From Candidatus Thorarchaeota archaeon (lineage in GTDB: Archaea > Asgardarchaeota > Thorarchaeia > Thorarchaeales > Thorarchaeaceae): DNA of 64,000 bases. The stretch is taken from positions 91,440 through 155,439 of the forward strand of contig JBHLRZ010000004.1 of assembly GCA_048882045.1 (NCBI GenBank), in the 5' to 3' direction. The notes under the pieces were generated by a model, which was not told the DNA's origin, did no database searches, and saw only the letters and a program-made list of their open reading frames with translations. Position numbers and translations under genes: made by a program. Below, piece after piece: positions 1 to 64,000 of the stretch; the stretch's first letter is position 1; every line of letters begins with the position of its first letter.

Positions 1-2
1 CA

Positions 3-566
3 AAACTGGATTGGGACATGGTGAATGAATGGGCAAGAGAGGGGCCAGTTAGGTCTCCTGAATCCAAACTGGAGTTCTTCCAGGATTGTCCAGATGATAT
101 CTTAGAAAAGTATTGCGAGATATATACCGAGGTTGATAACCAAGCTCCAAGACAGAATCTGGATGTTGGTGACTACATAATCACACCTGAGCTTCGTCGA
201 AAATATGAGAAGTATCACAAGGATGTTGATGCCACGTGGTTGACCGCCATTACTCGAGAGTCCAATGGTGATATCTCTGGCATGACAGAGGTCCTATATC
301 GTCCTTCCAAGGACCCACTCATCTCTCAACACCTCACTGGCGTTTCAGACAAGTATCGTAGTACAGGGAAAGGTAAATGGCTCAAGGCTGTCATGCTTCA
401 AGAAGTCTGTAGGCGCTTTCCATCTGTCACGACAGTCGTCACCGGAAATGCTACTACCAATGCTGCTATGCTCTCAATCAACAAAAGGTTGGGCTTTAAG
501 GCTCACAGAGAGTCGATTATGGCTCAGATGAAGACAGAAGATCTTGAGAAGTATCTTGCTAGGTAA
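3..566 (+). CDS. GNAT-family acetyltransferase (5'-truncated by window edge)
   Basis: Frame is open back to position 3. Contains TGVSDKYRSTGKGKWLK (acetyl-CoA motif A) and NAAMLSINKRLGF (motif B). Confidence 0.85.
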   Translation, partial: KLDWDMVNEWAREGPVRSPESKLEFFQDCPDDILEKYCEIYTEVDNQAPRQNLDVGDYIITPELRRKYEKYHKDVDATWLTAITRESNGDISGMTEVLYRPSKDPLISQHLTGVSDKYRSTGKGKWLKAVMLQEVCRRFPSVTTVVTGNATTNAAMLSINKRLGFKAHRESIMAQMKTEDLEKYLAR

Positions 567-664
567 TTTCGCCAAGTCACTTGACAAGACCCTCATCGCA
601 AATTTGACAATCTTTAAACAGCTTCAATCGAAATCACAAGAGGAATCATTATCGTATTCAATAG

Positions 665-2362
665 GTGGTGGGCTTCTTGAGGAGAGCATTGGCAATAATA
701 CTCTCACTGGTCATTTGTAACCTGTTTGTCCCACTTGTTGCTCTATCGACTCAACCAACAACAGAACTATCACCATCGACTTCAGTTCTTTCTGAAGAGT
801 TGACATTTTCTACATACTTTGGTGGCAGTGAAGATGATACTATCCATTGTGTTGTTGCTGATGACTACGGGAACATCTACATTGCAGGTGCCACTTCGTC
901 GAATGACATCCCTTCAGGTGGTGCCCTAAAGAGACCGTACGCGGGGAATGGTGACTACTATGTGACAAAGGTGAATGCAACTGGCCACATAGTCTACACA
1001 ACGTATATTGGCGGGGCGATGTGGGAAGGATACGCAAGTCTACATCCCAGCGGAGGTTGTTGGATAGATGTTGATGATATTGGTCGAGTCTACATGACTG
1101 GTTATACAGTGAGTGAAGATTTTCCAGTTGTGAATGCTTGGGATGACACTTATAGCGGTACTACTGATGCCTTTGCACTAAGACTCAGCGCTACTGGTAT
1201 AATTCAGTACTCAACATACCTTGGTGGCAATGGTCAGGATGTTGGAACATCCATTTCTGTTGATGACTTTGGAAATGCGTATGTGACTGGAACCACAGAG
1301 TCTACTGACTTTCCAGTTCTGAATGCTTTTGATGACCATCAAAGTGGGGATCGAGATGTGTTCATTTCGAAACTAGATTCAACAGGTCAGCTGAGCTATT
1401 CTACATACATTGGTGGCGGACTTTCTGAGAGCTCACGAACTGGCGGTTCAACTGTCGATGGGAGTGGTAATGCATACATTGTTGGGAACACTAACTCGTT
1501 AGATTTTCCCACAGTGAATGCATATGACGATTCTTGTGAAGGTATTTCTGGCGACCTCTTCTTTTGTAAGATCAATACAACTGGTCACCTATTAGCGAGT
1601 TCATTTTTCGGTGGATCGGCAACTGATGACCATGGAAACATTGCTGTTGATAGTGCTGGAAACATCTACATCTCGGGTCATGGGTCAGGGAATTTTCCAA
1701 AGACTCATACCCTCACAACAAATCACAACATGTTTGTGGCTAAGTTTGATAGTAGTGGCGAGAATCTGATTTACTCTGCAGCCTTTGGCGGTTACAACGC
1801 TGACAATCCATATGGTCTGGAAGCCGATGATGATGGTTGTGTGTTTCTTACTGGATCTACATACTCGTCGGACTTTCCTATGGAAAATGCCTATGATGAT
1901 TTGAAAGGAGGATATATGGACAGTTTTCTGGTGAAACTGTCGAGTGGCGGTGACCACATTCTCTTTTCTTCGTACTTTGGTGGGAATTCTGTGGAGTATG
2001 GGCTATCACTCACGAAAACCAATTCCAGCTATGTCTATCTCGCTGGGATTACGAACTCAACAGATTTTCCATTGGCATCACCAATTGATTCGACATCACA
2101 GAATGTTGAAGGTTTTCTACTCAGAATTGAGGATGTATGGTCAGATATTCCACCTACATCTACAACCTCTACGACTACAACTTCGACCACTACCACCATT
2201 ACAACAACCTCGCCTTCTACTACGACGACTCCAATTTCAATCTCCACCTCAGGTGTAGGATTATCTACAGTGGTAATTGACGGTCTTTTGATCGCAGGAA
2301 TTGGGGTTGAGGTAGCAATCATAGTCGTATTTCTTTCACGTCGTCAACGCGACAGACATTGA
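665..2362 (+). CDS. SBBP-repeat beta-propeller surface protein with signal peptide, Thr-rich linker and C-terminal TM anchor
   Basis: Repeated STYLGG..D....I.VD..GN.Y.TG.T.S.DFP units, hydrophobic N-terminus, TTSTTTTS linker, then TM helix and basic tail. Confidence 0.85.
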   Translation: MVGFLRRALAIILSLVICNLFVPLVALSTQPTTELSPSTSVLSEELTFSTYFGGSEDDTIHCVVADDYGNIYIAGATSSNDIPSGGALKRPYAGNGDYYVTKVNATGHIVYTTYIGGAMWEGYASLHPSGGCWIDVDDIGRVYMTGYTVSEDFPVVNAWDDTYSGTTDAFALRLSATGIIQYSTYLGGNGQDVGTSISVDDFGNAYVTGTTESTDFPVLNAFDDHQSGDRDVFISKLDSTGQLSYSTYIGGGLSESSRTGGSTVDGSGNAYIVGNTNSLDFPTVNAYDDSCEGISGDLFFCKINTTGHLLASSFFGGSATDDHGNIAVDSAGNIYISGHGSGNFPKTHTLTTNHNMFVAKFDSSGENLIYSAAFGGYNADNPYGLEADDDGCVFLTGSTYSSDFPMENAYDDLKGGYMDSFLVKLSSGGDHILFSSYFGGNSVEYGLSLTKTNSSYVYLAGITNSTDFPLASPIDSTSQNVEGFLLRIEDVWSDIPPTSTTSTTTTSTTTTITTTSPSTTTTPISISTSGVGLSTVVIDGLLIAGIGVEVAIIVVFLSRRQRDRH

Positions 2363-2490
2363 ATTCAAATAATTGCTTCATGAACTGAACTTTTCATTCT
2401 CTTCTCATTTGTTGGCTTCATAAGACACTACCATAGCCGATGAATGAAGAGGAGGTTTCATATGTGTGCTATAGTCTCAATTAGCTCAGG

Positions 2491-3630
2491 ATGTCCATCA
2501 TCATGAATCTCGAAATCTTTGAGCTTGAACGGATGCAGTCCGAGTTTGAACATGTTGTGAAGTACAACCTCTCTGAGAGTGGCGTTGAACCTCTTCGGAT
2601 AAAGGACCTCCTCCACTCCGATGAACTGATGGTGAAGTTTCTGAATCTCCAACTTGTGTATTCACAGACGAATGGAACAATCCCTCTTCGGGAGGCAATC
2701 GCTGGAGATTACGACGGGATTGGTGCCAACCACATCCTCGCTACTAATGGTGGGGCTGAAGCCAACTTTGTGGTGTCTTGGTGGTTGACACATGAGAATC
2801 CTGAATCAAGCGAGTTCGTATTCATGGTCCCCAACTACATGCAGATCGGTGGAATCTGGAAGAACCTCGGAAGGAGGGTTAGACAATTCCCCCTGCGGAT
2901 GAGGGATGGAGAGTGGGTCCCTGACATTGAGGAACTGAAGTCTGTTGTTTCAAAGAAGACTGCTGCCATAGCGATCTGTAATCCAAACAATCCAACTGGA
3001 GCGATTGTGAACGAAAAGAATCTGAAAGCAATCGTTGACGTAGCTTCTGACAACGGTTCATGGGTTGTTTCAGACGAGATTTATCGGGGTGCAGAGATAC
3101 ATGATGAACGTACTCCTTCCATACAGGGTCGCTATGAGAGGGTCCTAGTCACCTCCAGTCTCTCGAAGGCATACGGACTCCCCGGCTTACGCCTAGGGTG
3201 GGTGGTCTGTCCAACGGAGGACATTGCACACCAGCTATGGACCTACTCTGACTACACATCCATCTGTCCATCCACTCCCAGTAATTGGCTGGCAACCTTA
3301 GCTCTTGATCCAAAGTTCAGGAGTGGTATCGAGGACAGAGCTCGGAAGATAATCAGAGAGAACTGGGAGATTGTTAGAGAATGGCTGGACACACATGGGT
3401 CCCTCTTTGAGTATGTGCCGCCCAAGGCTGCAGCAATCTGCTTCATCAAACAGAACACGGGCTTAAGTTCGTTGGAGCTCGTCCACCGTCTCATGAAGGA
3501 GAAGAGCGTCCTCATTTCTCCTGGAGAACACTTCGATATGCCTGGGCATCTCCGAATAGGTTTTGGTAGTGAGCCAGAGTACCTAAGACATAGTCTCAGC
3601 TTGATCAGTGAACTATTGAATGAACTGTAG
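2491..3630 (+). CDS. PLP-dependent aminotransferase class I/II (start may be ATG 2503)
   Basis: NPNNPTG, SDEIY and SLSKAYGLPGLRLGW (PLP lysine) motifs. Confidence 0.92.
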   Translation: MSIIMNLEIFELERMQSEFEHVVKYNLSESGVEPLRIKDLLHSDELMVKFLNLQLVYSQTNGTIPLREAIAGDYDGIGANHILATNGGAEANFVVSWWLTHENPESSEFVFMVPNYMQIGGIWKNLGRRVRQFPLRMRDGEWVPDIEELKSVVSKKTAAIAICNPNNPTGAIVNEKNLKAIVDVASDNGSWVVSDEIYRGAEIHDERTPSIQGRYERVLVTSSLSKAYGLPGLRLGWVVCPTEDIAHQLWTYSDYTSICPSTPSNWLATLALDPKFRSGIEDRARKIIRENWEIVREWLDTHGSLFEYVPPKAAAICFIKQNTGLSSLELVHRLMKEKSVLISPGEHFDMPGHLRIGFGSEPEYLRHSLSLISELLNEL

Positions 3631-3634
3631 TGTT

Positions 3635-4315
3635 CTATTGATTGGGTCGAGGAATCTCAAAGGGAACATTACATCCCTGACAGACAACTACTTTCTCTGC
3701 ACTCTCAGCCCGTATCTTGACAAGCATGTCGACTCCACACTGAGGACATGTGCCAACTATGCCCTCTTCAGTAGCAACCGACTTCGTTGCTTCAGCGAAA
3801 TTCGAAAAGCCGTATGCTAACCATCTCCCAACGTATCCATCGATGATAGAATAGATTACGATCCTTGGAACCGCCACAATCAGAAAGGTCACGAGGTCTA
3901 GATTCGGGAATAGCCAATCAATGGCCATGTTTGGAAGACCAAATATCACCAGAAGAATGATGAGTACTGTCCCATGTCCTGTATAACTCTTGAATCCTCC
4001 AGGGGGTGTTGCATTCCAAAAAGACCTAGATAAAACAGCATTGATTAGACCAGCTACAAAGAAGACCAATACGAGGAGCACAACAAAGAACAATACCAAC
4101 ACGACATACCCGACCAGCTCCCCTGCAGCTACTGCTATGGCACCTACAATAATCGTTTCAATTAATACGATAACTGCAAACATCAGAGTTGCAAGGGTTC
4201 CAATGATCGCATAGAAGAGTCCATGCATGAAATACTTCGGTAAATCTTGGATGAACGTTCGTTCCTTCTGTGCCAAGTCCTTCTGACCTCCTCGGTCCCT
4301 TGACTTGGCAGGCAT
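3635..4315 (-). CDS. Membrane protein (about 4 TM) with C-terminal zinc ribbon
   Basis: Hydrophobic segments followed by CPQC...CQGC. Confidence 0.75.
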   Translation of the reverse strand: MPAKSRDRGGQKDLAQKERTFIQDLPKYFMHGLFYAIIGTLATLMFAVIVLIETIIVGAIAVAAGELVGYVVLVLFFVVLLVLVFFVAGLINAVLSRSFWNATPPGGFKSYTGHGTVLIILLVIFGLPNMAIDWLFPNLDLVTFLIVAVPRIVIYSIIDGYVGRWLAYGFSNFAEATKSVATEEGIVGTCPQCGVDMLVKIRAESAEKVVVCQGCNVPFEIPRPNQ

Positions 4316-4621
4316 CTCCTCAAGATAAATCTTGGTGAAGAATCACTACAAATGCTTCATGAAATATAGCTTCTGCAAAAGGTTTGAATTTTGCTTTTTC
4401 ATTGCAAAAACAGCACCTATTATTGATTAAAAATGATTAATATTGGTTATTTTTCGATTTTAAGCATAATTTCGATTTTTTTGGAAAGACAAAGCACGTA
4501 TATCCCTCCAATACACTTTCGGAAATATGATACGCTTAATCCATACTCAGGCTAACTGCTTTGAACCTTTTAGACAATCATACTCTTGCAGTCAGATTTG
4601 ATTGTGGGATGTAAGAAGAAA

Positions 4622-4747
4622 ATGTCGACAGAGGTGAAGAAGTCCAGAACCAAGAAGACTCCCATGAGGGAGGATCAGCTCGATGAAGAGGATCGAGAGA
4701 TCATACGCCTCTTGGAACTGGCGAGAATCTACTATGATGGTCCGTGA
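4622..4747 (+). CDS. Small 41-aa protein, below the ORF-track cutoff
   Basis: ATG..TGA reading MSTEVKKSRTKKTPMREDQLDEEDREIIRLLELARIYYDGP. Purine-rich, coding-like composition; follows an AT-rich intergenic region and precedes the TPR gene. Confidence 0.55.
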   Translation: MSTEVKKSRTKKTPMREDQLDEEDREIIRLLELARIYYDGP

Positions 4748-4787
4748 ACCAAATCATAGAGTGTGAGAATATGGACGTGGAAATAAC

Positions 4788-5315
4788 TTGTCGGAGACGG
4801 ATACGAAAGATGAGAATCTACTAGGTCACTTCCAAGAAGCAATGTTGCGAGCATCAGGACCAGCCATCCACAGAGCGTTAGATGAGAAACTCGATGACGC
4901 CCAGGCGATAGATGCAGAGTACGCATGTCTGATGTCAATGATGCTCGAGCCCAAGAATCCCACGATGTGGAATGCACTCGCTTTAGTTCAGATGATATCG
5001 AGTAAACCTGACGATGCGGAGGATTCTATCAGACGGTCTCTCGAGATTGATACCTCTAACTCATGGACCTGGACTATCTGGGGGGACCTTCTCAAGAATG
5101 AGAATAGAATCATTGAATCGGAAAGAGCATACAGGATGGCCGTGGAACTGGATCCAGTGAACGAGCACGCACTGAGGCAATTGGTCTTCATCACTGACTC
5201 ACGAGAGGCGCATCCTGAAACTCTCACACTACTCGAAACTCTGCTTCCTCAACTTCCTGAAGACCAGGAACTCTGGGACATCTACTCAAGGTGCCTTAGA
5301 AGGATGAAGAAGTGA
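4788..5315 (+). CDS. TPR-repeat protein
   Basis: LEPKNPTMWNALA, SLEIDTSNSWTW and AVELDPVNEHAL repeats. Confidence 0.8.
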   Translation: MSETDTKDENLLGHFQEAMLRASGPAIHRALDEKLDDAQAIDAEYACLMSMMLEPKNPTMWNALALVQMISSKPDDAEDSIRRSLEIDTSNSWTWTIWGDLLKNENRIIESERAYRMAVELDPVNEHALRQLVFITDSREAHPETLTLLETLLPQLPEDQELWDIYSRCLRRMKK

Positions 5316-8129
5316 TCACTCTGAATGCCTGAAATCATCCGCTAGGTTCGAGTTCAGACCTCGATTAGTAACATAATAGGTGGTAGTAAATGCGGATGTT
5401 AGACTCAGGATTAGTATACCTGCGAGTAGAGGTAGAGGAAGGACCAGGTAGACAGGTAGACGAGACCAGACAATCTCAGTCGTCACTCCCAGGAAAGCCA
5501 ATGGGATCTGGAGCAGCAGTGATGACAGTAGGAATCCAATCAATGATCCAATCAACATTCCTAGGACCATACTCACTCCTGTATCGACAAATACAGCTGA
5601 TATTATTGACGAGTTGGACGTGCCAAGTGCCCTCAAGATTGAGAATTGCTTCTGTAATCGACGGGTCTTCACTACTGAGATTATCATAAGACCCGCAGTG
5701 AGATACATGAGCGAGAACAGAGTGTTGAGAGTATAAACACCGTAGATGGACTGGCCAGTCCTCGAGTCCAGTATTGAATCAATCTCCGACTGGGATGACA
5801 CCAACTCATCAGTAGTGAAGTTGGCCACACTCCTGATGTCTTCCATCACCTTGGTAGAGTTTGCAGTTTCATGCAGGTCAACATAGATCTTGTTCACTGT
5901 CGATGTGTTGCGGATGTTTTGGATGTAGTCAATATTCATGATTACGAAGTCTTGAACATCAGGTTCTCCAGGGAAATAGTTTGTACCTCTCTGTTCATAA
6001 TCTGCAGACATCACATCCACGATAGTACAGTCAATAATGAAGCTCAATCCAGAAGTTACAGTGACTATCTTCACAGAATCATAGTATAATGGATTTCCTC
6101 CCGCATATTGCTCTATAGGCTTGAATGAGCTGATGATATTCGTATGGTTCTCTGCCAGTAGTGAAATCCTGTCAACTGGGTTCCTACTCATAGTGAAGTA
6201 CGGCAGCAAGAATACAGTTTCAGCCCAGGTGTCTGGATCGATTCCATAAATGGGAAGTGAAATGTTCACTAGTACAGGATCTTGATTCTCAAGCGCCTGG
6301 AGGAACTGTACGAACGAGTAAGTTTTCAAAAGAGCACTGGTGTTGTTTACACCTTCGATAGCATTGATTTGATCGACAATGTCATTTGTAACATTCCTCA
6401 GATTTTCATCAACATTGATTACAATGTCTGCTCCTACCATGAAACTAAACAACTCCTCCATATGATTTGAACCTGTTGAAGATGATACAACAGAGAAGAG
6501 ACCTGCAGTGAAGACAAGTCCAATGAACATGACGCCCATTGCTTCACTTTTCTTAGCCAATAGGGCATTCCTCGACATCACACGGGCTCCTATAATACGT
6601 GATGTGTTTCGGGTAAGACCTAACAACTTGGATTTGATGAAGGAGGTTGGCAAGGAAAGAATCCTTGACAGAACAACAATGAAAATCCCAAACATTGTGA
6701 TAACCAAAACTGCAAACAGAGCGAATCCAGTTGGAGAAACTCCACCAGTTCCAAGTGACGTCAGTAATGGAGTGATGAGAAGTCCGGATACAATGAATGC
6801 TACCACTTCCATGATTGGTGGACGGAGTATTTCCTTACCAGCAAGGGCTTGTTTCTCTACAACTGAGTGAGCTTCATCTGGTGTCATGAGTAGTGCGTTG
6901 ACTGCAGAAGGTAGTGAAATGGCAAAACCGACTATGAATGAGAATACAAAGACGATTATGATGGAACTAGGCTCGAGGAGAAGGTTGAAGCTGGCAAGAT
7001 TATCTGGAGTAAAGACTAAGAGCTGTCTTACTCCACCAGAGAGTATTGCAGCAAGAGTTCCAGTTGCAACCGCTCCTATACTCCCTATTATTCCAGTCAA
7101 GAAAGCACTCGATATAATCCAAGTGAAAGACTGCCAACCTGATGCTCCTCTAGTTATCAGAGTGCCCGTGTCACGTCTTCGCTGATCCTCCGTCAACCTC
7201 GAATTATAAACAAGAAGCATCACTCCCATTACGATACTTGGAATCGAGAACGACAGTGAAATTATCGTCATTGTGGATGCCCAGGAGTTGTATCCATAAA
7301 CTATTCCCAGAATCTCGAATTCAGCCACTCTCGCATAAGGTAGAGTGCGTTGCTCGATTCTTGCCTTGACTTCGGAAAGAGATGACTCAACATGACTTGG
7401 ACTGCTATGGGTGATGAAACTCGAATCAAATATAGTCCATATACTATAGAACACCTCATTAGATGTTTGAAGTCCTACATTGTTGAATTCGGACACCAGA
7501 CCTGCCCGTGTTGTGATCATCCGAAGTGACGTTATTGGATTCCCACTGACGTCCCGACGACTGCTGAAGGTGTTAGTTCTGAACAGCCCAATGACCTTGT
7601 AGCTTGCATTGTATCTCTGTAGTGTGAAGTTTTCATCGAGTGCTATGATGTCAGCAACATAGTCATCGCCAATTTGAAGGTGGAGATATTCTGCCCAATC
7701 ATATTCAATATAGCATGTGCTTTCATTGAGCTCGGATTCTACTGAAATGAGTTGAATTGCATGTGGAAATACTTGGAAGATAGAATTATCCACACCGATA
7801 TAGCTATACTTTCGAAATCTACTCTCAGGGTAACTATGGTCCCACCCCTCAATGAAGGCAACTATCTCTGTGTCGGAGACAAGCTCCTGTTCTCTGACGA
7901 TACTATCAATATCCTCGATGGAAGCAGTAGATGAATCATAGAATTCAGGCGTACACTGAACCTCCATATCTATTGGAATGTCTTCAGTCATTTCTTCAAG
8001 CACATTTGTGCTAGTACTGTCCATGTAGAACAAAACTCCCCCAAGAACTCCAGCTGACAATGAGAACATGAGTAGAGTCGCTAAAACCTGAGGACTATGT
8101 GAAGCAAGACGTGATAGTAGAAACATCAT
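5316..8129 (-). CDS. Large FtsX/MacB-type ABC transporter permease (two FtsX modules)
   Basis: RRRDTGTLITRGAS and KQFSILRALGTS FtsX motifs, GADIV, and large extracytoplasmic domains between TM blocks. Confidence 0.85.
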   Translation of the reverse strand: MMFLLSRLASHSPQVLATLLMFSLSAGVLGGVLFYMDSTSTNVLEEMTEDIPIDMEVQCTPEFYDSSTASIEDIDSIVREQELVSDTEIVAFIEGWDHSYPESRFRKYSYIGVDNSIFQVFPHAIQLISVESELNESTCYIEYDWAEYLHLQIGDDYVADIIALDENFTLQRYNASYKVIGLFRTNTFSSRRDVSGNPITSLRMITTRAGLVSEFNNVGLQTSNEVFYSIWTIFDSSFITHSSPSHVESSLSEVKARIEQRTLPYARVAEFEILGIVYGYNSWASTMTIISLSFSIPSIVMGVMLLVYNSRLTEDQRRRDTGTLITRGASGWQSFTWIISSAFLTGIIGSIGAVATGTLAAILSGGVRQLLVFTPDNLASFNLLLEPSSIIIVFVFSFIVGFAISLPSAVNALLMTPDEAHSVVEKQALAGKEILRPPIMEVVAFIVSGLLITPLLTSLGTGGVSPTGFALFAVLVITMFGIFIVVLSRILSLPTSFIKSKLLGLTRNTSRIIGARVMSRNALLAKKSEAMGVMFIGLVFTAGLFSVVSSSTGSNHMEELFSFMVGADIVINVDENLRNVTNDIVDQINAIEGVNNTSALLKTYSFVQFLQALENQDPVLVNISLPIYGIDPDTWAETVFLLPYFTMSRNPVDRISLLAENHTNIISSFKPIEQYAGGNPLYYDSVKIVTVTSGLSFIIDCTIVDVMSADYEQRGTNYFPGEPDVQDFVIMNIDYIQNIRNTSTVNKIYVDLHETANSTKVMEDIRSVANFTTDELVSSQSEIDSILDSRTGQSIYGVYTLNTLFSLMYLTAGLMIISVVKTRRLQKQFSILRALGTSNSSIISAVFVDTGVSMVLGMLIGSLIGFLLSSLLLQIPLAFLGVTTEIVWSRLPVYLVLPLPLLAGILILSLTSAFTTTYYVTNRGLNSNLADDFRHSE

Positions 8130-10897
8130 CCTACCTCCACATATGGACTGGATTCAGTCCACGCACTGTTTAGTGCTTCGCTGAGATCGACTCTTGAACT
8201 GAGAATAGCAATCACCGTGATGAATATTGCAACGCAGAAGATGAAGAACAATAGAATGACGCTCATCAATAACACTGGAGTGATGATTGTTACAGGCGAA
8301 GGATACACGTAGGTCACTCCACCATAGGTTCGTATAGCCGCAAGGAGTGAGTTCACTGTCAGCACGGGAGTGAAGAGGCCAAGCAACATGACACTCATAA
8401 TGAATAAGACAAGCATTTCTGCAGCCTGTGTCTTCACTACGAGATTTCTCTCGGCTCCCATAGATCTGAGAAGAGCAATCTCACGTTTCCTTGCCTTGAC
8501 GCCCTCTATGGCATAGATGACAAAAGCCCCAAAGATAGCTCCTACACTGAGCATTGTGAACAGTGTATCAGTCGAACGGTCCACAACGTAGATATCTTGT
8601 GAGATGTATGTTAGAAGTTCATTTAAGGCTGACACCCATCCATCCTCCTCCAGGACATCAGACCATCCATTTGTGAGAAGTTCTTTAGCAATGAGAGTTG
8701 CATTCACTATTTCTTCCACTCTCATGCAATAGATATTCTCAACTTCTTCTTCAAAGGACAGGATGATATCAATATCCTCTCGATTTACCCACACCTGTCC
8801 TGATCCAACCTCATATGTCCATTCGATTCCTGGGTATGGATTGGATCCTCCCGAAAAAGTCAGTGTATCTGGTAGAGCATCAACGACTCCAATAATAGTG
8901 AACTCTAGAGCTTCCAGTTCAGTTTCATTCCTCCAAAATGCCCTAAGAACACCGCCAGTTGAGAGACCGTACTTCTCTGCGACATCCTGTGTAACTATTG
9001 CTCCTGTTTGTGATAGCTCGAGCTGCTCCAACAAAAGGCCTAGACCTGATTCGTTTAAATGGTTTCCAACTGAATCATAACCGACTCTGGAATATTCCGT
9101 TGGGTTCAGACCTACAAACTCGAAAGTACCTTCGGTTCCAGTTGAAAGAGGCAATGACACCTTACTCAGAATACTACCCGAGGCTGAGGGCAAACCTTGT
9201 GTCATGTTGCCAATAAAAGACTCCCACTGATCTGACTCATCTGAATCCAAGTGAAATGCCAAATCCCCTCCTATCGCAAACCTCGACTGGTTTAGTCTCG
9301 TATACGGCAAGGTTGCATCATTGATTGCATAGTTCCATCCAAGACTCATTGCCAGTACTAAAACAATGATGAGTGAGCCAGATGACGCGGTGGTTTTGCC
9401 TATTCTCCTGATTCCGACAGTTGCTGGAATATTGCCGACCAAACCGCTGAATACTCTAGAAAATAGGTGAGCACCTCTCCTCATGGCCTTGATTGCCAAA
9501 CTGGTCATTCCGAAGAACAATGTGAAGGGTAGAACACTTAGGACAACATATAGAAATGGATCACGTGTCACTATCGTTCCTGCCAGATTGAGTGCCACAA
9601 GAAGCAAAATACTCAAAGCTAGGAGTGAAGCGTCACCACGTACGAAGCTAAGTGCCTTGGTTATCCTCGCCAGTCTTCCTGTACTCTCTCGACTAGTAAT
9701 CTTCAATGCACTTCGGAGTTGATGAATCAGCAGTATGATTGCAGGAAGTGCAACTCCCGCAATGACAGAATACACAATACTGTCAATGGAAATCAACAAC
9801 GCGTTAGTGAATAGTCTCTGGTAATCGATAATAAAAAATCCATTTGATGCAATTGCAAATCTACTGGCTACTACCCCCACTGCAAATCCGAGTGGGACAG
9901 ATAGAACAGCCAAGCTGATGATCTCCAAATTGACTAGTAGTCCAACTCGAAAACGTGAGGCTCCTCTTGCTACTAGCATATTGATTTCATAGGTTCTTTC
10001 ATTCCAGATGTGGTTGACTGCCAAGTAGAGGACAGATAGCTCGAGAAGAAGAACTCCACCACTTCGAAGAGTCTGTGATGAACGAAGGTCCGTCAAATAT
10101 TCCAAATAGTCCTCGATCCCGTCACCAAGTAAATTGACGACAGTATAGGTTGGCCTGCCTCCTCGATTGTAATAGGTGTCGAGCATCCTGATCTGTTCAT
10201 TGATTTCATAGAGATGGTTCAGTGAACCAGCGGGGTCATATGGCACTACGTCACCTCTGTCAACATCTGCATAGATGAAGCTGAACGACATTAAGGACCT
10301 CAATGATTCATGGAACAACACATGGCCGCGGGTGTAGTAGTATGAGTTTTGAAAGCCAGTTTCTCCATGTTCGAAAATACCTGTAACAATAGCAGGTTCA
10401 TATGATGGGTCGAACGGGTTCAAAGATTCATATGAGTAATTGACCTGATCTCCCACACTCACATAGAGCAAATCTGCTACAAGAACTGAAATTGCAATTT
10501 CTGAAGCATTTTCAGGAAACTTGCCTTCCGCGAGTGTGAAAATAGTTGGATAGGTGTCTGTGAATCCTTCACTATATTCCATTCCATACGTATTTACCTG
10601 CCAACGGAGTCCCAGCGACCTCGATGCAAGGTAGGCGAATGTCCCTTTGATCGGTTCTGCGTTACTTATTCCCGGTATCCCTCGAAAGTCATCAATCTCG
10701 CTATCAATCCCATCTCCAATCGCAACCAATGCTACTGGCCCAACATCACACTCAGAATTCCATACCTCCATAGAGTATGAGTCAACATACACCATTACAC
10801 CTGCGATTATCGCTGATGACAACATGAAGCATAGAAGGGCCACTAACTTCCTTCTCTTTCCTTGAAATGCTTCATAGTCAACAGGAATTGATACCAC
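8126..10897 (-). CDS. Large FtsX/MacB-type ABC transporter permease (two FtsX modules)
   Basis: YEINMLVARGAS and RKREIALLRSMGA motifs, GGDL, and a 4-nt ATGA overlap with the downstream paralog. Confidence 0.85.
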   Translation of the reverse strand: MVSIPVDYEAFQGKRRKLVALLCFMLSSAIIAGVMVYVDSYSMEVWNSECDVGPVALVAIGDGIDSEIDDFRGIPGISNAEPIKGTFAYLASRSLGLRWQVNTYGMEYSEGFTDTYPTIFTLAEGKFPENASEIAISVLVADLLYVSVGDQVNYSYESLNPFDPSYEPAIVTGIFEHGETGFQNSYYYTRGHVLFHESLRSLMSFSFIYADVDRGDVVPYDPAGSLNHLYEINEQIRMLDTYYNRGGRPTYTVVNLLGDGIEDYLEYLTDLRSSQTLRSGGVLLLELSVLYLAVNHIWNERTYEINMLVARGASRFRVGLLVNLEIISLAVLSVPLGFAVGVVASRFAIASNGFFIIDYQRLFTNALLISIDSIVYSVIAGVALPAIILLIHQLRSALKITSRESTGRLARITKALSFVRGDASLLALSILLLVALNLAGTIVTRDPFLYVVLSVLPFTLFFGMTSLAIKAMRRGAHLFSRVFSGLVGNIPATVGIRRIGKTTASSGSLIIVLVLAMSLGWNYAINDATLPYTRLNQSRFAIGGDLAFHLDSDESDQWESFIGNMTQGLPSASGSILSKVSLPLSTGTEGTFEFVGLNPTEYSRVGYDSVGNHLNESGLGLLLEQLELSQTGAIVTQDVAEKYGLSTGGVLRAFWRNETELEALEFTIIGVVDALPDTLTFSGGSNPYPGIEWTYEVGSGQVWVNREDIDIILSFEEEVENIYCMRVEEIVNATLIAKELLTNGWSDVLEEDGWVSALNELLTYISQDIYVVDRSTDTLFTMLSVGAIFGAFVIYAIEGVKARKREIALLRSMGAERNLVVKTQAAEMLVLFIMSVMLLGLFTPVLTVNSLLAAIRTYGGVTYVYPSPVTIITPVLLMSVILLFFIFCVAIFITVIAILSSRVDLSEALNSAWTESSPYVEVG

Positions 10898-11112
10898 TAA
10901 GAATCGCCTTTTGGATGTGCTCTCACAATCTACGAAACACTGACGATTTGTTTCCGTCTAATAAAACACACTCTCTCAGCCTTCCCAGGAAGACATGCTG
11001 ATCGAATTCGTAAGTTCTTTGATTTCCTGTAAATGTTGCTCGGAATTGAGAACAATGTCTAATGTGGTGCCTAATAAGGTCCTATCAGAATCTAACTGTC
11101 CCAATCTCCTGA

Positions 11113-11217
11113 ATGGTCAGTTATACTAATCTCAATCTTGAAGATGTCTATTCAATCAATCGAACCTCCTTAGACGCATTTTGGGCTTCTATGGACACAA
11201 GTGAACTGATGTGTTAA
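11113..11217 (+). CDS. Putative 34-aa micropeptide with PIP-box-like motif, below the ORF-track cutoff
   Basis: Reads MVSYTNLNLEDVYSINRTSLDAFWASMDTSELMC*. Its stop overlaps the GTG start of the RadA paralog by 7 nt. Confidence 0.4.
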   Translation: MVSYTNLNLEDVYSINRTSLDAFWASMDTSELMC

Positions 11218-11963
11218 TTCCAGGTTTTCAGACTGCAGACAAACTTCAAAGAACGATATGCAAGACAGGAACGCCAATCCTTGACGGTCTCCTTGGGGGT
11301 GGATATGAAACCGGTCTCACATATCTGTTCTATGGACACGAGTTGCTGCATAGTGTCATCCTTCGTTCTGCAGTCCAAGCTCAATTACCTGTGATGAAAG
11401 GTGGGTTCTCAAGTCCTTGTATCATGATTGACAGCTCGAACATGATTGATACAGTAAAACTGAGAGACATCTCATTCCAGCTCGGTCTTGAGCCTGAGAG
11501 TGTCATGGATGCAATCCACATATCTCGCGCTTTCAATGCTTCACAGACTTTCGACCTCGTCATCAACCATCTGGACGAGTTCATGGAAAGCGTTCCAGCA
11601 AAGATGCTGATTCTACCGGGACTTGTCGACCTCTTCAACAGTGAGGGTCTTGACAGTGAAGCGACACGTCAGATGGCTCATATGGCTGCGCGTGTAAATG
11701 CGTTCACTCTGAAACACAATATTGTGACGCTGATATCCACTCGAGAACCATTGGGTTATGGAAAACAACCATCAGTCGGAAAAGCGCTCACAAGCTCTAC
11801 TCAGGTTCATGTACTGGTGGATCAGACTCCGATGCGCAATCTGTATTCACTGACAAAGCATCCAAGTCTCTCGTCCCGAATAGAATCTGTTGCCCGTACC
11901 GGTTCCGTATTTGGCGTGACCCTCCCACTTGAATACTTCTTTGAAGATGAATCTACTACTTGA
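11211..11963 (+). CDS. RadA/RecA-superfamily paralog with degenerate Walker A (likely inactive ATPase)
   Basis: TGTPILDGLLGGG.ETG...LFYG and IHISRAFNASQ are RadA-like. No GKT follows the first strand, and there is no N-terminal HhH domain. Confidence 0.8.
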   Translation: MLIPGFQTADKLQRTICKTGTPILDGLLGGGYETGLTYLFYGHELLHSVILRSAVQAQLPVMKGGFSSPCIMIDSSNMIDTVKLRDISFQLGLEPESVMDAIHISRAFNASQTFDLVINHLDEFMESVPAKMLILPGLVDLFNSEGLDSEATRQMAHMAARVNAFTLKHNIVTLISTREPLGYGKQPSVGKALTSSTQVHVLVDQTPMRNLYSLTKHPSLSSRIESVARTGSVFGVTLPLEYFFEDESTT

Positions 11964-12013
11964 GTGATTTGCAGCATTCTGGACCGTACCCCTCTCCAGT
12001 AGTCCTCTACCTC

Positions 12014-12718
12014 TTACCTGCTCATCGAAACGGACCTGTTCATACTGCTGATGAATAGTTCTAGCCCTGTATCGACCTTGGCAACACCCAGTCCGCCCAG
12101 GTACGGTTCTCTGTCCTCGAATTTCAGTGCTCTCTCAAGAAGCATCCTCTTGGCACTCAGAAGTGCGAGATCATGTGTGATGTGAATGAAAATGATTGGC
12201 TCCTTAGCAGATATCAACCTCTCAATGGTGTCTGCCATGAACCTGACTCGATAGTCCTCAAATGGTTCGATTCGATTCTCAAATTCTCCATCAACCCACC
12301 TATTGACATAATCTGTCACATTCTCTCCATTAGGATGTAGGTCATTCCAAACATCGTGATCCAAAATCTGTGGCGCAACTAGGGTAGGAAGAGGACTGAT
12401 GTCAATTACCTCTCCTCCATTCTCAGAATATCCATCTGCAATACCTTCTGCAGTTTCGTGGCAACGAGGTATAAAACTGGTGTAGATGTCCATAGGCCTT
12501 CCTGGTCTAATTCGTTTTCCAACTTCAACTGCAACCTGCCGACCAAGCTCCGTGATTCCTGCGCTAGCCATATCCTGATGGTTTCGAAGTGTTTCCCTGT
12601 GTGAATGTCTAAGAATAAGCATCAAAGAACTGTTTGAGCTGATATTCGATGCCCAGTCGAGAATGTTTCTGACATTAGTAATCCAATCTTCAGTGTCCCA
12701 GCTTTTCTTGATGTCCAT
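12014..12718 (-). CDS. Histidine phosphatase superfamily protein
   Basis: LRHS, G.TELG, S...RCHETA and ITHD motifs. Confidence 0.85.
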   Translation of the reverse strand: MDIKKSWDTEDWITNVRNILDWASNISSNSSLMLILRHSHRETLRNHQDMASAGITELGRQVAVEVGKRIRPGRPMDIYTSFIPRCHETAEGIADGYSENGGEVIDISPLPTLVAPQILDHDVWNDLHPNGENVTDYVNRWVDGEFENRIEPFEDYRVRFMADTIERLISAKEPIIFIHITHDLALLSAKRMLLERALKFEDREPYLGGLGVAKVDTGLELFISSMNRSVSMSR

Positions 12719-12735
12719 TGTAATTCCTCAAACGT

Positions 12736-13155
12736 TCAGAGGTGTTCACGTATTCCTGCCTCGATGACTCTGAAGCAGTTGGGACAGGTCAGCTCACTTG
12801 AACCTACCCATTCGACTTGATTCATTTCCAGTTTGTATTTGCAATGGGGACAGTATACAGGTACAGTATAAACAGAACCCTCTGCATAGTCACCAGTTTG
12901 ATACATAGGCTGAGTATAGGTTTGTCTCATCATTACACTGTCACTGGTTGTTCTCTGAGTTGTGTTGCACACTACCATAGATACTATGATTATGAGGGTC
13001 ATGATTCCAAAGGTTCCAATCAAAGTTGGCCAGAGGATTGGCCACACATACTCCAGGATCCCAAGTGTTTCAAACATGATATACATGATGAAGAGTATTC
13101 CAGCCATTACAATGGCTATGCCACAGATGATTCTGGCTGCTATATTACTAGACAA
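12736..13155 (-). CDS. 2-TM membrane protein with C-terminal zinc ribbon
   Basis: Two hydrophobic helices followed by CPHC...CPNC. Confidence 0.75.
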   Translation of the reverse strand: MSSNIAARIICGIAIVMAGILFIMYIMFETLGILEYVWPILWPTLIGTFGIMTLIIIVSMVVCNTTQRTTSDSVMMRQTYTQPMYQTGDYAEGSVYTVPVYCPHCKYKLEMNQVEWVGSSELTCPNCFRVIEAGIREHL

Positions 13156-13210
13156 ATGATCACAGTGCAGTTGACTGTGTTTTATCCTATAAAGGTTCAG
13201 AGGATGTGGA

Positions 13211-13420
13211 TACCTGCGACTATTAGTTTTGAACTTTCTCGGAAGAACCGAGCTTCAGAGATTAATAGGAGCACTCACGCTCCAGACAGGTCGATGTCAC
13301 AGATCTGTTTAGTTTCGACCATCTCTCTCGGGCGTGTGAGTTCACTAGGAAGAACTTTCACTCCTCACAAAATCCTAGTATCACACCCTTCATTTGAGAA
13401 CAGTCGAGGCGTGGCAGGTA
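13211..13420. other. Highly base-paired intergenic element upstream of uvrB (possible ncRNA, leader or MITE-like element)
   Basis: Enclosing TACCTGC/GCAGGTA and CGACT/AGTCG pairs with several internal hairpins. Confidence 0.35.
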
Positions 13421-13471
13421 CCGTAAAGGTTACTTACAGTCAGGTATGTGCGTCCAGGAAGGCTGGAGCAG

Positions 13472-15454
13472 ATGAGTGATTTCAAACTAGAGGCACCATT
13501 CAAACCCACAGGTGATCAACCACAGGCGATAGAGAAACTAGTGGAAGGTCTTGAGAGTGAACTCCAGCATCAAACACTTCTTGGTGTTACAGGCTCTGGT
13601 AAGACTTTTACAATGGCAAACGTCATTGAGGCTTACAATAAACCTACACTTGTCATCTCACATAACAAGACATTGGCTGCGCAGCTCGCATCTGAATACA
13701 AGCAATTCTTCCCTGATGCAGGAGTCGAATACTTTGTTTCATACTACGACTACTATCAGCCAGAAGCCTATGTTCCCAGTAAGGACATGTACATCGAGAA
13801 GGAAACAGACATCAACCAGGAGATTGAGAGACTTCGACATTCTGCAACTCATTCTTTGAGATCCCGGAGTGATGTCATTGTAGTAGCATCTGTTTCCTGT
13901 ATATACGGTGTAGGTGATCCGAGTGAGTATGACTACTTCAGGATGTACATTGAACGGGGAGGGCAAATTGACCGACGTGAAATCTTGGAACGACTCGTCG
14001 CCATGCAATACGAGCGAAATGACATGGAGATCAAGCCTGGTGTCTTCCGGGTGAGGGGAGATGTCATAGATGTCTATCCCGCTGCTTCAGAGAACAGCTA
14101 TCGAATTGAGCTCGACGGTGACAAAGTGTACCGGCTCACTATGCTGGAAGGTCTTACCTCAAAGAAGCTGTATCAACCAGACTGGATTGAATTGTATCCA
14201 GCAAAACATCACATAGCCCGTCATGAAACCGTTATCGACGCACTGGAACCGATAGAGCAAGAGATGCTTGAGAGGGTTGAGTGGTTCAAGAAGCAAGGGA
14301 AGATGGTGGAAGCAGATCGACTGAAGCGAAGAACTCTGTATGATATTGAGATGCTTCGGGAGATTGGAATGTGTTCTGGCATAGAGAATTACTCTCGGTT
14401 CATTGATGGTCGAAGTGTAGGTGAGAAGCCATACACTCTACTCGACTACTTCCCGAAAGATTTCCTCATGATTATCGATGAGTCTCACATGACCATTCCC
14501 CAGGTTCGAGGGATGTACAACGGGGACCTTGCGCGAAAACAGAATTTGGTAGACTATGGATTTCGACTCCCCTCAGCGATTGACAATCGTCCATTGAAGT
14601 TTCCAGAGTTCGAGAAATACATGAAACATGTCATCTTCACAAGTGCAACTCCGGGACCATACGAGAAGAAGGTAAGCAAACAGATTGTCGAACAGCTACT
14701 GAGACCCACTGGTCTCTTGGATCCTGACATAACTATCAAACCTGTGATCGGTCAGGTGGACCATCTCCTAGGTGAGATACAGACCACCGTGGGAAAGGGT
14801 GATAGAGTCCTCGTGACTACCCTCACAAAGAAGACTGCTGAAATGTTGAGTGAGTATCTTATTGAGGCAGGAGTGAAGTCTAGATATCTGCATTCAGACA
14901 TCGGTACAGTGGAGCGTATCGAAATCATCCGTCAGCTACGTCAGGCGAAGTTTGATGTCCTTGTTGGTATCAACCTTCTTAGAGAGGGGCTGGACCTCCC
15001 AGAGGTCGGACTAGTTGCTATCCTCGATGCAGACAAGGAGGGCTTCCTGAGGACAGATTGGGCACTCATCCAGACCATGGGTCGGGCAGCACGAAACGCG
15101 AATGGCCGAGTCATTCTATATGGTGACCACACGTCGAAGGCTATGCAGACTGCAATAGATGAGGTCAACCGACGCAGGTCATATCAAGAGAAGTACAATA
15201 AGGAGCATGGAATCACACCTGCGACCATTGTTAAGGATATTCAGGACATTGCCCAAGGCATCACAGTGCGCCAAGAAAGTGCTCAGACAAAGCTCGAGGA
15301 TTTCGATCCTATCGAGATGGATGACCTAGCTGATTACATCATTGACCTTGAGGAAGAGATGAAGGAAGCAGCAAGGAACCTTGAGTTTGAGAAGGCTGCA
15401 AGACTACGTGACAAGATTGCATCATTACGAAAGAGGGTAGAGGGTATCAGATAG
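13472..15454 (+). CDS. uvrB: Excinuclease ABC subunit B
   Basis: PTGDQPQAI, GVTGSGKT, YFVSYYDYYQPEAY beta-hairpin, DESH, GRAARN and C-terminal UVR domain. ATG 13472 is preceded by GGAG. Confidence 0.98.
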   Translation: MSDFKLEAPFKPTGDQPQAIEKLVEGLESELQHQTLLGVTGSGKTFTMANVIEAYNKPTLVISHNKTLAAQLASEYKQFFPDAGVEYFVSYYDYYQPEAYVPSKDMYIEKETDINQEIERLRHSATHSLRSRSDVIVVASVSCIYGVGDPSEYDYFRMYIERGGQIDRREILERLVAMQYERNDMEIKPGVFRVRGDVIDVYPAASENSYRIELDGDKVYRLTMLEGLTSKKLYQPDWIELYPAKHHIARHETVIDALEPIEQEMLERVEWFKKQGKMVEADRLKRRTLYDIEMLREIGMCSGIENYSRFIDGRSVGEKPYTLLDYFPKDFLMIIDESHMTIPQVRGMYNGDLARKQNLVDYGFRLPSAIDNRPLKFPEFEKYMKHVIFTSATPGPYEKKVSKQIVEQLLRPTGLLDPDITIKPVIGQVDHLLGEIQTTVGKGDRVLVTTLTKKTAEMLSEYLIEAGVKSRYLHSDIGTVERIEIIRQLRQAKFDVLVGINLLREGLDLPEVGLVAILDADKEGFLRTDWALIQTMGRAARNANGRVILYGDHTSKAMQTAIDEVNRRRSYQEKYNKEHGITPATIVKDIQDIAQGITVRQESAQTKLEDFDPIEMDDLADYIIDLEEEMKEAARNLEFEKAARLRDKIASLRKRVEGIR

Positions 15455-18342
15455 TGAAGTCATTGACCAACGACAGAGGCAGCGGTTCTCCAGATGTTCC
15501 ATTGGAGGGTCCTCAGTCCATACTAGTCGTTGGTGCTGCGGAAAACAATCTTCGCCACATTTCATGTGAGATTCCGAAGAACAAGTTCACAGTAGTTACC
15601 GGGGTTTCAGGTAGTGGAAAGAGCAGCCTGGTGTTCGACACGATCTTCGCTGAGGGTCAGAGACGCTTCGTTGAGTCTCTCTCTGCCTATGCACGTCAGT
15701 TTCTTGGCATGCTAGAGAAACCTAAGGTCGACTTCATGTCAGGACTCTCACCATCGATCTCGATTGACCAGAAGAGTGTTGGACGCAACCCTCGCTCTAC
15801 CGTTGGTACAATCACAGAAATCTACGACTATCTACGTCTGCTCTACGCAAGAGTAGGTACTCCTCACTGCCCGAAGTGTGGTAAGAAGATCGAACCACAG
15901 ACCTCGCAACAGATGGTCGATCGCATCCTCCGGTTTCCTGAAGGGACGAAGATAGTGATACTCGCTCCAATCGTCCGTGGTCGGAAGGGAGAGTATCGAA
16001 GGGAATTCAGAGACCTGATCAAGAAGGGATTCATTCGAGCTAGAGTTGATGGGGAGCTCGTGGAACTCGAGGACGGAATGTCTCTTGACAGATACTTTGA
16101 GCACACCATAGAGGTAGTGGTAGACAGACTTCGAGTGAAGAAGGATGACCGCAGCAGGATATCGGAAGCTGTCGAGACCTCTCTCAACATGGCAGATGGT
16201 GTTGTCTCTGTCGAGAGGGATGGCGGCACTCTTACGTTATCGGAGCAGTTCGCCTGTGTGGACTGTGGAATCAGTCTTCCGGAGATGGAACCTCGTATCT
16301 TCTCTTGGAACACACCACAGGGAGCATGCACTAACTGTACAGGTTTGGGAGTGGTCCGGGAGTTTGATCCCGACCTGTTCATCAAGAATCCTAATCTTTC
16401 ATTGAATGAGGGTGCGATGATTCCTGACAACTGGGTACTTCGTAGGAAATTGTTTCACAAGGTGGCTGAGAAGTACGGTTTCACCCTCGATATGCCCTGG
16501 AAAGACTTCACCGAGGAGCAGAAGAATATTGTATTCTACGGGACTACTGAGAAGTATGATGTCACATGGGAAGGTGGCAACGAAGAGTATGAGGTAAAGT
16601 ACTCAGGTCATTACAAGAGAGCATTCGAGGGATTCGTCATCCGTGCTCAGAGGACCTACAAGAATACAAAGTCCGAGTATCGTCGTCGACAGATAGAACA
16701 GCTCATGTCCACACAGAAATGTCCAGTCTGTAAGGGTCATCGTCTGCGGCCAGAGTCTCAGGCTATAACGATAGGAAATCGCTCGATCTCTGAGATCGGA
16801 TCTATGTCAATCAAAGATCTTGGTCAGTTCATAGAAACCGCAAAGATTCCAAAGCGGTTCAGACCGGTCTCCGAGCCGATAATCAAAGAGATTCTCGGTC
16901 GCATAGGTTTTCTCCAGGATGTCGGGCTCGAGTACCTGACACTGGACAGGCCCGCTCCGTCTCTTGCAGGCGGCGAAGCCCAGAGGATTCGTCTCGCCAG
17001 TCAGATCGGTTCGAACCTTGTCGGTGTGACCTACGTCTGTGATGAGCCTAGTATCGGACTTCATGCCCGTGACAACCAGCGACTCCTGAACTCGTTGATG
17101 AATCTAAGAGACCTCGGCAACACAGTATTGGTCGTGGAGCATGACGAAGAGACGATCAGGAGTGCAGACTATGTCATCGACCTTGGCGTCGGTGCTGGTG
17201 CTGAGGGCGGGGATGTTGTCGTTGCTGGTGAACTTGATGATGTGTTGAATTCAGAAACGTCAATCACTGCAAAGTACCTCCGAGGTGATGAGAAGATACC
17301 TGTACCTACGGAGCGCCGAAAGTCGAATGGCAGGTTCATAGAGGTACGTGGTTGTCGCCACAACAATCTGAAGGATCTCAACGTGAGGATACCTCTGGGG
17401 CTGTTTGTGGCAGTAACAGGAGTGTCCGGTAGTGGGAAGAGCTCTCTGGTCGTCGAGACACTGCAACGGGAACTAGCCCGCAGATTCCATCATGCTGAAG
17501 CAAAGCCCGGCGAGCATGATGAAATTGTTGGAATCGAACAACTGGACAAAGTCATTGTGATTGACCAGAGTCCCATCGGGAGAACCCCGAGAAGTAATCC
17601 AGCTACATATGTCGGACTCTGGACTCCACTCAGAGAACTCTATGCGAGTCTTCCTGAATCGAAGATTCGTGGATACAAGCCCGGTCGTTTCTCGTTCAAT
17701 GTCAAGAGTGGTAGTTGCCCAAAGTGTAAGGGGGCTGGTGTAGAGATCATCGAGATGCAGTTCCTCCCTCCTGTTCAGGTAACATGTAGCGAGTGTAAGG
17801 GTCGCCGTTACAACAGGGAAACCCTCCAGGTCCGATTCAAGGGGAAGAATATCTCCGATGTTCTGGATATGAGGATAGACGAGGCCCGTGAGTTTTTCGA
17901 GGGAGTGCCTTCGATCCATCGGCGTCTGTCAACTCTCTGCGACGTGGGCATGGGATATGTGAAGATGGGACAGCCCGCTACAACGTTGAGTGGCGGAGAA
18001 GCTCAGAGGATCAAACTGAGTAAGTTCCTGTCAAGACCTGCTACCGGACAGACACTGATTTTATTAGATGAGCCCACGACAGGTCTCCACTTTGCCGACA
18101 TCAAGAAGCTCCTTGAGGTTCTCCACCGCCTGGTTGACCTCGGAAACAGTGTGCTTGTTATAGAACATCAACTGGATGTTGTGAAGACTGCTGACCATGT
18201 CATCGACTTGGGACCTGAGGGTGGGGATGAGGGTGGTTACATTGTTGCTCAGGGCACTCCGGAAGAGATAGTCGCAGACAAAGCCTCATACACAGGCAAG
18301 TACATGTCAGAACTTCTGCAAGAGGGAGGGGCTGAGATGTGA
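15454..18342 (+). CDS. uvrA: Excinuclease ABC subunit A, copy 1
   Basis: Two ABC ATPase modules (GVSGSGKS twice; LAGGE and LSGGE), zinc modules, UvrB-binding domain and QSPIGRTPRSNPATY. Confidence 0.97.
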   Translation: MKSLTNDRGSGSPDVPLEGPQSILVVGAAENNLRHISCEIPKNKFTVVTGVSGSGKSSLVFDTIFAEGQRRFVESLSAYARQFLGMLEKPKVDFMSGLSPSISIDQKSVGRNPRSTVGTITEIYDYLRLLYARVGTPHCPKCGKKIEPQTSQQMVDRILRFPEGTKIVILAPIVRGRKGEYRREFRDLIKKGFIRARVDGELVELEDGMSLDRYFEHTIEVVVDRLRVKKDDRSRISEAVETSLNMADGVVSVERDGGTLTLSEQFACVDCGISLPEMEPRIFSWNTPQGACTNCTGLGVVREFDPDLFIKNPNLSLNEGAMIPDNWVLRRKLFHKVAEKYGFTLDMPWKDFTEEQKNIVFYGTTEKYDVTWEGGNEEYEVKYSGHYKRAFEGFVIRAQRTYKNTKSEYRRRQIEQLMSTQKCPVCKGHRLRPESQAITIGNRSISEIGSMSIKDLGQFIETAKIPKRFRPVSEPIIKEILGRIGFLQDVGLEYLTLDRPAPSLAGGEAQRIRLASQIGSNLVGVTYVCDEPSIGLHARDNQRLLNSLMNLRDLGNTVLVVEHDEETIRSADYVIDLGVGAGAEGGDVVVAGELDDVLNSETSITAKYLRGDEKIPVPTERRKSNGRFIEVRGCRHNNLKDLNVRIPLGLFVAVTGVSGSGKSSLVVETLQRELARRFHHAEAKPGEHDEIVGIEQLDKVIVIDQSPIGRTPRSNPATYVGLWTPLRELYASLPESKIRGYKPGRFSFNVKSGSCPKCKGAGVEIIEMQFLPPVQVTCSECKGRRYNRETLQVRFKGKNISDVLDMRIDEAREFFEGVPSIHRRLSTLCDVGMGYVKMGQPATTLSGGEAQRIKLSKFLSRPATGQTLILLDEPTTGLHFADIKKLLEVLHRLVDLGNSVLVIEHQLDVVKTADHVIDLGPEGGDEGGYIVAQGTPEEIVADKASYTGKYMSELLQEGGAEM

Positions 18343-21197
18343 CCGGCTACATCAAGGTGCGAAAGGCTGAGGAACATAACCTCAAGTCAATCGATGTAGA
18401 CATTCCTCGAGATCGGCTTGTGGTTGTTACAGGACCCAGTGGTTCTGGAAAATCTACGCTTGTGTTTGATACCGTGTTCGCAGAGGGGCAGCGACGCTAT
18501 GTGGAGAGCTTGTCTTCCTATGCACGAAGGTTTCTTGGACGCCTCGACAAACCAAAGGTGGACAAGATCACTGGTCTTCCTCCAGCCATATCGATCGAAC
18601 AGAAAGGACGCACAAAGAACCCACGTAGCACAGTAGCAACGAGCACTGAGATCCAGGACTACCTTCGACTGCTATACGCCAATATTGGCATCGCACATTG
18701 TGTCCAGTGTAAGAAACCTATGGAACAGCTCACTGCTGAGTCAGCAGCCAGACTTCTTCTTGATGAGAATGGAGGACAAAGGATTCACATACTCGCCCCT
18801 GTCGTGAGGGGTGATACCGGGAATCACGAGGAGGAATTGGACGGTCTCTTCAAGAATGGATTCGCCAGAGTCCGAGTAGACAGTGAGATCCATGACATCG
18901 ACGGTCTCCACCTGGATGCTCGGAAGAAACACGATATCGAAGTTGTCGTTGACAGGCTCGAACTCAGTCAGAAGAATAGAGAGCGACTCATCGGGTCCCT
19001 GGAGACCGCACTTGAAACTGGAGAGGGAGCAGCCATCGTCGCTCGGGAAGGTATGCCTGACTTGCTCTTTGCAGAATCACTGATGTGTCCGAAGTGTGGA
19101 ATTCAATATGATAAACTGGGACCGAAGGCCTTCTCACATAACAGACCAGATGGAGCATGTCCCACATGTAATGGTCTTGGAGTGACAATGGCTGTCGACC
19201 CAGACTTAGTGATACCTGACAAAGACATGACTGTTCGAGAGATCAGTAAGAGAGTCAACAGAGCGGAGAAACCATGGTTCTTGAAGCGGCTCCAGAAATT
19301 GGGTGAACAGAAAGGCTTTACATTGGACACAAAATACAGGGACTTCACAAAGGCTCAGGTAGATGTGTTCATGTGGGGGAAGCCGAATGTCATGCTTCAA
19401 TATGTGATGGAGGGCGATGAGTCATATTGGGAAATAGAACGAAAATGGATAGGGCTCATTCCGTGGTTGGAACGACTCTTTGAAAACTCAAAGAGCAGCG
19501 ACAAACAGTGGTATCAGTGGTGGGCACGGAGAATTGCAAACGAGTTCTCTCGAAAGAGTACCTGTGTGTCCTGCAATGGTCGTCGTCTGAAACCTGAGAG
19601 TCTTGCAGTCACTGTTGGGGGTCGCTCTATTGATACTATCACTTCCATGACCATCGAACAGGCTGTTGAGTTTTTCAACACCATCGAGCTCTCAGAACGA
19701 GACCTCAAGATAGCACAGCTTGTCCTCAAAGAGATAAAGGCTCGACTGAAATTCTTGATCTCTGTAGGCCTCGAGTATCTCAATCTGGACAGAGCTAGTA
19801 TGACTCTCTCAGGAGGAGAGAGTCAGAGAATCAGACTCGCAACGCAGATCGGTTCTGCACTGACTGGAGTCCTCTATTGTCTTGATGAACCATCAATTGG
19901 TCTCCATCCGCGAGACATCAGTCGCCTCATCGATACGTTCTATCACCTTCGATCACTCGGGAACACCGTGGTCGTAATCGAGCATGACAGAGACACCATC
20001 ACGGCTGCAGACCATCTCATCGACTTGGGGCCGCTGGCGGGTCGACATGGTGGAGAAGTGGTAGCAGAAGGGTCTCCTAGAGAAGTTCTGACACACCCAA
20101 AGTCTCTGACTGCCCAGTACTTGGCTGGAGAGAAACAGATTCCCATCCCCGAAGAACGGCGTAAAGGAAACGGTCACAACATCACTATTCACAACGCACG
20201 TACGAACAATCTGAAGGGCATCACAGTCAGGTTCCCATTGAACAAGATGATCTGTGTGTCTGGAGTTTCGGGTGCTGGGAAGAGCTCCCTGACGTATGAT
20301 ACACTCTACAAGGCACTTGCTCGGGACATCAATGGAGCAAGCACAAGACCTGGTCCTTATGATTCAATAGATGGGATTGAAAATCTCGATAGGCTGGTCT
20401 TGGTAGATCAGTCACCGATAGGCCGGACACCCAGAAGCAACCCAGCAACCTACACGAAGACCTTCGGAGAGATTCGTGAGCTCTTCGCAAAGATGCCTGA
20501 GGCGAAGGCTCGCGGATTCAGTCCTGGACGATTCAGTTTCAACACACGCGAGGGTCGATGCGAGAAGTGCAAAGGCAGTGGAGTGCTTCGAGTTGAGATG
20601 CACTTCATGTCGGATGTGTTCATGACCTGCGATGTGTGTCACGGAGAACGATTCGACCGAGAGACCCTCGAGGTAAGTTACAAGGGGAAGAACATCACCG
20701 AGATCCTCGCGATGACCATAGATGAAGCTCTTGAGTTCTTTGCTGACATCCCGAAGATTGCAGACAAGCTCACTACACTTGTCGACGTAGGATTGGGCTA
20801 CCTCCAGTTGGGTCAACCAGCCACCCAGCTCAGTGGTGGAGAAGCACAGAGGATGAAGCTCGCATCAGAGCTCTCTCGGAAGGCAACTGGGAAGACATTG
20901 TATCTCTTGGACGAACCCACAACTGGGCTGTCCGCCTCTGATGTCCATGTCCTGCTCAGAGTGATTAATCGGTTAGTGGATGCAGGGAACACAGCCATCA
21001 TTGTGGAACACAATCTTGAGGTCGTCAAGACAGCAGACCATGTCATCGACTTAGGTCCGGAAGGTGGAGATGCTGGTGGTGAGGTGATCGCCGAGGGCAC
21101 TCCCGAAGAGATCTGTGAAGTCTGGAAGTCGTATACAGGGAACCACTTGCGTGATGCCCTCTTCGGCCCCAACGTTCGGCGGGGTCAACTGAACTAA
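18339..21197 (+). CDS. uvrA: Excinuclease ABC subunit A, copy 2 (divergent, full length)
   Basis: GPSGSGKS and GVSGAGKS, LSGGE twice, zinc modules, retained UvrB-binding domain, and a GTGA overlap with copy 1. Confidence 0.97.
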   Translation: MTGYIKVRKAEEHNLKSIDVDIPRDRLVVVTGPSGSGKSTLVFDTVFAEGQRRYVESLSSYARRFLGRLDKPKVDKITGLPPAISIEQKGRTKNPRSTVATSTEIQDYLRLLYANIGIAHCVQCKKPMEQLTAESAARLLLDENGGQRIHILAPVVRGDTGNHEEELDGLFKNGFARVRVDSEIHDIDGLHLDARKKHDIEVVVDRLELSQKNRERLIGSLETALETGEGAAIVAREGMPDLLFAESLMCPKCGIQYDKLGPKAFSHNRPDGACPTCNGLGVTMAVDPDLVIPDKDMTVREISKRVNRAEKPWFLKRLQKLGEQKGFTLDTKYRDFTKAQVDVFMWGKPNVMLQYVMEGDESYWEIERKWIGLIPWLERLFENSKSSDKQWYQWWARRIANEFSRKSTCVSCNGRRLKPESLAVTVGGRSIDTITSMTIEQAVEFFNTIELSERDLKIAQLVLKEIKARLKFLISVGLEYLNLDRASMTLSGGESQRIRLATQIGSALTGVLYCLDEPSIGLHPRDISRLIDTFYHLRSLGNTVVVIEHDRDTITAADHLIDLGPLAGRHGGEVVAEGSPREVLTHPKSLTAQYLAGEKQIPIPEERRKGNGHNITIHNARTNNLKGITVRFPLNKMICVSGVSGAGKSSLTYDTLYKALARDINGASTRPGPYDSIDGIENLDRLVLVDQSPIGRTPRSNPATYTKTFGEIRELFAKMPEAKARGFSPGRFSFNTREGRCEKCKGSGVLRVEMHFMSDVFMTCDVCHGERFDRETLEVSYKGKNITEILAMTIDEALEFFADIPKIADKLTTLVDVGLGYLQLGQPATQLSGGEAQRMKLASELSRKATGKTLYLLDEPTTGLSASDVHVLLRVINRLVDAGNTAIIVEHNLEVVKTADHVIDLGPEGGDAGGEVIAEGTPEEICEVWKSYTGNHLRDALFGPNVRRGQLN

Positions 21198-21209
21198 TAC
21201 ATGATCGGC

Positions 21210-21650
21210 TTAGTAAAGCTGGATGAACGTATAGACAAAGACAATCAGGAATATTATGACCATAACGGAGATCATGGCTCCCAGAGTCCTTGAGTAGTTC
21301 TTCGGGTCGAGCTGCCCCTCTTGGTCCATTTTCTTTGCCATCGGGTACAGTTTCCAATAGAAGGACATGATTGACATCATCAGTGCAAAAAGGACCCAGA
21401 CCTGGACCTGTTCGTTCGCAAAGATGAGGATCACAGTCAACATGGCCAAAAAGATCAACTTTGTACCAGCAACCCAGTTCACCAGATAGTTTGTAAAATT
21501 GTGTATCTCTGTGTCTTGCTTGGACTTCTCCCAGGCTGTGAAGACTCCTACACTATTGAACATCTTAGAATCCTTTCTGAAGTAAAGTGCGAGAACGTTC
21601 GCGAATTCAAGGAACATGAATGCAATTATCACAATTACAAGTAGACTCAT
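21210..21650 (-). CDS. 4-TM membrane protein of unknown function
   Basis: 146-aa ORF with four hydrophobic segments. Confidence 0.75.
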   Translation of the reverse strand: MSLLVIVIIAFMFLEFANVLALYFRKDSKMFNSVGVFTAWEKSKQDTEIHNFTNYLVNWVAGTKLIFLAMLTVILIFANEQVQVWVLFALMMSIMSFYWKLYPMAKKMDQEGQLDPKNYSRTLGAMISVMVIIFLIVFVYTFIQLY

Positions 21651-21950
21651 AGTGAAGGACTCGAATATTGCTCGATATATTATAACTGGTCATCAATGGA
21701 AATCAATGATTTTTCAAAAACCGCGCGTTCTGCGTTCGATTTATCGAGACGCGTCTCGCATAATGAGACCTCGCAGAAAATCAACTGCCACAAAATGCTC
21801 GGAAACACTTCCGAAATGCATTTTTCAGCAATAGACAAGTGAGGACATCATACACATATGGTATATTAACCACTCGCGAGAGACTTTTTCCTGGTTGTCC
21901 ATGTTTGGACCACCGTTCGCAGACGGCCGCCGGGAGGTCGACGCACACAC

Positions 21951-22466
21951 ATGATACGCAGAGATGAGTCAAACGACTCAACGCCAACATCGGCAATGAC
22001 TACAAAGAACACCAGCACGATATACGAAACTGACCTCAGAAGAAGACTAGCTACTTTTCCAAGGGACGTCCTTGCATGGTTTGCACTAGGGAAATATCTC
22101 CGTTCCGTTGGTAGACTGCAAGAGGCTGAGGAGTCACTACGAAAGGCAACCTCCCTCAATCCAGGTCCACTACCATTCTGGGAAGAGCTTGCTTTGACTC
22201 TTGTTGACCTTGGTCGGATTGACGAGGCTTATGCAATCTGCGACCAGAATCTGAGGAAGAAAGACGATACAATAGTGAAAAGACTAGAGGAGCTCAGGAA
22301 GCTGGAGCGGTCAGCAGGTGCGGACTATCCTGAAGAGACCTCTCCCTGTGTTGCGTGTCCTGAATACACATACTATGGTTGCTCTAGGGGATGTGAATGT
22401 GATGCGATTGTCAGATGGCGCTCAGCCATCTCTAATACACGCCCAACTTCGACTCATAGAACCTGA
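21951..22466 (+). CDS. TPR protein with Cys-rich C-terminus (start may be ATG 21996)
   Basis: AWFALGKYL...EAEESLRKATSLNP TPR motif, then CVACPEYTYYGCSRGCEC. Confidence 0.75.
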   Translation: MIRRDESNDSTPTSAMTTKNTSTIYETDLRRRLATFPRDVLAWFALGKYLRSVGRLQEAEESLRKATSLNPGPLPFWEELALTLVDLGRIDEAYAICDQNLRKKDDTIVKRLEELRKLERSAGADYPEETSPCVACPEYTYYGCSRGCECDAIVRWRSAISNTRPTSTHRT

Positions 22467-22549
22467 TGTAGCTCGGTTGTACCTTCCGAATCACTGATTT
22501 ATGGTATTCTTATCAAGACAATACTATACTGACTTGTGGAAGGAAACTG

Positions 22550-24361
22550 ATGTCGGATCTCAGAGCTCTCGTCCAAGACTTACCCGATGCACCTGGCGTG
22601 TATCTATGGAAGGACGAGAAAGGGAAAATCCTCTACATTGGCAAGGCAAAGTATTTGCGTCGAAGAGTCGGGTCCTACCTCCGAAAGACTGGACTCTACC
22701 GCAGATTGGGAGAGATGATGTTTCACGCTCGAGATCTCGAAACAATTGTGACTAACACTGAGCGCGAAGCGCTCGTTTTGGAACAGACGCTCATAAAGAA
22801 ACATCAACCTAGATACAATATTGCCCTCAAGGATGATCGACGTCACGCATGGATTAGAGTGGACTTGAAGAAACGGATTCCAACATTTGAGATTACTCGC
22901 GAAGCTGAGAAAGATGGAGCAACCTACTATGGTCCATATGGCAGCACAAAGAGGCTCGAACGCCTCATGGACACTATAAGAAAATCCATTCCGGTTGCTA
23001 TGTGTAGGGATCCTGAAAAGGTGAAACGTGCTTGCATGGACTACCACCTTGACAGATGCACTGGACCCTGCGAGGACCACATTGATCTACCTGAGTATAG
23101 GGAACTAGTTGAACAGATGAGCTATTATCTCGAGGGACGCCCGGATGATCTACGGAGGTCTCTAAAGAAGCAAATGGAGAATGCATCAGCTGCAATGGAG
23201 TTTGAGAAAGCAGCAGAGATGCGTGACCGTCTTACAGACCTTGAGGTTTTGATGAGTCGCCAAAAAGTAGTGCGTTTCGAAGGTGCAAACAGTGATATTC
23301 TTGGAATCTCGCGAACAGAGCAAGCAGCTCTGATCAATATGTTGATTGTACGAAACGGACGATTGATTGGAGTTGACAACTTCTATTTTGAGATTGATTT
23401 GGACACACCAGACTCTGAAGTAATTGAGGCTTTCATAGAGCAGTTCTACTTCACGATTCCACGTCTTCCGGATCAGATAATCATTCCCACAAAAATCTCT
23501 CAGATGAAGAACCTCAGCACTTGGCTGAGTGATGTAAATAGCCATCCAGTGAAAATTATGCTCCCCGATGATGATAGAACTTCTGAACTCGTAGAGATGG
23601 CTAAGAAGAATGCTCATCGAGCTCTTCGAAAGATGTTGATTCTTGGACACAGTGACGAAGAGATTGTGCATCCTGGTGTAAAGCATTTGAAGGAGGCTTT
23701 GGGTCTTGCAGTTGTTCCAATGCGCATCGAAGGCTTTGATATCGCCAACATACAAGGCACAGACCCAACAGGCTCGTGTGTTGTCTTCAAGAATGGAGAA
23801 CCATACAGCAAGCGTTACCGAATGTTCAAGGTTCGGATCAAGCAGACTCCTGACGATTATGCTATGATGCACGAAGTCGTCTATCGGAGATATTACGGAG
23901 TACTTGAGCGGAAGGATGTACTTCCGGATCTCATCCTCATTGATGGCGGAAAGGGACAGCTCAATGTCGCGTTGGAAGCATTATCCGAATTGGGACTTGA
24001 CTATGTTCCAGTCGTAGCGGTCGCAAAGCGTGAAGAAATCCTGTATACACGAGATGCTCCTGAAGGTATTGTACTCGATCTTGGATCCCAGGGACTTCAC
24101 CTGATTCAGAACATCCGAGACGAAGCTCACAGGTTTGCACAACGGTATCACCATAAACTCAGAGAAAAGAGATTCACAGGTTCTATACTAGAAGAAGCCC
24201 CTGGCATCGGTCCAAAGAGGAGGTCAGCACTACTTCAAGCTCTGGGTAGTTACGACAATGTGAAGAATGCTTCAGTGGAAGAGCTTGCAGCAGTTGAAGG
24301 GATGTCAGAAAAGACTGCAATGGCTCTAAGAGAATGGCTGGACCGAGATGATGCTGATTGA
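22550..24361 (+). CDS. uvrC: Excinuclease ABC subunit C
   Basis: GVY...YIGKA GIY-YIG domain, Cys cluster, UVR domain, EGFDIA and IDGGKGQ RNase H-like domain, and HhH GIGPKR. Confidence 0.97.
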   Translation: MSDLRALVQDLPDAPGVYLWKDEKGKILYIGKAKYLRRRVGSYLRKTGLYRRLGEMMFHARDLETIVTNTEREALVLEQTLIKKHQPRYNIALKDDRRHAWIRVDLKKRIPTFEITREAEKDGATYYGPYGSTKRLERLMDTIRKSIPVAMCRDPEKVKRACMDYHLDRCTGPCEDHIDLPEYRELVEQMSYYLEGRPDDLRRSLKKQMENASAAMEFEKAAEMRDRLTDLEVLMSRQKVVRFEGANSDILGISRTEQAALINMLIVRNGRLIGVDNFYFEIDLDTPDSEVIEAFIEQFYFTIPRLPDQIIIPTKISQMKNLSTWLSDVNSHPVKIMLPDDDRTSELVEMAKKNAHRALRKMLILGHSDEEIVHPGVKHLKEALGLAVVPMRIEGFDIANIQGTDPTGSCVVFKNGEPYSKRYRMFKVRIKQTPDDYAMMHEVVYRRYYGVLERKDVLPDLILIDGGKGQLNVALEALSELGLDYVPVVAVAKREEILYTRDAPEGIVLDLGSQGLHLIQNIRDEAHRFAQRYHHKLREKRFTGSILEEAPGIGPKRRSALLQALGSYDNVKNASVEELAAVEGMSEKTAMALREWLDRDDAD

Positions 24362-24416
24362 CCTCCGACAAACAGAAATACTGCCATTATTTCAAATTGT
24401 AAGTGAGTTGCATAAA

Positions 24417-24656
24417 ATGTCTGTGACCATATTCCTCGCTGTCAATGTTCAATCTGGCAAGGAACAAAAGGTTCAGGCGGCTCTCAAAAAGTTTAATGAG
24501 GTCACACTTGCTTGTGCAGTATCAGCAGGTCCATATGATGTTGTGGCATTGGTAGAGATTCCCTCATTAGAGGAGTACAAGGCATTTTCAATTGACAGAG
24601 TTAGTACTATACCCCACATCACTGATTATACATCATTCATTGTAATGGATCAATGA
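24417..24656 (+). CDS. Stand-alone Lrp/AsnC ligand-binding (RAM) domain protein
   Basis: VSAGPYDVVALVE...I..V..IPHITDYTSFIV; no HTH. Confidence 0.8.
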   Translation: MSVTIFLAVNVQSGKEQKVQAALKKFNEVTLACAVSAGPYDVVALVEIPSLEEYKAFSIDRVSTIPHITDYTSFIVMDQ

Positions 24657-26005
24657 CTTTCGTTGTTTCCATTCAGGACCTCAACATATGTCCTATTCCT
24701 ACTTCTTCCATAGATTAGATAGATGAAGAAACCAATCAGGGCTAGTATCCCACCGAGTTGCAGGACATTGACATTGAGTGAAGGGATGAGCAACAAGCAA
24801 ATTCCAACTCCAAGGACTGGAAAGAAGGGAAACAAGGGAGCTTTGAATGTACCAGGCACACTGAGTCCTCTCCTCCTCAGAATGATCACTGCAAAGTTGA
24901 CAATTGTCTGTGCAATAAGATATCCAAAGACAGAGAGCTGCGCCACCAATACTACGTCTGCGGACAGAGCGAACAGACTGACAAGAATGAGTACTAGAAT
25001 CAGGGCTGGTATTGGTGTCTTCACCTTTTTGTTGACACTTTCAAAGGATTTTGGTAGGAACCGGTCTCTTCCCATTGAATAGACGATTCTTGCTCCTGCA
25101 AGGAACGTGGCATTCAGAGCAGCATAATTGGACGCAGCCATACCAGCAAGACCGATGATGAGAGTTCCGGGTATCATAGCTTCAAACACATCTGCAATGG
25201 GAGTGAAGGTTTCTGCAACTTGCGCAAATGGGACAACTCCAACGATAACAAGTGATGCAGCCATGTAGATTCCTGTACCTATCGCTACGGTAAGGAATAT
25301 CGCTCGTGGTACGTTCTTTGCTGGCTCCTTGATCTCCTCTGATGCCGACGTCACAAGTTCGAATCCTACGAAGCTGATGTAGATGAACGAAACTGTAGCC
25401 ATGAAGGCTGGCAATCCTGCATTCTCAGCGAAGAAGGGAATTAGATTAGAAGGCTCGATGAAAATTAATCCAATGGCTACGAAAGAGAATAGGATGAGTG
25501 CTTGTGCGATATTCAGTATTCCGAGAACTCCTGAAACACTCTTGACACTCAATATATTGGTCACAAATGTGATTGCAATAATTACTAGTGCAATTGTCGC
25601 TACATATTGTGTTCCTTGAGGGATGAAGACAACAAGTGTGTGAGCGACAGCCATGGCATACAATCCACATGCTACTATGTTCCCAATCATCAGGAACCAC
25701 CCAGTCAGAAATGCTGGAAGCCCTCCCAGTGTATCATGAGCAAAGGTATATCCTCCGCCCTGCTTGGGTATTGAACTAGCAATCTCCGCATAATTGATTG
25801 CGGTAAACATAGCAAGAATTCCTGTGACAAGATATGCTATGAAGAGTGCTGGTCCAATTATTCCAGCAGCTGTTCCTGATATGACATAGATGCCGCCTCC
25901 AAGCATCGCTCCAAGCCCAATGTTAGTTGCTCCAACAAGACCCAGATGTCGACCAAACTTACCGCTTATCTTCTTCTTCTGGATAATTTCTTGCAATAGG
26001 GCCAC
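24650..26005 (-). CDS. APC-family amino acid permease
   Basis: GLGAMLGGGIY, YAE.AS.IP..GGGY, GFE....SEEIKEPAKNVPRAI and about 12 TM segments. Confidence 0.93.
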   Translation of the reverse strand: MALLQEIIQKKKISGKFGRHLGLVGATNIGLGAMLGGGIYVISGTAAGIIGPALFIAYLVTGILAMFTAINYAEIASSIPKQGGGYTFAHDTLGGLPAFLTGWFLMIGNIVACGLYAMAVAHTLVVFIPQGTQYVATIALVIIAITFVTNILSVKSVSGVLGILNIAQALILFSFVAIGLIFIEPSNLIPFFAENAGLPAFMATVSFIYISFVGFELVTSASEEIKEPAKNVPRAIFLTVAIGTGIYMAASLVIVGVVPFAQVAETFTPIADVFEAMIPGTLIIGLAGMAASNYAALNATFLAGARIVYSMGRDRFLPKSFESVNKKVKTPIPALILVLILVSLFALSADVVLVAQLSVFGYLIAQTIVNFAVIILRRRGLSVPGTFKAPLFPFFPVLGVGICLLLIPSLNVNVLQLGGILALIGFFIYLIYGRSRNRTYVEVLNGNNESH

Positions 26006-26159
26006 CGTGGAATATCGTTACAAAACTCCCGAGGAATTCGCTGGATGTTTTCCAGCTCCCCATTTTGATTGCCATTTGAAGCTTTTGACGACGGAAAAAA
26101 CGAAAGTTGTATAAAGTCGAATTACGTTAGGCAGATTTCATAGTTATGGAGGGATTATT

Positions 26160-26849
26160 GTGAAAAGGGAAGTAGTTTTGATATTACTGACATTTCTGTT
26201 GACGTTCATTTCCCCAATTGATGCTGTCTCTGACCAAGGGCTGGAATGGGGAATCAAAGAAGGAGTGAGGTATGAATACACACTCAATGTAACTGACAAC
26301 CGATTCGACAATGTTCTTTTAGATTGTCACTATATCCATAACTTCACTCTACCTCAAATCGAGAACGATGTGACTGCACTAAGGATGGTTTTGCTCAGAG
26401 TCCCATTCACCCTAACAAATGGGTCTTTGGTCCATCCATATAATGGAGATTTTGCATATGTTGCAATTGGAAACTGGAGTCATCTTACTTCGCTACTACC
26501 TGACTCTATATCCTTCTATACAGCGGCAAGCCCCAGTAATGGTTCATATGAGGTGATTGATACAGATTCATCTTGGGGATTTTTGTTTACATCAGATTAC
26601 GAAATCTGTGATGTTCCTATTGAGAAATGGGTACACGGGTGGATATTGCATCTTGAGTTCTCAAAGGTGGATGGCGTATTGGACTACTCTTTCTTTCAGT
26701 GGTTACTTCCTGACTCTGTTGCGGATGTGACAGTCGAGGTCATTAGGACAGATACGATTTATCCATCTAATCCAACTCTAATAATTGCAGGCGGAGCCAT
26801 TGTATCCATACTAATCATATCTGTGACATTCATGAGAAAACGGAAATAA
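26160..26849 (+). CDS. Secreted, membrane-anchored hypothetical protein
   Basis: Signal peptide, LEWGIKEG..YEY, DGVL, then C-terminal TM and RKRK. Confidence 0.75.
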   Translation: MKREVVLILLTFLLTFISPIDAVSDQGLEWGIKEGVRYEYTLNVTDNRFDNVLLDCHYIHNFTLPQIENDVTALRMVLLRVPFTLTNGSLVHPYNGDFAYVAIGNWSHLTSLLPDSISFYTAASPSNGSYEVIDTDSSWGFLFTSDYEICDVPIEKWVHGWILHLEFSKVDGVLDYSFFQWLLPDSVADVTVEVIRTDTIYPSNPTLIIAGGAIVSILIISVTFMRKRK

Positions 26850-26856
26850 CGGACAG

Positions 26857-26862
26857 TTTAAA
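26857..26862 (+). promoter_or_regulatory. TATA-box candidate for ferredoxin 1
   Basis: AGTTTAAATG lies 69 nt upstream of the ATG; the same sequence recurs upstream of ferredoxin 2. Confidence 0.55.
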
Positions 26863-26925
26863 TGTACATTAGCGGCGGTCTGCTTCGCCTGACAAGTAAG
26901 ATTGTCTGGTAACGATGTGATTCCA

Positions 26926-27105
26926 ATGATCTGGAAAGTCAATGATAACTGTACTGCATGTGGAACCTGTGCTGATGTTTGTCCAGTTGATCCTACTCTA
27001 TATGTGATCAACGACAAAGCTGTGTATCAGGTCGACCGTGCAGACGAGTGTACAGAGTGCTATGCTTGCGTCGATTCGTGCCCTGAAGGCGCGATTGAAG
27101 AATGA
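26926..27105 (+). CDS. Ferredoxin 1, 2[4Fe-4S] type
   Basis: CTACGTCADVCP and CTECYACVDSCP. ATG 26926 aligns with the start of the paralog. Confidence 0.93.
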   Translation: MIWKVNDNCTACGTCADVCPVDPTLYVINDKAVYQVDRADECTECYACVDSCPEGAIEE

Positions 27106-27208
27106 TAAGATAGAGCATCTTCTTCTATTCTATCAGTCGATTTTATGCTCCTCTTGAAGATTCCTACGGGAATGGGCGTTTCTAGTTTTTTTATCTATAA
27201 CCCTGAAG

Positions 27209-27214
27209 TTTAAA
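27209..27214 (+). promoter_or_regulatory. TATA-box candidate for ferredoxin 2
   Basis: AGTTTAAATG lies 71 nt upstream of the ATG. Confidence 0.55.
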
Positions 27215-27279
27215 TGCTGGAATGAGCCGCACCACAAATGCGGGACTCTATTTTGAGTCTTGAGAAGAAGTGATTCAGA

Positions 27280-27465
27280 ATGATTTGGAAGGTAACTGAC
27301 CTTTGTACAGGAGAAGGAACTTGTGCCGATGTCTGTCCTGTTGACCCAACACTGTTTGTGATTGAAGGCGGCAAAGCCATCTATCAGGTTGATCGTGCAG
27401 ACGAGTGTACAGAGTGCTATGCTTGCGTCGATTCGTGCCCTGAGGGTGCGCTTGAAGAAGGCTAA
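27280..27465 (+). CDS. Ferredoxin 2 (first motif CxxExxC, possibly 7Fe)
   Basis: CTGEGTCADVCP and CTECYACVDSCP. Confidence 0.93.
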   Translation: MIWKVTDLCTGEGTCADVCPVDPTLFVIEGGKAIYQVDRADECTECYACVDSCPEGALEEG

Positions 27466-27485
27466 AGCAGAACACAGGACCATAC

Positions 27486-27550
27486 TACCATTTCCTGATG
27501 TAGGGAAATGGTAAATCGACAAGGGAGTCCATAACATGGGCTCCCTGTCG
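27486..27550 (+). terminator. Double hairpin downstream of ferredoxin 2
   Basis: TACCATTTCC/GGAAATGGTA, then CGACA(A)GGGAGTCCAT-AAC-ATGGGCTCCCTGTCG, followed by a T-tract near 27565. Confidence 0.5.
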
Positions 27551-27569
27551 CTGACACTTCTCGGTTTTT

Positions 27570-27690
27570 CTAGCGAATCTTATCTGGCTGGTTAAGAATA
27601 GAATCGAACTCTTCCTTCAATGATTCATCCACAAGAACGACTCTAATTTAAGCGATGTCGTCCGATAAAGGATGTTCTTGTCAGTGACAT
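27570..27690 (-). pseudogene. Degraded duplicate of the adjacent 90-aa gene
   Basis: Translates HPLSDDIA*IRVVLVDESLKEEFDSILNQPDKIR*, against the neighbour's C-terminus DPNTDETAHVRIVLADESLKEFFDSVLGAPYKVR*. In-frame TAA at 27650-27648. Confidence 0.75.
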
Positions 27691-27715
27691 TCTCTCTTTG
27701 TTTCAATTATAGTAA

Positions 27716-27988
27716 CTACCTGACTTTGTACGGTGCTCCAAGGACCGAATCGAAGAACTCTTTCAAAGACTCGTCAGCAAGTACTATTCTCACATGTGCC
27801 GTTTCATCTGTGTTTGGATCAAATGTGCCAATGATTCTCTCAATCTGAGAATCATCATCCAGCATGAGCATTGTTCTTGCTTCATCGATTTCTTCATGCA
27901 TTCCAAACTTTTCTCTGATTTTGTCAAAACATGCGCGATAATCTTCAGGTTTGACTCGATAGAACAGCTTCATCTCATGATTCTCCAC
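27716..27988 (-). CDS. Hypothetical protein (90 aa)
   Basis: Clean ORF; protein-level similarity to the adjacent remnant supports coding status. Confidence 0.8.
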   Translation of the reverse strand: MENHEMKLFYRVKPEDYRACFDKIREKFGMHEEIDEARTMLMLDDDSQIERIIGTFDPNTDETAHVRIVLADESLKEFFDSVLGAPYKVR

Positions 27989-28074
27989 AGGCTCTCCGAA
28001 TTTTTACTACAGGGGAAGGTATAAGTTATTCAGTCTGATAGTTTTGTGATAGTTAAGTCGGGAGGACTTTTACT

Positions 28075-29763
28075 TTGATGAAAAACCACCACAAAATAAT
28101 CAGTCTGCTTGTGGTCTCTCTGATGCTCTCAGGAATCTTACCTCTCTTGATTTCACCGGTCGCATCAGTAGACTCTCCACAAAAGGACTATACTCCATCA
28201 GCATTTACGTGGCAGACATTCAACAAGAACATGAATGTCACCACATTCGTGTCTCCTGATGGAAGCCATGATGCACTATGGCATTTCCTGAATTCAGCGA
28301 AAGAAAGTATCTACGTTGAGATCTTTGGAGTAAACAATCCATACATTCTCGATTTGATACATGAGTTGCATGATACTAAACCAACTCTTGAGATGAAGTT
28401 TCTACTGGGTTGGAACAGTATTGGATACTATAGTCCCAATGACTATGTCGCAAACAACCTGACTCTTCTAGGGTATCCAGTCAAATGGACTAGTGATACA
28501 GAGTTCAGCTATGCTCACCAGAAGTTTGTGATCATTGATAACAAGACAACCATAGTCCATTCAGGAAATTGGGCAAAGACCAGTTTTCCTGAGGATGGAA
28601 TGAAAGCCAACAGAGAGTGGAGTATTGCGATGACAGACACAGATGTCACTCAGTACTTCAGAGATGTATTCGATTACGATTGGGGTAATGGAATTGACTA
28701 CGACGCAGGTACTCATGGTACAGGTTCTCCGCTTTCATACTCTGAAACTAGCAGTACCTATCTCAGACCATTTGCCACTCCTGGCGAGTTCTCTGGACCA
28801 ATGAATGTCACACCAATATTCAGTCCTGATACAAGTCTCCAGGGAATCCTGTACTGTATCAATGCAGCTCAGGCAACTCTCGACATTCAGATTCCATACT
28901 TCACTAACTGGAATGAAACTGGCAGCGTTGAAACTATTCTAGATGCCATCATTGCAGCAAAGAATCGAGGAGTCACAGTTCGTGTGATCTCTGAGGAGGA
29001 CTATGATTTCATGGAGGTCGCAGCATTATTCCATCAGTACCAAATACCTATTGTCTGGCAAGATACAAGATGGTTTACAGCAAATCACAACAAAGGAATT
29101 ATTGTTGATGGACGAATAGTTCTCATCAGTAGTATCAACTATAGTGACAATAGCATTGAAAACAATAGAGAGGCTGGAGTCATTATAGAGAATGAGGATG
29201 TGGCTCGTTGGTACCAAGAAGTCTTCGACTTCGATTGGGGTATGGCTGACTTTGACCACATCAACAACGTAAATCTGTACTGGAATCCCAACATCCCAAC
29301 AAGTTCTTCTGAGATCAACGTGACTGTGTATGCACATCCGCTCTATTCAACTGGTGTTACAGATGTCAGTCTTGGAGTAAAGATTGGAGATGGTAGTTGG
29401 AACAACTATTCAATCACCGCAAATGTGTTTGACTCATCCGAGGGTGATCCAGAGAATTACTTCTATGTAATTTCACCTCAGGCTGATGGTACAAACATTA
29501 CAGTACAAGCTATTGTCACAGCAGGTGGAGTGCCATATGTCAGTATACCAATGGTGATCAGAGTTCGGGATTCGATTGGTTCAATCATAACGACACCGAC
29601 AACAACTACAACCACTCCAAGCACAACTCCAACGACCACAACAACGCCAACAGGTTCGACTACACCTGATGGGACGACACAGTTACTTATGGAGCTCTTG
29701 CCATATATTGCAATTGCAGTAGTAGCTGCAATTGGTGGACTCTGTATCAAGAAGAGACGGTAA
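28075..29763 (+). CDS. Secreted, membrane-anchored phospholipase D-superfamily protein
   Basis: Two HKD motifs (HQKFVIID, HNKGIIVD) with SGNW/SINY and NRE. Signal peptide, Thr-rich linker, TM and KKRR. Confidence 0.9.
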   Translation: MMKNHHKIISLLVVSLMLSGILPLLISPVASVDSPQKDYTPSAFTWQTFNKNMNVTTFVSPDGSHDALWHFLNSAKESIYVEIFGVNNPYILDLIHELHDTKPTLEMKFLLGWNSIGYYSPNDYVANNLTLLGYPVKWTSDTEFSYAHQKFVIIDNKTTIVHSGNWAKTSFPEDGMKANREWSIAMTDTDVTQYFRDVFDYDWGNGIDYDAGTHGTGSPLSYSETSSTYLRPFATPGEFSGPMNVTPIFSPDTSLQGILYCINAAQATLDIQIPYFTNWNETGSVETILDAIIAAKNRGVTVRVISEEDYDFMEVAALFHQYQIPIVWQDTRWFTANHNKGIIVDGRIVLISSINYSDNSIENNREAGVIIENEDVARWYQEVFDFDWGMADFDHINNVNLYWNPNIPTSSSEINVTVYAHPLYSTGVTDVSLGVKIGDGSWNNYSITANVFDSSEGDPENYFYVISPQADGTNITVQAIVTAGGVPYVSIPMVIRVRDSIGSIITTPTTTTTTPSTTPTTTTTPTGSTTPDGTTQLLMELLPYIAIAVVAAIGGLCIKKRR

Positions 29764-29776
29764 GTAGAATTATATT

Positions 29777-29810
29777 AAGGCCCTGAAAAGGGCCTTTCCC
29801 CCTTTCTTTT
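29777..29810 (+). terminator. Hairpin plus pyrimidine tract after the PLD gene
   Basis: AAGGCCCT-GAAA-AGGGCCTT followed by TCCCCCTTTCTTTT, between convergent genes. Confidence 0.65.
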
Positions 29811-30402
29811 ACTCTGACTTTTCCGCCAACTCTGCAAACTTGTAGCAACTCTCTGCATCCTGATTCTCTCCACGTTTCTTGTGGAGACCTGCAGCTATTC
29901 TGTACGATCTTGCCACAGCTGGCCAATTTTCCTTTGCATCAAAACAGAGAGCAAGAGCTTTCCATGTTTCTGGATTGTTAGATTCGTACTTTAGTGATTT
30001 ATTGTAAGCCTCGATCGCTTCATCAATCCTCAATAAGCTCTCAAGCGCACGCGCCTTCTTGGACCAAAGTTCTGCACTATCCGGAGCATACTCAAGTCCT
30101 AAGTCCGCTGCTGCACTGGCCTCATCAAACGAACCGAGTGTGATATATGCCTCTGCCTTGTTTGAATGAGCCCTGAAATCATTTGGAGCGAAATTTATCG
30201 CAAGATCGAATGCAATGATTGCATCTGACTGTTCTCCAATATGGATGTGAGCAAGTCCCATTTCGTTTAACGCATCCAAGTTTTCCGGATTCTGAATGAG
30301 TATTTCTCTATAGGCCTCAATCGCTTTCTTGTTCTGTCCTTGTCGTTTAAGGGAACGTGCCTTTGATAGCATCTGTTCTGCAGTCTGTGCATCTTGCGAC
30401 AT
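29809..30402 (-). CDS. TPR-repeat protein
   Basis: Multiple TPRs (NPENLDALNEMG, APNDFRAHSNKA, APDSAELWSKKA). Confidence 0.88.
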   Translation of the reverse strand: MSQDAQTAEQMLSKARSLKRQGQNKKAIEAYREILIQNPENLDALNEMGLAHIHIGEQSDAIIAFDLAINFAPNDFRAHSNKAEAYITLGSFDEASAAADLGLEYAPDSAELWSKKARALESLLRIDEAIEAYNKSLKYESNNPETWKALALCFDAKENWPAVARSYRIAAGLHKKRGENQDAESCYKFAELAEKSE

Positions 30403-30518
30403 AGTACTTTCTCAACTTGTTCTAGTTTTAATCATTCTTCTGTCGGATATCGTCAGACACAAGGATTTTAACAGGGCCACTCACTCTCCAGTCCAACCGC
30501 AATCATGAGGAAAATCAA

Positions 30519-31085
30519 ATGACTAGCGAGGATGACACTTTCTTCGAGGAAGAAGATTACGACGAAGAAGAAGAGGATGAAGAAGAGGAAGAAGAGGATG
30601 AAGAGGACGATTTTCCTGATGCGGATGAAGATGAATATGATGGATATGATGACTATGCCATCGATGGACCATCTCGGCTCACAAAATTCGCTGATGACCC
30701 ATGGCCTACTACTACATTTCTATTGATGGTCATCGGTTTCGGTGTTGTATTTGCACCGTCTGTCTTTTGGGCAGGTGCCAACAGGTACTTCCTTTTGGCG
30801 GGATACGTCCTACTCATTCTCTGCGGAGTTGCAATCTCTTACTCCCTTGTCACATGGGAGAAAGCCAGAGGTTCAAGACTTCGCTGGGCGGGAATGACTA
30901 ACTTTATTGTCGTGATTCTCTGTGCTGTGATTGGTATAGCCGATACAATCAACTGGGTCGTGAACACACAGTCCATTATACCTGGAATCACAACTCCATT
31001 GATATCTCTGATAATGGTTCTAGTAGTCTTCTCCATCTACACTCTATGGATCGTTCAGAAGAACTTCTCCGGCCCTCGACGCTAG
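30519..31085 (+). CDS. 4-TM membrane protein with very acidic N-terminal tail
   Basis: About 45-aa D/E tract followed by four hydrophobic helices. Confidence 0.75.
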   Translation: MTSEDDTFFEEEDYDEEEEDEEEEEEDEEDDFPDADEDEYDGYDDYAIDGPSRLTKFADDPWPTTTFLLMVIGFGVVFAPSVFWAGANRYFLLAGYVLLILCGVAISYSLVTWEKARGSRLRWAGMTNFIVVILCAVIGIADTINWVVNTQSIIPGITTPLISLIMVLVVFSIYTLWIVQKNFSGPRR

Positions 31086-31088
31086 CGG

Positions 31089-31460
31089 GTGCCCAAGATG
31101 GATTCAACGACACTGGAAGAGATGATAGTCCTTATCAGAGACTTCGTTCAAGAAAGAAACTGGGAACAGTATAACAAGCCTGCCGCACTTGCTGTTTCAG
31201 CTTCGATTGAGATGGGTGAGCTTCTAGAGTTGTTTCAATGGAAGACAGATGAAGATGTGGAGTCTGCCCTTCAGGATGAGGAGTTCGTTGCAGCTCTAGG
31301 AGGAGAGATCATTGATGTCCTTGTGTATCTCCTGCGAATTTGTGACAAGGCTGGCATTGATCCAACACAGGCATTTCTTGATAAGATGAAGAGAAACGCC
31401 AAGAAGTACCCAATCAAGGAATGGAAGGGAAAGGCTCCGAGCAAGCTCAATCGTCAGTGA
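31089..31460 (+). CDS. MazG-like nucleotide pyrophosphohydrolase (DCTPP1/RS21-C6 type)
   Basis: FVQERNWEQY, EMGELLELFQW, EIIDV and N.KKYP. Confidence 0.9.
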   Translation: MPKMDSTTLEEMIVLIRDFVQERNWEQYNKPAALAVSASIEMGELLELFQWKTDEDVESALQDEEFVAALGGEIIDVLVYLLRICDKAGIDPTQAFLDKMKRNAKKYPIKEWKGKAPSKLNRQ

Positions 31461-32241
31461 GTTTCGAGTACAGATTAGGACGGCGGTCATCGATGATATG
31501 ATTCCTCTTAGTTATCATTTTGTCATCAGCATCCAATGGGTTGATCTCAACCCAAGCAAGTCCAACCTTCTCTCCATTGAGGGAAGCCATTCGTTGACCT
31601 TTCGGACTCGTAATTTGTGAGTGTCCAGAAAATGAAACCTCGCGCTCTGTACCTATTCTATTTGCTGTCGCAGTGAAGACACGATTCTCAATTGATCTTG
31701 TAATCATGGCGTCTTGGCAATAGGGAAGAACAAGATTGGCTGGATGCAGGATTACTTGCGCACCTTTCAAAGTCAGGACCCTAGCAATCTCTGGAAACGC
31801 CCAATCAAAACAAATCATCACTCCATACTTGTGGTTCTGAAATTGTACCACAGGAGGTTCATCATTACCCTGTAGGAACCAGCTCTTTTCATTCAAGAAT
31901 AACTGAATCTTCCGATATGTCGCTAGGTGCTCACCATTCGCAAAAACACCAGCAGAATTGTAAAGTCCTTTTTCTGTTCTCTCACAGATACCTGCAACGA
32001 CCATTTTATCTTGTTCTGACCATTCAAGTAGAATCGACGAGAGAGGGCCCTCAGGAATCTCTTCCGATGAAGCAACAGCTTCTTCCTTGTTCTCAAACAC
32101 ATAACCTGAGTTGCATAACTCTGGCAAAACCAGTACCTCTATGGATCTCTTCTCAGCTTCTTCGAGCAGTCCCCGGATCCTAATTATGTTCTCTTCAACA
32201 TTGGTGATGACAGGTTCCATCTGCCCAACAGCTAATCTCAT
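31447..32241 (-). CDS. Carbon-nitrogen hydrolase (nitrilase family)
   Basis: LPEL, YRK and ICFDW give the E-K-C triad. Confidence 0.92.
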   Translation of the reverse strand: MRLAVGQMEPVITNVEENIIRIRGLLEEAEKRSIEVLVLPELCNSGYVFENKEEAVASSEEIPEGPLSSILLEWSEQDKMVVAGICERTEKGLYNSAGVFANGEHLATYRKIQLFLNEKSWFLQGNDEPPVVQFQNHKYGVMICFDWAFPEIARVLTLKGAQVILHPANLVLPYCQDAMITRSIENRVFTATANRIGTEREVSFSGHSQITSPKGQRMASLNGEKVGLAWVEINPLDADDKMITKRNHIIDDRRPNLYSKLTDD

Positions 32242-32290
32242 TGCTATCTCACCTTTCTCTCATGCTCCATCTGTCATGAGTTTCAATTAA

Positions 32291-33151
32291 TCAGAAGAGA
32301 CCGTTTTGCATAGCAGTTTGACAGTCGCAACTCGCCTTCTTCGGAATTTTGGCAATCATCTCAAAGGTCAACTTTCTGACTCTCTCGACATTCTCTGACA
32401 TTGTCTTGAGGACCATTGCATGTGTGACTACCTCATCAGCATGTACATCGTAATCTGTTGGCATTGAAATATTCACAAAACAAATTCCTGCCTCCCGAGC
32501 AAGTGCAGCTTCGGGATACGCGGTCATCCCAATGACTTCCCATCCTTGGTTGTGATAGAACATCGATTCAGCTCGTGTTGAGAATCTCGGTCCGTTGATA
32601 CAGACGTATGTTCCTCCATCATGAACCTTGTATTTCACCTCTGCCGCAGTATCCACTGCTACCTTTCGTAGCTCGGGACAGAAGGGCTCAGCGAATGGGA
32701 GGTGTGCAATAGTCCCTTCTTCAAAGAAGGTGTCCTTTCTGACTCCCTTAGTTCTATCGAAAAGTTGGTCTGCAATCACGAACTCTCCAAGTCTGACCTT
32801 TTCTGGTTGAAGACTGCCAGTGGCAGCTGGACTGATAATTCGAGTAACACCAAGAGATTTCATTCCCCATATGTTCGCTCTATAATTGATCATATGTGGA
32901 GCGATTGTATGACCTCTACCATGCCTCGCAAGAAATGCGAATGTCCGCCCCTTGACAGTCCCCAGAATGAAGTTGTCTGATGCTGCACCATACGGTGTGA
33001 ACACTTTCACTTCGATTGGATTCTCAATTACATCAGAGTCATAGTTTCCAGAACCTCCAAAGAGTCCAATCTCAATTGGTAGAAGATTCTGAAGCTCTTC
33101 CGATTGACTTCTGTCAACAGGTACTGCTGATAATTTTGCTTCGAATGCCAC
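32291..33151 (-). CDS. mtnP: S-methyl-5'-thioadenosine phosphorylase
   Basis: GGSG, ARHGRGH, NYRANI, GPRFSTRAES and IGMT..PEA. TDYD is the adenine-type base-binding motif. Confidence 0.9.
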   Translation of the reverse strand: MAFEAKLSAVPVDRSQSEELQNLLPIEIGLFGGSGNYDSDVIENPIEVKVFTPYGAASDNFILGTVKGRTFAFLARHGRGHTIAPHMINYRANIWGMKSLGVTRIISPAATGSLQPEKVRLGEFVIADQLFDRTKGVRKDTFFEEGTIAHLPFAEPFCPELRKVAVDTAAEVKYKVHDGGTYVCINGPRFSTRAESMFYHNQGWEVIGMTAYPEAALAREAGICFVNISMPTDYDVHADEVVTHAMVLKTMSENVERVRKLTFEMIAKIPKKASCDCQTAMQNGLF

Positions 33152-33165
33152 TTTCTATATCCTCC

Positions 33166-33831
33166 TCACTTCTTCAGTCTCCAGGCCTTGTCAAGTGGGT
33201 ACTCGATTTTTCCAAGGAAGCCCATGTGCGCTTTGATCTTTGAGAGTTGATCATCTGACACAACGATATTGTTGTATTCACGAAGGTGCTTCTTTAGTTC
33301 CATCGTACTGAGTTCATCCATCTTCTCGCCCTCGAAAATCTTTGTTATGAGTGCCGAAAGGTCCTCATAGAAATTCCAAGGCCATATTTCCCAGGCCCAT
33401 GCCACCTCGACTCCAAAGTAGTCCGGAACGAATTTTGAACCAGCGATATGCATGAGAGTTGCACTTTTGACACTGGTCGGTCCACAGTCCTTGACGTGAT
33501 TGACCGCCATGGTCAGACTCTCGCCAGTGTCAGTAATGTCATCTACGACGAGAACATTCTTTCCTTTGACATCTCCAGTCAATGGAATTGTCAGTTTCGC
33601 TTTTCCATCCTTCGTCGCTGTAACACCCCAATGATCGATTTTCACACTGTACAGCTCTTTGATGCCCAAGAGGTCGCATGCAATCCTCGCATGAACCCAA
33701 CCTCCTCTGGCAATACCGACAACTGCATCTGGTTTCCATCCAGACTGCTTGATTTTCTCAGCAGTCTGATATGCATAGTTGTAAATGTCATCAAAATCGA
33801 GCACATAGCATAGTGGACCCTTTAGTTCCAT
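33166..33831 (-). CDS. Purine (hypoxanthine/guanine/xanthine) phosphoribosyltransferase-like protein
   Basis: IARGG, VLVVDDITDTGES PRPP motif, PDY and W..WPW. Confidence 0.88.
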   Translation of the reverse strand: MELKGPLCYVLDFDDIYNYAYQTAEKIKQSGWKPDAVVGIARGGWVHARIACDLLGIKELYSVKIDHWGVTATKDGKAKLTIPLTGDVKGKNVLVVDDITDTGESLTMAVNHVKDCGPTSVKSATLMHIAGSKFVPDYFGVEVAWAWEIWPWNFYEDLSALITKIFEGEKMDELSTMELKKHLREYNNIVVSDDQLSKIKAHMGFLGKIEYPLDKAWRLKK

Positions 33832-33945
33832 ATCAATCAGCCACCGAGGTCCCGGTTTTGCGGACTCTGATAAAAGTATACCCCTCTCTCTGTTTTGTCA
33901 GGAACAGTAATAGGGAGGGCTCATCTGAGGCTGTCCCGAATCCCT

Positions 33946-34260
33946 ATGTCAAACGAGAAAGAATGTGTTGGCAAAGAACCGCGGAAAATCGTTGCTCGAG
34001 TTGTGAGCCAAGAAGGACATTGTCCAATAGGTCACAAGGTCGGAGATACTGTTGAGTTTAACCATTTTGGAGTGAAGGGTGATATTTGCATCAATGCGCT
34101 GTTTACAATGTTACCAGTTGTCTACGCAATGATGCATAATGCGTATTTCCCTTGGTCGGAAGACCACTGTAAGGAGCTCCATGCTTGTCCTGATCCAAAG
34201 AACCCCGTTGTTTTTGAACTGGACAGGTCTCAACTGATGCAGAGAAAAGCCTCAGGTTAA
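33946..34260 (+). CDS. TIGR04076-family small Cys-containing protein
   Basis: G.CP.GHKVGD, ICINA and CPDPKNPVVFEL. Confidence 0.75.
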   Translation: MSNEKECVGKEPRKIVARVVSQEGHCPIGHKVGDTVEFNHFGVKGDICINALFTMLPVVYAMMHNAYFPWSEDHCKELHACPDPKNPVVFELDRSQLMQRKASG

Positions 34261-34262
34261 GT

Positions 34263-35105
34263 CTACTGGAGTTCTACAGTAAGTGAGTTATACTCACCAG
34301 GAGTATACGCGATCCGAACAGAGATTTCATCTCCATTCTTCACATTTACAGATGGGTCCAATGGCAGGAACAGCTGTTTCCACCCATCCTCCATTTTCAA
34401 GATGATGTTCTCATGCAAAATTGACTCAAAGAAACCAACAAAACCATGGATGGTTCCATCTTCTACTATTCTGAAGTCGAGAACTTCATCAATCACCTTG
34501 GTGGTTGATGACTCTGCGAAATTCAATTCCTTCAAGATTTTTGCATCTGCTAGGTCTCTTGATGCTTCCGGACTTACAGTCTGTACGACACTCGGGAATC
34601 GCAAATCGATAACAGAGAAGCGATCCGTCATCAGCTGACTCTCAACTGGAACAATGCATATCGTCGCAGATTGAGGAATGAGAAGTCCGCTCTTTTTCAT
34701 CACATATCTAGTTGCATGATTACATGCTGCCACCTGTTGTTCAATAAGCATGATAGATGATAACATCTCACAGATGACCAAGTCTGCTTTCTCTTCACCA
34801 ACAAATTCTGAGAAATGACACTCCACAAAATCAGTTCGATCTCCAACTCCGTTCATGACAGCAGCCTTGCGAGCGTAGCTAATCGATTCTCTGCTTATAT
34901 CTATCCCTGTAACTTTGCGAGCTCCCGCTTTTGCTGCCATGATTGCTAAAACACCAGAACCTGTTCCTATGTCAACAACATAATCATCGCTCTTCACAAT
35001 CCTTTGAATTGCGTTCTGGAACTTGGCAAGTCTTGTCTTCTGCCCAAGCAACGTTGCAGCATGGAGCATTGTGAATGGGGTTGCATATTCTTGGTCTTTC
35101 ATCAA
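34263..35105 (-). CDS. SAM-dependent methyltransferase, PRMT-like architecture
   Basis: VVDIGTGSG, GARKVTGID, EKADLVICEMLSSIMLIE (double-E loop), GLLIP, HGFVGFF and WKQ. Confidence 0.8.
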   Translation of the reverse strand: MMKDQEYATPFTMLHAATLLGQKTRLAKFQNAIQRIVKSDDYVVDIGTGSGVLAIMAAKAGARKVTGIDISRESISYARKAAVMNGVGDRTDFVECHFSEFVGEEKADLVICEMLSSIMLIEQQVAACNHATRYVMKKSGLLIPQSATICIVPVESQLMTDRFSVIDLRFPSVVQTVSPEASRDLADAKILKELNFAESSTTKVIDEVLDFRIVEDGTIHGFVGFFESILHENIILKMEDGWKQLFLPLDPSVNVKNGDEISVRIAYTPGEYNSLTVELQ

Positions 35106-35176
35106 ATTTTGCCATAACGAATCTTACTTATAATACAACTGAGAGCGACCTGTTACCAAGTAAGGCTGGAATTGGC

Positions 35177-36337
35177 GTGTCTGAAGATCCCATCGATTCA
35201 GCAATGCGGGCTCTCGAAGAGGGCCGTCCTCAGGACGCTATAGACATTCTCGAGCCAATCGTCAACAACGACGATGAAGACGTTGACGCACTAGTCTGTC
35301 TTGGTATGGCATATGTTCAATCCGAAAACCCTGAGAAAGCAGTGACTGTTCTTGAACAGGCTGAGGAATTAGTGGAACAACACTATGTTGTCGAGCTCTT
35401 TTTAGGTCGGGCTCTCTGGGCTCTTGGAAAGTTGTCTGATGCAGAGGATAGAATCCGTGAAGCACTCAGACTCGATTCATCTGAACCCGAGGTCTGGCTT
35501 GACCTTGGTCGAATAATGTATAGAAACAATCAGTACAAAGAAGCCATGAAACATCTTGAAAAAGCTCTAAACAGATTTCCAGATGATCTTGGAATTCGGG
35601 GACTTTACGCTCTGACACTCTATCGTCTGGGAGATTTCACTGCTGCTACTGATGAATGGGGGATTGTTCACAGATTGAACCCGGAACTGATGGCAGCCAT
35701 CTCCAACTATGCATATCTCTTACTACTACAAAACCGCTCATATGAAGCATCTCCCTTCGTTGGACGTGCAAATACTGTTGATCCTAATGACTATCGTTCA
35801 TTGATACTTCTCGGAGAGCTTCGTTTACAATCTGAGGAATACGAAGGTGCAATCGATTGCTTCAACAAAGTCTTAGATCAAGATCCCAGTAACATTGAGG
35901 CACTCTCGAGACTTGCTTATCTCGCCCATGTTGCAGGCGAAGAGAGTAAACTCAGTATCTTCTTAACCCGAGCTGAAGCTGAGTTGGGGAGGGACCCAGA
36001 ATCTTGGAGAGGCATGTGTCAGCTCTATTCTCTTCTGGGCATGGATGATGACTACATCGATTGTCTTGCTCGTTGGACTCAGGCGGACAAAGGAACCGCT
36101 GCACCATGGGTCTTGCTGGCTAAAGAATATGACTGCATTGGTAAACTAGAACAGTCCAGAAATGCTTGGCGACGTGTGTTTGAACTTCGTGGTTATGTAA
36201 AGATCTATTGCTCCGGTTGCGAGGAAGAAATCAGGATTCCTTATGATCCAGTCAAGGGATTCGATGTGTATCAGGACATCCCATGTGGAAGATGCGGGAC
36301 AACAATTATCATGCCCATAGGTCTAGCAGTAACATAA
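35177..36337 (+). CDS. TPR-repeat protein with C-terminal zinc ribbon
   Basis: Many TPRs, then CSGC...CGRC. GTG 35177 avoids overlap with the divergent gene. Confidence 0.82.
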   Translation: MSEDPIDSAMRALEEGRPQDAIDILEPIVNNDDEDVDALVCLGMAYVQSENPEKAVTVLEQAEELVEQHYVVELFLGRALWALGKLSDAEDRIREALRLDSSEPEVWLDLGRIMYRNNQYKEAMKHLEKALNRFPDDLGIRGLYALTLYRLGDFTAATDEWGIVHRLNPELMAAISNYAYLLLLQNRSYEASPFVGRANTVDPNDYRSLILLGELRLQSEEYEGAIDCFNKVLDQDPSNIEALSRLAYLAHVAGEESKLSIFLTRAEAELGRDPESWRGMCQLYSLLGMDDDYIDCLARWTQADKGTAAPWVLLAKEYDCIGKLEQSRNAWRRVFELRGYVKIYCSGCEEEIRIPYDPVKGFDVYQDIPCGRCGTTIIMPIGLAVT

Positions 36338-36789
36338 TGAATGAACGAAAATACCCTCGTTTTCCTATCCCTGGAGTCGGCGCAATAGTTGTAGGTTCTA
36401 AGGGCATTCTATTGGTGAGAAGAGACAAAGATCCAGGGAAGGGTCTCTGGAGTATTCCTGGAGGAGGTGTTGAGATTGGCGAAACTCAGGAAGAATCCAT
36501 TGTGAGAGAAGTGGAAGAGGAAACTGGTGTGAAGTGCGAGATTATCTCTCTGATTAGCACAGCAGACCTTATCACACCCGATGAATCTGGACGCATTGAG
36601 TTCCACTATCTCCTAAACCACTATCTGGCTCGAGCACTGACTGAACAAACCACACCTGAAATACCAGAAGCTGAAGTGGGATGGTTTCATCCTGATGCCC
36701 TCCCAGATGATATGGCGAGCTCTAGAATCACCGATTTGATACTTTCTGTAAAAGACCGAGTCGAGAAACTCATTTCTGAGTATACTTAG
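36337..36789 (+). CDS. NUDIX hydrolase
   Basis: GGGVEIGETQEESIVREVEEETG Nudix box; TAATG coupling to the TPR gene. Confidence 0.93.
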   Translation: MNERKYPRFPIPGVGAIVVGSKGILLVRRDKDPGKGLWSIPGGGVEIGETQEESIVREVEEETGVKCEIISLISTADLITPDESGRIEFHYLLNHYLARALTEQTTPEIPEAEVGWFHPDALPDDMASSRITDLILSVKDRVEKLISEYT

Positions 36790-36862
36790 ATGTATCATGA
36801 AGAAGCCAAGAAATATAAAAGCTCCCGAATACACTGAGAGATAACTTCTGACCAAAGGATGT

Positions 36863-37339
36863 ATGTTTACAATGTTCAGAACTATAATGGCACTCGTTAT
36901 TGCGTTAGTGGCTGCAGTTTTGATTGGAGCCTTTCAAATTGTAGGACTCGATCTCGCAGGTATTCAAGCTATCATTGGTAGTGGCGACATTACTGGTGAC
37001 CTTATGAGTTATGGCGCAACCCTCTTCGGTGTTTTGCTATTTCCATACACTGCTGCAACAGCGGCGACACCAATATACTCCCCGCTTGTGGCACTTGGTG
37101 TAGCTGGTTTCATTGCCGGTCTGATTTCCAAGAGCGGTGTTCGAATGCTGTTTGTGTCCATTTTTGCAATGGTACTCTTCTTCCTAGGTTTCTACATCTT
37201 GACTTATGCTGGAGACCCAACCAACTTCACTGAGATGTTTAACATCGCAAGAAATATGGTAATTGACATTGGAGTTGCATTCGGTCTACTGTTCATACCA
37301 GGTATCATTGGAGCTTCACTAACGTCTGAGGACTACTGA
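36863..37339 (+). CDS. 4-TM membrane protein of unknown function
   Basis: Gly/Ala-rich hydrophobic helices. Confidence 0.75.
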   Translation: MFTMFRTIMALVIALVAAVLIGAFQIVGLDLAGIQAIIGSGDITGDLMSYGATLFGVLLFPYTAATAATPIYSPLVALGVAGFIAGLISKSGVRMLFVSIFAMVLFFLGFYILTYAGDPTNFTEMFNIARNMVIDIGVAFGLLFIPGIIGASLTSEDY

Positions 37340-37357
37340 GTTCTCAATACTTAATCT

Positions 37358-37388
37358 GGGGGCATCAATGCCCCCGACGACCTTTTTT
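37358..37388 (+). terminator. GC hairpin plus T-tract between convergent genes
   Basis: GGGGGCAT-CA-ATGCCCCC...CCTTTTTT. Confidence 0.6.
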
Positions 37389-38882
37389 CTAATCCTTTCC
37401 AAGGCACTCTGCAAATCTAGATGATGCGAGTGAAAGAAACTCCTCAAGCTGTTCTTTTTGAATGAATGCTCCAGCAGCCATTGGATGTCCTCCAGCTTCC
37501 GCGATGAGTCTATCATATTGGCTGTTCAGCTGGTCTGCAACCTCCACAAAGACTTCTTTGAGGTTTACTCCTCTCTCTACAAGCGATTTGTGAGCCCTCC
37601 CTGACAATTTGACCAGGGGGCTGTCATCAGTTGTGTTTGTACTAATTCCAATTATCGGTCTGTCTATCGGTACTATCATCGATCCTTGAGCCATACCTAT
37701 GACGATACCGATGATTGTGTCTGGAGTTTCAGGGTCATTGACAATATACATCCCTTCTCTCTCCTCATAGTGATCAATTTCTAATCGTCTTAATGCCATC
37801 GCGAGATTGGTTCTATGTTGATTAAGTAGGTTTAATCCCTCCCTGAACGCATCCGGGTCATTCATGCATATTCTGACTCCTACCTCTGGACGTTTGTTTC
37901 GTCCACATGCATTCAATAGGGTTGAGAATTCCTTGGCACTGCGCATTTCTGTCTTAGGAGGTCTGTTTGGTAGTACAATTACATCTCCAATTATACCTTG
38001 AGCAATTCCTGGATCCGTATAGTTCTCTAGAACAATTTCGATGATTCCTTGGATGATTCTCTGTTTCTCCTCGGGTTCTAGATCTACCCAGGTTCTCCAT
38101 TCGTCATTGGACTTCAGTTCGATATTTCGTTCCTGTAGGAATGAGTAGCATGCATCCTCAGCTCCGGTTAATCCTGGGAGATACGGATCAGTTGCATATT
38201 GTAGTAGATATGGAAGTGGTCTCGTATGAATGCCAAAGAACGTAAGGTCTCGAACCACAGTTAGATATCCTGAGGCCTCACCAAGTTGAGCAATTTCTTT
38301 GTTGAGCCCCACGAAGCCCTTACCATAGTAATCTTGGAGGTCACCTGTCGCACCGACTATGGCTAGTTCAGACAAATCGATATTACGCTCTGAAATGAAA
38401 TAGGCAAGAAGGAATGCAGTACCTGAACCTGAAATGTCGTAACTCCCACTCAATCCATGCTGAGTTGGATTGATCTCCACAATCCCTTCGACTGGCGTAT
38501 AGCTGTGATTTGACTCCTCATCAGGAGGAAGATGATGGTCTAGAATGATTATTTCACAAAGACCTTCAATCCCCTTGATGTGACTCTTTACCAGTTCAAT
38601 CTGACCGGTTCCAAAGTCAGTGAAAATCACTAGGTCTGGTTTGTATTTCTGAATTTCCTCTTCAATCTGAATAATAGACTCTGAATTAATCTGATGGATA
38701 TTCTTCCACTCGAAATCCTTGCCCTCGCGTTCCAGTATCTGTACTATGATCGCTAGTGCTGATATACCATCAGCATCAATGTGTGAAAAGGCATAGACTC
38801 TTTCCGATTTCTTTATGATTCTTGATGCCTCACCAAGCAATTCTCCCATCTTTTCCGGAATTGACTCAAGTAGACTTTCCAT
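37389..38882 (-). CDS. DHH-family RecJ/Cdc45 (GAN)-like nuclease
   Basis: HIDADG, DFG, DHH, GATGD and GGH motifs are intact, with PYLPGLTG and EFSTLLNACGR typical of the archaeal GAN/Cdc45 group. Confidence 0.88.
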   Translation of the reverse strand: MESLLESIPEKMGELLGEASRIIKKSERVYAFSHIDADGISALAIIVQILEREGKDFEWKNIHQINSESIIQIEEEIQKYKPDLVIFTDFGTGQIELVKSHIKGIEGLCEIIILDHHLPPDEESNHSYTPVEGIVEINPTQHGLSGSYDISGSGTAFLLAYFISERNIDLSELAIVGATGDLQDYYGKGFVGLNKEIAQLGEASGYLTVVRDLTFFGIHTRPLPYLLQYATDPYLPGLTGAEDACYSFLQERNIELKSNDEWRTWVDLEPEEKQRIIQGIIEIVLENYTDPGIAQGIIGDVIVLPNRPPKTEMRSAKEFSTLLNACGRNKRPEVGVRICMNDPDAFREGLNLLNQHRTNLAMALRRLEIDHYEEREGMYIVNDPETPDTIIGIVIGMAQGSMIVPIDRPIIGISTNTTDDSPLVKLSGRAHKSLVERGVNLKEVFVEVADQLNSQYDRLIAEAGGHPMAAGAFIQKEQLEEFLSLASSRFAECLGKD

Positions 38883-38957
38883 TTTGCCCAATAGAATGTC
38901 CCGTTGGGCATAATATAAGTTGGCCTCTCTCTGACAGCGAGTGAGCTGTTGGTAGTT

Positions 38958-39299
38958 CTACTCGGTCACCCTCATCGCTCTGGATATTGCGAGAAAGATA
39001 ACAAGGAAAACGCTTGCTACAGCAGCAAGTACCCGAGCGACTTTTTGCCATCGTTTCAAGGGAATCTCAATCTCTCGGAGTTCGTTTGTAACCTTTTTGA
39101 GATACACACGCCTCTCGGTATAAAGTGCTTCTTGGTCGTCGATCTTGGAAGAATACTCACCCCAACTCTGATACAATGGCTCTTCTGGATTTGCTTCAAT
39201 CCATTCAATGTAAGTTTCTAGAATTTCTTCCTTGTGTGGCGATGGAAAACCCTCAATTACCTCTCGTACTCGGATTTCCCAATCGTTATCTTTTGTCAT
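38958..39299 (-). CDS. Tail-anchored hypothetical protein
   Basis: Soluble helical N-terminus with a single C-terminal TM. Confidence 0.75.
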   Translation of the reverse strand: MTKDNDWEIRVREVIEGFPSPHKEEILETYIEWIEANPEEPLYQSWGEYSSKIDDQEALYTERRVYLKKVTNELREIEIPLKRWQKVARVLAAVASVFLVIFLAISRAMRVTE

Positions 39300-39464
39300 T
39301 GTCCATTATGCACCTCATTTTCCCGGCTTTGAGGACTAATAGGAGTCAATATCTTTGATTATAAATGTTGACTGTTGGGCGCGAAACACTGTTCGCAATA
39401 TATCTTGCTCATTTTTTGCGTATAAGTCACACTGACCATGCAAGGATGAAGCGCCGAATGCGCA

Positions 39465-39986
39465 TTATCTCATCTTGGCGAGCTCTTTACTCCACTCTTT
39501 GATATCTCCACGGAGCTTTGAAAGGTCGCTTGGGCTGATAGTATCCACACGACCGTAAGTACGAAGTATTCTTGTCCATCGTTGCATTTTCACAATGAGG
39601 GAGCTGGCAACTCCCGCACCTTCAAGAATTCCTGCGGACTCACTAATCTTTTGCGCAAGATCACTTGCAATGACTCCTTCTCGAACTTGAGTTTCAAGAG
39701 TATCCAACACTGCTTGAAGAGATGACACTGCACCTCGGTCAGACAGACTGGCAGCTGGTGCGGCTGTGGCTGCTAATACCCCTCCCTTACTCTTGATAAT
39801 TTCCATCATCTCATCAAGACGTTCCGTGTTGGCATTTACAGCAATAGTCAGCTCTGAAGTATTCTCTTGGACATCAGTGATTGCGGAGATGACTTCAATC
39901 ATTCTATTAAGCATCTGTGTGAGTCTCTCAATAGCTCCATTGATCTCAGTGAGTTTGGCCCGGACATAGGTGTCTTCTTCGCTCAT
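39465..39986 (-). CDS. Coiled-coil protein with Vps28-CTD-like C-terminal helical domain (tentative)
   Basis: Heptad N-terminus, Ala-rich linker, and C-terminal KMQRW..IL......DTIS......L..DI pattern. Confidence 0.55.
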   Translation of the reverse strand: MSEEDTYVRAKLTEINGAIERLTQMLNRMIEVISAITDVQENTSELTIAVNANTERLDEMMEIIKSKGGVLAATAAPAASLSDRGAVSSLQAVLDTLETQVREGVIASDLAQKISESAGILEGAGVASSLIVKMQRWTRILRTYGRVDTISPSDLSKLRGDIKEWSKELAKMR

Positions 39987-40157
39987 TGTATAGCCTCTCC
40001 ATAAAGAGGGCGCCCATCAGGCACGTAATAGCTGTTCATCAAAGGAACCAAAGATTAAGCTTTCTGTGTTGTTTGGTTTGTCCTTAACAATGTGCATAAC
40101 CTAATACTAATATTCTACGGAGAGAGGAATCTGCCCAGCTTTCGAGGTTTGAGTACA

Positions 40158-40508
40158 ATGTATGCAATTAACTACAAGGAACGAAAGGAAGAACCAGTAG
40201 AATTTGCTGGGAGTAAGAAGACATTCGTACGCTGGCTCATAGGTAGAAACACAGGCGCAAAGACATATGCCATGCGACATTTTGACATCAAACCCGGTGG
40301 TATCATTCCTCTACACAAACACGAGGAGGAACATGAGATTTTTGTTCTTGAGGGTGAAGCAAAGGTTATTGGTGGGGAAGAGGGAGCAATAGCTAAGAAG
40401 GATGATGTTGTGTTTGTACCATCCAATCTCCCTCACGGTTATGATAATACAGAGGGTAAGATATCATTCCGATTCATCTGTGTCATTCCCTTACTCAAGA
40501 AGGAGTAG
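40158..40508 (+). CDS. Cupin-domain protein
   Basis: PGG.IPLHKH..EHEIFVLEG and VPSNLPH. Confidence 0.92.
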   Translation: MYAINYKERKEEPVEFAGSKKTFVRWLIGRNTGAKTYAMRHFDIKPGGIIPLHKHEEEHEIFVLEGEAKVIGGEEGAIAKKDDVVFVPSNLPHGYDNTEGKISFRFICVIPLLKKE

Positions 40509-40557
40509 GTAGTTTTTTCTTACTGTAGTACAGCCTCGAACACGGAAGCTGTTACTA

Positions 40558-41367
40558 ATGAATTTAGGAGAGAAGAAGCTCTGGATCTTCGATGTAGACA
40601 ATACACTGATTCATGATGTCGAACATCCCACGCCATTTGATGACGCAGTCTCTCTGTGGAATGCATTGGAAAAGAAAGGTGTAGAAATAGCAATCCTAAC
40701 AAACGTTGGTCGTCTCTCTGCTCGTCAGGTCAACCAATCTCTTGAGACAGCAGGATTCAATGTCCCAACTGAGAAGGTATTCACTGCAGGTGCTGCTACG
40801 GCTGCGTATATCCATAACAGAAAACCAGGTGCCCGTTGCTTTGTGATTGGAGAAGGAGGAGCACAGGAGGACTTTGTTGCGCGTGGATTAGATGTTTCAA
40901 ACAATCCCCCAATTGAATATGTTGCTGTTGGCGCAGATCGTGGAATGACATTCAAAGAACTGAACTTCGCTACAAAGATGGTCAAAGAAGGAGCAACCCT
41001 CCTCTGTATCAGTGGAAGTCGAGATTATCCTGGAGTCTACCTAGGAGATGAGGACACCTACATTGGTGAACGTTCCATTGTCGCAGCCATAGAACATGCA
41101 ACGGGGGTCCAATCTGTTGTAGTTGGCAAACCACTCCCAGAGATAGTTGTGGAAACAGTCAAAGCATTAGGGTTTGAAGTTGAGGATGCAGTCCTTGTTG
41201 GCGACAATCCAGCATCTGATATAGCAGGAGGTAATGCCGCTAGACTGACAACGATACTAATACACCGTGACCCTGACAACATCGTTTCCTTCGATTCTGG
41301 AGATCTCGACACCAAACCTGACATTACAGTGCAATCCCTTGAAGATGTCATTGAGATGTTGCAATGA
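40558..41367 (+). CDS. HAD-IIA (NagD-like) hydrolase
   Basis: FDVDNTL, LTN, GKP and VGDNPASDIAGG. Confidence 0.92.
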   Translation: MNLGEKKLWIFDVDNTLIHDVEHPTPFDDAVSLWNALEKKGVEIAILTNVGRLSARQVNQSLETAGFNVPTEKVFTAGAATAAYIHNRKPGARCFVIGEGGAQEDFVARGLDVSNNPPIEYVAVGADRGMTFKELNFATKMVKEGATLLCISGSRDYPGVYLGDEDTYIGERSIVAAIEHATGVQSVVVGKPLPEIVVETVKALGFEVEDAVLVGDNPASDIAGGNAARLTTILIHRDPDNIVSFDSGDLDTKPDITVQSLEDVIEMLQ

Positions 41368-41377
41368 GGAATCTCGT

Positions 41378-42067
41378 ATGTTTCTGGATACTCCAAATCT
41401 ACGCATTACGGTTGACAGACCTGGTCTGAGTATAGGAATGGTTGTCTTAGAGGATCTCAAGGTGGGTAGTTCAAGTTCATCTTTCGAGTTATACGAGCAG
41501 GAAACCTTCGAAGAACTACGTTCGATGATGACACTTGATGAAGTAAAGGACGACCCAATCTTTAGGTCGTATAGAGACCTCTATTGGACATTAGGAATGG
41601 ACCCCACAAAATTAAGAGTTTCAAGCGAAGCTGTTCTTCGTCGAATATTGAAAGGGCAGAATCTCTGGAGGATTTCTGATGTTGTAGATATCATTAACCT
41701 CGCATCTGCGTATCACAAGATACCTATCAGCCTTATTGACATCTCCAAACTGAAAGGCAATTTGGTCGTTCGAACAGCGGAAAATGGCGAAGTTTTCCAG
41801 AGGATTGGTGGAAATAAAATCATATGCAGAGGTCGTGAAATCGTTATCGCAGATGATGAGAAGATTGTCTGCTTTGGATATGCAACTCATGATTCTGAAC
41901 GTACAATGATCACTATGGACAGCAAGCGCGTTCTCATGCTTCTTCTTGGTTCACAGGCTGTAACTAGTCAAGTGATGGATAGCGCATTGCGAACTACCTT
42001 AGATATGATAGATGAATGGCTCGACTGCAAGGTGTCAGAACCAGTGACATTCCGATCAAAGGACTAG
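41378..42067 (+). CDS. Stand-alone B3/B4-domain (PheRS beta-like, tRNA-editing) protein
   Basis: YRDLYW..GMDPTKLRVSSEAVLRR and I..VVDIINLAS. Confidence 0.88.
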   Translation: MFLDTPNLRITVDRPGLSIGMVVLEDLKVGSSSSSFELYEQETFEELRSMMTLDEVKDDPIFRSYRDLYWTLGMDPTKLRVSSEAVLRRILKGQNLWRISDVVDIINLASAYHKIPISLIDISKLKGNLVVRTAENGEVFQRIGGNKIICRGREIVIADDEKIVCFGYATHDSERTMITMDSKRVLMLLLGSQAVTSQVMDSALRTTLDMIDEWLDCKVSEPVTFRSKD

Positions 42068-44034
42068 AACTCTAGGAATGGCTGACCGAGGACTATCCTC
42101 TCAAGGATACTATTCTTGCTAGCGTTCTTGACCATTTGCTCGAACTGATTCTTCAAGCGCTTCTCATCCACATAGTCCGGTTCCTTGACTCCCATGCTTT
42201 CTATCACTAATCCAAGCATGTACTCGAACTCATAGACGAGGTACAAATCCTTCTTTCCTTTCTTCTCTAATTTGACCTTTTTAGCCAGTCCCTGTTTCAG
42301 AGCTTCACGAGTTTCGGTCAGGTAAGTGTACATCGCCTTCTCGTAGTGGAGATCTCCTCTCTTCACCAGCTCTTGGAGGAAAGGAAGTCCGAAAGTCCTC
42401 CGGGCAATTGCTTCTATTCTAGCTACAAATCCATTGATGATATCTTCGTACGACACCATTCCGGCCTGCCCACGGGTCGAAAACACCTTTTCATCATCTG
42501 CCGCACTCTTGAATTTCGCTTTCTTCGCTGCTAATAATTTCTCACGTTCAAGACGAGCGGCTTCATCGGCTTTCTTCTTCTCCTCTTCCAGACGCTTTCG
42601 TTCAGCTTCAGTTTTTGCAGCCTCAAGCTTCTTCTGCCTCTCCAGTCTGGCTTTTTCTCGCTTCTCCTCTTCCTCTTTCTCCTTTGCGAGTCTTTGTGCT
42701 TCAAGTTCTTTCAGTATCTTCTCCTGCTCTACGCGTAGCTTCTGCATGTATTTCTGAACATCTCGTTCAGTGAGCGTGATATGCTGTGTCAGGAGCCATC
42801 TGACTCCAATATTGTTGACCTTTGGTTTCATGTCTGCTGATGAGAAGATGAAATTGGCTGTCTGCTGGCCTGGAAGTCGTGTGATTATTTCCTCGGATTC
42901 TTTCTCTCCTGCGATGGGTTCCAGTATTCGCTCCAGCACCTTGAGAGATTGTTCACTACTTATTCGCCCAGCTGATATTGTGTTGAATTGCTCAAAGGCC
43001 TTGTAGTCAATGTCCTTTGGACTCTGGGTAGCTATAAGGCACTCGATTCCATACTTTCTTGCTTGCCTGAAGAGGAGTAGGAAGGTTTCCTTTGGACCAG
43101 GTGCTCTCATCCCTGCAGGTATGAAAGGCGCTGCCTCATCTTGGAATATCATCATTCGTGGTTTTTCAGTAAAGCCCTGTCTGAGCATCCATGAATAGAG
43201 CTGGTTCAAGACAATAGCTATGAAGAAGTGTTTCTCTTCTTCGCTCCTCAGAGTCTTGAGGAAGATCACATTGATTGGTGTCTTTCCATTGACCTTCTTT
43301 GTCAGATGATCAAAGTCGATGTTGCCTTCTTCTTTGAAGAGGAGTTGGGATGATCCGACTGTCAGACTCCTGATTCTAGTAGCCAATGTTTGCCTTTCGG
43401 AGAACTTCATGAAAGGCTCGAGGTCTACACCTACCGTTTCTGGGTCAGCCACAAGCATGTCCGCTAATTCCGAGAGCTCATCAATCTCAGTCTTCTGAGC
43501 TTCCCAGATGGTCCTAAGCAGTTCGTAGACTGCAGCGAAGGCTTTACCTTCCCATGACCTAGATAATCCTGCTACTTTCATGAGAACCTTAACTAAGGTT
43601 CTCGCTGAATTATCTAAAAGACGAATGATGTCATCCTGATCTGCATCTCTATCAGGTAGTTTCAATGGATTGATTGAAATCGCAAGACCCTTGCTGCTAG
43701 CCGGAGTGTAAACTCGGACAATGACATTATCCATGTACTCCTTTAATCTCTCTGGAGGTACTCCTTTTGATGCAAGTTCTTTTGGATCTCCTGGGAGCAT
43801 CAATGAAGCGATATCTCCTTGAGGATCGAAAGCTAGAACTGGAATCCCTTCCATAGCTGCCTCTTCCAAGATGCATTTCGATAAGACTGTCTTTCCAGAT
43901 CCAGTTGAACCGAAGACTCCTCCATGTCGTCGGAGGAGGTCCACACTTATCTCGAACTTCTCTTCAGTCCTCTTCCCTTCTTCATCAAGCTTGAATCCAA
44001 GCCATAGCTTGTTATCTGCCATGTCGAACACCAA
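42064..44034 (-). CDS. HerA/FtsK-superfamily (DUF87/DUF853-like) ATPase with long charged coiled coil
   Basis: RHGGVFGSTGSGKT, DPQGD, IFQDEA and RQARKYG...ATQSP, followed by an E/K/R/A-rich helix. Alternative start ATG 44022. Confidence 0.88.
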   Translation of the reverse strand: MVFDMADNKLWLGFKLDEEGKRTEEKFEISVDLLRRHGGVFGSTGSGKTVLSKCILEEAAMEGIPVLAFDPQGDIASLMLPGDPKELASKGVPPERLKEYMDNVIVRVYTPASSKGLAISINPLKLPDRDADQDDIIRLLDNSARTLVKVLMKVAGLSRSWEGKAFAAVYELLRTIWEAQKTEIDELSELADMLVADPETVGVDLEPFMKFSERQTLATRIRSLTVGSSQLLFKEEGNIDFDHLTKKVNGKTPINVIFLKTLRSEEEKHFFIAIVLNQLYSWMLRQGFTEKPRMMIFQDEAAPFIPAGMRAPGPKETFLLLFRQARKYGIECLIATQSPKDIDYKAFEQFNTISAGRISSEQSLKVLERILEPIAGEKESEEIITRLPGQQTANFIFSSADMKPKVNNIGVRWLLTQHITLTERDVQKYMQKLRVEQEKILKELEAQRLAKEKEEEEKREKARLERQKKLEAAKTEAERKRLEEEKKKADEAARLEREKLLAAKKAKFKSAADDEKVFSTRGQAGMVSYEDIINGFVARIEAIARRTFGLPFLQELVKRGDLHYEKAMYTYLTETREALKQGLAKKVKLEKKGKKDLYLVYEFEYMLGLVIESMGVKEPDYVDEKRLKNQFEQMVKNASKNSILERIVLGQPFLEF

Positions 44035-44090
44035 TCACGATGGTATCTTCACTGAGGTTTTAAGAGCCTTTCCAGTATCACTCAAAATTT

Positions 44091-44127
44091 GAAAAAAGAG
44101 AAAGAATGGATGGAGATGTCTCCATCC
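44091..44127 (-). terminator. Hairpin plus pyrimidine tract after the 6-TM gene
   Basis: GGATGGAG-ACAT-CTCCATCC followed by ATTCTTTCTCTTTTTTC on the minus strand. Confidence 0.65.
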
Positions 44128-44135
44128 TCATCTAA

Positions 44136-44759
44136 TTACTCGCCTACAGGTTCGTAGCGTCTTCCAAGAAAGATCACTATGCAGACTACGAGAAGAACAG
44201 CCATACCAAAGAGAACACCGGATGCCCATCCATAAGTGAGTGTGTCTTTGACGACGCTTGCTAGCAAGTAGACTCCAGCCATTATCACACCCAGGATGAG
44301 TGAAACAATCATGAACCTGGAAGTCATTTCCTTGATCTGTCCTGTTTCTGCTCCTTCGGAGATTCTCCTTCCGAAGAAAACAAAGACAAAGAGGAACACG
44401 TACGCAATGACAATCATCGTTCCCATGTCAAATAGATATCCTTGAATTATGGGATCAATACCTTCAAGGAGACCGTACGTAAGTAGGGTCCCAATTGACA
44501 TCATGTATACTAGCATGTTGGACATCATCTTGTCGTCTGGATGTACGTAACCAGTCATCTCTGTGAACGTGTTAATTATAGCAATTAACAGCACCACTGC
44601 AAGAACACCAAGAGATACCAACCAGATGTAGAATGGGATAAGCAACAGGTCTCCAGTTGCTGAAACTGCATCAAGCAACCACTTGGCTCCTATTGTTCCT
44701 GCGAGAAGTGTCAGTCCTATTCCTGAAAGAAAGTTTCCAATAGTAGTTAGCCTAACCAT
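44136..44759 (-). CDS. 6-TM membrane protein of unknown function
   Basis: Six hydrophobic helices; GGAGGAG SD upstream. Confidence 0.8.
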   Translation of the reverse strand: MVRLTTIGNFLSGIGLTLLAGTIGAKWLLDAVSATGDLLLIPFYIWLVSLGVLAVVLLIAIINTFTEMTGYVHPDDKMMSNMLVYMMSIGTLLTYGLLEGIDPIIQGYLFDMGTMIVIAYVFLFVFVFFGRRISEGAETGQIKEMTSRFMIVSLILGVIMAGVYLLASVVKDTLTYGWASGVLFGMAVLLVVCIVIFLGRRYEPVGE

Positions 44760-44888
44760 TTCTCTCTCCTCCTAGAGGTGGAGTAACTGAAAGCCTCTTC
44801 TGCTTGATTTCATTTAATTCTTTGCTACGCATCCATTATTTATTGAAAAACGAGAAACTCTTTATTTCTCTGGGATAATCCATTTGCA

Positions 44889-45530
44889 GTGGAATCTGTG
44901 TCAGAGCATAATTCTGATAGAATAATTGTAGCGAAAGATAACCTGGCCCGATGTCAATGGTGTGGAACGCCAGAGAGTCCATATTGGACAATATCTCGGG
45001 ATGAGCAGCTCTTCTGTTCTCGGGAGTGTGAACTCGCTGCTTCAGCAACAACTAAGCGAATAGGTGGTTGCGTATCCACTTTCTGTGGATCATTATTCCT
45101 CATTCCTCTACTTTACTTCATGTTTGTTTTTCCATCAAACTTCCTCGGTGCAACGATGGTCTTCCTACTCTTGGGTGTCCCCTTTCTTGCTATCGGAATA
45201 TATGAGTATACAGAAGGCACAGAAGGTCTGAAGTACAAGGATCGAGAGGACAGGTATCGCGGAGTTTCACCCATCGTTTGTACATATTGTTCGCACCAGA
45301 ACCCGCCCAATGTTATGGCGTGTCAAAACTGTGGTTCAACTCTTGCTGAAGCTCCCTTCGTGAAAGACTCGACTCCCCCATGGTTTATACAAGGAAAATC
45401 CAGAGGTGTCTACAGGTGTCCACACTGCAAGGCCGTCTACTCGTATCGTCAAGCACCAATCTCAAAGGATGGTGAGGTCACTTGTCAGAACTGCTTGAAA
45501 CCTTTCTTCAGACCAAGAGATGATCAGTAA
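44889..45530 (+). CDS. Membrane protein with multiple zinc ribbons
   Basis: CQWC..FCSREC, 2 TM, CTYC/CQNC and CPHC/CQNC. Confidence 0.78.
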   Translation: MESVSEHNSDRIIVAKDNLARCQWCGTPESPYWTISRDEQLFCSRECELAASATTKRIGGCVSTFCGSLFLIPLLYFMFVFPSNFLGATMVFLLLGVPFLAIGIYEYTEGTEGLKYKDREDRYRGVSPIVCTYCSHQNPPNVMACQNCGSTLAEAPFVKDSTPPWFIQGKSRGVYRCPHCKAVYSYRQAPISKDGEVTCQNCLKPFFRPRDDQ

Positions 45531-45535
45531 TCCAA

Positions 45536-46762
45536 CTATTGCAATACCTCTTCTACCTTCACTGGAGCCGCCTCAGGGAGGAAATATGTTCCAATACATG
45601 CGATTGCAATGATGAGCGCAACAAGACCTCCAAGTCCTGGGAGAAGACCCCAATTTGTGTAAGCAAATGTCCCAGCCCAAGGACCGATTATCATTCCCGA
45701 ACCAAAGAAGATGCTATAGACACCCATAGTGCTACCGCGTGCCTCTTCACTGGAAACATCTGTCAAATAAGCCATTGCGGCTGGTGGGAACGATCCAGCA
45801 ATGAATCCGAGTGCTGGCAAAACCGGCCAATAAGCCCAAATGGCTCCGAAACTATCTGCATTTGCAACTAAAAGATATGAAAGAAGTCCGAATCCAATCA
45901 AACCAGTAACAATGAAGGGACGCCTTTTCATCAAATAATCTGATAGATGTCCCATTACTATGATTCCCAACACAAGAGATACACCGAGAATAGCAAAGAG
46001 GATTAACAAATCCGTGGCTGTAAGTGAGAAGTGTACCTCTATTATGTGCTTCACCTGTGATATCATGAGACCATAGAGTGAGATGATAGGTACGTATACG
46101 GGAAGCATCATCTGTATTCGCTTGTCACTTGCTACTTCTTTCAGGAGCGCGGTCATCCTGAGTTCTTCCGTTTTTGAAACGACTCTTGTTTCCTTTATCA
46201 GAAAAATCGCGAGAATTCCGCTGATGCTACATGCAGCAGCTGCAGCGAACAAAAGCAATTCAGCCGCCAAGCCGAACTCCAATAGGATGATACCAAGTCC
46301 GAATCCTCCAGCAAGTCCCATCAAAGTGGAAAGGTCATAGTATCCCATTAACCTTGCTCTATTGAATTCTGAAGAAGCATCCGCAATCATGGATAATGTG
46401 GTGGTAACCTTTGAAGCTGCACCAATACCAAAGAGGACTGCGAGGATATATGCAAGAAACTCGAAAGTTGCAACTCCGAAAAGGAATGCTGCTATACCAG
46501 TCATGAACAAACTTGCGACGAAAATTGGTTTTCTTCCTATCTTATCACTGTATGAGCCAAAGAATGAAACAGTACTCAACTCTGCAATTGGATAAATTGA
46601 GAGTACAATCGCTACACCCAAGTTAGGGGGTGCGAGAGCGCCACCCATGTAGGCATTACTTGAGATTACAGCAATGGTTACATAGAACGAAGCTCGCATT
46701 ATCAGAGTTACAAGGTACAGCATCATGAGGGTCAGGAAATGACCCGATTTTCTAAGACCCAT
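45536..46762 (-). CDS. MFS transporter (true start ATG 46762)
   Basis: GSYSDKIGRK and GHLSDYLMKRR motif A copies, RGSTMG and about 12 TM segments. Confidence 0.92.
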   Translation of the reverse strand: MGLRKSGHFLTLMMLYLVTLIMRASFYVTIAVISSNAYMGGALAPPNLGVAIVLSIYPIAELSTVSFFGSYSDKIGRKPIFVASLFMTGIAAFLFGVATFEFLAYILAVLFGIGAASKVTTTLSMIADASSEFNRARLMGYYDLSTLMGLAGGFGLGIILLEFGLAAELLLFAAAAACSISGILAIFLIKETRVVSKTEELRMTALLKEVASDKRIQMMLPVYVPIISLYGLMISQVKHIIEVHFSLTATDLLILFAILGVSLVLGIIVMGHLSDYLMKRRPFIVTGLIGFGLLSYLLVANADSFGAIWAYWPVLPALGFIAGSFPPAAMAYLTDVSSEEARGSTMGVYSIFFGSGMIIGPWAGTFAYTNWGLLPGLGGLVALIIAIACIGTYFLPEAAPVKVEEVLQ

Positions 46763-46912
46763 TCTAAATTCTCCAAGTGATGTGGGTCTTGGCCACGCGT
46801 TAGCGTTTATAAGCTTGGTAGGTCTCATCGTTGTACTATGGCAAGTAGTAGGATTCCCGGGGATATCAGCACAACAGACCTTGTTTCTCTCATACTGTAT
46901 TGATTGAGAACA

Positions 46913-47083
46913 ATGAGTGATGAGGATAAGAAAGAGTGGTTCAAAGCTTGGAATGAGATTAAGGCATATATCCCTCAAGGAATGAGAATGATAACGGAAC
47001 CAACAAGTGCCTTTGGTACTATTATCATAGTAACAGTTGTCGTGGTCTGGTTATGGGGACTATTCGGACTTGTAATCCTGTAG
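46913..47083 (+). CDS. 56-aa tail-anchored protein resembling SecE/Sec61-gamma, below the ORF-track cutoff
   Basis: MSDEDKKEWFKAWNEIKAYIPQGMRMITEPTSAFGTIIIVTVVVVWLWGLFGLVIL*: amphipathic helix, EP hinge, and TM with F-x6-T-x7-G-x2-G spacing. Confidence 0.6.
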   Translation: MSDEDKKEWFKAWNEIKAYIPQGMRMITEPTSAFGTIIIVTVVVVWLWGLFGLVIL

Positions 47084-47139
47084 TGCATCTCTGCGTATCA
47101 CGAAGGGTTTAAATCGCTCCTAACAGCGAGACTCACAAG

Positions 47140-47919
47140 GTGCCAGGTATGAGTTGGGTTGCTAAGATAATCAATGGAACTCCCGATGAGTTTACTCATG
47201 CAAAGCTTGTAAAGTACGGAATCGGTCAACATCCAGGTCCTAGAATAAAACTGACCCTGAGCAAGACCAGTATCAGATTCAAGGCAGACCTTGATCAGGA
47301 AAAGGACCTTCTGAAAGGGTATCTATTAGGCGCTCCAGAGGGCTCTCATAAAGTGAAAGGTCAACTGATCACATATGTAGATCTGCAGGATGAGTATTCA
47401 CAGCTGGATATGCCTATCATCTGGAAGAAGTCTAAAGGGAAAGGCACCCCGGTATTCAAAGCAAAGGTGGATGAGGTCGCTCCACTTAAAGACATCAAGG
47501 CACTCTTCGAATTGGATGACCCAACATCATTCTATCTTCTTTCAATCAATCCACGGGATGGGACGAAACCTTGGAAGATTGCGACAAAGACCTCTTTCCC
47601 AAAGGGAGGTCCAAAAGAAGAAGATGAAGAAAGTGATGAGAAGGACCCTGTATTTTCAAAGGGGGCTCTCGGAAATACTCCAGAGGTCCTTGATTTCATC
47701 TTGACCACTTACATTCCTGACTTCAGAGATAAAATAGATCCGAAGACAAAGAACATCTGGATACGGAACAACTTAGAGATTCTGGACATCGAAATTCCAG
47801 ATGACCCGAGTCTAAATTTCGCGGAGAAACGTAGGCTCGCTAAGAAACGCGGTAAGTTGATACGTTCTATTACAATTGATGATGAGGATTTCGAGAAGGA
47901 ATATGAGTTCCTAGCATGA
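47140..47919 (+). CDS. Hypothetical soluble protein (259 aa)
   Basis: Long clean ORF with TTTAAA at about 47108. Confidence 0.75.
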   Translation: MPGMSWVAKIINGTPDEFTHAKLVKYGIGQHPGPRIKLTLSKTSIRFKADLDQEKDLLKGYLLGAPEGSHKVKGQLITYVDLQDEYSQLDMPIIWKKSKGKGTPVFKAKVDEVAPLKDIKALFELDDPTSFYLLSINPRDGTKPWKIATKTSFPKGGPKEEDEESDEKDPVFSKGALGNTPEVLDFILTTYIPDFRDKIDPKTKNIWIRNNLEILDIEIPDDPSLNFAEKRRLAKKRGKLIRSITIDDEDFEKEYEFLA

Positions 47920-47981
47920 GTTCAGGAACGTTTAAATTCCAAACCAATGCGGCCCCTATAAGAAAAGAAGAGGCGAAATAA

Positions 47982-48182
47982 ATGCTCCAAGGATTCGAAG
48001 GATTCTACTTTCCAATATCACTCATGTTTGTATTCTTCGGCATATTTGCACTAGGTTGGCTATTCGTACACATTGAGCATGGTCGCCACTTTTCAAAGTT
48101 CAAGGTTGGTGCCGCTCTATTAATCGGAGCGATTTTCCTTGGCTTTGGTCTTCATTTCCTCCTGCTTTCCATAGGTATGTAG
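47982..48182 (+). CDS. Ost5/TMEM258-like oligosaccharyltransferase subunit homolog
   Basis: Two TMs. GIFALGWLFV and FLGFGLHFLLLSIG match recalled TMEM258 segments GMFFTAWFFV and FMGFGVLFLLLWVG. Confidence 0.75.
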   Translation: MLQGFEGFYFPISLMFVFFGIFALGWLFVHIEHGRHFSKFKVGAALLIGAIFLGFGLHFLLLSIGM

Positions 48183-48296
48183 CGTTTCGTTTTTTCATCT
48201 CCATTATGAACGAACAACCATTATTTAGTAAGCAGACTAGCTAGATTCGCTTTCCTTCAGAGGATAGCATGTTTGCAAGACAAGAGGAAATAGCAC

Positions 48297-49484
48297 GTGT
48301 TACTTGAGCCCGACCTTCAGAAACTCGCTGTTGAAAGCCGTCAGAAGTTGATAGAGGAGTTTGCTGAAAAGTACGCCAATCTGAGAGAGCGAGTCAAGCG
48401 AGTTCCAGATGCAGACGCTCAAAAGATCTCAGAAACTCTATCTTGTCCTCTGGAAGTTGCGATGGTTGCATATCTTATCAATATGGATGGCATCATGACA
48501 GTGAAGAAGGCAGTCGGCCAACTGAGTGCTGAGCTTGAAAGGAGAGCCACGGTTGGCGAGGATATCCCCAATCTTCCTGGCAACATCATGGAGTTTGCTC
48601 TTGTGGAAGGAAAATGGATTTCTCACATATTTGGGAGTTTTGTGAGACAGATTGAACTCAAGGCAAGAGAGTTGGCAAACCTCGAGGAAGGAATTGATAC
48701 TTCCTCAATTGAAGTTGAGAAGGCTCTTTCGATAATCTCAACAAGAACAAAGATCTCGGAAACGATTATTGCTCCTGTTCTAGAAGAATGGATGAAAGAT
48801 CATCCAAAAGCTCACAGCATGGATGTGCTTACTGCATTTGGACAAGGCATCACCAAGTGGAACAGAAATACGCTAACAGGAAAGTTTCTTCAAGTTCAAC
48901 GAAGAAACCAAGCCTTATTCCGTGTGCTGAGAGAGTGTTTAAAGAAAGCTTCTGATTCATTCACAATAGATGCATCAATAAAACGTCTTGACACATTGAT
49001 TCAAGAACTAGAAAGTCCGTTCGAAGAGATGACTCTGAGAGCTATCTCCCATATGCTTCTTCATATTGTTCCTCGTCAGTCAACAGGACGAGGAGACCGC
49101 TCTGCATATGTTGCTATTGGTGCTGGTTCTACCAGGGGTTACAAAGCTGAACCTGACCTGACCTCTCCGTTTGATTTCCTTGAACGTGATGTCAAGCTAG
49201 CCAAGAGAAGAAGGGGTATTGAGCGAGAAGAGTACCTCAAAGAAAAGATTGCTCGTGTTCTACGTGTATTGAAATATCAGGAGAACACACCCGCAGAATC
49301 TCTAGAGAAGTGTTTCTATGAACTAGCTGATCGACTTCACCTAGAGAATGTCTTACTCGAAGACGAAATTATTTCGTCGACAGAACAGATTGCCAATGCA
49401 ATTGAATCAGAGAAAATTAATCTCACAATGAAGCTAATCTACGATTTTGTCGCAAGCTTCGTATATGGGGAGGAAACTGCTTGA
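48297..49484 (+). CDS. Hypothetical alpha-helical protein (395 aa)
   Basis: Long ORF that overlaps the next gene by 4 nt. Confidence 0.75.
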   Translation: MLLEPDLQKLAVESRQKLIEEFAEKYANLRERVKRVPDADAQKISETLSCPLEVAMVAYLINMDGIMTVKKAVGQLSAELERRATVGEDIPNLPGNIMEFALVEGKWISHIFGSFVRQIELKARELANLEEGIDTSSIEVEKALSIISTRTKISETIIAPVLEEWMKDHPKAHSMDVLTAFGQGITKWNRNTLTGKFLQVQRRNQALFRVLRECLKKASDSFTIDASIKRLDTLIQELESPFEEMTLRAISHMLLHIVPRQSTGRGDRSAYVAIGAGSTRGYKAEPDLTSPFDFLERDVKLAKRRRGIEREEYLKEKIARVLRVLKYQENTPAESLEKCFYELADRLHLENVLLEDEIISSTEQIANAIESEKINLTMKLIYDFVASFVYGEETA

Positions 49485-50257
49485 ATATGTCTCAGAACCC
49501 TCTCTACTGGTTGATTGAGATTGAATCCTATGACTATAATGTTGGTGTGCTCAAGGGTGTCGACCTGCATGGAAAGGTGCTGATTCTCTCAAGCCAATTA
49601 TGGTCAATCATCAGAGGTACAAGAGTCTACTCGATATTGATAGGACCTGGTATCTTCAAGGGTACTGGAATTAAGGGCAACATCCGAGTGGATGTTCTCG
49701 AACCTCTTTCTGCCTTGATGTTCGACCCTACCATGATCAGATACGATGAACCGCTTCCTCAAGTCGATATCGTTACTCCTGAAGTGATTGATCCAATTGG
49801 TGAGAGAGAGATTGAGGAGATTATAACAGTCATTCGAAATCTTATTGTTGAGAAAGGCAACGTTCTGACTGCAGATCCCTTAGCAACGGTGCAGACAGAT
49901 GCAAATGTGCCTCGGACAGCTCACTATGAAGAGGTTTACGAACGAATCAATGTTTCACATGTTTCTGGATTGCAACGTGCCAAATTCATTCTCGCTGGAA
50001 CAAACGGGCCAATGTATAAACCCTTCGTGGAGTTTTATGAGAGCAAGAAGTTCTGGCATCGTCAGAGGACAAAGATCATGGCTACTCCATTCTTCAAATT
50101 TAGTAGCTTTGCTGACATCGATGTCATGTCGGATTGGATGATAGTTGAAAAGGCTGGACTGGACACCAAAACAGGAATCGAAGCCATTGGGGATGAGTAT
50201 GAACACACCCTTGAGATGGTAGACAAGGAGAAGGACAAGTACATCTTCGAGCTGTGA
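49481..50257 (+). CDS. Hypothetical protein (258 aa)
   Basis: Long ORF coupled to the upstream gene. Confidence 0.75.
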   Translation: MNMSQNPLYWLIEIESYDYNVGVLKGVDLHGKVLILSSQLWSIIRGTRVYSILIGPGIFKGTGIKGNIRVDVLEPLSALMFDPTMIRYDEPLPQVDIVTPEVIDPIGEREIEEIITVIRNLIVEKGNVLTADPLATVQTDANVPRTAHYEEVYERINVSHVSGLQRAKFILAGTNGPMYKPFVEFYESKKFWHRQRTKIMATPFFKFSSFADIDVMSDWMIVEKAGLDTKTGIEAIGDEYEHTLEMVDKEKDKYIFEL

Positions 50258-50313
50258 TTCAACCGCAAGAGTCTTTTCCATCGTTTTTCGCTCAACGACA
50301 GAGGTCATTCTAG

Positions 50314-52932
50314 TTGGAAATAGCTGATGCTGACATTCAGAAGAGACTCGCTAAGCCCTATACAGTGGTAATTAGGGTGGGAAAGCAGGATTTCACTGCT
50401 AGAGTCGACATATTCTCTGATGTCCTCAGAGATCGGCAGCGTTCAATGTTGGGTGGATTGATTGAGTTTGGACGCCGTCAATCAGGTCTCCTTGAGATTA
50501 CTCGATTCTGGTTCGTTAAGTACAACAAACCAGTCTATTATCAACAGAAGGAGGCTCATGAGATTCTCAGGAAGGCAGTTCATATCATCATTCCCAAAGA
50601 ACAGAAGCCAGAATTCTTTAGAGACCTCAAGGATTTGCTAAAGCGACTCAATACAAAAGAACCTCGCATCGTTCCTACATGTCAACACTGTCTTCGTGAG
50701 GATAGGCTATCAGTTCTGACGAAAAGAAATGCAGTCAAGATTACAGAGAATCAGGTTACCTGCACGACCTGTGCTCAGAGCGACTTGAAGACTGAATTGA
50801 AAACGCTAGGCATCCATCTCTCTCGAGCCATGATCAGTCAGCTTGAGAAACAGGTTTCTCGAGTGAAGTCAGTTCCCCGTCTTATTGATATGATGACTCC
50901 AGGCTTCGATCCGACTCGTGAACCAGACCTCACACTTGTTGACACAATTGTTGCAGAAGATTCTGGAAAATCAAATAGGGTTGCGGATCTCCCCATCCCT
51001 GACGATTTCAAGGAGGTTCTTAAAAGCACTGGTCTTGAGTATCTCCTACCAATTCAGAGCAAGGTCGTGGAGGCTGGTCTCTTCAATAATACGAATATGC
51101 TGATCGTTTCATCGACATCTTCAGGAAAGACACTCTTGGGAGAACTTGCTGGTATCCCGAAAGCGATGCAGGGCAAGAAGATGATCTATATGTCTCCCCT
51201 GGTAGCTCTTACAAATGAAAAGTACGAACAGTTCAGGAAGAACTACAAACCACTTGGAGTACGTGTCGGAATCAAAGTTGGAATGTCCCGTTTGGATGTA
51301 GGTGATGAGGGGAAGCCTATCGTTGACACTGACATCAAGAAGGCAGATGTCATTTGTGCAACATACGAGGCTCTCGATCTATTATTCCGATCTGGAGCAA
51401 CAGAGGACCTCGGAGCAGTTGGAACAGTTATTATCGATGAAATCCAGAATCTTGCGGATCCAGAGAGAGGTCCTGAGCTGGACGGACTACTCGCTCGAAT
51501 GAGGTTTCATTTTCCAAAAGCTCAGTACCTCGCTCTCTCAGCAACAGTTGGTTCTCCTGATATCCTAGCGAAAGAGTTGAACTTCAAACTAATCAATTAT
51601 GAGGGCAGACCAGTTCTTCTTGAGCGACATCTCGTCTTTGCTAGATCTGACGAGGAGAAACGCTCAATCATTCGTAGACTGGTGAACGAGGAATTTCGTC
51701 ATGTCAGCAGTACGGGAAACAAGGGACAGTCAATAGTCTTCACCTATTCAAGAAGAAGAGCCCACACACTGAGCGACTGGCTCCGAGAACACCGAGTGTC
51801 TGCAGCTGTCTATCATGGAGGTCTCTCCTATTCAAAGAGGCGGCAGGTCGAACGCTCATTCTCAAGGCAACGACAATCGAGTGTTGTCACAACTGCTGCA
51901 TTGGGTGCAGGAGTTGATCTAGCTGCTTCTCAAGTGATCTTCGAATCGTTGGCAATGGGAGCTGAGTGGTTGTCCACCGCAGAGTTCGAACAGATGCTTG
52001 GCCGGGCAGGGAGACTGGGGAAACATGACCGCGGCAAAATCTACATCATTGTTCAACCTGAGAGAAAATATCACAGTGGACAGGATAAGACCGAAGACGA
52101 GATTGCGGTTGAACTCCTGAACGGGATTATTGAGGATGTTGAACCCTTCGCTGACAAAGAAACGAGTTCTGAACAGCTTCTAGCGACAATATGTTCAACT
52201 GGCTTAGTAGACCTGAAACCAGTAGCACTGGCATACAAGCGAATGCTCTCCATGTCGGTTCCTCCATCGGAAGCTCTGAAGCATCTTGTGAGGAAACATA
52301 TGATTCGTGTAAAGGAAGGTGGAGTCCATCCGACAGACCTGGGAAAAGCAACATCACTCTCATTCCTTCCTCCAAGCTTGGGACTTGAGGTCTTGCAACT
52401 TACCAAGTCTTATGATGTCATTGATATTGCTATCATGTTGGAACCGTTTGAAAATGTCTACCTGAGTAACAAGCTCCAAGAAGAGGTCAACTCAGCATTT
52501 AGAACCCACATGCCTACTCGATTTTTCTCCGGAGTCTTCAATGAGATCAGTGATGCGAGCAAGCCACAAGGAGGAGCAGGAAGGCTCCCACAATGGGTCT
52601 TTGAGGTTTTTGGGAAATGGACTACGACATTCTTCACTTGCGGGTGTCACGACTATCCAGAGTGTGATCATGGAAAGGTCACTTTTGGACGATGGCTCGT
52701 TGAGAAGAGGAAAGAGGGTCTCAATCCATCAGGTCTGGCTAAGAAGATTCATGATGACTTCGAGCTCTGGGCATATCCGGGAGACATATTCTCATGGCTT
52801 GATTCCTTGATTCATAATCTGAAGGCTGTTCAACGGATAGCCAACGTAGCTGGCAAGACGGACCTGAGTGTTGAGATTGATGGACAAATCGCCAGAATTG
52901 AGCGTCCTTTAGAACAGGAATCTCAGAAGTGA
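50314..52932 (+). CDS. Archaea-specific Ski2-like SF2 helicase (ASH-Ski2 / DUF5814 type)
   Basis: LLPIQ, STSSGKT, DEIQ, SAT and QMLGRAGR, with N-terminal CxxC/CxxC and C-terminal CGCHDYPECDH. Confidence 0.9.
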   Translation: MEIADADIQKRLAKPYTVVIRVGKQDFTARVDIFSDVLRDRQRSMLGGLIEFGRRQSGLLEITRFWFVKYNKPVYYQQKEAHEILRKAVHIIIPKEQKPEFFRDLKDLLKRLNTKEPRIVPTCQHCLREDRLSVLTKRNAVKITENQVTCTTCAQSDLKTELKTLGIHLSRAMISQLEKQVSRVKSVPRLIDMMTPGFDPTREPDLTLVDTIVAEDSGKSNRVADLPIPDDFKEVLKSTGLEYLLPIQSKVVEAGLFNNTNMLIVSSTSSGKTLLGELAGIPKAMQGKKMIYMSPLVALTNEKYEQFRKNYKPLGVRVGIKVGMSRLDVGDEGKPIVDTDIKKADVICATYEALDLLFRSGATEDLGAVGTVIIDEIQNLADPERGPELDGLLARMRFHFPKAQYLALSATVGSPDILAKELNFKLINYEGRPVLLERHLVFARSDEEKRSIIRRLVNEEFRHVSSTGNKGQSIVFTYSRRRAHTLSDWLREHRVSAAVYHGGLSYSKRRQVERSFSRQRQSSVVTTAALGAGVDLAASQVIFESLAMGAEWLSTAEFEQMLGRAGRLGKHDRGKIYIIVQPERKYHSGQDKTEDEIAVELLNGIIEDVEPFADKETSSEQLLATICSTGLVDLKPVALAYKRMLSMSVPPSEALKHLVRKHMIRVKEGGVHPTDLGKATSLSFLPPSLGLEVLQLTKSYDVIDIAIMLEPFENVYLSNKLQEEVNSAFRTHMPTRFFSGVFNEISDASKPQGGAGRLPQWVFEVFGKWTTTFFTCGCHDYPECDHGKVTFGRWLVEKRKEGLNPSGLAKKIHDDFELWAYPGDIFSWLDSLIHNLKAVQRIANVAGKTDLSVEIDGQIARIERPLEQESQK

Positions 52933-52973
52933 GTCAGAGAATTTAATACATAGCTCACAAATGATAGTTTGGC

Positions 52974-55900
52974 GTGGTGTTTTTGAAGAATAGGTCTATT
53001 CTCTCAGTATCAATCTCTGTCCTTCTCTTGATACTCCCATTCATGATTGCGTCAATGTCACTACCATCATCGAGTACAATTGTAACTCAAGATACCCTAT
53101 CGCCTTGGGTTCGTACAAATGGACCTTATGGTGGACTCATGAACTGCGTCGAGATAGATCCGACCAATTCAGATATTCTTTATGCAGTTGGAGCAGGGAG
53201 TGACATATTCAAGTCGACAAATGGTGGGTCTAATTGGTCAGTGGTGGGAACTTTACCGACACCAACCCCCCAGATTACTGATTTAATCATTTCAAAAACG
53301 AACCCACAGACATTGTATCTACAAACGGTAAATAGTGTTGAGATCACAGGTCAACTTTATAGAAGCACTAATGGTGGCGTCGATTGGTCAAGAATAAACT
53401 ATGATCCAATCCACCAGGATATGTCTGTGATGCATTTCGCTCTTCATCCAACAAATGACTCGATATTAGTTGCTGTCATGTGGAATGCTTTTGTATTCAT
53501 GACAAAGGATGCTGGTTCTACCTGGGTAAATGTCTCTGGATCTCTACCACGACACGAGTACACCGACATAGCAATCAGTGGTGATAACGAAATTTGGGTG
53601 GGAGTTGGTGATCCAAGAATGAATGACAATGGTAGCCTCTATCACACGGTAGATGGTGGTGTGGGTTGGGAAAAGGAGAACCTCACTCAAGCTCCTGAAA
53701 CTTTCATTAACACTATTATGGTCCATCCTGATGATCCAAGCACTGTCTATGTTAGCCTGAGAAATAAGCCCGATGAGCCCATTGATCCACATACGAGCTA
53801 CCTATCCATGACCGATGATGGAGGGACCACCTGGCAACAGTTGAATACAACTAGTACACTACGCTTGTTAGCTATTGTTCCTTCTCTTGACAATGATACA
53901 ATATACGCTTCTTATGGACCCATAGTGTATACAACGCACAACTATGGTCTTCATTGGGATGACATCACTATCTATACTAATACTTCCACAACTATGACAA
54001 ATGACATCAATGATCTAGAGGTAGATCCCACAAACAACAACACCCTCTATATTCCGAGACGAACTTATGGAATATACAAGAGTATAGATGGTGGAGAAAA
54101 CTGGACCACTCTCACTGATGGTCTTAACAATACAAATGCTTGTCTTGTCATTGCATCATTGGTTGAGGGTAGTGATACAGTCTATGTATCAGCAGTTGAA
54201 GGGACTGGTACTTTTCGAACCGATGACACGGGAGAGAGTTGGCACTATTTAGATGAAGGAGGAATCTGGCATCCATTTACAGATGAGATACAAATCAGTC
54301 CCCATGATCCGAACACAGTCTGGCAAATAGCAGATATTGGTACGATATTTATTACCAATGATAGGGGAGAGACATGGGAGTCTAAATACCATCCACAGCA
54401 TGGATATGGTTTCCGTTTTTCGTCTGTGACAACTATCGAATCAGCTCCATCTGATAATGATATTCTTTATGCTGTCAAAGCGGGATGGGGGCTATTCGGA
54501 AGTGAGGATGGTGGATATACTTGGGATTTCCTAGCTCCCTCTGAAGTTGACTACTCATACACCCTCGCAGTTGACCCCACAAATGCAAGTATTGTTTACA
54601 GTGGCCATAACCCGAAACCTTTCCAAGATTGGGCTATGGTAAGAAAATCAGAGAACGGTGGAATATCCTGGGAAACTGTACTCAATGTAACAGGATCTGA
54701 GGGAATTACCTCATTGGCAATTGATCCTAATAATCCAGATACGTTGTATGCAGGAAGCATTAGTGAAACTGGCGGTGAAGTATACAAGACTATGGACGCT
54801 GGTCTAAATTGGGAGAGGCTGAATGATAATTTCACAATGTGTACAGTTATGGCACAGCCACAACTCATCGTCGACCCAACAAATCCTGGTATTGCTTATA
54901 TCGGGACTTGGTTGGGTGGAACATGGAAGACAGTAGATGCAGGAGCTACTTGGACACTGCTAGAGAATGCACCCATTTCTGCAACTGCTATTCAATTCGA
55001 TAAACAAGATAGCAACATCCTATACCTGGCTGATAGGTCAACTCCTTCATTGTGGAAATCATTAGATGCAGGTGCAACTTGGTTTGATATAGCCAATTTC
55101 CAAGCTAATGGATCTTTCCTAGTCAATAATGTCTATGCTAATGGAGATGTGATTTATTGCGCTACATTTGGTCCGCCTACAATTGGTGGCGATTTGTATC
55201 GGTCCATTGACGGAGGTGCGACCTGGAGTAAAATAACTGGCATACTGCCAAGGAGTGTTCTTGACATTGCTGTGGATCCTGTAAGTCCTGAGATTGTCTA
55301 TGTCACAACTCATGTGAAACAGGCATACAAATCTATCAATAGTGGTGATACATGGACAGAACTTGTGAACTATCCTGATGTTGGTGGCTTTGATATTGAA
55401 ATTGACCCTTCAAACACGTCAATTCTCTACTCATGCGGCTTTGGAAATACTTCGATACCAGATTGGGTAGATCCACAGTCCTTTTCTTTCACTGATAATC
55501 CAGGAGTCTACAAATCTGATGATTCTGGACAGACCTGGTATAGCATTTTAAATACAACAGATAAAGCACGCGCAATGCGAATATATCCAGGAAATAGTTC
55601 GATTCTCTTCGCAGTTGCTCATGGAGATGGGATATACCTCAGCGTTGATGCAGGCGAAACGTGGGTTACATACAATTCAGGACTTGATACACTTGGATTG
55701 ACCTCTATCGATATACAAGGAGATACAATCTATGTTGGAACTCAGGGATATGGGGTCTATTCAGGAGATTTCAATCCCACGAGTAATTCAATCACTTGGA
55801 ATAAACTCCGTAGTAACAAACCAATACCCCAAGTATATAGTATGCAGATAGTTGTAGATCCACAAGATTCTGATAGAATCTATGTCAGCTCATTTCCTGG

Positions 55901-57272
55901 AGGTCTCTATCGGTCAGATGATGCAGGTACAACATTCTATGATAAGAACTTCCAGACACCAAGTATTATTCCGTATGATCCGTTCCGGCAAGGATACTAT
56001 ACATTCGCCTTGAATCCTGATAACACAAGTGAGATTTGGCTAGGAACATGGGGTGGTGGTATGTTCAAGTCCTACGACCTGATGGATCACAATGTCCGGG
56101 CTGATGGGTCTGGAATGACCATGCTCGGGAAGCATATCTATCAACTTGAGGTGAGTCCATTGCCCCCCTACACAGTATACGCTGCTACTGAGGAGGGAGT
56201 TTACATCTCAGAAGACTATGGGGTTACCTGGTTGAACTTCAGTACAGGTTTGCATTCACTACAAGTACGTTCTATAGAACTCACATCAAATGGTCTTCTT
56301 TATTGTGGTACTCTTGGTTATGGGATGTACATTTACAACACTACTGAAAGCAAGTGGATACAATTACCTCCCTTTGGAGGTCTAGGCAATATATGGCCCA
56401 TATGGAATGACAGACCCACATACCAGTACTCGTCACTCCTGTTCCATCCAACCAATCCAAATATCGTCTATATCGGTTGTTTCCCTGCAGGAATTTTCAT
56501 GAGTACTGATGGAGGTACTACCTGGTTTGAAAGCAATGCAGGTTGGTTGAATGATGGAGTTTTCACCTTGGTCAATCATCCATTTGATTCAGAAGTGATT
56601 TACGCAGGAACATACAACGGAGTATCTCGATCCTTCGATGGAGGTTTAACATGGCACAGACTTGATACAGGTTGGCCAGCAGAACAGTGGGCATTTTCGA
56701 TAAGCTTCAATTGGCAAGACCCAGAGATAGTGTATGCAAGTTCGAAGAATGGCGAGAATGAAGGAGTAGGAAGACCAGACTTTCATGGTACAGTTATGAA
56801 GAGCGTTGATGGCGGAGAGAACTGGTTTGAAATTACAAACGGTTTGAATGTTACTCAGGAGTTCTATAAGATAATTGTAGACAAGCACAATCCAGACATT
56901 CTCTACCTTGCTTGTGAGAAAGAGGGGGTGTTCATTAGCTACAATGCAGGAGATTCTTGGGAGGCTTGGAATGAAGGTCTCACGAATAAACGTGCAGGTT
57001 CAAGCGGCAATAACATAGCTAATCCAATGGCAATATCAGCTGACGGACGCTACCTATACTTTGGTACATTCGGGTCCGGTGTGTTCCGAAGAACAATCTA
57101 TACTCCTCCGACAACCCCTACAACAACTCCACCATTGACAACTACGACAACTACTCCATTTACTCCTCCACCGATAGACGATGGAATATTCTTTGTTCCG
57201 ATAGTCATTACTCTTGGTGCAGCTACAGTTCTCATACTAATAGTTGCATCAAGAAAGATGAGAAAGTCCTGA
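52974..57272 (+). CDS. Large BNR/Asp-box (Vps10/sortilin-like) beta-propeller surface protein
   Basis: Many S.DGG..W repeats, signal peptide, Thr/Pro linker, TM and RKMRKS tail. Confidence 0.88.
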   Translation: MVFLKNRSILSVSISVLLLILPFMIASMSLPSSSTIVTQDTLSPWVRTNGPYGGLMNCVEIDPTNSDILYAVGAGSDIFKSTNGGSNWSVVGTLPTPTPQITDLIISKTNPQTLYLQTVNSVEITGQLYRSTNGGVDWSRINYDPIHQDMSVMHFALHPTNDSILVAVMWNAFVFMTKDAGSTWVNVSGSLPRHEYTDIAISGDNEIWVGVGDPRMNDNGSLYHTVDGGVGWEKENLTQAPETFINTIMVHPDDPSTVYVSLRNKPDEPIDPHTSYLSMTDDGGTTWQQLNTTSTLRLLAIVPSLDNDTIYASYGPIVYTTHNYGLHWDDITIYTNTSTTMTNDINDLEVDPTNNNTLYIPRRTYGIYKSIDGGENWTTLTDGLNNTNACLVIASLVEGSDTVYVSAVEGTGTFRTDDTGESWHYLDEGGIWHPFTDEIQISPHDPNTVWQIADIGTIFITNDRGETWESKYHPQHGYGFRFSSVTTIESAPSDNDILYAVKAGWGLFGSEDGGYTWDFLAPSEVDYSYTLAVDPTNASIVYSGHNPKPFQDWAMVRKSENGGISWETVLNVTGSEGITSLAIDPNNPDTLYAGSISETGGEVYKTMDAGLNWERLNDNFTMCTVMAQPQLIVDPTNPGIAYIGTWLGGTWKTVDAGATWTLLENAPISATAIQFDKQDSNILYLADRSTPSLWKSLDAGATWFDIANFQANGSFLVNNVYANGDVIYCATFGPPTIGGDLYRSIDGGATWSKITGILPRSVLDIAVDPVSPEIVYVTTHVKQAYKSINSGDTWTELVNYPDVGGFDIEIDPSNTSILYSCGFGNTSIPDWVDPQSFSFTDNPGVYKSDDSGQTWYSILNTTDKARAMRIYPGNSSILFAVAHGDGIYLSVDAGETWVTYNSGLDTLGLTSIDIQGDTIYVGTQGYGVYSGDFNPTSNSITWNKLRSNKPIPQVYSMQIVVDPQDSDRIYVSSFPGGLYRSDDAGTTFYDKNFQTPSIIPYDPFRQGYYTFALNPDNTSEIWLGTWGGGMFKSYDLMDHNVRADGSGMTMLGKHIYQLEVSPLPPYTVYAATEEGVYISEDYGVTWLNFSTGLHSLQVRSIELTSNGLLYCGTLGYGMYIYNTTESKWIQLPPFGGLGNIWPIWNDRPTYQYSSLLFHPTNPNIVYIGCFPAGIFMSTDGGTTWFESNAGWLNDGVFTLVNHPFDSEVIYAGTYNGVSRSFDGGLTWHRLDTGWPAEQWAFSISFNWQDPEIVYASSKNGENEGVGRPDFHGTVMKSVDGGENWFEITNGLNVTQEFYKIIVDKHNPDILYLACEKEGVFISYNAGDSWEAWNEGLTNKRAGSSGNNIANPMAISADGRYLYFGTFGSGVFRRTIYTPPTTPTTTPPLTTTTTTPFTPPPIDDGIFFVPIVITLGAATVLILIVASRKMRKS

Positions 57273-57533
57273 TCATGAAGTGAGGTTGTCCTTCTCCACC
57301 TCGAACTTTACACTGATGTTCCCAATCAATTCTGGGGGCATTGAGTCGAGATTGAGGTCAAGCCAACTATGCAAGTCTCTTCTTATGGTCTCTTTCTCAT
57401 CCAAGGGTTTTGGTAGTTCAGAACGATCTTCTGAAACCAAGTGGAAATGTTGGCATCCACAACTACATGCACCTTCAAGAACCATATCAATGTCAACTGA
57501 TGTCTTTCCACAAGACCTGCAAACAAAGATCAT
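57273..57533 (-). CDS. Zinc-ribbon protein, OapC/DUF2072-like N-terminus
   Basis: CRSCG......VLEGACSCGCQHFHLV. Confidence 0.55.
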   Translation of the reverse strand: MIFVCRSCGKTSVDIDMVLEGACSCGCQHFHLVSEDRSELPKPLDEKETIRRDLHSWLDLNLDSMPPELIGNISVKFEVEKDNLTS

Positions 57534-57658
57534 CTTTTTTTACACCCGGAAAAAGGGGGTCTCATCAGACTATGAGGATTGGTATCGCTTAGGTAATACA
57601 CTGTTTATGTGAGTAGACTTATGTACCGGGTGTCTACGCATCTTCTGGGGCAACAACG

Positions 57659-57916
57659 ATGACTCGTTCATGCACAGTCTGTAGGGGAAAATCCAAGATT
57701 CGATGTGACCGTTGCAGAAATGAGTTTTGTCAAGACCATGCAATGAAGTGTTCGTCATGTGGTACAATAACATGCATTCGTGACCTCAATCGAAAGACAA
57801 TCTGTCCAGCATGTCACAAAAACCTTGACATCTGCCCAGAATGTCTTCTTAATGGAAAGGTCGTTCGTACTATAGCTGGGACTAAATTCTGTCCTGAGTG
57901 CGGGTGGAGTGGCTAA
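57659..57916 (+). CDS. Cys-rich multi-zinc-finger small protein
   Basis: CTVC, CDRC...FCQDH, CSSC, CPAC and CPEC twice. Confidence 0.72.
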   Translation: MTRSCTVCRGKSKIRCDRCRNEFCQDHAMKCSSCGTITCIRDLNRKTICPACHKNLDICPECLLNGKVVRTIAGTKFCPECGWSG

Positions 57917-58170
57917 AGTATAAAGAACACTATGTAAAGCAGGATTGCAATGAGTCCTATTGCAGATATGATTCTTGATCCTCTACCATAACCCCACATT
58001 ATCGGAATGGGTCCTAAGAATATGATCCCCTTGCTCTCGGTTTTCATCTGGCCCGGTCCATCATGATCCTGTCTTATGGTAAGTATGATTGCAAGAAAAA
58101 TAAGAAGAATTCCCCCTATCAACAAGAACCAACCAATTGACTGTGTTAATGTAATCTGCATTATCATCAC
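57913..58170 (-). CDS. DUF131/TIGR00304-family membrane protein
   Basis: GIIFLGPIPIMWG signature between TM helices. Confidence 0.85.
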   Translation of the reverse strand: MMIMQITLTQSIGWFLLIGGILLIFLAIILTIRQDHDGPGQMKTESKGIIFLGPIPIMWGYGRGSRIISAIGLIAILLYIVFFIL

Positions 58171-58721
58171 CTTGTATCAAAAACACTACTTGGGAGTTCA
58201 AACTCCATTCTCTCATATCCTCCCACTTCGTCTCCTTCCATTGCCCAGAGTGTTATTATATCAGAGTATATCTCAAAGTCAAGTGTAGTTTCCACAGCAA
58301 GTATCTTGGAACCTACTGGGAATCGCCACAATATTTCAAAATCATACGGTGCGGTTTCTTCCTCAAGCCAAGTTTCTATCTTGTTCACACCTTCTCTGAA
58401 TCGACCAGCAAAGTCAATTAGATAGACAACTGAAACAACTTCACTTATTCCTTTGAGAAATATGTCACAATAATCTACTCGTGACTTGACCCTCTCTTCG
58501 TTGATCTCTACTCTTTCTAGGTCGAGGAAATGCTGCATGTTGTCAGCAAGCTTTTCAATCTCTTTTTTCAAGAGACGCTCATCTCGAATAACTCTTCTAT
58601 AGTACCCCTCTGGATCTGTATATTCATAGCTCAAACGCTCATGAATCTCTCCCGTGTTTGATACAGAAAAGAACGACTCAGCGTGAATCGGTTCAACGAA
58701 CTCAGAGAGAGCTTCTTCCAT
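58167..58721 (-). CDS. Hypothetical protein (184 aa)
   Basis: Clean ORF with a 4-nt overlap with the DUF131 gene. Confidence 0.75.
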   Translation of the reverse strand: MEEALSEFVEPIHAESFFSVSNTGEIHERLSYEYTDPEGYYRRVIRDERLLKKEIEKLADNMQHFLDLERVEINEERVKSRVDYCDIFLKGISEVVSVVYLIDFAGRFREGVNKIETWLEEETAPYDFEILWRFPVGSKILAVETTLDFEIYSDIITLWAMEGDEVGGYERMEFELPSSVFDTR

Positions 58722-58732
58722 CTCACTATCAC

Positions 58733-59752
58733 CTATTCTAATGGTACTGAATGTATTCCATTTTCTGAAAGATGTTTTGAAAGAGTTCTGCCATTCTCAG
58801 TGAAACAGTAAGCAATACGTGGATTCACAGATTTTGCAAACTCCACAAGTCCGTTGAAATCAGAATGTGCACTGAGTGGAAACCCTCTTCGACGATACAT
58901 ACCAATGGACCATCCAGATAGATCATAGTACTCCAATTTCAGCTCAATCTTTGAGAACGCCTTGTCACCACAGAGTTTCTTCATGTTGCGAATTGTGTGT
59001 CGCGATGAGGAACTCACAATGACTGCCCCTTCAGTTAGAGCTTCAGTCGTCTGTGATGCCTTAAGTGTCAGATGTCGAAGGTCCACTCCATGTCTCTTGT
59101 AGACTGAACAAACTCTATCGATGCTCGTGTTTCCAGAGATTACCCTAAATCCACCACTCTGAAGTAGAGCAATCGCTTCCTGTGATTTCCCAAGCGAATA
59201 TGCATGAAAGATAGGTATTCTCCCTTCATCTACATGATTTGTAGCAACATCAAGTATATCACTATAGATGGACTTTCTTTGAGGAAAAATCCAGTTGGGA
59301 GCACCATACGTAGCTTCAGTGATTAGAACATCTGCCTTTACAGGTGTTGCTGCTTTGTGAATCAGACTATCCACATTGTTGAAATCTCCACTGTATAAGA
59401 CCGTTAAGCCATCATTGAATTCAATGTGAAACATCGTGGACCCAAGAACATGACCAGCATTCAGTGCTGTGATATTAGCGCCAATCTGACCAAACATGTC
59501 TCCATACTTGATCTCTGTCTTATTCCTGAAGCTATCAGCTCGTCTGGCCTGCCAAGTGTCAAAAGTCCCCTTTGTGGCAATAATATGTGCTGCATGCTTG
59601 AGACCTCCGATATGGTCAGAATGAGAATGTGAGAGGAGCGTTGTTTCACCTCTAACTCCAGTATCAAGTGCAAGCTTCACATCCCCATATTCTAGGAGAA
59701 ATCCTGTTCCAACTTTCTTGACACTGACAGTAGCCATGTAAGTCCAAGTCAA
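58733..59752 (-). CDS. MBL-fold beta-CASP nuclease (DNA-damage exonuclease-like)
   Basis: SHSHSDH, AGHVLGS, YSGD, EATYG, YSLGKSQE and LSAHSDF. Confidence 0.88.
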   Translation of the reverse strand: MTWTYMATVSVKKVGTGFLLEYGDVKLALDTGVRGETTLLSHSHSDHIGGLKHAAHIIATKGTFDTWQARRADSFRNKTEIKYGDMFGQIGANITALNAGHVLGSTMFHIEFNDGLTVLYSGDFNNVDSLIHKAATPVKADVLITEATYGAPNWIFPQRKSIYSDILDVATNHVDEGRIPIFHAYSLGKSQEAIALLQSGGFRVISGNTSIDRVCSVYKRHGVDLRHLTLKASQTTEALTEGAVIVSSSSRHTIRNMKKLCGDKAFSKIELKLEYYDLSGWSIGMYRRRGFPLSAHSDFNGLVEFAKSVNPRIAYCFTENGRTLSKHLSENGIHSVPLE

Positions 59753-59788
59753 GATTAATTGCTATTCAACAAAAGGGTTTCCCAGTAT

Positions 59789-60691
59789 CTAAAGGGATTT
59801 CCTCATCAGTGATAGTTCTCTCCTTGAAGATTTGGTAGAGATCTTCTCACATTCCTCAATCAAACCTGCCTGTCCAGACCCCAAGAGTGGCAATTGGACT
59901 CGGTTAACACCAATCTTGGTCCCCTCAGCTGCAATTGCTTCTGCCACCTGACTCCAATCTACTACTTTTGGGTCTGCCATCAATGGTGAAACTACTAATG
60001 AATTGCTTGTCGACCAAAAACCAGCAACTGCAGAAACCTTGTCGTTGACTGTATATGTTACGAAACTCTTCTGTGCCAAAGCGAAGTCACGTGCAACCCA
60101 AACTAATGAGTTGGTCAAGTCTAGCAGCTTACTCGTGTCCCATATCAGTTCCTTTGCCTTCTCCTCTTTTGGTTCATTGTCCCACATAAGTGGGTGGTAG
60201 TTCCCTTGTCTGAAATCGAAGGAATATTGACTAATCTTTGTTACTTCCTCAAAACCAGCCCGTTCTAACAGATTTCGTGTCCACGCATCGACTTCAAAGC
60301 TCAAGGGGAATCCTATTGGGTCCGCAATCTCATCATTTGAGATGAGGATATCCACATCACGGATTGCAACAGTCTTGAAAAAGGGAAGAGAAGCCTTGAT
60401 GATCTGGTAAGTTGCAGCTTCTCTATATGCTTCCTTTATTGCAACCGAAATCAAAACCATGGACAGACGAGTACGGTCTCTGTAGATTGTTGTGCCTCCA
60501 ATGATATTGTCAGCAACTGAAGACACAAAGCTGATACTCTCAGGCATTTTTAGGAACTGTAAGGCAAGTGAAGGGTCATTGACTTTTCGAGAATTCGTTT
60601 CCTGCAACAGATCAAGCCATATGTGTGACTCATTCTTGTTCAGGCGACCGTTAAACATCATTGGCTTGCTCATGCTTTTCCCTCGTGACAA
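59789..60691 (-). CDS. Hypothetical protein, possibly a degenerate tandem GNAT fold
   Basis: SVAIKEAYRE and LLERAGF are GNAT-like segments. Confidence 0.6.
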   Translation of the reverse strand: MSRGKSMSKPMMFNGRLNKNESHIWLDLLQETNSRKVNDPSLALQFLKMPESISFVSSVADNIIGGTTIYRDRTRLSMVLISVAIKEAYREAATYQIIKASLPFFKTVAIRDVDILISNDEIADPIGFPLSFEVDAWTRNLLERAGFEEVTKISQYSFDFRQGNYHPLMWDNEPKEEKAKELIWDTSKLLDLTNSLVWVARDFALAQKSFVTYTVNDKVSAVAGFWSTSNSLVVSPLMADPKVVDWSQVAEAIAAEGTKIGVNRVQLPLLGSGQAGLIEECEKISTKSSRRELSLMRKSL

Positions 60692-60789
60692 TCTGGTATC
60701 TCTTTATGAAATCCTACATAAGTCATGCTACATTTTCAGTGTACAATCGAAGGGTTTATTCACCATTGTGGAAATTGTTATTGTTGAAA

Positions 60790-61779
60790 ATGCAGTCGCT
60801 TGTCCTCACCGCCGATGGTCTTCAAATTTCTGACACCCCAATCCCACCATTGTTACCAGGTGATGTTCGGATTGAGGTTCGTTCGGTTGGAATCTGTGGA
60901 ACTGATATCGCAATTTGGAAGGGTGATTATCCAGCTGAACTGCCAATAATCCTCGGACACGAAATAGCGGGTGTCATTCATGAGAGTTCAGTACCCGAGA
61001 TTCAACCGGGTACAATGATCACTACAGAGATTGACATCTCGTGCGGTCGATGTTGGTATTGTCGAACTGGAGAGAGATATAGATGCGCTGATAGAGAAAT
61101 TCTCGGAGTTACTCGTGATGGAGGCCTTTCAGAATACATCACTGTACCTGCTGATTCAGTCCACGCTCTTCCGGAGAATGTAGATGTCATATCAGCCACC
61201 TTTGTTGAACCATTGGCATCTGCCATAGAGACTCAGAGAATTAGTCCGGCTGATGAAACTGAACCAGTTTTGATAATTGGGAGTGGAAAACTGGCTCTTC
61301 TATTAGCCCAAGTATATGACGCAAGCGGCGCAGATGTCCACATCGTTGGACGCAACAGATGGCAGTTGGGAATTGCTCGTCAGTTAGGACTTACAAACAC
61401 AATTGACCTGACATCAGACAATTGGAAGAAAAAGATACTAAATGTGACCCATGGAGTTGGCCCCAGAGTTGTTGTTGAAGCCACTGGAAATGTTGAAGGA
61501 CTTGACATGGCGTTTAGTGTAGTCCGGAATGGAGGAATTGTGAACCTAAAAAGCATGCATGGGTGCGAATTCACTATCGATCCTTCCAGCCTTGTCAAGA
61601 GAGAACTGACGATACATGGTGTAGTCCGAGGACCATTTCGAAGGGCAATCGATCTCCTGAGTAAAGGTCGCATAGAAGTAAAGCGTTTGGTGTCGAAGGA
61701 GTTCAAACTCGAAGATGGGGACAAAGCGTTTGAGTATGCTAACCAACCTTCTGTGACCAAAGTTGTGATTAACATATGA
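60790..61779 (+). CDS. Zn-dependent medium-chain dehydrogenase
   Basis: GICGTD, GHE, CGRCWYC...C, EPLA and GSGKLA. Confidence 0.92.
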   Translation: MQSLVLTADGLQISDTPIPPLLPGDVRIEVRSVGICGTDIAIWKGDYPAELPIILGHEIAGVIHESSVPEIQPGTMITTEIDISCGRCWYCRTGERYRCADREILGVTRDGGLSEYITVPADSVHALPENVDVISATFVEPLASAIETQRISPADETEPVLIIGSGKLALLLAQVYDASGADVHIVGRNRWQLGIARQLGLTNTIDLTSDNWKKKILNVTHGVGPRVVVEATGNVEGLDMAFSVVRNGGIVNLKSMHGCEFTIDPSSLVKRELTIHGVVRGPFRRAIDLLSKGRIEVKRLVSKEFKLEDGDKAFEYANQPSVTKVVINI

Positions 61780-63056
61780 GGATGCAGCGATTCGATACGG
61801 ATCTGCATATTCATTCTCTTCATTCTATAGGCGTAAGCAAATCAATGACAATACCCAATCTTGCCAGAGGGGCAAAGGAAAAGGGTCTCAATCTAATTGG
61901 AACAGGTGACATAACTCAGCCTGATTGGCTGAATCACGTAAAGAAGCATCTGTCTGAGATTGATGGCGTTTTGCATAGCAATGATGTTTCATTCATCCCT
62001 ACTGTTGAGATAGAAGATGGAGAGTCGATTCATCATTTGGTAATCCTCCCAGATTTCGAAGCAGTTGTTTCTTTGAGGACTAGTCTTATTTCATATTCTC
62101 CCAATATCAATGATGAATGGGGAGGACGGCCAAGAGCTAATATTCCGGGGGAACAGTTGGCTGGATTGGTCCGAGATGCTGGAGGTATGATTGGTCCAGC
62201 TCACGCATTTACACCTTTTCGTGCGATTTTCCGAGAGAACAAACATGTAAGTCTGAATTCTTGTTATGGTGATGAATCTTCTCACATACATTTTATCGAG
62301 TTAGGTCTCTCTGCAGATTCAGAAACAGCTGATTGTATCCCCGAGCTACGTAAGGTGACCTATGTCACGTCAAGTGATGCCCACTCTCCAGCTGCAAACA
62401 AACTCGGTCGCGAGTTCGTTCGTTTCGAGATGGAATCTGCGACCTATGACGAACTCTTTCTCGCAATAACTCGACAACGGAATAGAGGATCCTTGTTAAA
62501 CATCGGACTCAACCCAAGGTTGGGAAAATACTTCCTCTCGTTCTGCGACCATTGTAGGAGAACTCTCGTTATTCAGGATGGTAATGAGTCACCTAGTTTT
62601 GATGACTTGAATCTCTACATGAGTTGTTCAACACAGGAAGAGAAGCAGCGACTCTTAGATGACATCCACCGAAGAAAAATCATGTGTCCTGCGGACGGGA
62701 AGAAACTCCGACTAGGTGTCCGAGATCGTGCATTTGCAATTGGTGATGGGAAATCAAAGTCCCCTCCTCACAGACCTCCTTACCTTTACATTGCACCACT
62801 GTTGGACATCATATCTACATCCCTTTCTATCAAATCTACAAACTCCAAGACAGTCAGAAGGTTGTACGATCAGATGAGAGAGCGACTTGGTCCAGAGACC
62901 GTTATTCTCACTGAATCTCCAATTTCAGATATTCAGATGATGAACAAACGAGTAGCAATGATGATCAGTCGATATCGGGATAAGACTATAAGCTATATAG
63001 ATGGTGGTGGAGGAAGGTATGGAAAACTAATTCCTCCCTGGGAGAGTGTTGATTGA
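61776..63056 (+). CDS. Endonuclease Q family (PHP + Zn) protein
   Basis: DLHIHS, GTGD, GGRP, PAHAFTP, ELGLSAD, SDAHS...KLGRE, LGKY and GGGGRYG. Confidence 0.9.
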   Translation: MRMQRFDTDLHIHSLHSIGVSKSMTIPNLARGAKEKGLNLIGTGDITQPDWLNHVKKHLSEIDGVLHSNDVSFIPTVEIEDGESIHHLVILPDFEAVVSLRTSLISYSPNINDEWGGRPRANIPGEQLAGLVRDAGGMIGPAHAFTPFRAIFRENKHVSLNSCYGDESSHIHFIELGLSADSETADCIPELRKVTYVTSSDAHSPAANKLGREFVRFEMESATYDELFLAITRQRNRGSLLNIGLNPRLGKYFLSFCDHCRRTLVIQDGNESPSFDDLNLYMSCSTQEEKQRLLDDIHRRKIMCPADGKKLRLGVRDRAFAIGDGKSKSPPHRPPYLYIAPLLDIISTSLSIKSTNSKTVRRLYDQMRERLGPETVILTESPISDIQMMNKRVAMMISRYRDKTISYIDGGGGRYGKLIPPWESVD

Positions 63057-63361
63057 TTACAGTAGTTCGCGGGATAATTCGAGAAGTCGGAAAAAGTCGA
63101 ACTACTCCAGTATCAAGCAGAAGATGGTATGGATCGACTGACATTGTTGTTCAGAGTGAAGAAACTGGAAAAACCTACAGTGTGAGACTCCCCGCCACTA
63201 TCATGGACAAGTTTAGATTTCTCCCAAGAGTAGGAATGGATGTTATAATCCATGGATACGTAGAGGAGGCCGAATTTGGCCTCTCAGACTTCGTTGTATC
63301 TCGGGTGACTAGCATAAAACATGTCGGAGCTGACATCAAGAGAGTCCACAAGTTTGATTGA
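63053..63361 (+). CDS. Small OB-fold-like protein
   Basis: VRGIIREV...PRVGMDVIIHGYV beta pattern; 4-nt overlap with endoQ. Confidence 0.6.
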   Translation: MITVVRGIIREVGKSRTTPVSSRRWYGSTDIVVQSEETGKTYSVRLPATIMDKFRFLPRVGMDVIIHGYVEEAEFGLSDFVVSRVTSIKHVGADIKRVHKFD

Positions 63362-63363
63362 TA

Positions 63364-63663
63364 CTATTTACTACTTCTAATGAGAAAAGCAGGTGCAAGA
63401 ATCCATTGTGACCTACACTTGGGACATTTACTAGGCGCTTTAGAGGTCTTTCGAGTTTTGAATATGAATTGGCATTTCGCACAACTTGCAGGACGAACCA
63501 AGAGTTCTTGCTTCCTTCGCTTCACTGATTTTGAGATATGGTCAATATCTTCATACACGATTGACCTACTCTTGATGTCCAGTTGATCGCAGATATCTTC
63601 AGCAGTGAGTGGAAACTCTGCTTTTTCCAGCAGTTCTGTGATACGTTCCCTTCTGGTCTGCAT
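63364..63663 (-). CDS. HTH plus Zn-ribbon transcriptional regulator (COG3357-like)
   Basis: TRRERITELL, VYEDIDHISKS, CAKC.F.F and PSKCPKCRSQWI..P.F. Confidence 0.88.
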   Translation of the reverse strand: MQTRRERITELLEKAEFPLTAEDICDQLDIKSRSIVYEDIDHISKSVKRRKQELLVRPASCAKCQFIFKTRKTSKAPSKCPKCRSQWILAPAFLIRSSK

Positions 63664-63779
63664 GTCGTGTGCCTTGAAATGACTTGGAAATATACTTTGG
63701 GCTGTACAGCGTTTTGAACAGCCTGTACAAAACGTAGAGTCATATCTAATTGCATCATAGCATTTCATGTGATGTATCA

Positions 63780-64000
63780 ATGAGAAAATACAACACTGAT
63801 GTATCAAACAAGGCATTCGCGTCAGTATTAGCCGCCATCGTATTGACCGCCGGTGTATTTGCCGTCGCCATATACCTGCCTGGTCTAGGTCCTGGACCCA
63901 ACATTCCTGGTCCTACCAGTCTAGGTGCTAGAACTGCTGAATTCCTTAACTCTATGCGTGAAAACGTACAGCATTACTTCATCGCAAACTGCAGTTTTGT
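63780..64000 (+). CDS. Membrane/secreted protein, 3'-truncated by window edge
   Basis: MRKYNTDVSNKAFASVLAAIVLTAGVFAVAIYLPG... remains open to the end of the window. Confidence 0.65.
   Translation, partial: MRKYNTDVSNKAFASVLAAIVLTAGVFAVAIYLPGLGPGPNIPGPTSLGARTAEFLNSMRENVQHYFIANCSF

Follow-up and report, generated by a model that had tools for sequence, protein, structure and literature searches.

The window analysed here is a stretch of 64,000 nucleotides from a Thorarchaeota (Asgard) assembly, which has a size of 3.6 Mb and is 93% complete. Three consecutive genes on its forward strand, uvrB, uvrA1 and uvrA2, are followed after 1.35 kb by uvrC, a gene absent from the list given in the original prediction (Table 1). 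The uvrB gene is the only copy in the genome, and its reading frame is open already at a GTG codon at position 13448, while the canonical N-terminus begins from the ATG at 13472. The three genes had been predicted to be joined by overlapping stop and start codons, and both overlaps proved to be real when the coordinates were checked, with 1 nt common to uvrB and uvrA1, and 4 nt common to uvrA1 and uvrA2, where the TGA stop lies at 18340-18342 and the GTG start at 18339-18341. A purine-rich, Shine-Dalgarno-like stretch, GAGGGAGGGG, is located before the uvrA2 start, at 18322-18331.

Table 1. Positions of the uvr genes, their junctions and neighbouring features in the window, counted from its first nucleotide.
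Feature	Position	Strand	Remarks
RadA/Rad51-like paralogue	11211..11963	+	250 aa; Pfam Rad51, 50 bits
uvrB	13472..15454	+	1009 bits with NCBIfam NF003673 (cut-off 743)
uvrB stop/uvrA1 start overlap	15452..15456	+	TAGTG; TAG 15452-15454, GTG 15454-15456, 1 nt in common
uvrA1	15454..18342	+	962 aa, complete class I UvrA
Shine-Dalgarno-like GAGGGAGGGG and uvrA1 stop/uvrA2 start overlap	18322..18342	+	ATGTGA
uvrA2	18339..21197	+	952 aa, complete class I UvrA
146-aa predicted membrane protein	21210..21650	-	Sub-threshold Pfam matches only; between uvrA2 and uvrC
171-aa TPR protein	21951..22466	+	Pfam TPR families; just 5′ of uvrC
uvrC	22550..24361	+	603 aa; 547 bits with TIGR00194 (cut-off 285)

The G+C content over the uvr genes (window positions 14000-22000) is 0.49-0.51, compared to approximately 0.44 elsewhere in the window. 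The TPR protein encoded next to uvrC has a Cys-rich C-terminus. On the other side of the genes, about 1.5 kb 5′ of uvrB, a RadA/Rad51-like paralogue is found, with an opposite-strand gene of the histidine-phosphatase family located between the two.

The products of uvrA1 and uvrA2, hereafter A1 and A2, share 50% identity across 946 residues. Both were originally described as complete proteins that keep the ATPase modules, the zinc sites, and the UvrB-binding and insertion domains, a description upheld by profile searches and alignment alike. With the UvrA equivalog model of NCBIfam (NF001503/TIGR00630), A1 and A2 score 1389 and 1323 bits, respectively, against a cut-off of 1147. The Pfam model of the UvrB-binding domain (UvrA_inter, PF17760) is matched with 134 bits by A1 and 98 bits by A2, and the insertion domain (UvrA_DNA-bind, PF17755) is found in both. 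Residues of the Walker A and Walker B motifs, the Q-loop, the signature and the H-loop are invariant in both ATPase modules among 41 A1 and 38 A2 orthologues. All CxxC pairs of the three Cys4 zinc modules can be read in the two translations, C139 and C268 being invariant, and the best match among solved structures is a full-length UvrA, 9GXK, with 1186 bits over the full length. The model of fused UvrAs (NF001885, 1809 positions) gave 691 bits for A1 and 707 bits for A2 against its cut-off of 3054, each protein matching half of the model, and instead of the single polypeptide of a fused UvrA there are two ORFs in different frames that overlap by 4 nt. Class II UvrAs are recognized by the lack of the UvrB-binding domain and of the first zinc module, and A1 and A2 have both. 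By all criteria tested at the level of sequence, A1 and A2 are ordinary members of class I.

The arrangement found in the window extends to its relatives. Directly after uvrA1, uvrA2 is found in 41 out of 41 Thorarchaeota loci in which the 3′ end of uvrA1 lies on the contig, and the junction is formed by a 4-nt overlap in 37 loci, a 1-nt overlap in two and a 14-nt spacer in the remaining two. The junction before uvrA1 is similar, as in 30/37 Thorarchaeota loci the earliest start codon of its ORF overlaps the uvrB stop, by either 4 nt or 1 nt. Because this coupling is like the one between uvrA1 and uvrA2, it does not single out the A1-A2 pair and is rather a property of the whole operon. Among relatives, uvrC follows uvrA2 at distances between 7 nt and 5.3 kb. 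The genes uvrB, uvrA1 and uvrA2, with uvrC close by, are best read as the nucleotide-excision-repair (NER) operon of Thorarchaeia. Within a survey sample of 151 Asgard genomes, the adjacent pair was present in most of the 32 genomes (15 genera) sampled from the family of the window (f1). In a second family of the same order (f2), represented by one sampled genome (G025), the pair is also present, with A2 split across two contig ends, and most other Asgard families in the sample have one UvrA each. Assemblies labelled as Thorarchaeota account for almost all close relatives of A2 (64-92% identity), and a few more are filed under other Asgard names. Synteny across Asgard genomes had been suggested as a check on the original prediction, and the pair turned out not to be sporadic, as it is adjacent in all of these 41 loci and occurs in two families of the order.

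In phylogenetic trees, A1 and A2 form separate clades (support 100 and 97-100) with a similar branching order. The f2 genome branches first in both of them, and the pair is therefore older than the split of the two families. With domain boundaries taken from the numbering of Geobacillus stearothermophilus UvrA, shifted by approximately 18 residues, identity within the A1 and A2 clades was 0.83 and 0.87 in the ATP-I domain, 0.75 and 0.71 in the UvrB-binding domain, 0.49 and 0.46 in the insertion domain, and 0.86 and 0.83 in the signature II domain, respectively. On this measure, both proteins are under similar purifying selection and evolve at similar rates in every domain. The retention of a redundant duplicate for dosage, which the presence of all canonical features in both A1 and A2 could bring to mind, is very hard to reconcile with the data. 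The 50% identity between the two is about the distance of each of them to other Asgard UvrAs (51-54%); furthermore, each has its own fixed substitutions and both were retained in parallel in two families, while redundant copies would not be expected to persist in such a manner.

The deep placement of A1 and A2 was not settled by FastTree, by quick and careful LG+G4 analyses, or by C20-PMSF. A2 is placed beside the C-halves of Asgard fused double UvrAs in both LG+G4 and C20-PMSF trees, where the split uniting them received a support of 97/99 in the careful LG+G4 analysis and 98 under the site-heterogeneous C20-PMSF, and A1 joins the fused N-halves weakly. The AU test, however, rejects neither the monophyly of A1 and A2 (26 lnL worse, p = 0.218) nor its alternative, and in a tree calculated after removal of the C-halves A2 floats in the backbone. 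The link between A2 and the fused forms may therefore result from long-branch attraction. Moreover, the fixed differences between A1 and A2, compared with the N- and C-halves of Asgard fused UvrAs, agree with each orientation in 5 columns and hold no shared-derived signal. Because of the AU test, the removal of the C-halves and this balance of 5 against 5 columns, the pair is not claimed to be a split form of the fusion. A search with A2 among representatives at 50% identity returned almost only double-length UvrAs, which rank first through two summed matches, and a separate search for homologous proteins listed Thorarchaeota orthologues of A2 alone.

Several motifs in which A1 and A2 differ had been put forward as marks of their specialisation. 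All of these differences exist, and one of them, RKGE versus D-T-G-N, does affect an invariant residue, while the others represent normal or lineage-specific variation, so that as marks of specialisation the cited motifs are mostly ordinary UvrA variation. LAGGE, with Ala in signature I, is carried by 37 of the 41 A1 sequences and also by 5/33 single-copy UvrAs. At the GLS position following Walker B-II, His is replaced throughout A2 (35 Ser and 3 Ala out of 38), and Ser is found there in 7/33 single-copy UvrAs. As both variants occur in single-copy UvrAs, they were ruled out as signs of a degenerate ATP site. The Trp-rich stretch is a short insert directly before the second zinc module, and it was ruled out as a trait of the A2 clade, being carried by only a part of it.

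A scan for asymmetries covered 284 columns in which 33 single-copy UvrAs show a conservation of at least 90%, and non-conservative departures of A1 or A2 were few among them. In the UvrB-binding domain, all 33 single-copy UvrAs and 41/41 A1 sequences (K178) have the Lys of RKGE, and none of the 38 A2 sequences has it (T160 in the window). In A1, on the other side, an invariant Glu of the helix that follows signature II has given way to Phe or Tyr (F858 in the window), a residue kept in 38/38 A2 sequences as Glu. At the position of the Gln that enters the DNA helix when UvrA is bound to ATP (Q65 of Ct-UvrA; PMC12796330), A2 has a fixed Arg (Arg64), while A1 retains the Gln; Arg is found at this wedge position in 1/33 homodimeric UvrAs, and one Arg together with one Gln in 8/27 fused forms. 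The contacts of the Ct-UvrA dimer include Y55-S82 and Y55-A84 (PMC12796330). Position 82, Ser in A1 and in 33/33 single-copy UvrAs, is Pro (Pro81) in A2; at positions 55 and 84, Phe and Ser are found in A1, and Tyr and Ala in A2. The Q65R and S82P replacements, the loss of the Lys and the Ser after Walker B-II in A2, as well as the loss of the Glu in A1, are common to families f1 and f2, and these changes are therefore ancestral to the pair.

Of the interface residues that PMC12796330 lists for Ct-UvrA, nearly all are found in A1 as well as in A2, and mixed A1-A2 dimers are for this reason structurally plausible. Differences between A1 and A2 were not enriched at the interface, with 1 out of approximately 11 invariant interface columns affected against a background of 3.6%. 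The interface differences would fit a co-adapted mixed interface, at a level statistically indistinguishable from this background.

Fused double UvrAs, which are highly diverse in public data and were also detected in the proteome of Planctomycetes (PMC8567305), offer a comparison for the residue losses and give a stronger signal than the interface. In the Asgard family f5 (e.g., L093 and L117-L120), a fused UvrA of about 1920 aa composed of two full-length units is the sole full-length UvrA, and the genomes have one uvrB, encoded elsewhere. The C-half of the f5 protein is strongly eroded in its UvrB-binding and signature II domains. When 213 columns without variation among single-copy UvrAs were ranked by how often exactly one half of a fused double UvrA retains the residue (27 proteins), the top three all fell within the UvrB-binding domain. 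Two belong to RKGE, its Gly (26/27) and its Lys (24/27), and the third is a His (24/27) two residues before the I-E-V-V-V-D-R strand. A2 of family f2 has lost all three residues (K, G and H), and A2 of family f1 only K178, while the Asgard fused C-half is eroded beyond A2 of f2. The proportion of invariant residues of the UvrB-binding domain that are kept is 0.91 in A1 and 0.78 in A2, compared to 0.91 in the N-half and 0.48 in the C-half of the f5 fused protein. As far as these residues tell, double UvrAs retain one canonical UvrB-binding domain while the other erodes, and A2 may represent the first step of the same erosion, in a form far milder than that of the fused C-halves.

Additional UvrA-like sequences were observed in the course of this comparison. 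The host genome holds a third full-length UvrA (G000:C5:71903-74725, minus strand; L003) of about 975 aa, with a score of 1148 bits and 41-43% identity to A1 and A2. This protein has a very long branch, keeps 61% of the invariant residues of the UvrB-binding domain, and is shared by several genomes from its genus. The same contig encodes a double UvrA-like protein of 1629 aa (G000:C5:58940-63814, minus strand; L004-L007), in which the first unit is devoid of the insertion-domain region and the second of the UvrB-binding domain; many of the representative matches are similar double UvrA-like proteins, with about 1600-1650 aa, and genomes of the same genus encode them as well. In G128:C4 (L116), an open frame of 1972 aa ends in a complete UvrA unit, which is preceded by approximately 840 further residues. 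Finally, Asgard UvrA matches with a single in-frame TGA are present in G153:C4:344153-349437 and G147:C257, where a sequencing error, a pseudogene or recoding are all possible.

UvrA dimers bind two UvrB molecules. According to the reading that we favour, at a probability of roughly 0.55, A1 and A2 form a heterodimer whose two UvrB-loading sides are not equivalent. A1 and A2 would be made together, presumably in a 1:1 ratio, and would assemble mostly into an A1-A2 heterodimer that scans DNA and loads the only UvrB encoded in the genome. [quoted passage not shown] The central wedge probing the DNA would carry one Gln, from A1, and one Arg, from A2. The significance for function that is given here to the missing Lys and Glu is an inference. 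The f5 genomes, in which a fused double UvrA as the only full-length UvrA is accompanied by one uvrB, provide a working precedent. In recent structures, even the UvrA homodimer loses its symmetry at a lesion, where one protomer serves "recognition" and the other "support" and an intermediate of the composition UvrA2-UvrB1 is described (PMC11985968), and a heterodimer could fix these two roles genetically. A stronger version, which we regard as doubtful, would make the A1-A2 pair an obligate, hard-wired asymmetric UvrA with one canonical UvrB-loading side and protomer roles fixed by the genes, intermediate between homodimeric and fused UvrAs. From the interpretation given in the original prediction, that of a heterodimeric damage sensor with specialised halves, what stands is that the pair is ancient, always co-retained and translationally coupled, that both proteins are complete, and that mixed dimers are plausible, while most of the motifs cited in its favour are ordinary.

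It is also quite possible, although we find it less likely, that A1-A1 and A2-A2 act as independent homodimers, co-transcribed and served by one UvrB, which handle different lesions or DNA contexts, with mixed dimers absent or incidental. Each of the proteins is complete, with intact motifs and UvrB-binding domains and all ATPase sites kept, and both are far less degenerate than the fused halves, so each could work as a homodimer. Divergence between A1 and A2 is greatest in the DNA-contacting insertion domain (25% identity), followed by the UvrB-binding domain (37%), and the Arg fixed at the DNA wedge in A2 points in the same direction, as do the further UvrA paralogues in the genome, which suggest a diversifying family. 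Nevertheless, co-expressed subunits with nearly identical interfaces would be expected to mix unless prevented from doing so. A dimer built only from A2 would be handicapped by the missing invariant residue of the UvrB-binding domain, or by three such residues in the case of f2. In addition, Arg contributed to the wedge by both protomers would be a rarity among homodimeric UvrAs, and the combination of one Arg and one Gln is encountered in some of the fused forms.

A further scenario would leave A1 as the UvrA of NER and have A2 drifting towards a role independent of UvrB, similar to that of class II proteins, such as protection against DNA-binding toxins, and riding along in the operon. A2 is indeed the more divergent of the two in the UvrB-binding and insertion domains, the Lys of its RKGE motif is gone, and class II UvrAs are known to act without other NER proteins (PMC9328131). 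However, class II proteins are devoid of the UvrB-binding domain and of the first zinc module (PMC9328131), whereas the UvrB-binding domain of A2 is complete and under purifying selection comparable to that of A1, the protein as a whole reaches 1323 bits as a class I UvrA, and its coupling in the operon is tight and conserved across the order. We consider such a drift quite improbable.

Canonical class I homodimers (E. coli; G. stearothermophilus, 2R6F/3UWX; Thermotoga maritima, 3PIH; Mycobacterium tuberculosis, 3ZQJ; the 9GXK series) have the same set of domains as A1 and A2, including the catalytic, zinc, UvrB-binding and DNA-binding elements, and the Thorarchaeia genes resemble the canonical system also in having uvrB in the operon and uvrC nearby. 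They differ from it by the presence of two diverged genes, each paralogue being without one or two residues invariant in single-copy UvrAs, and by the proposed dimer of unlike subunits. Heterodimeric ABC exporters are encoded by adjacent paralogous genes and have one degenerate ATP site. As coupled neighbouring paralogues of ABC ATPases, A1 and A2 resemble them by analogy only, because here all four ATP sites look canonical. Fused UvrAs (NF001885/PRK00635 of Chlamydiae; Planctomycetes, PMC8567305; f5) are like the pair composed of two unlike units, and the weakening of the UvrB-binding domain in their second unit may have a far milder counterpart in A2. They share with it the release of the invariant interface Ser, and in the trees their C-halves stand beside A2. 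The pair, however, consists of separate polypeptides, both of which are much less degenerate, and orthology of A1 with the N-half and of A2 with the C-half is supported neither by the AU test nor by the 5-versus-5 columns. Class II UvrAs (Deinococcus radiodurans UvrA2, DrrC, Ecm16) share with A2 the status of a second UvrA-family protein in the genome, while A2 possesses the two elements that they lack, UvrB-binding domain and first zinc module, and is encoded within the uvr operon; Ecm16 acts without the other NER proteins (PMC9328131). Our literature search found no paper on a coupled uvrA1-uvrA2 pair, and a 2026 review of Asgards mentions only the presence of UvrABC in these archaea. The fused form was already known. 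What sets the pair apart is the arrangement of two unlike, coupled subunits with complementary small losses, positioned between homodimeric and fused UvrAs.

UvrA is the textbook example of a symmetric homodimer in a repair reaction that is itself asymmetric, involving one damaged strand and finally one UvrB. Recent structural work still asks by what means the symmetry is lost (PMC11985968). If A1 and A2 act as independent homodimers, they are an ordinary pair of paralogues. If the heterodimer is true, it would represent a natural two-gene UvrA, in which the protomers can be mutated separately, so that functions required from both subunits could be told from those required from one. Such a pair would further record the transition from a homo- to a hetero-oligomer through duplication, a common route, in the archaeal lineage closest to eukaryotes.
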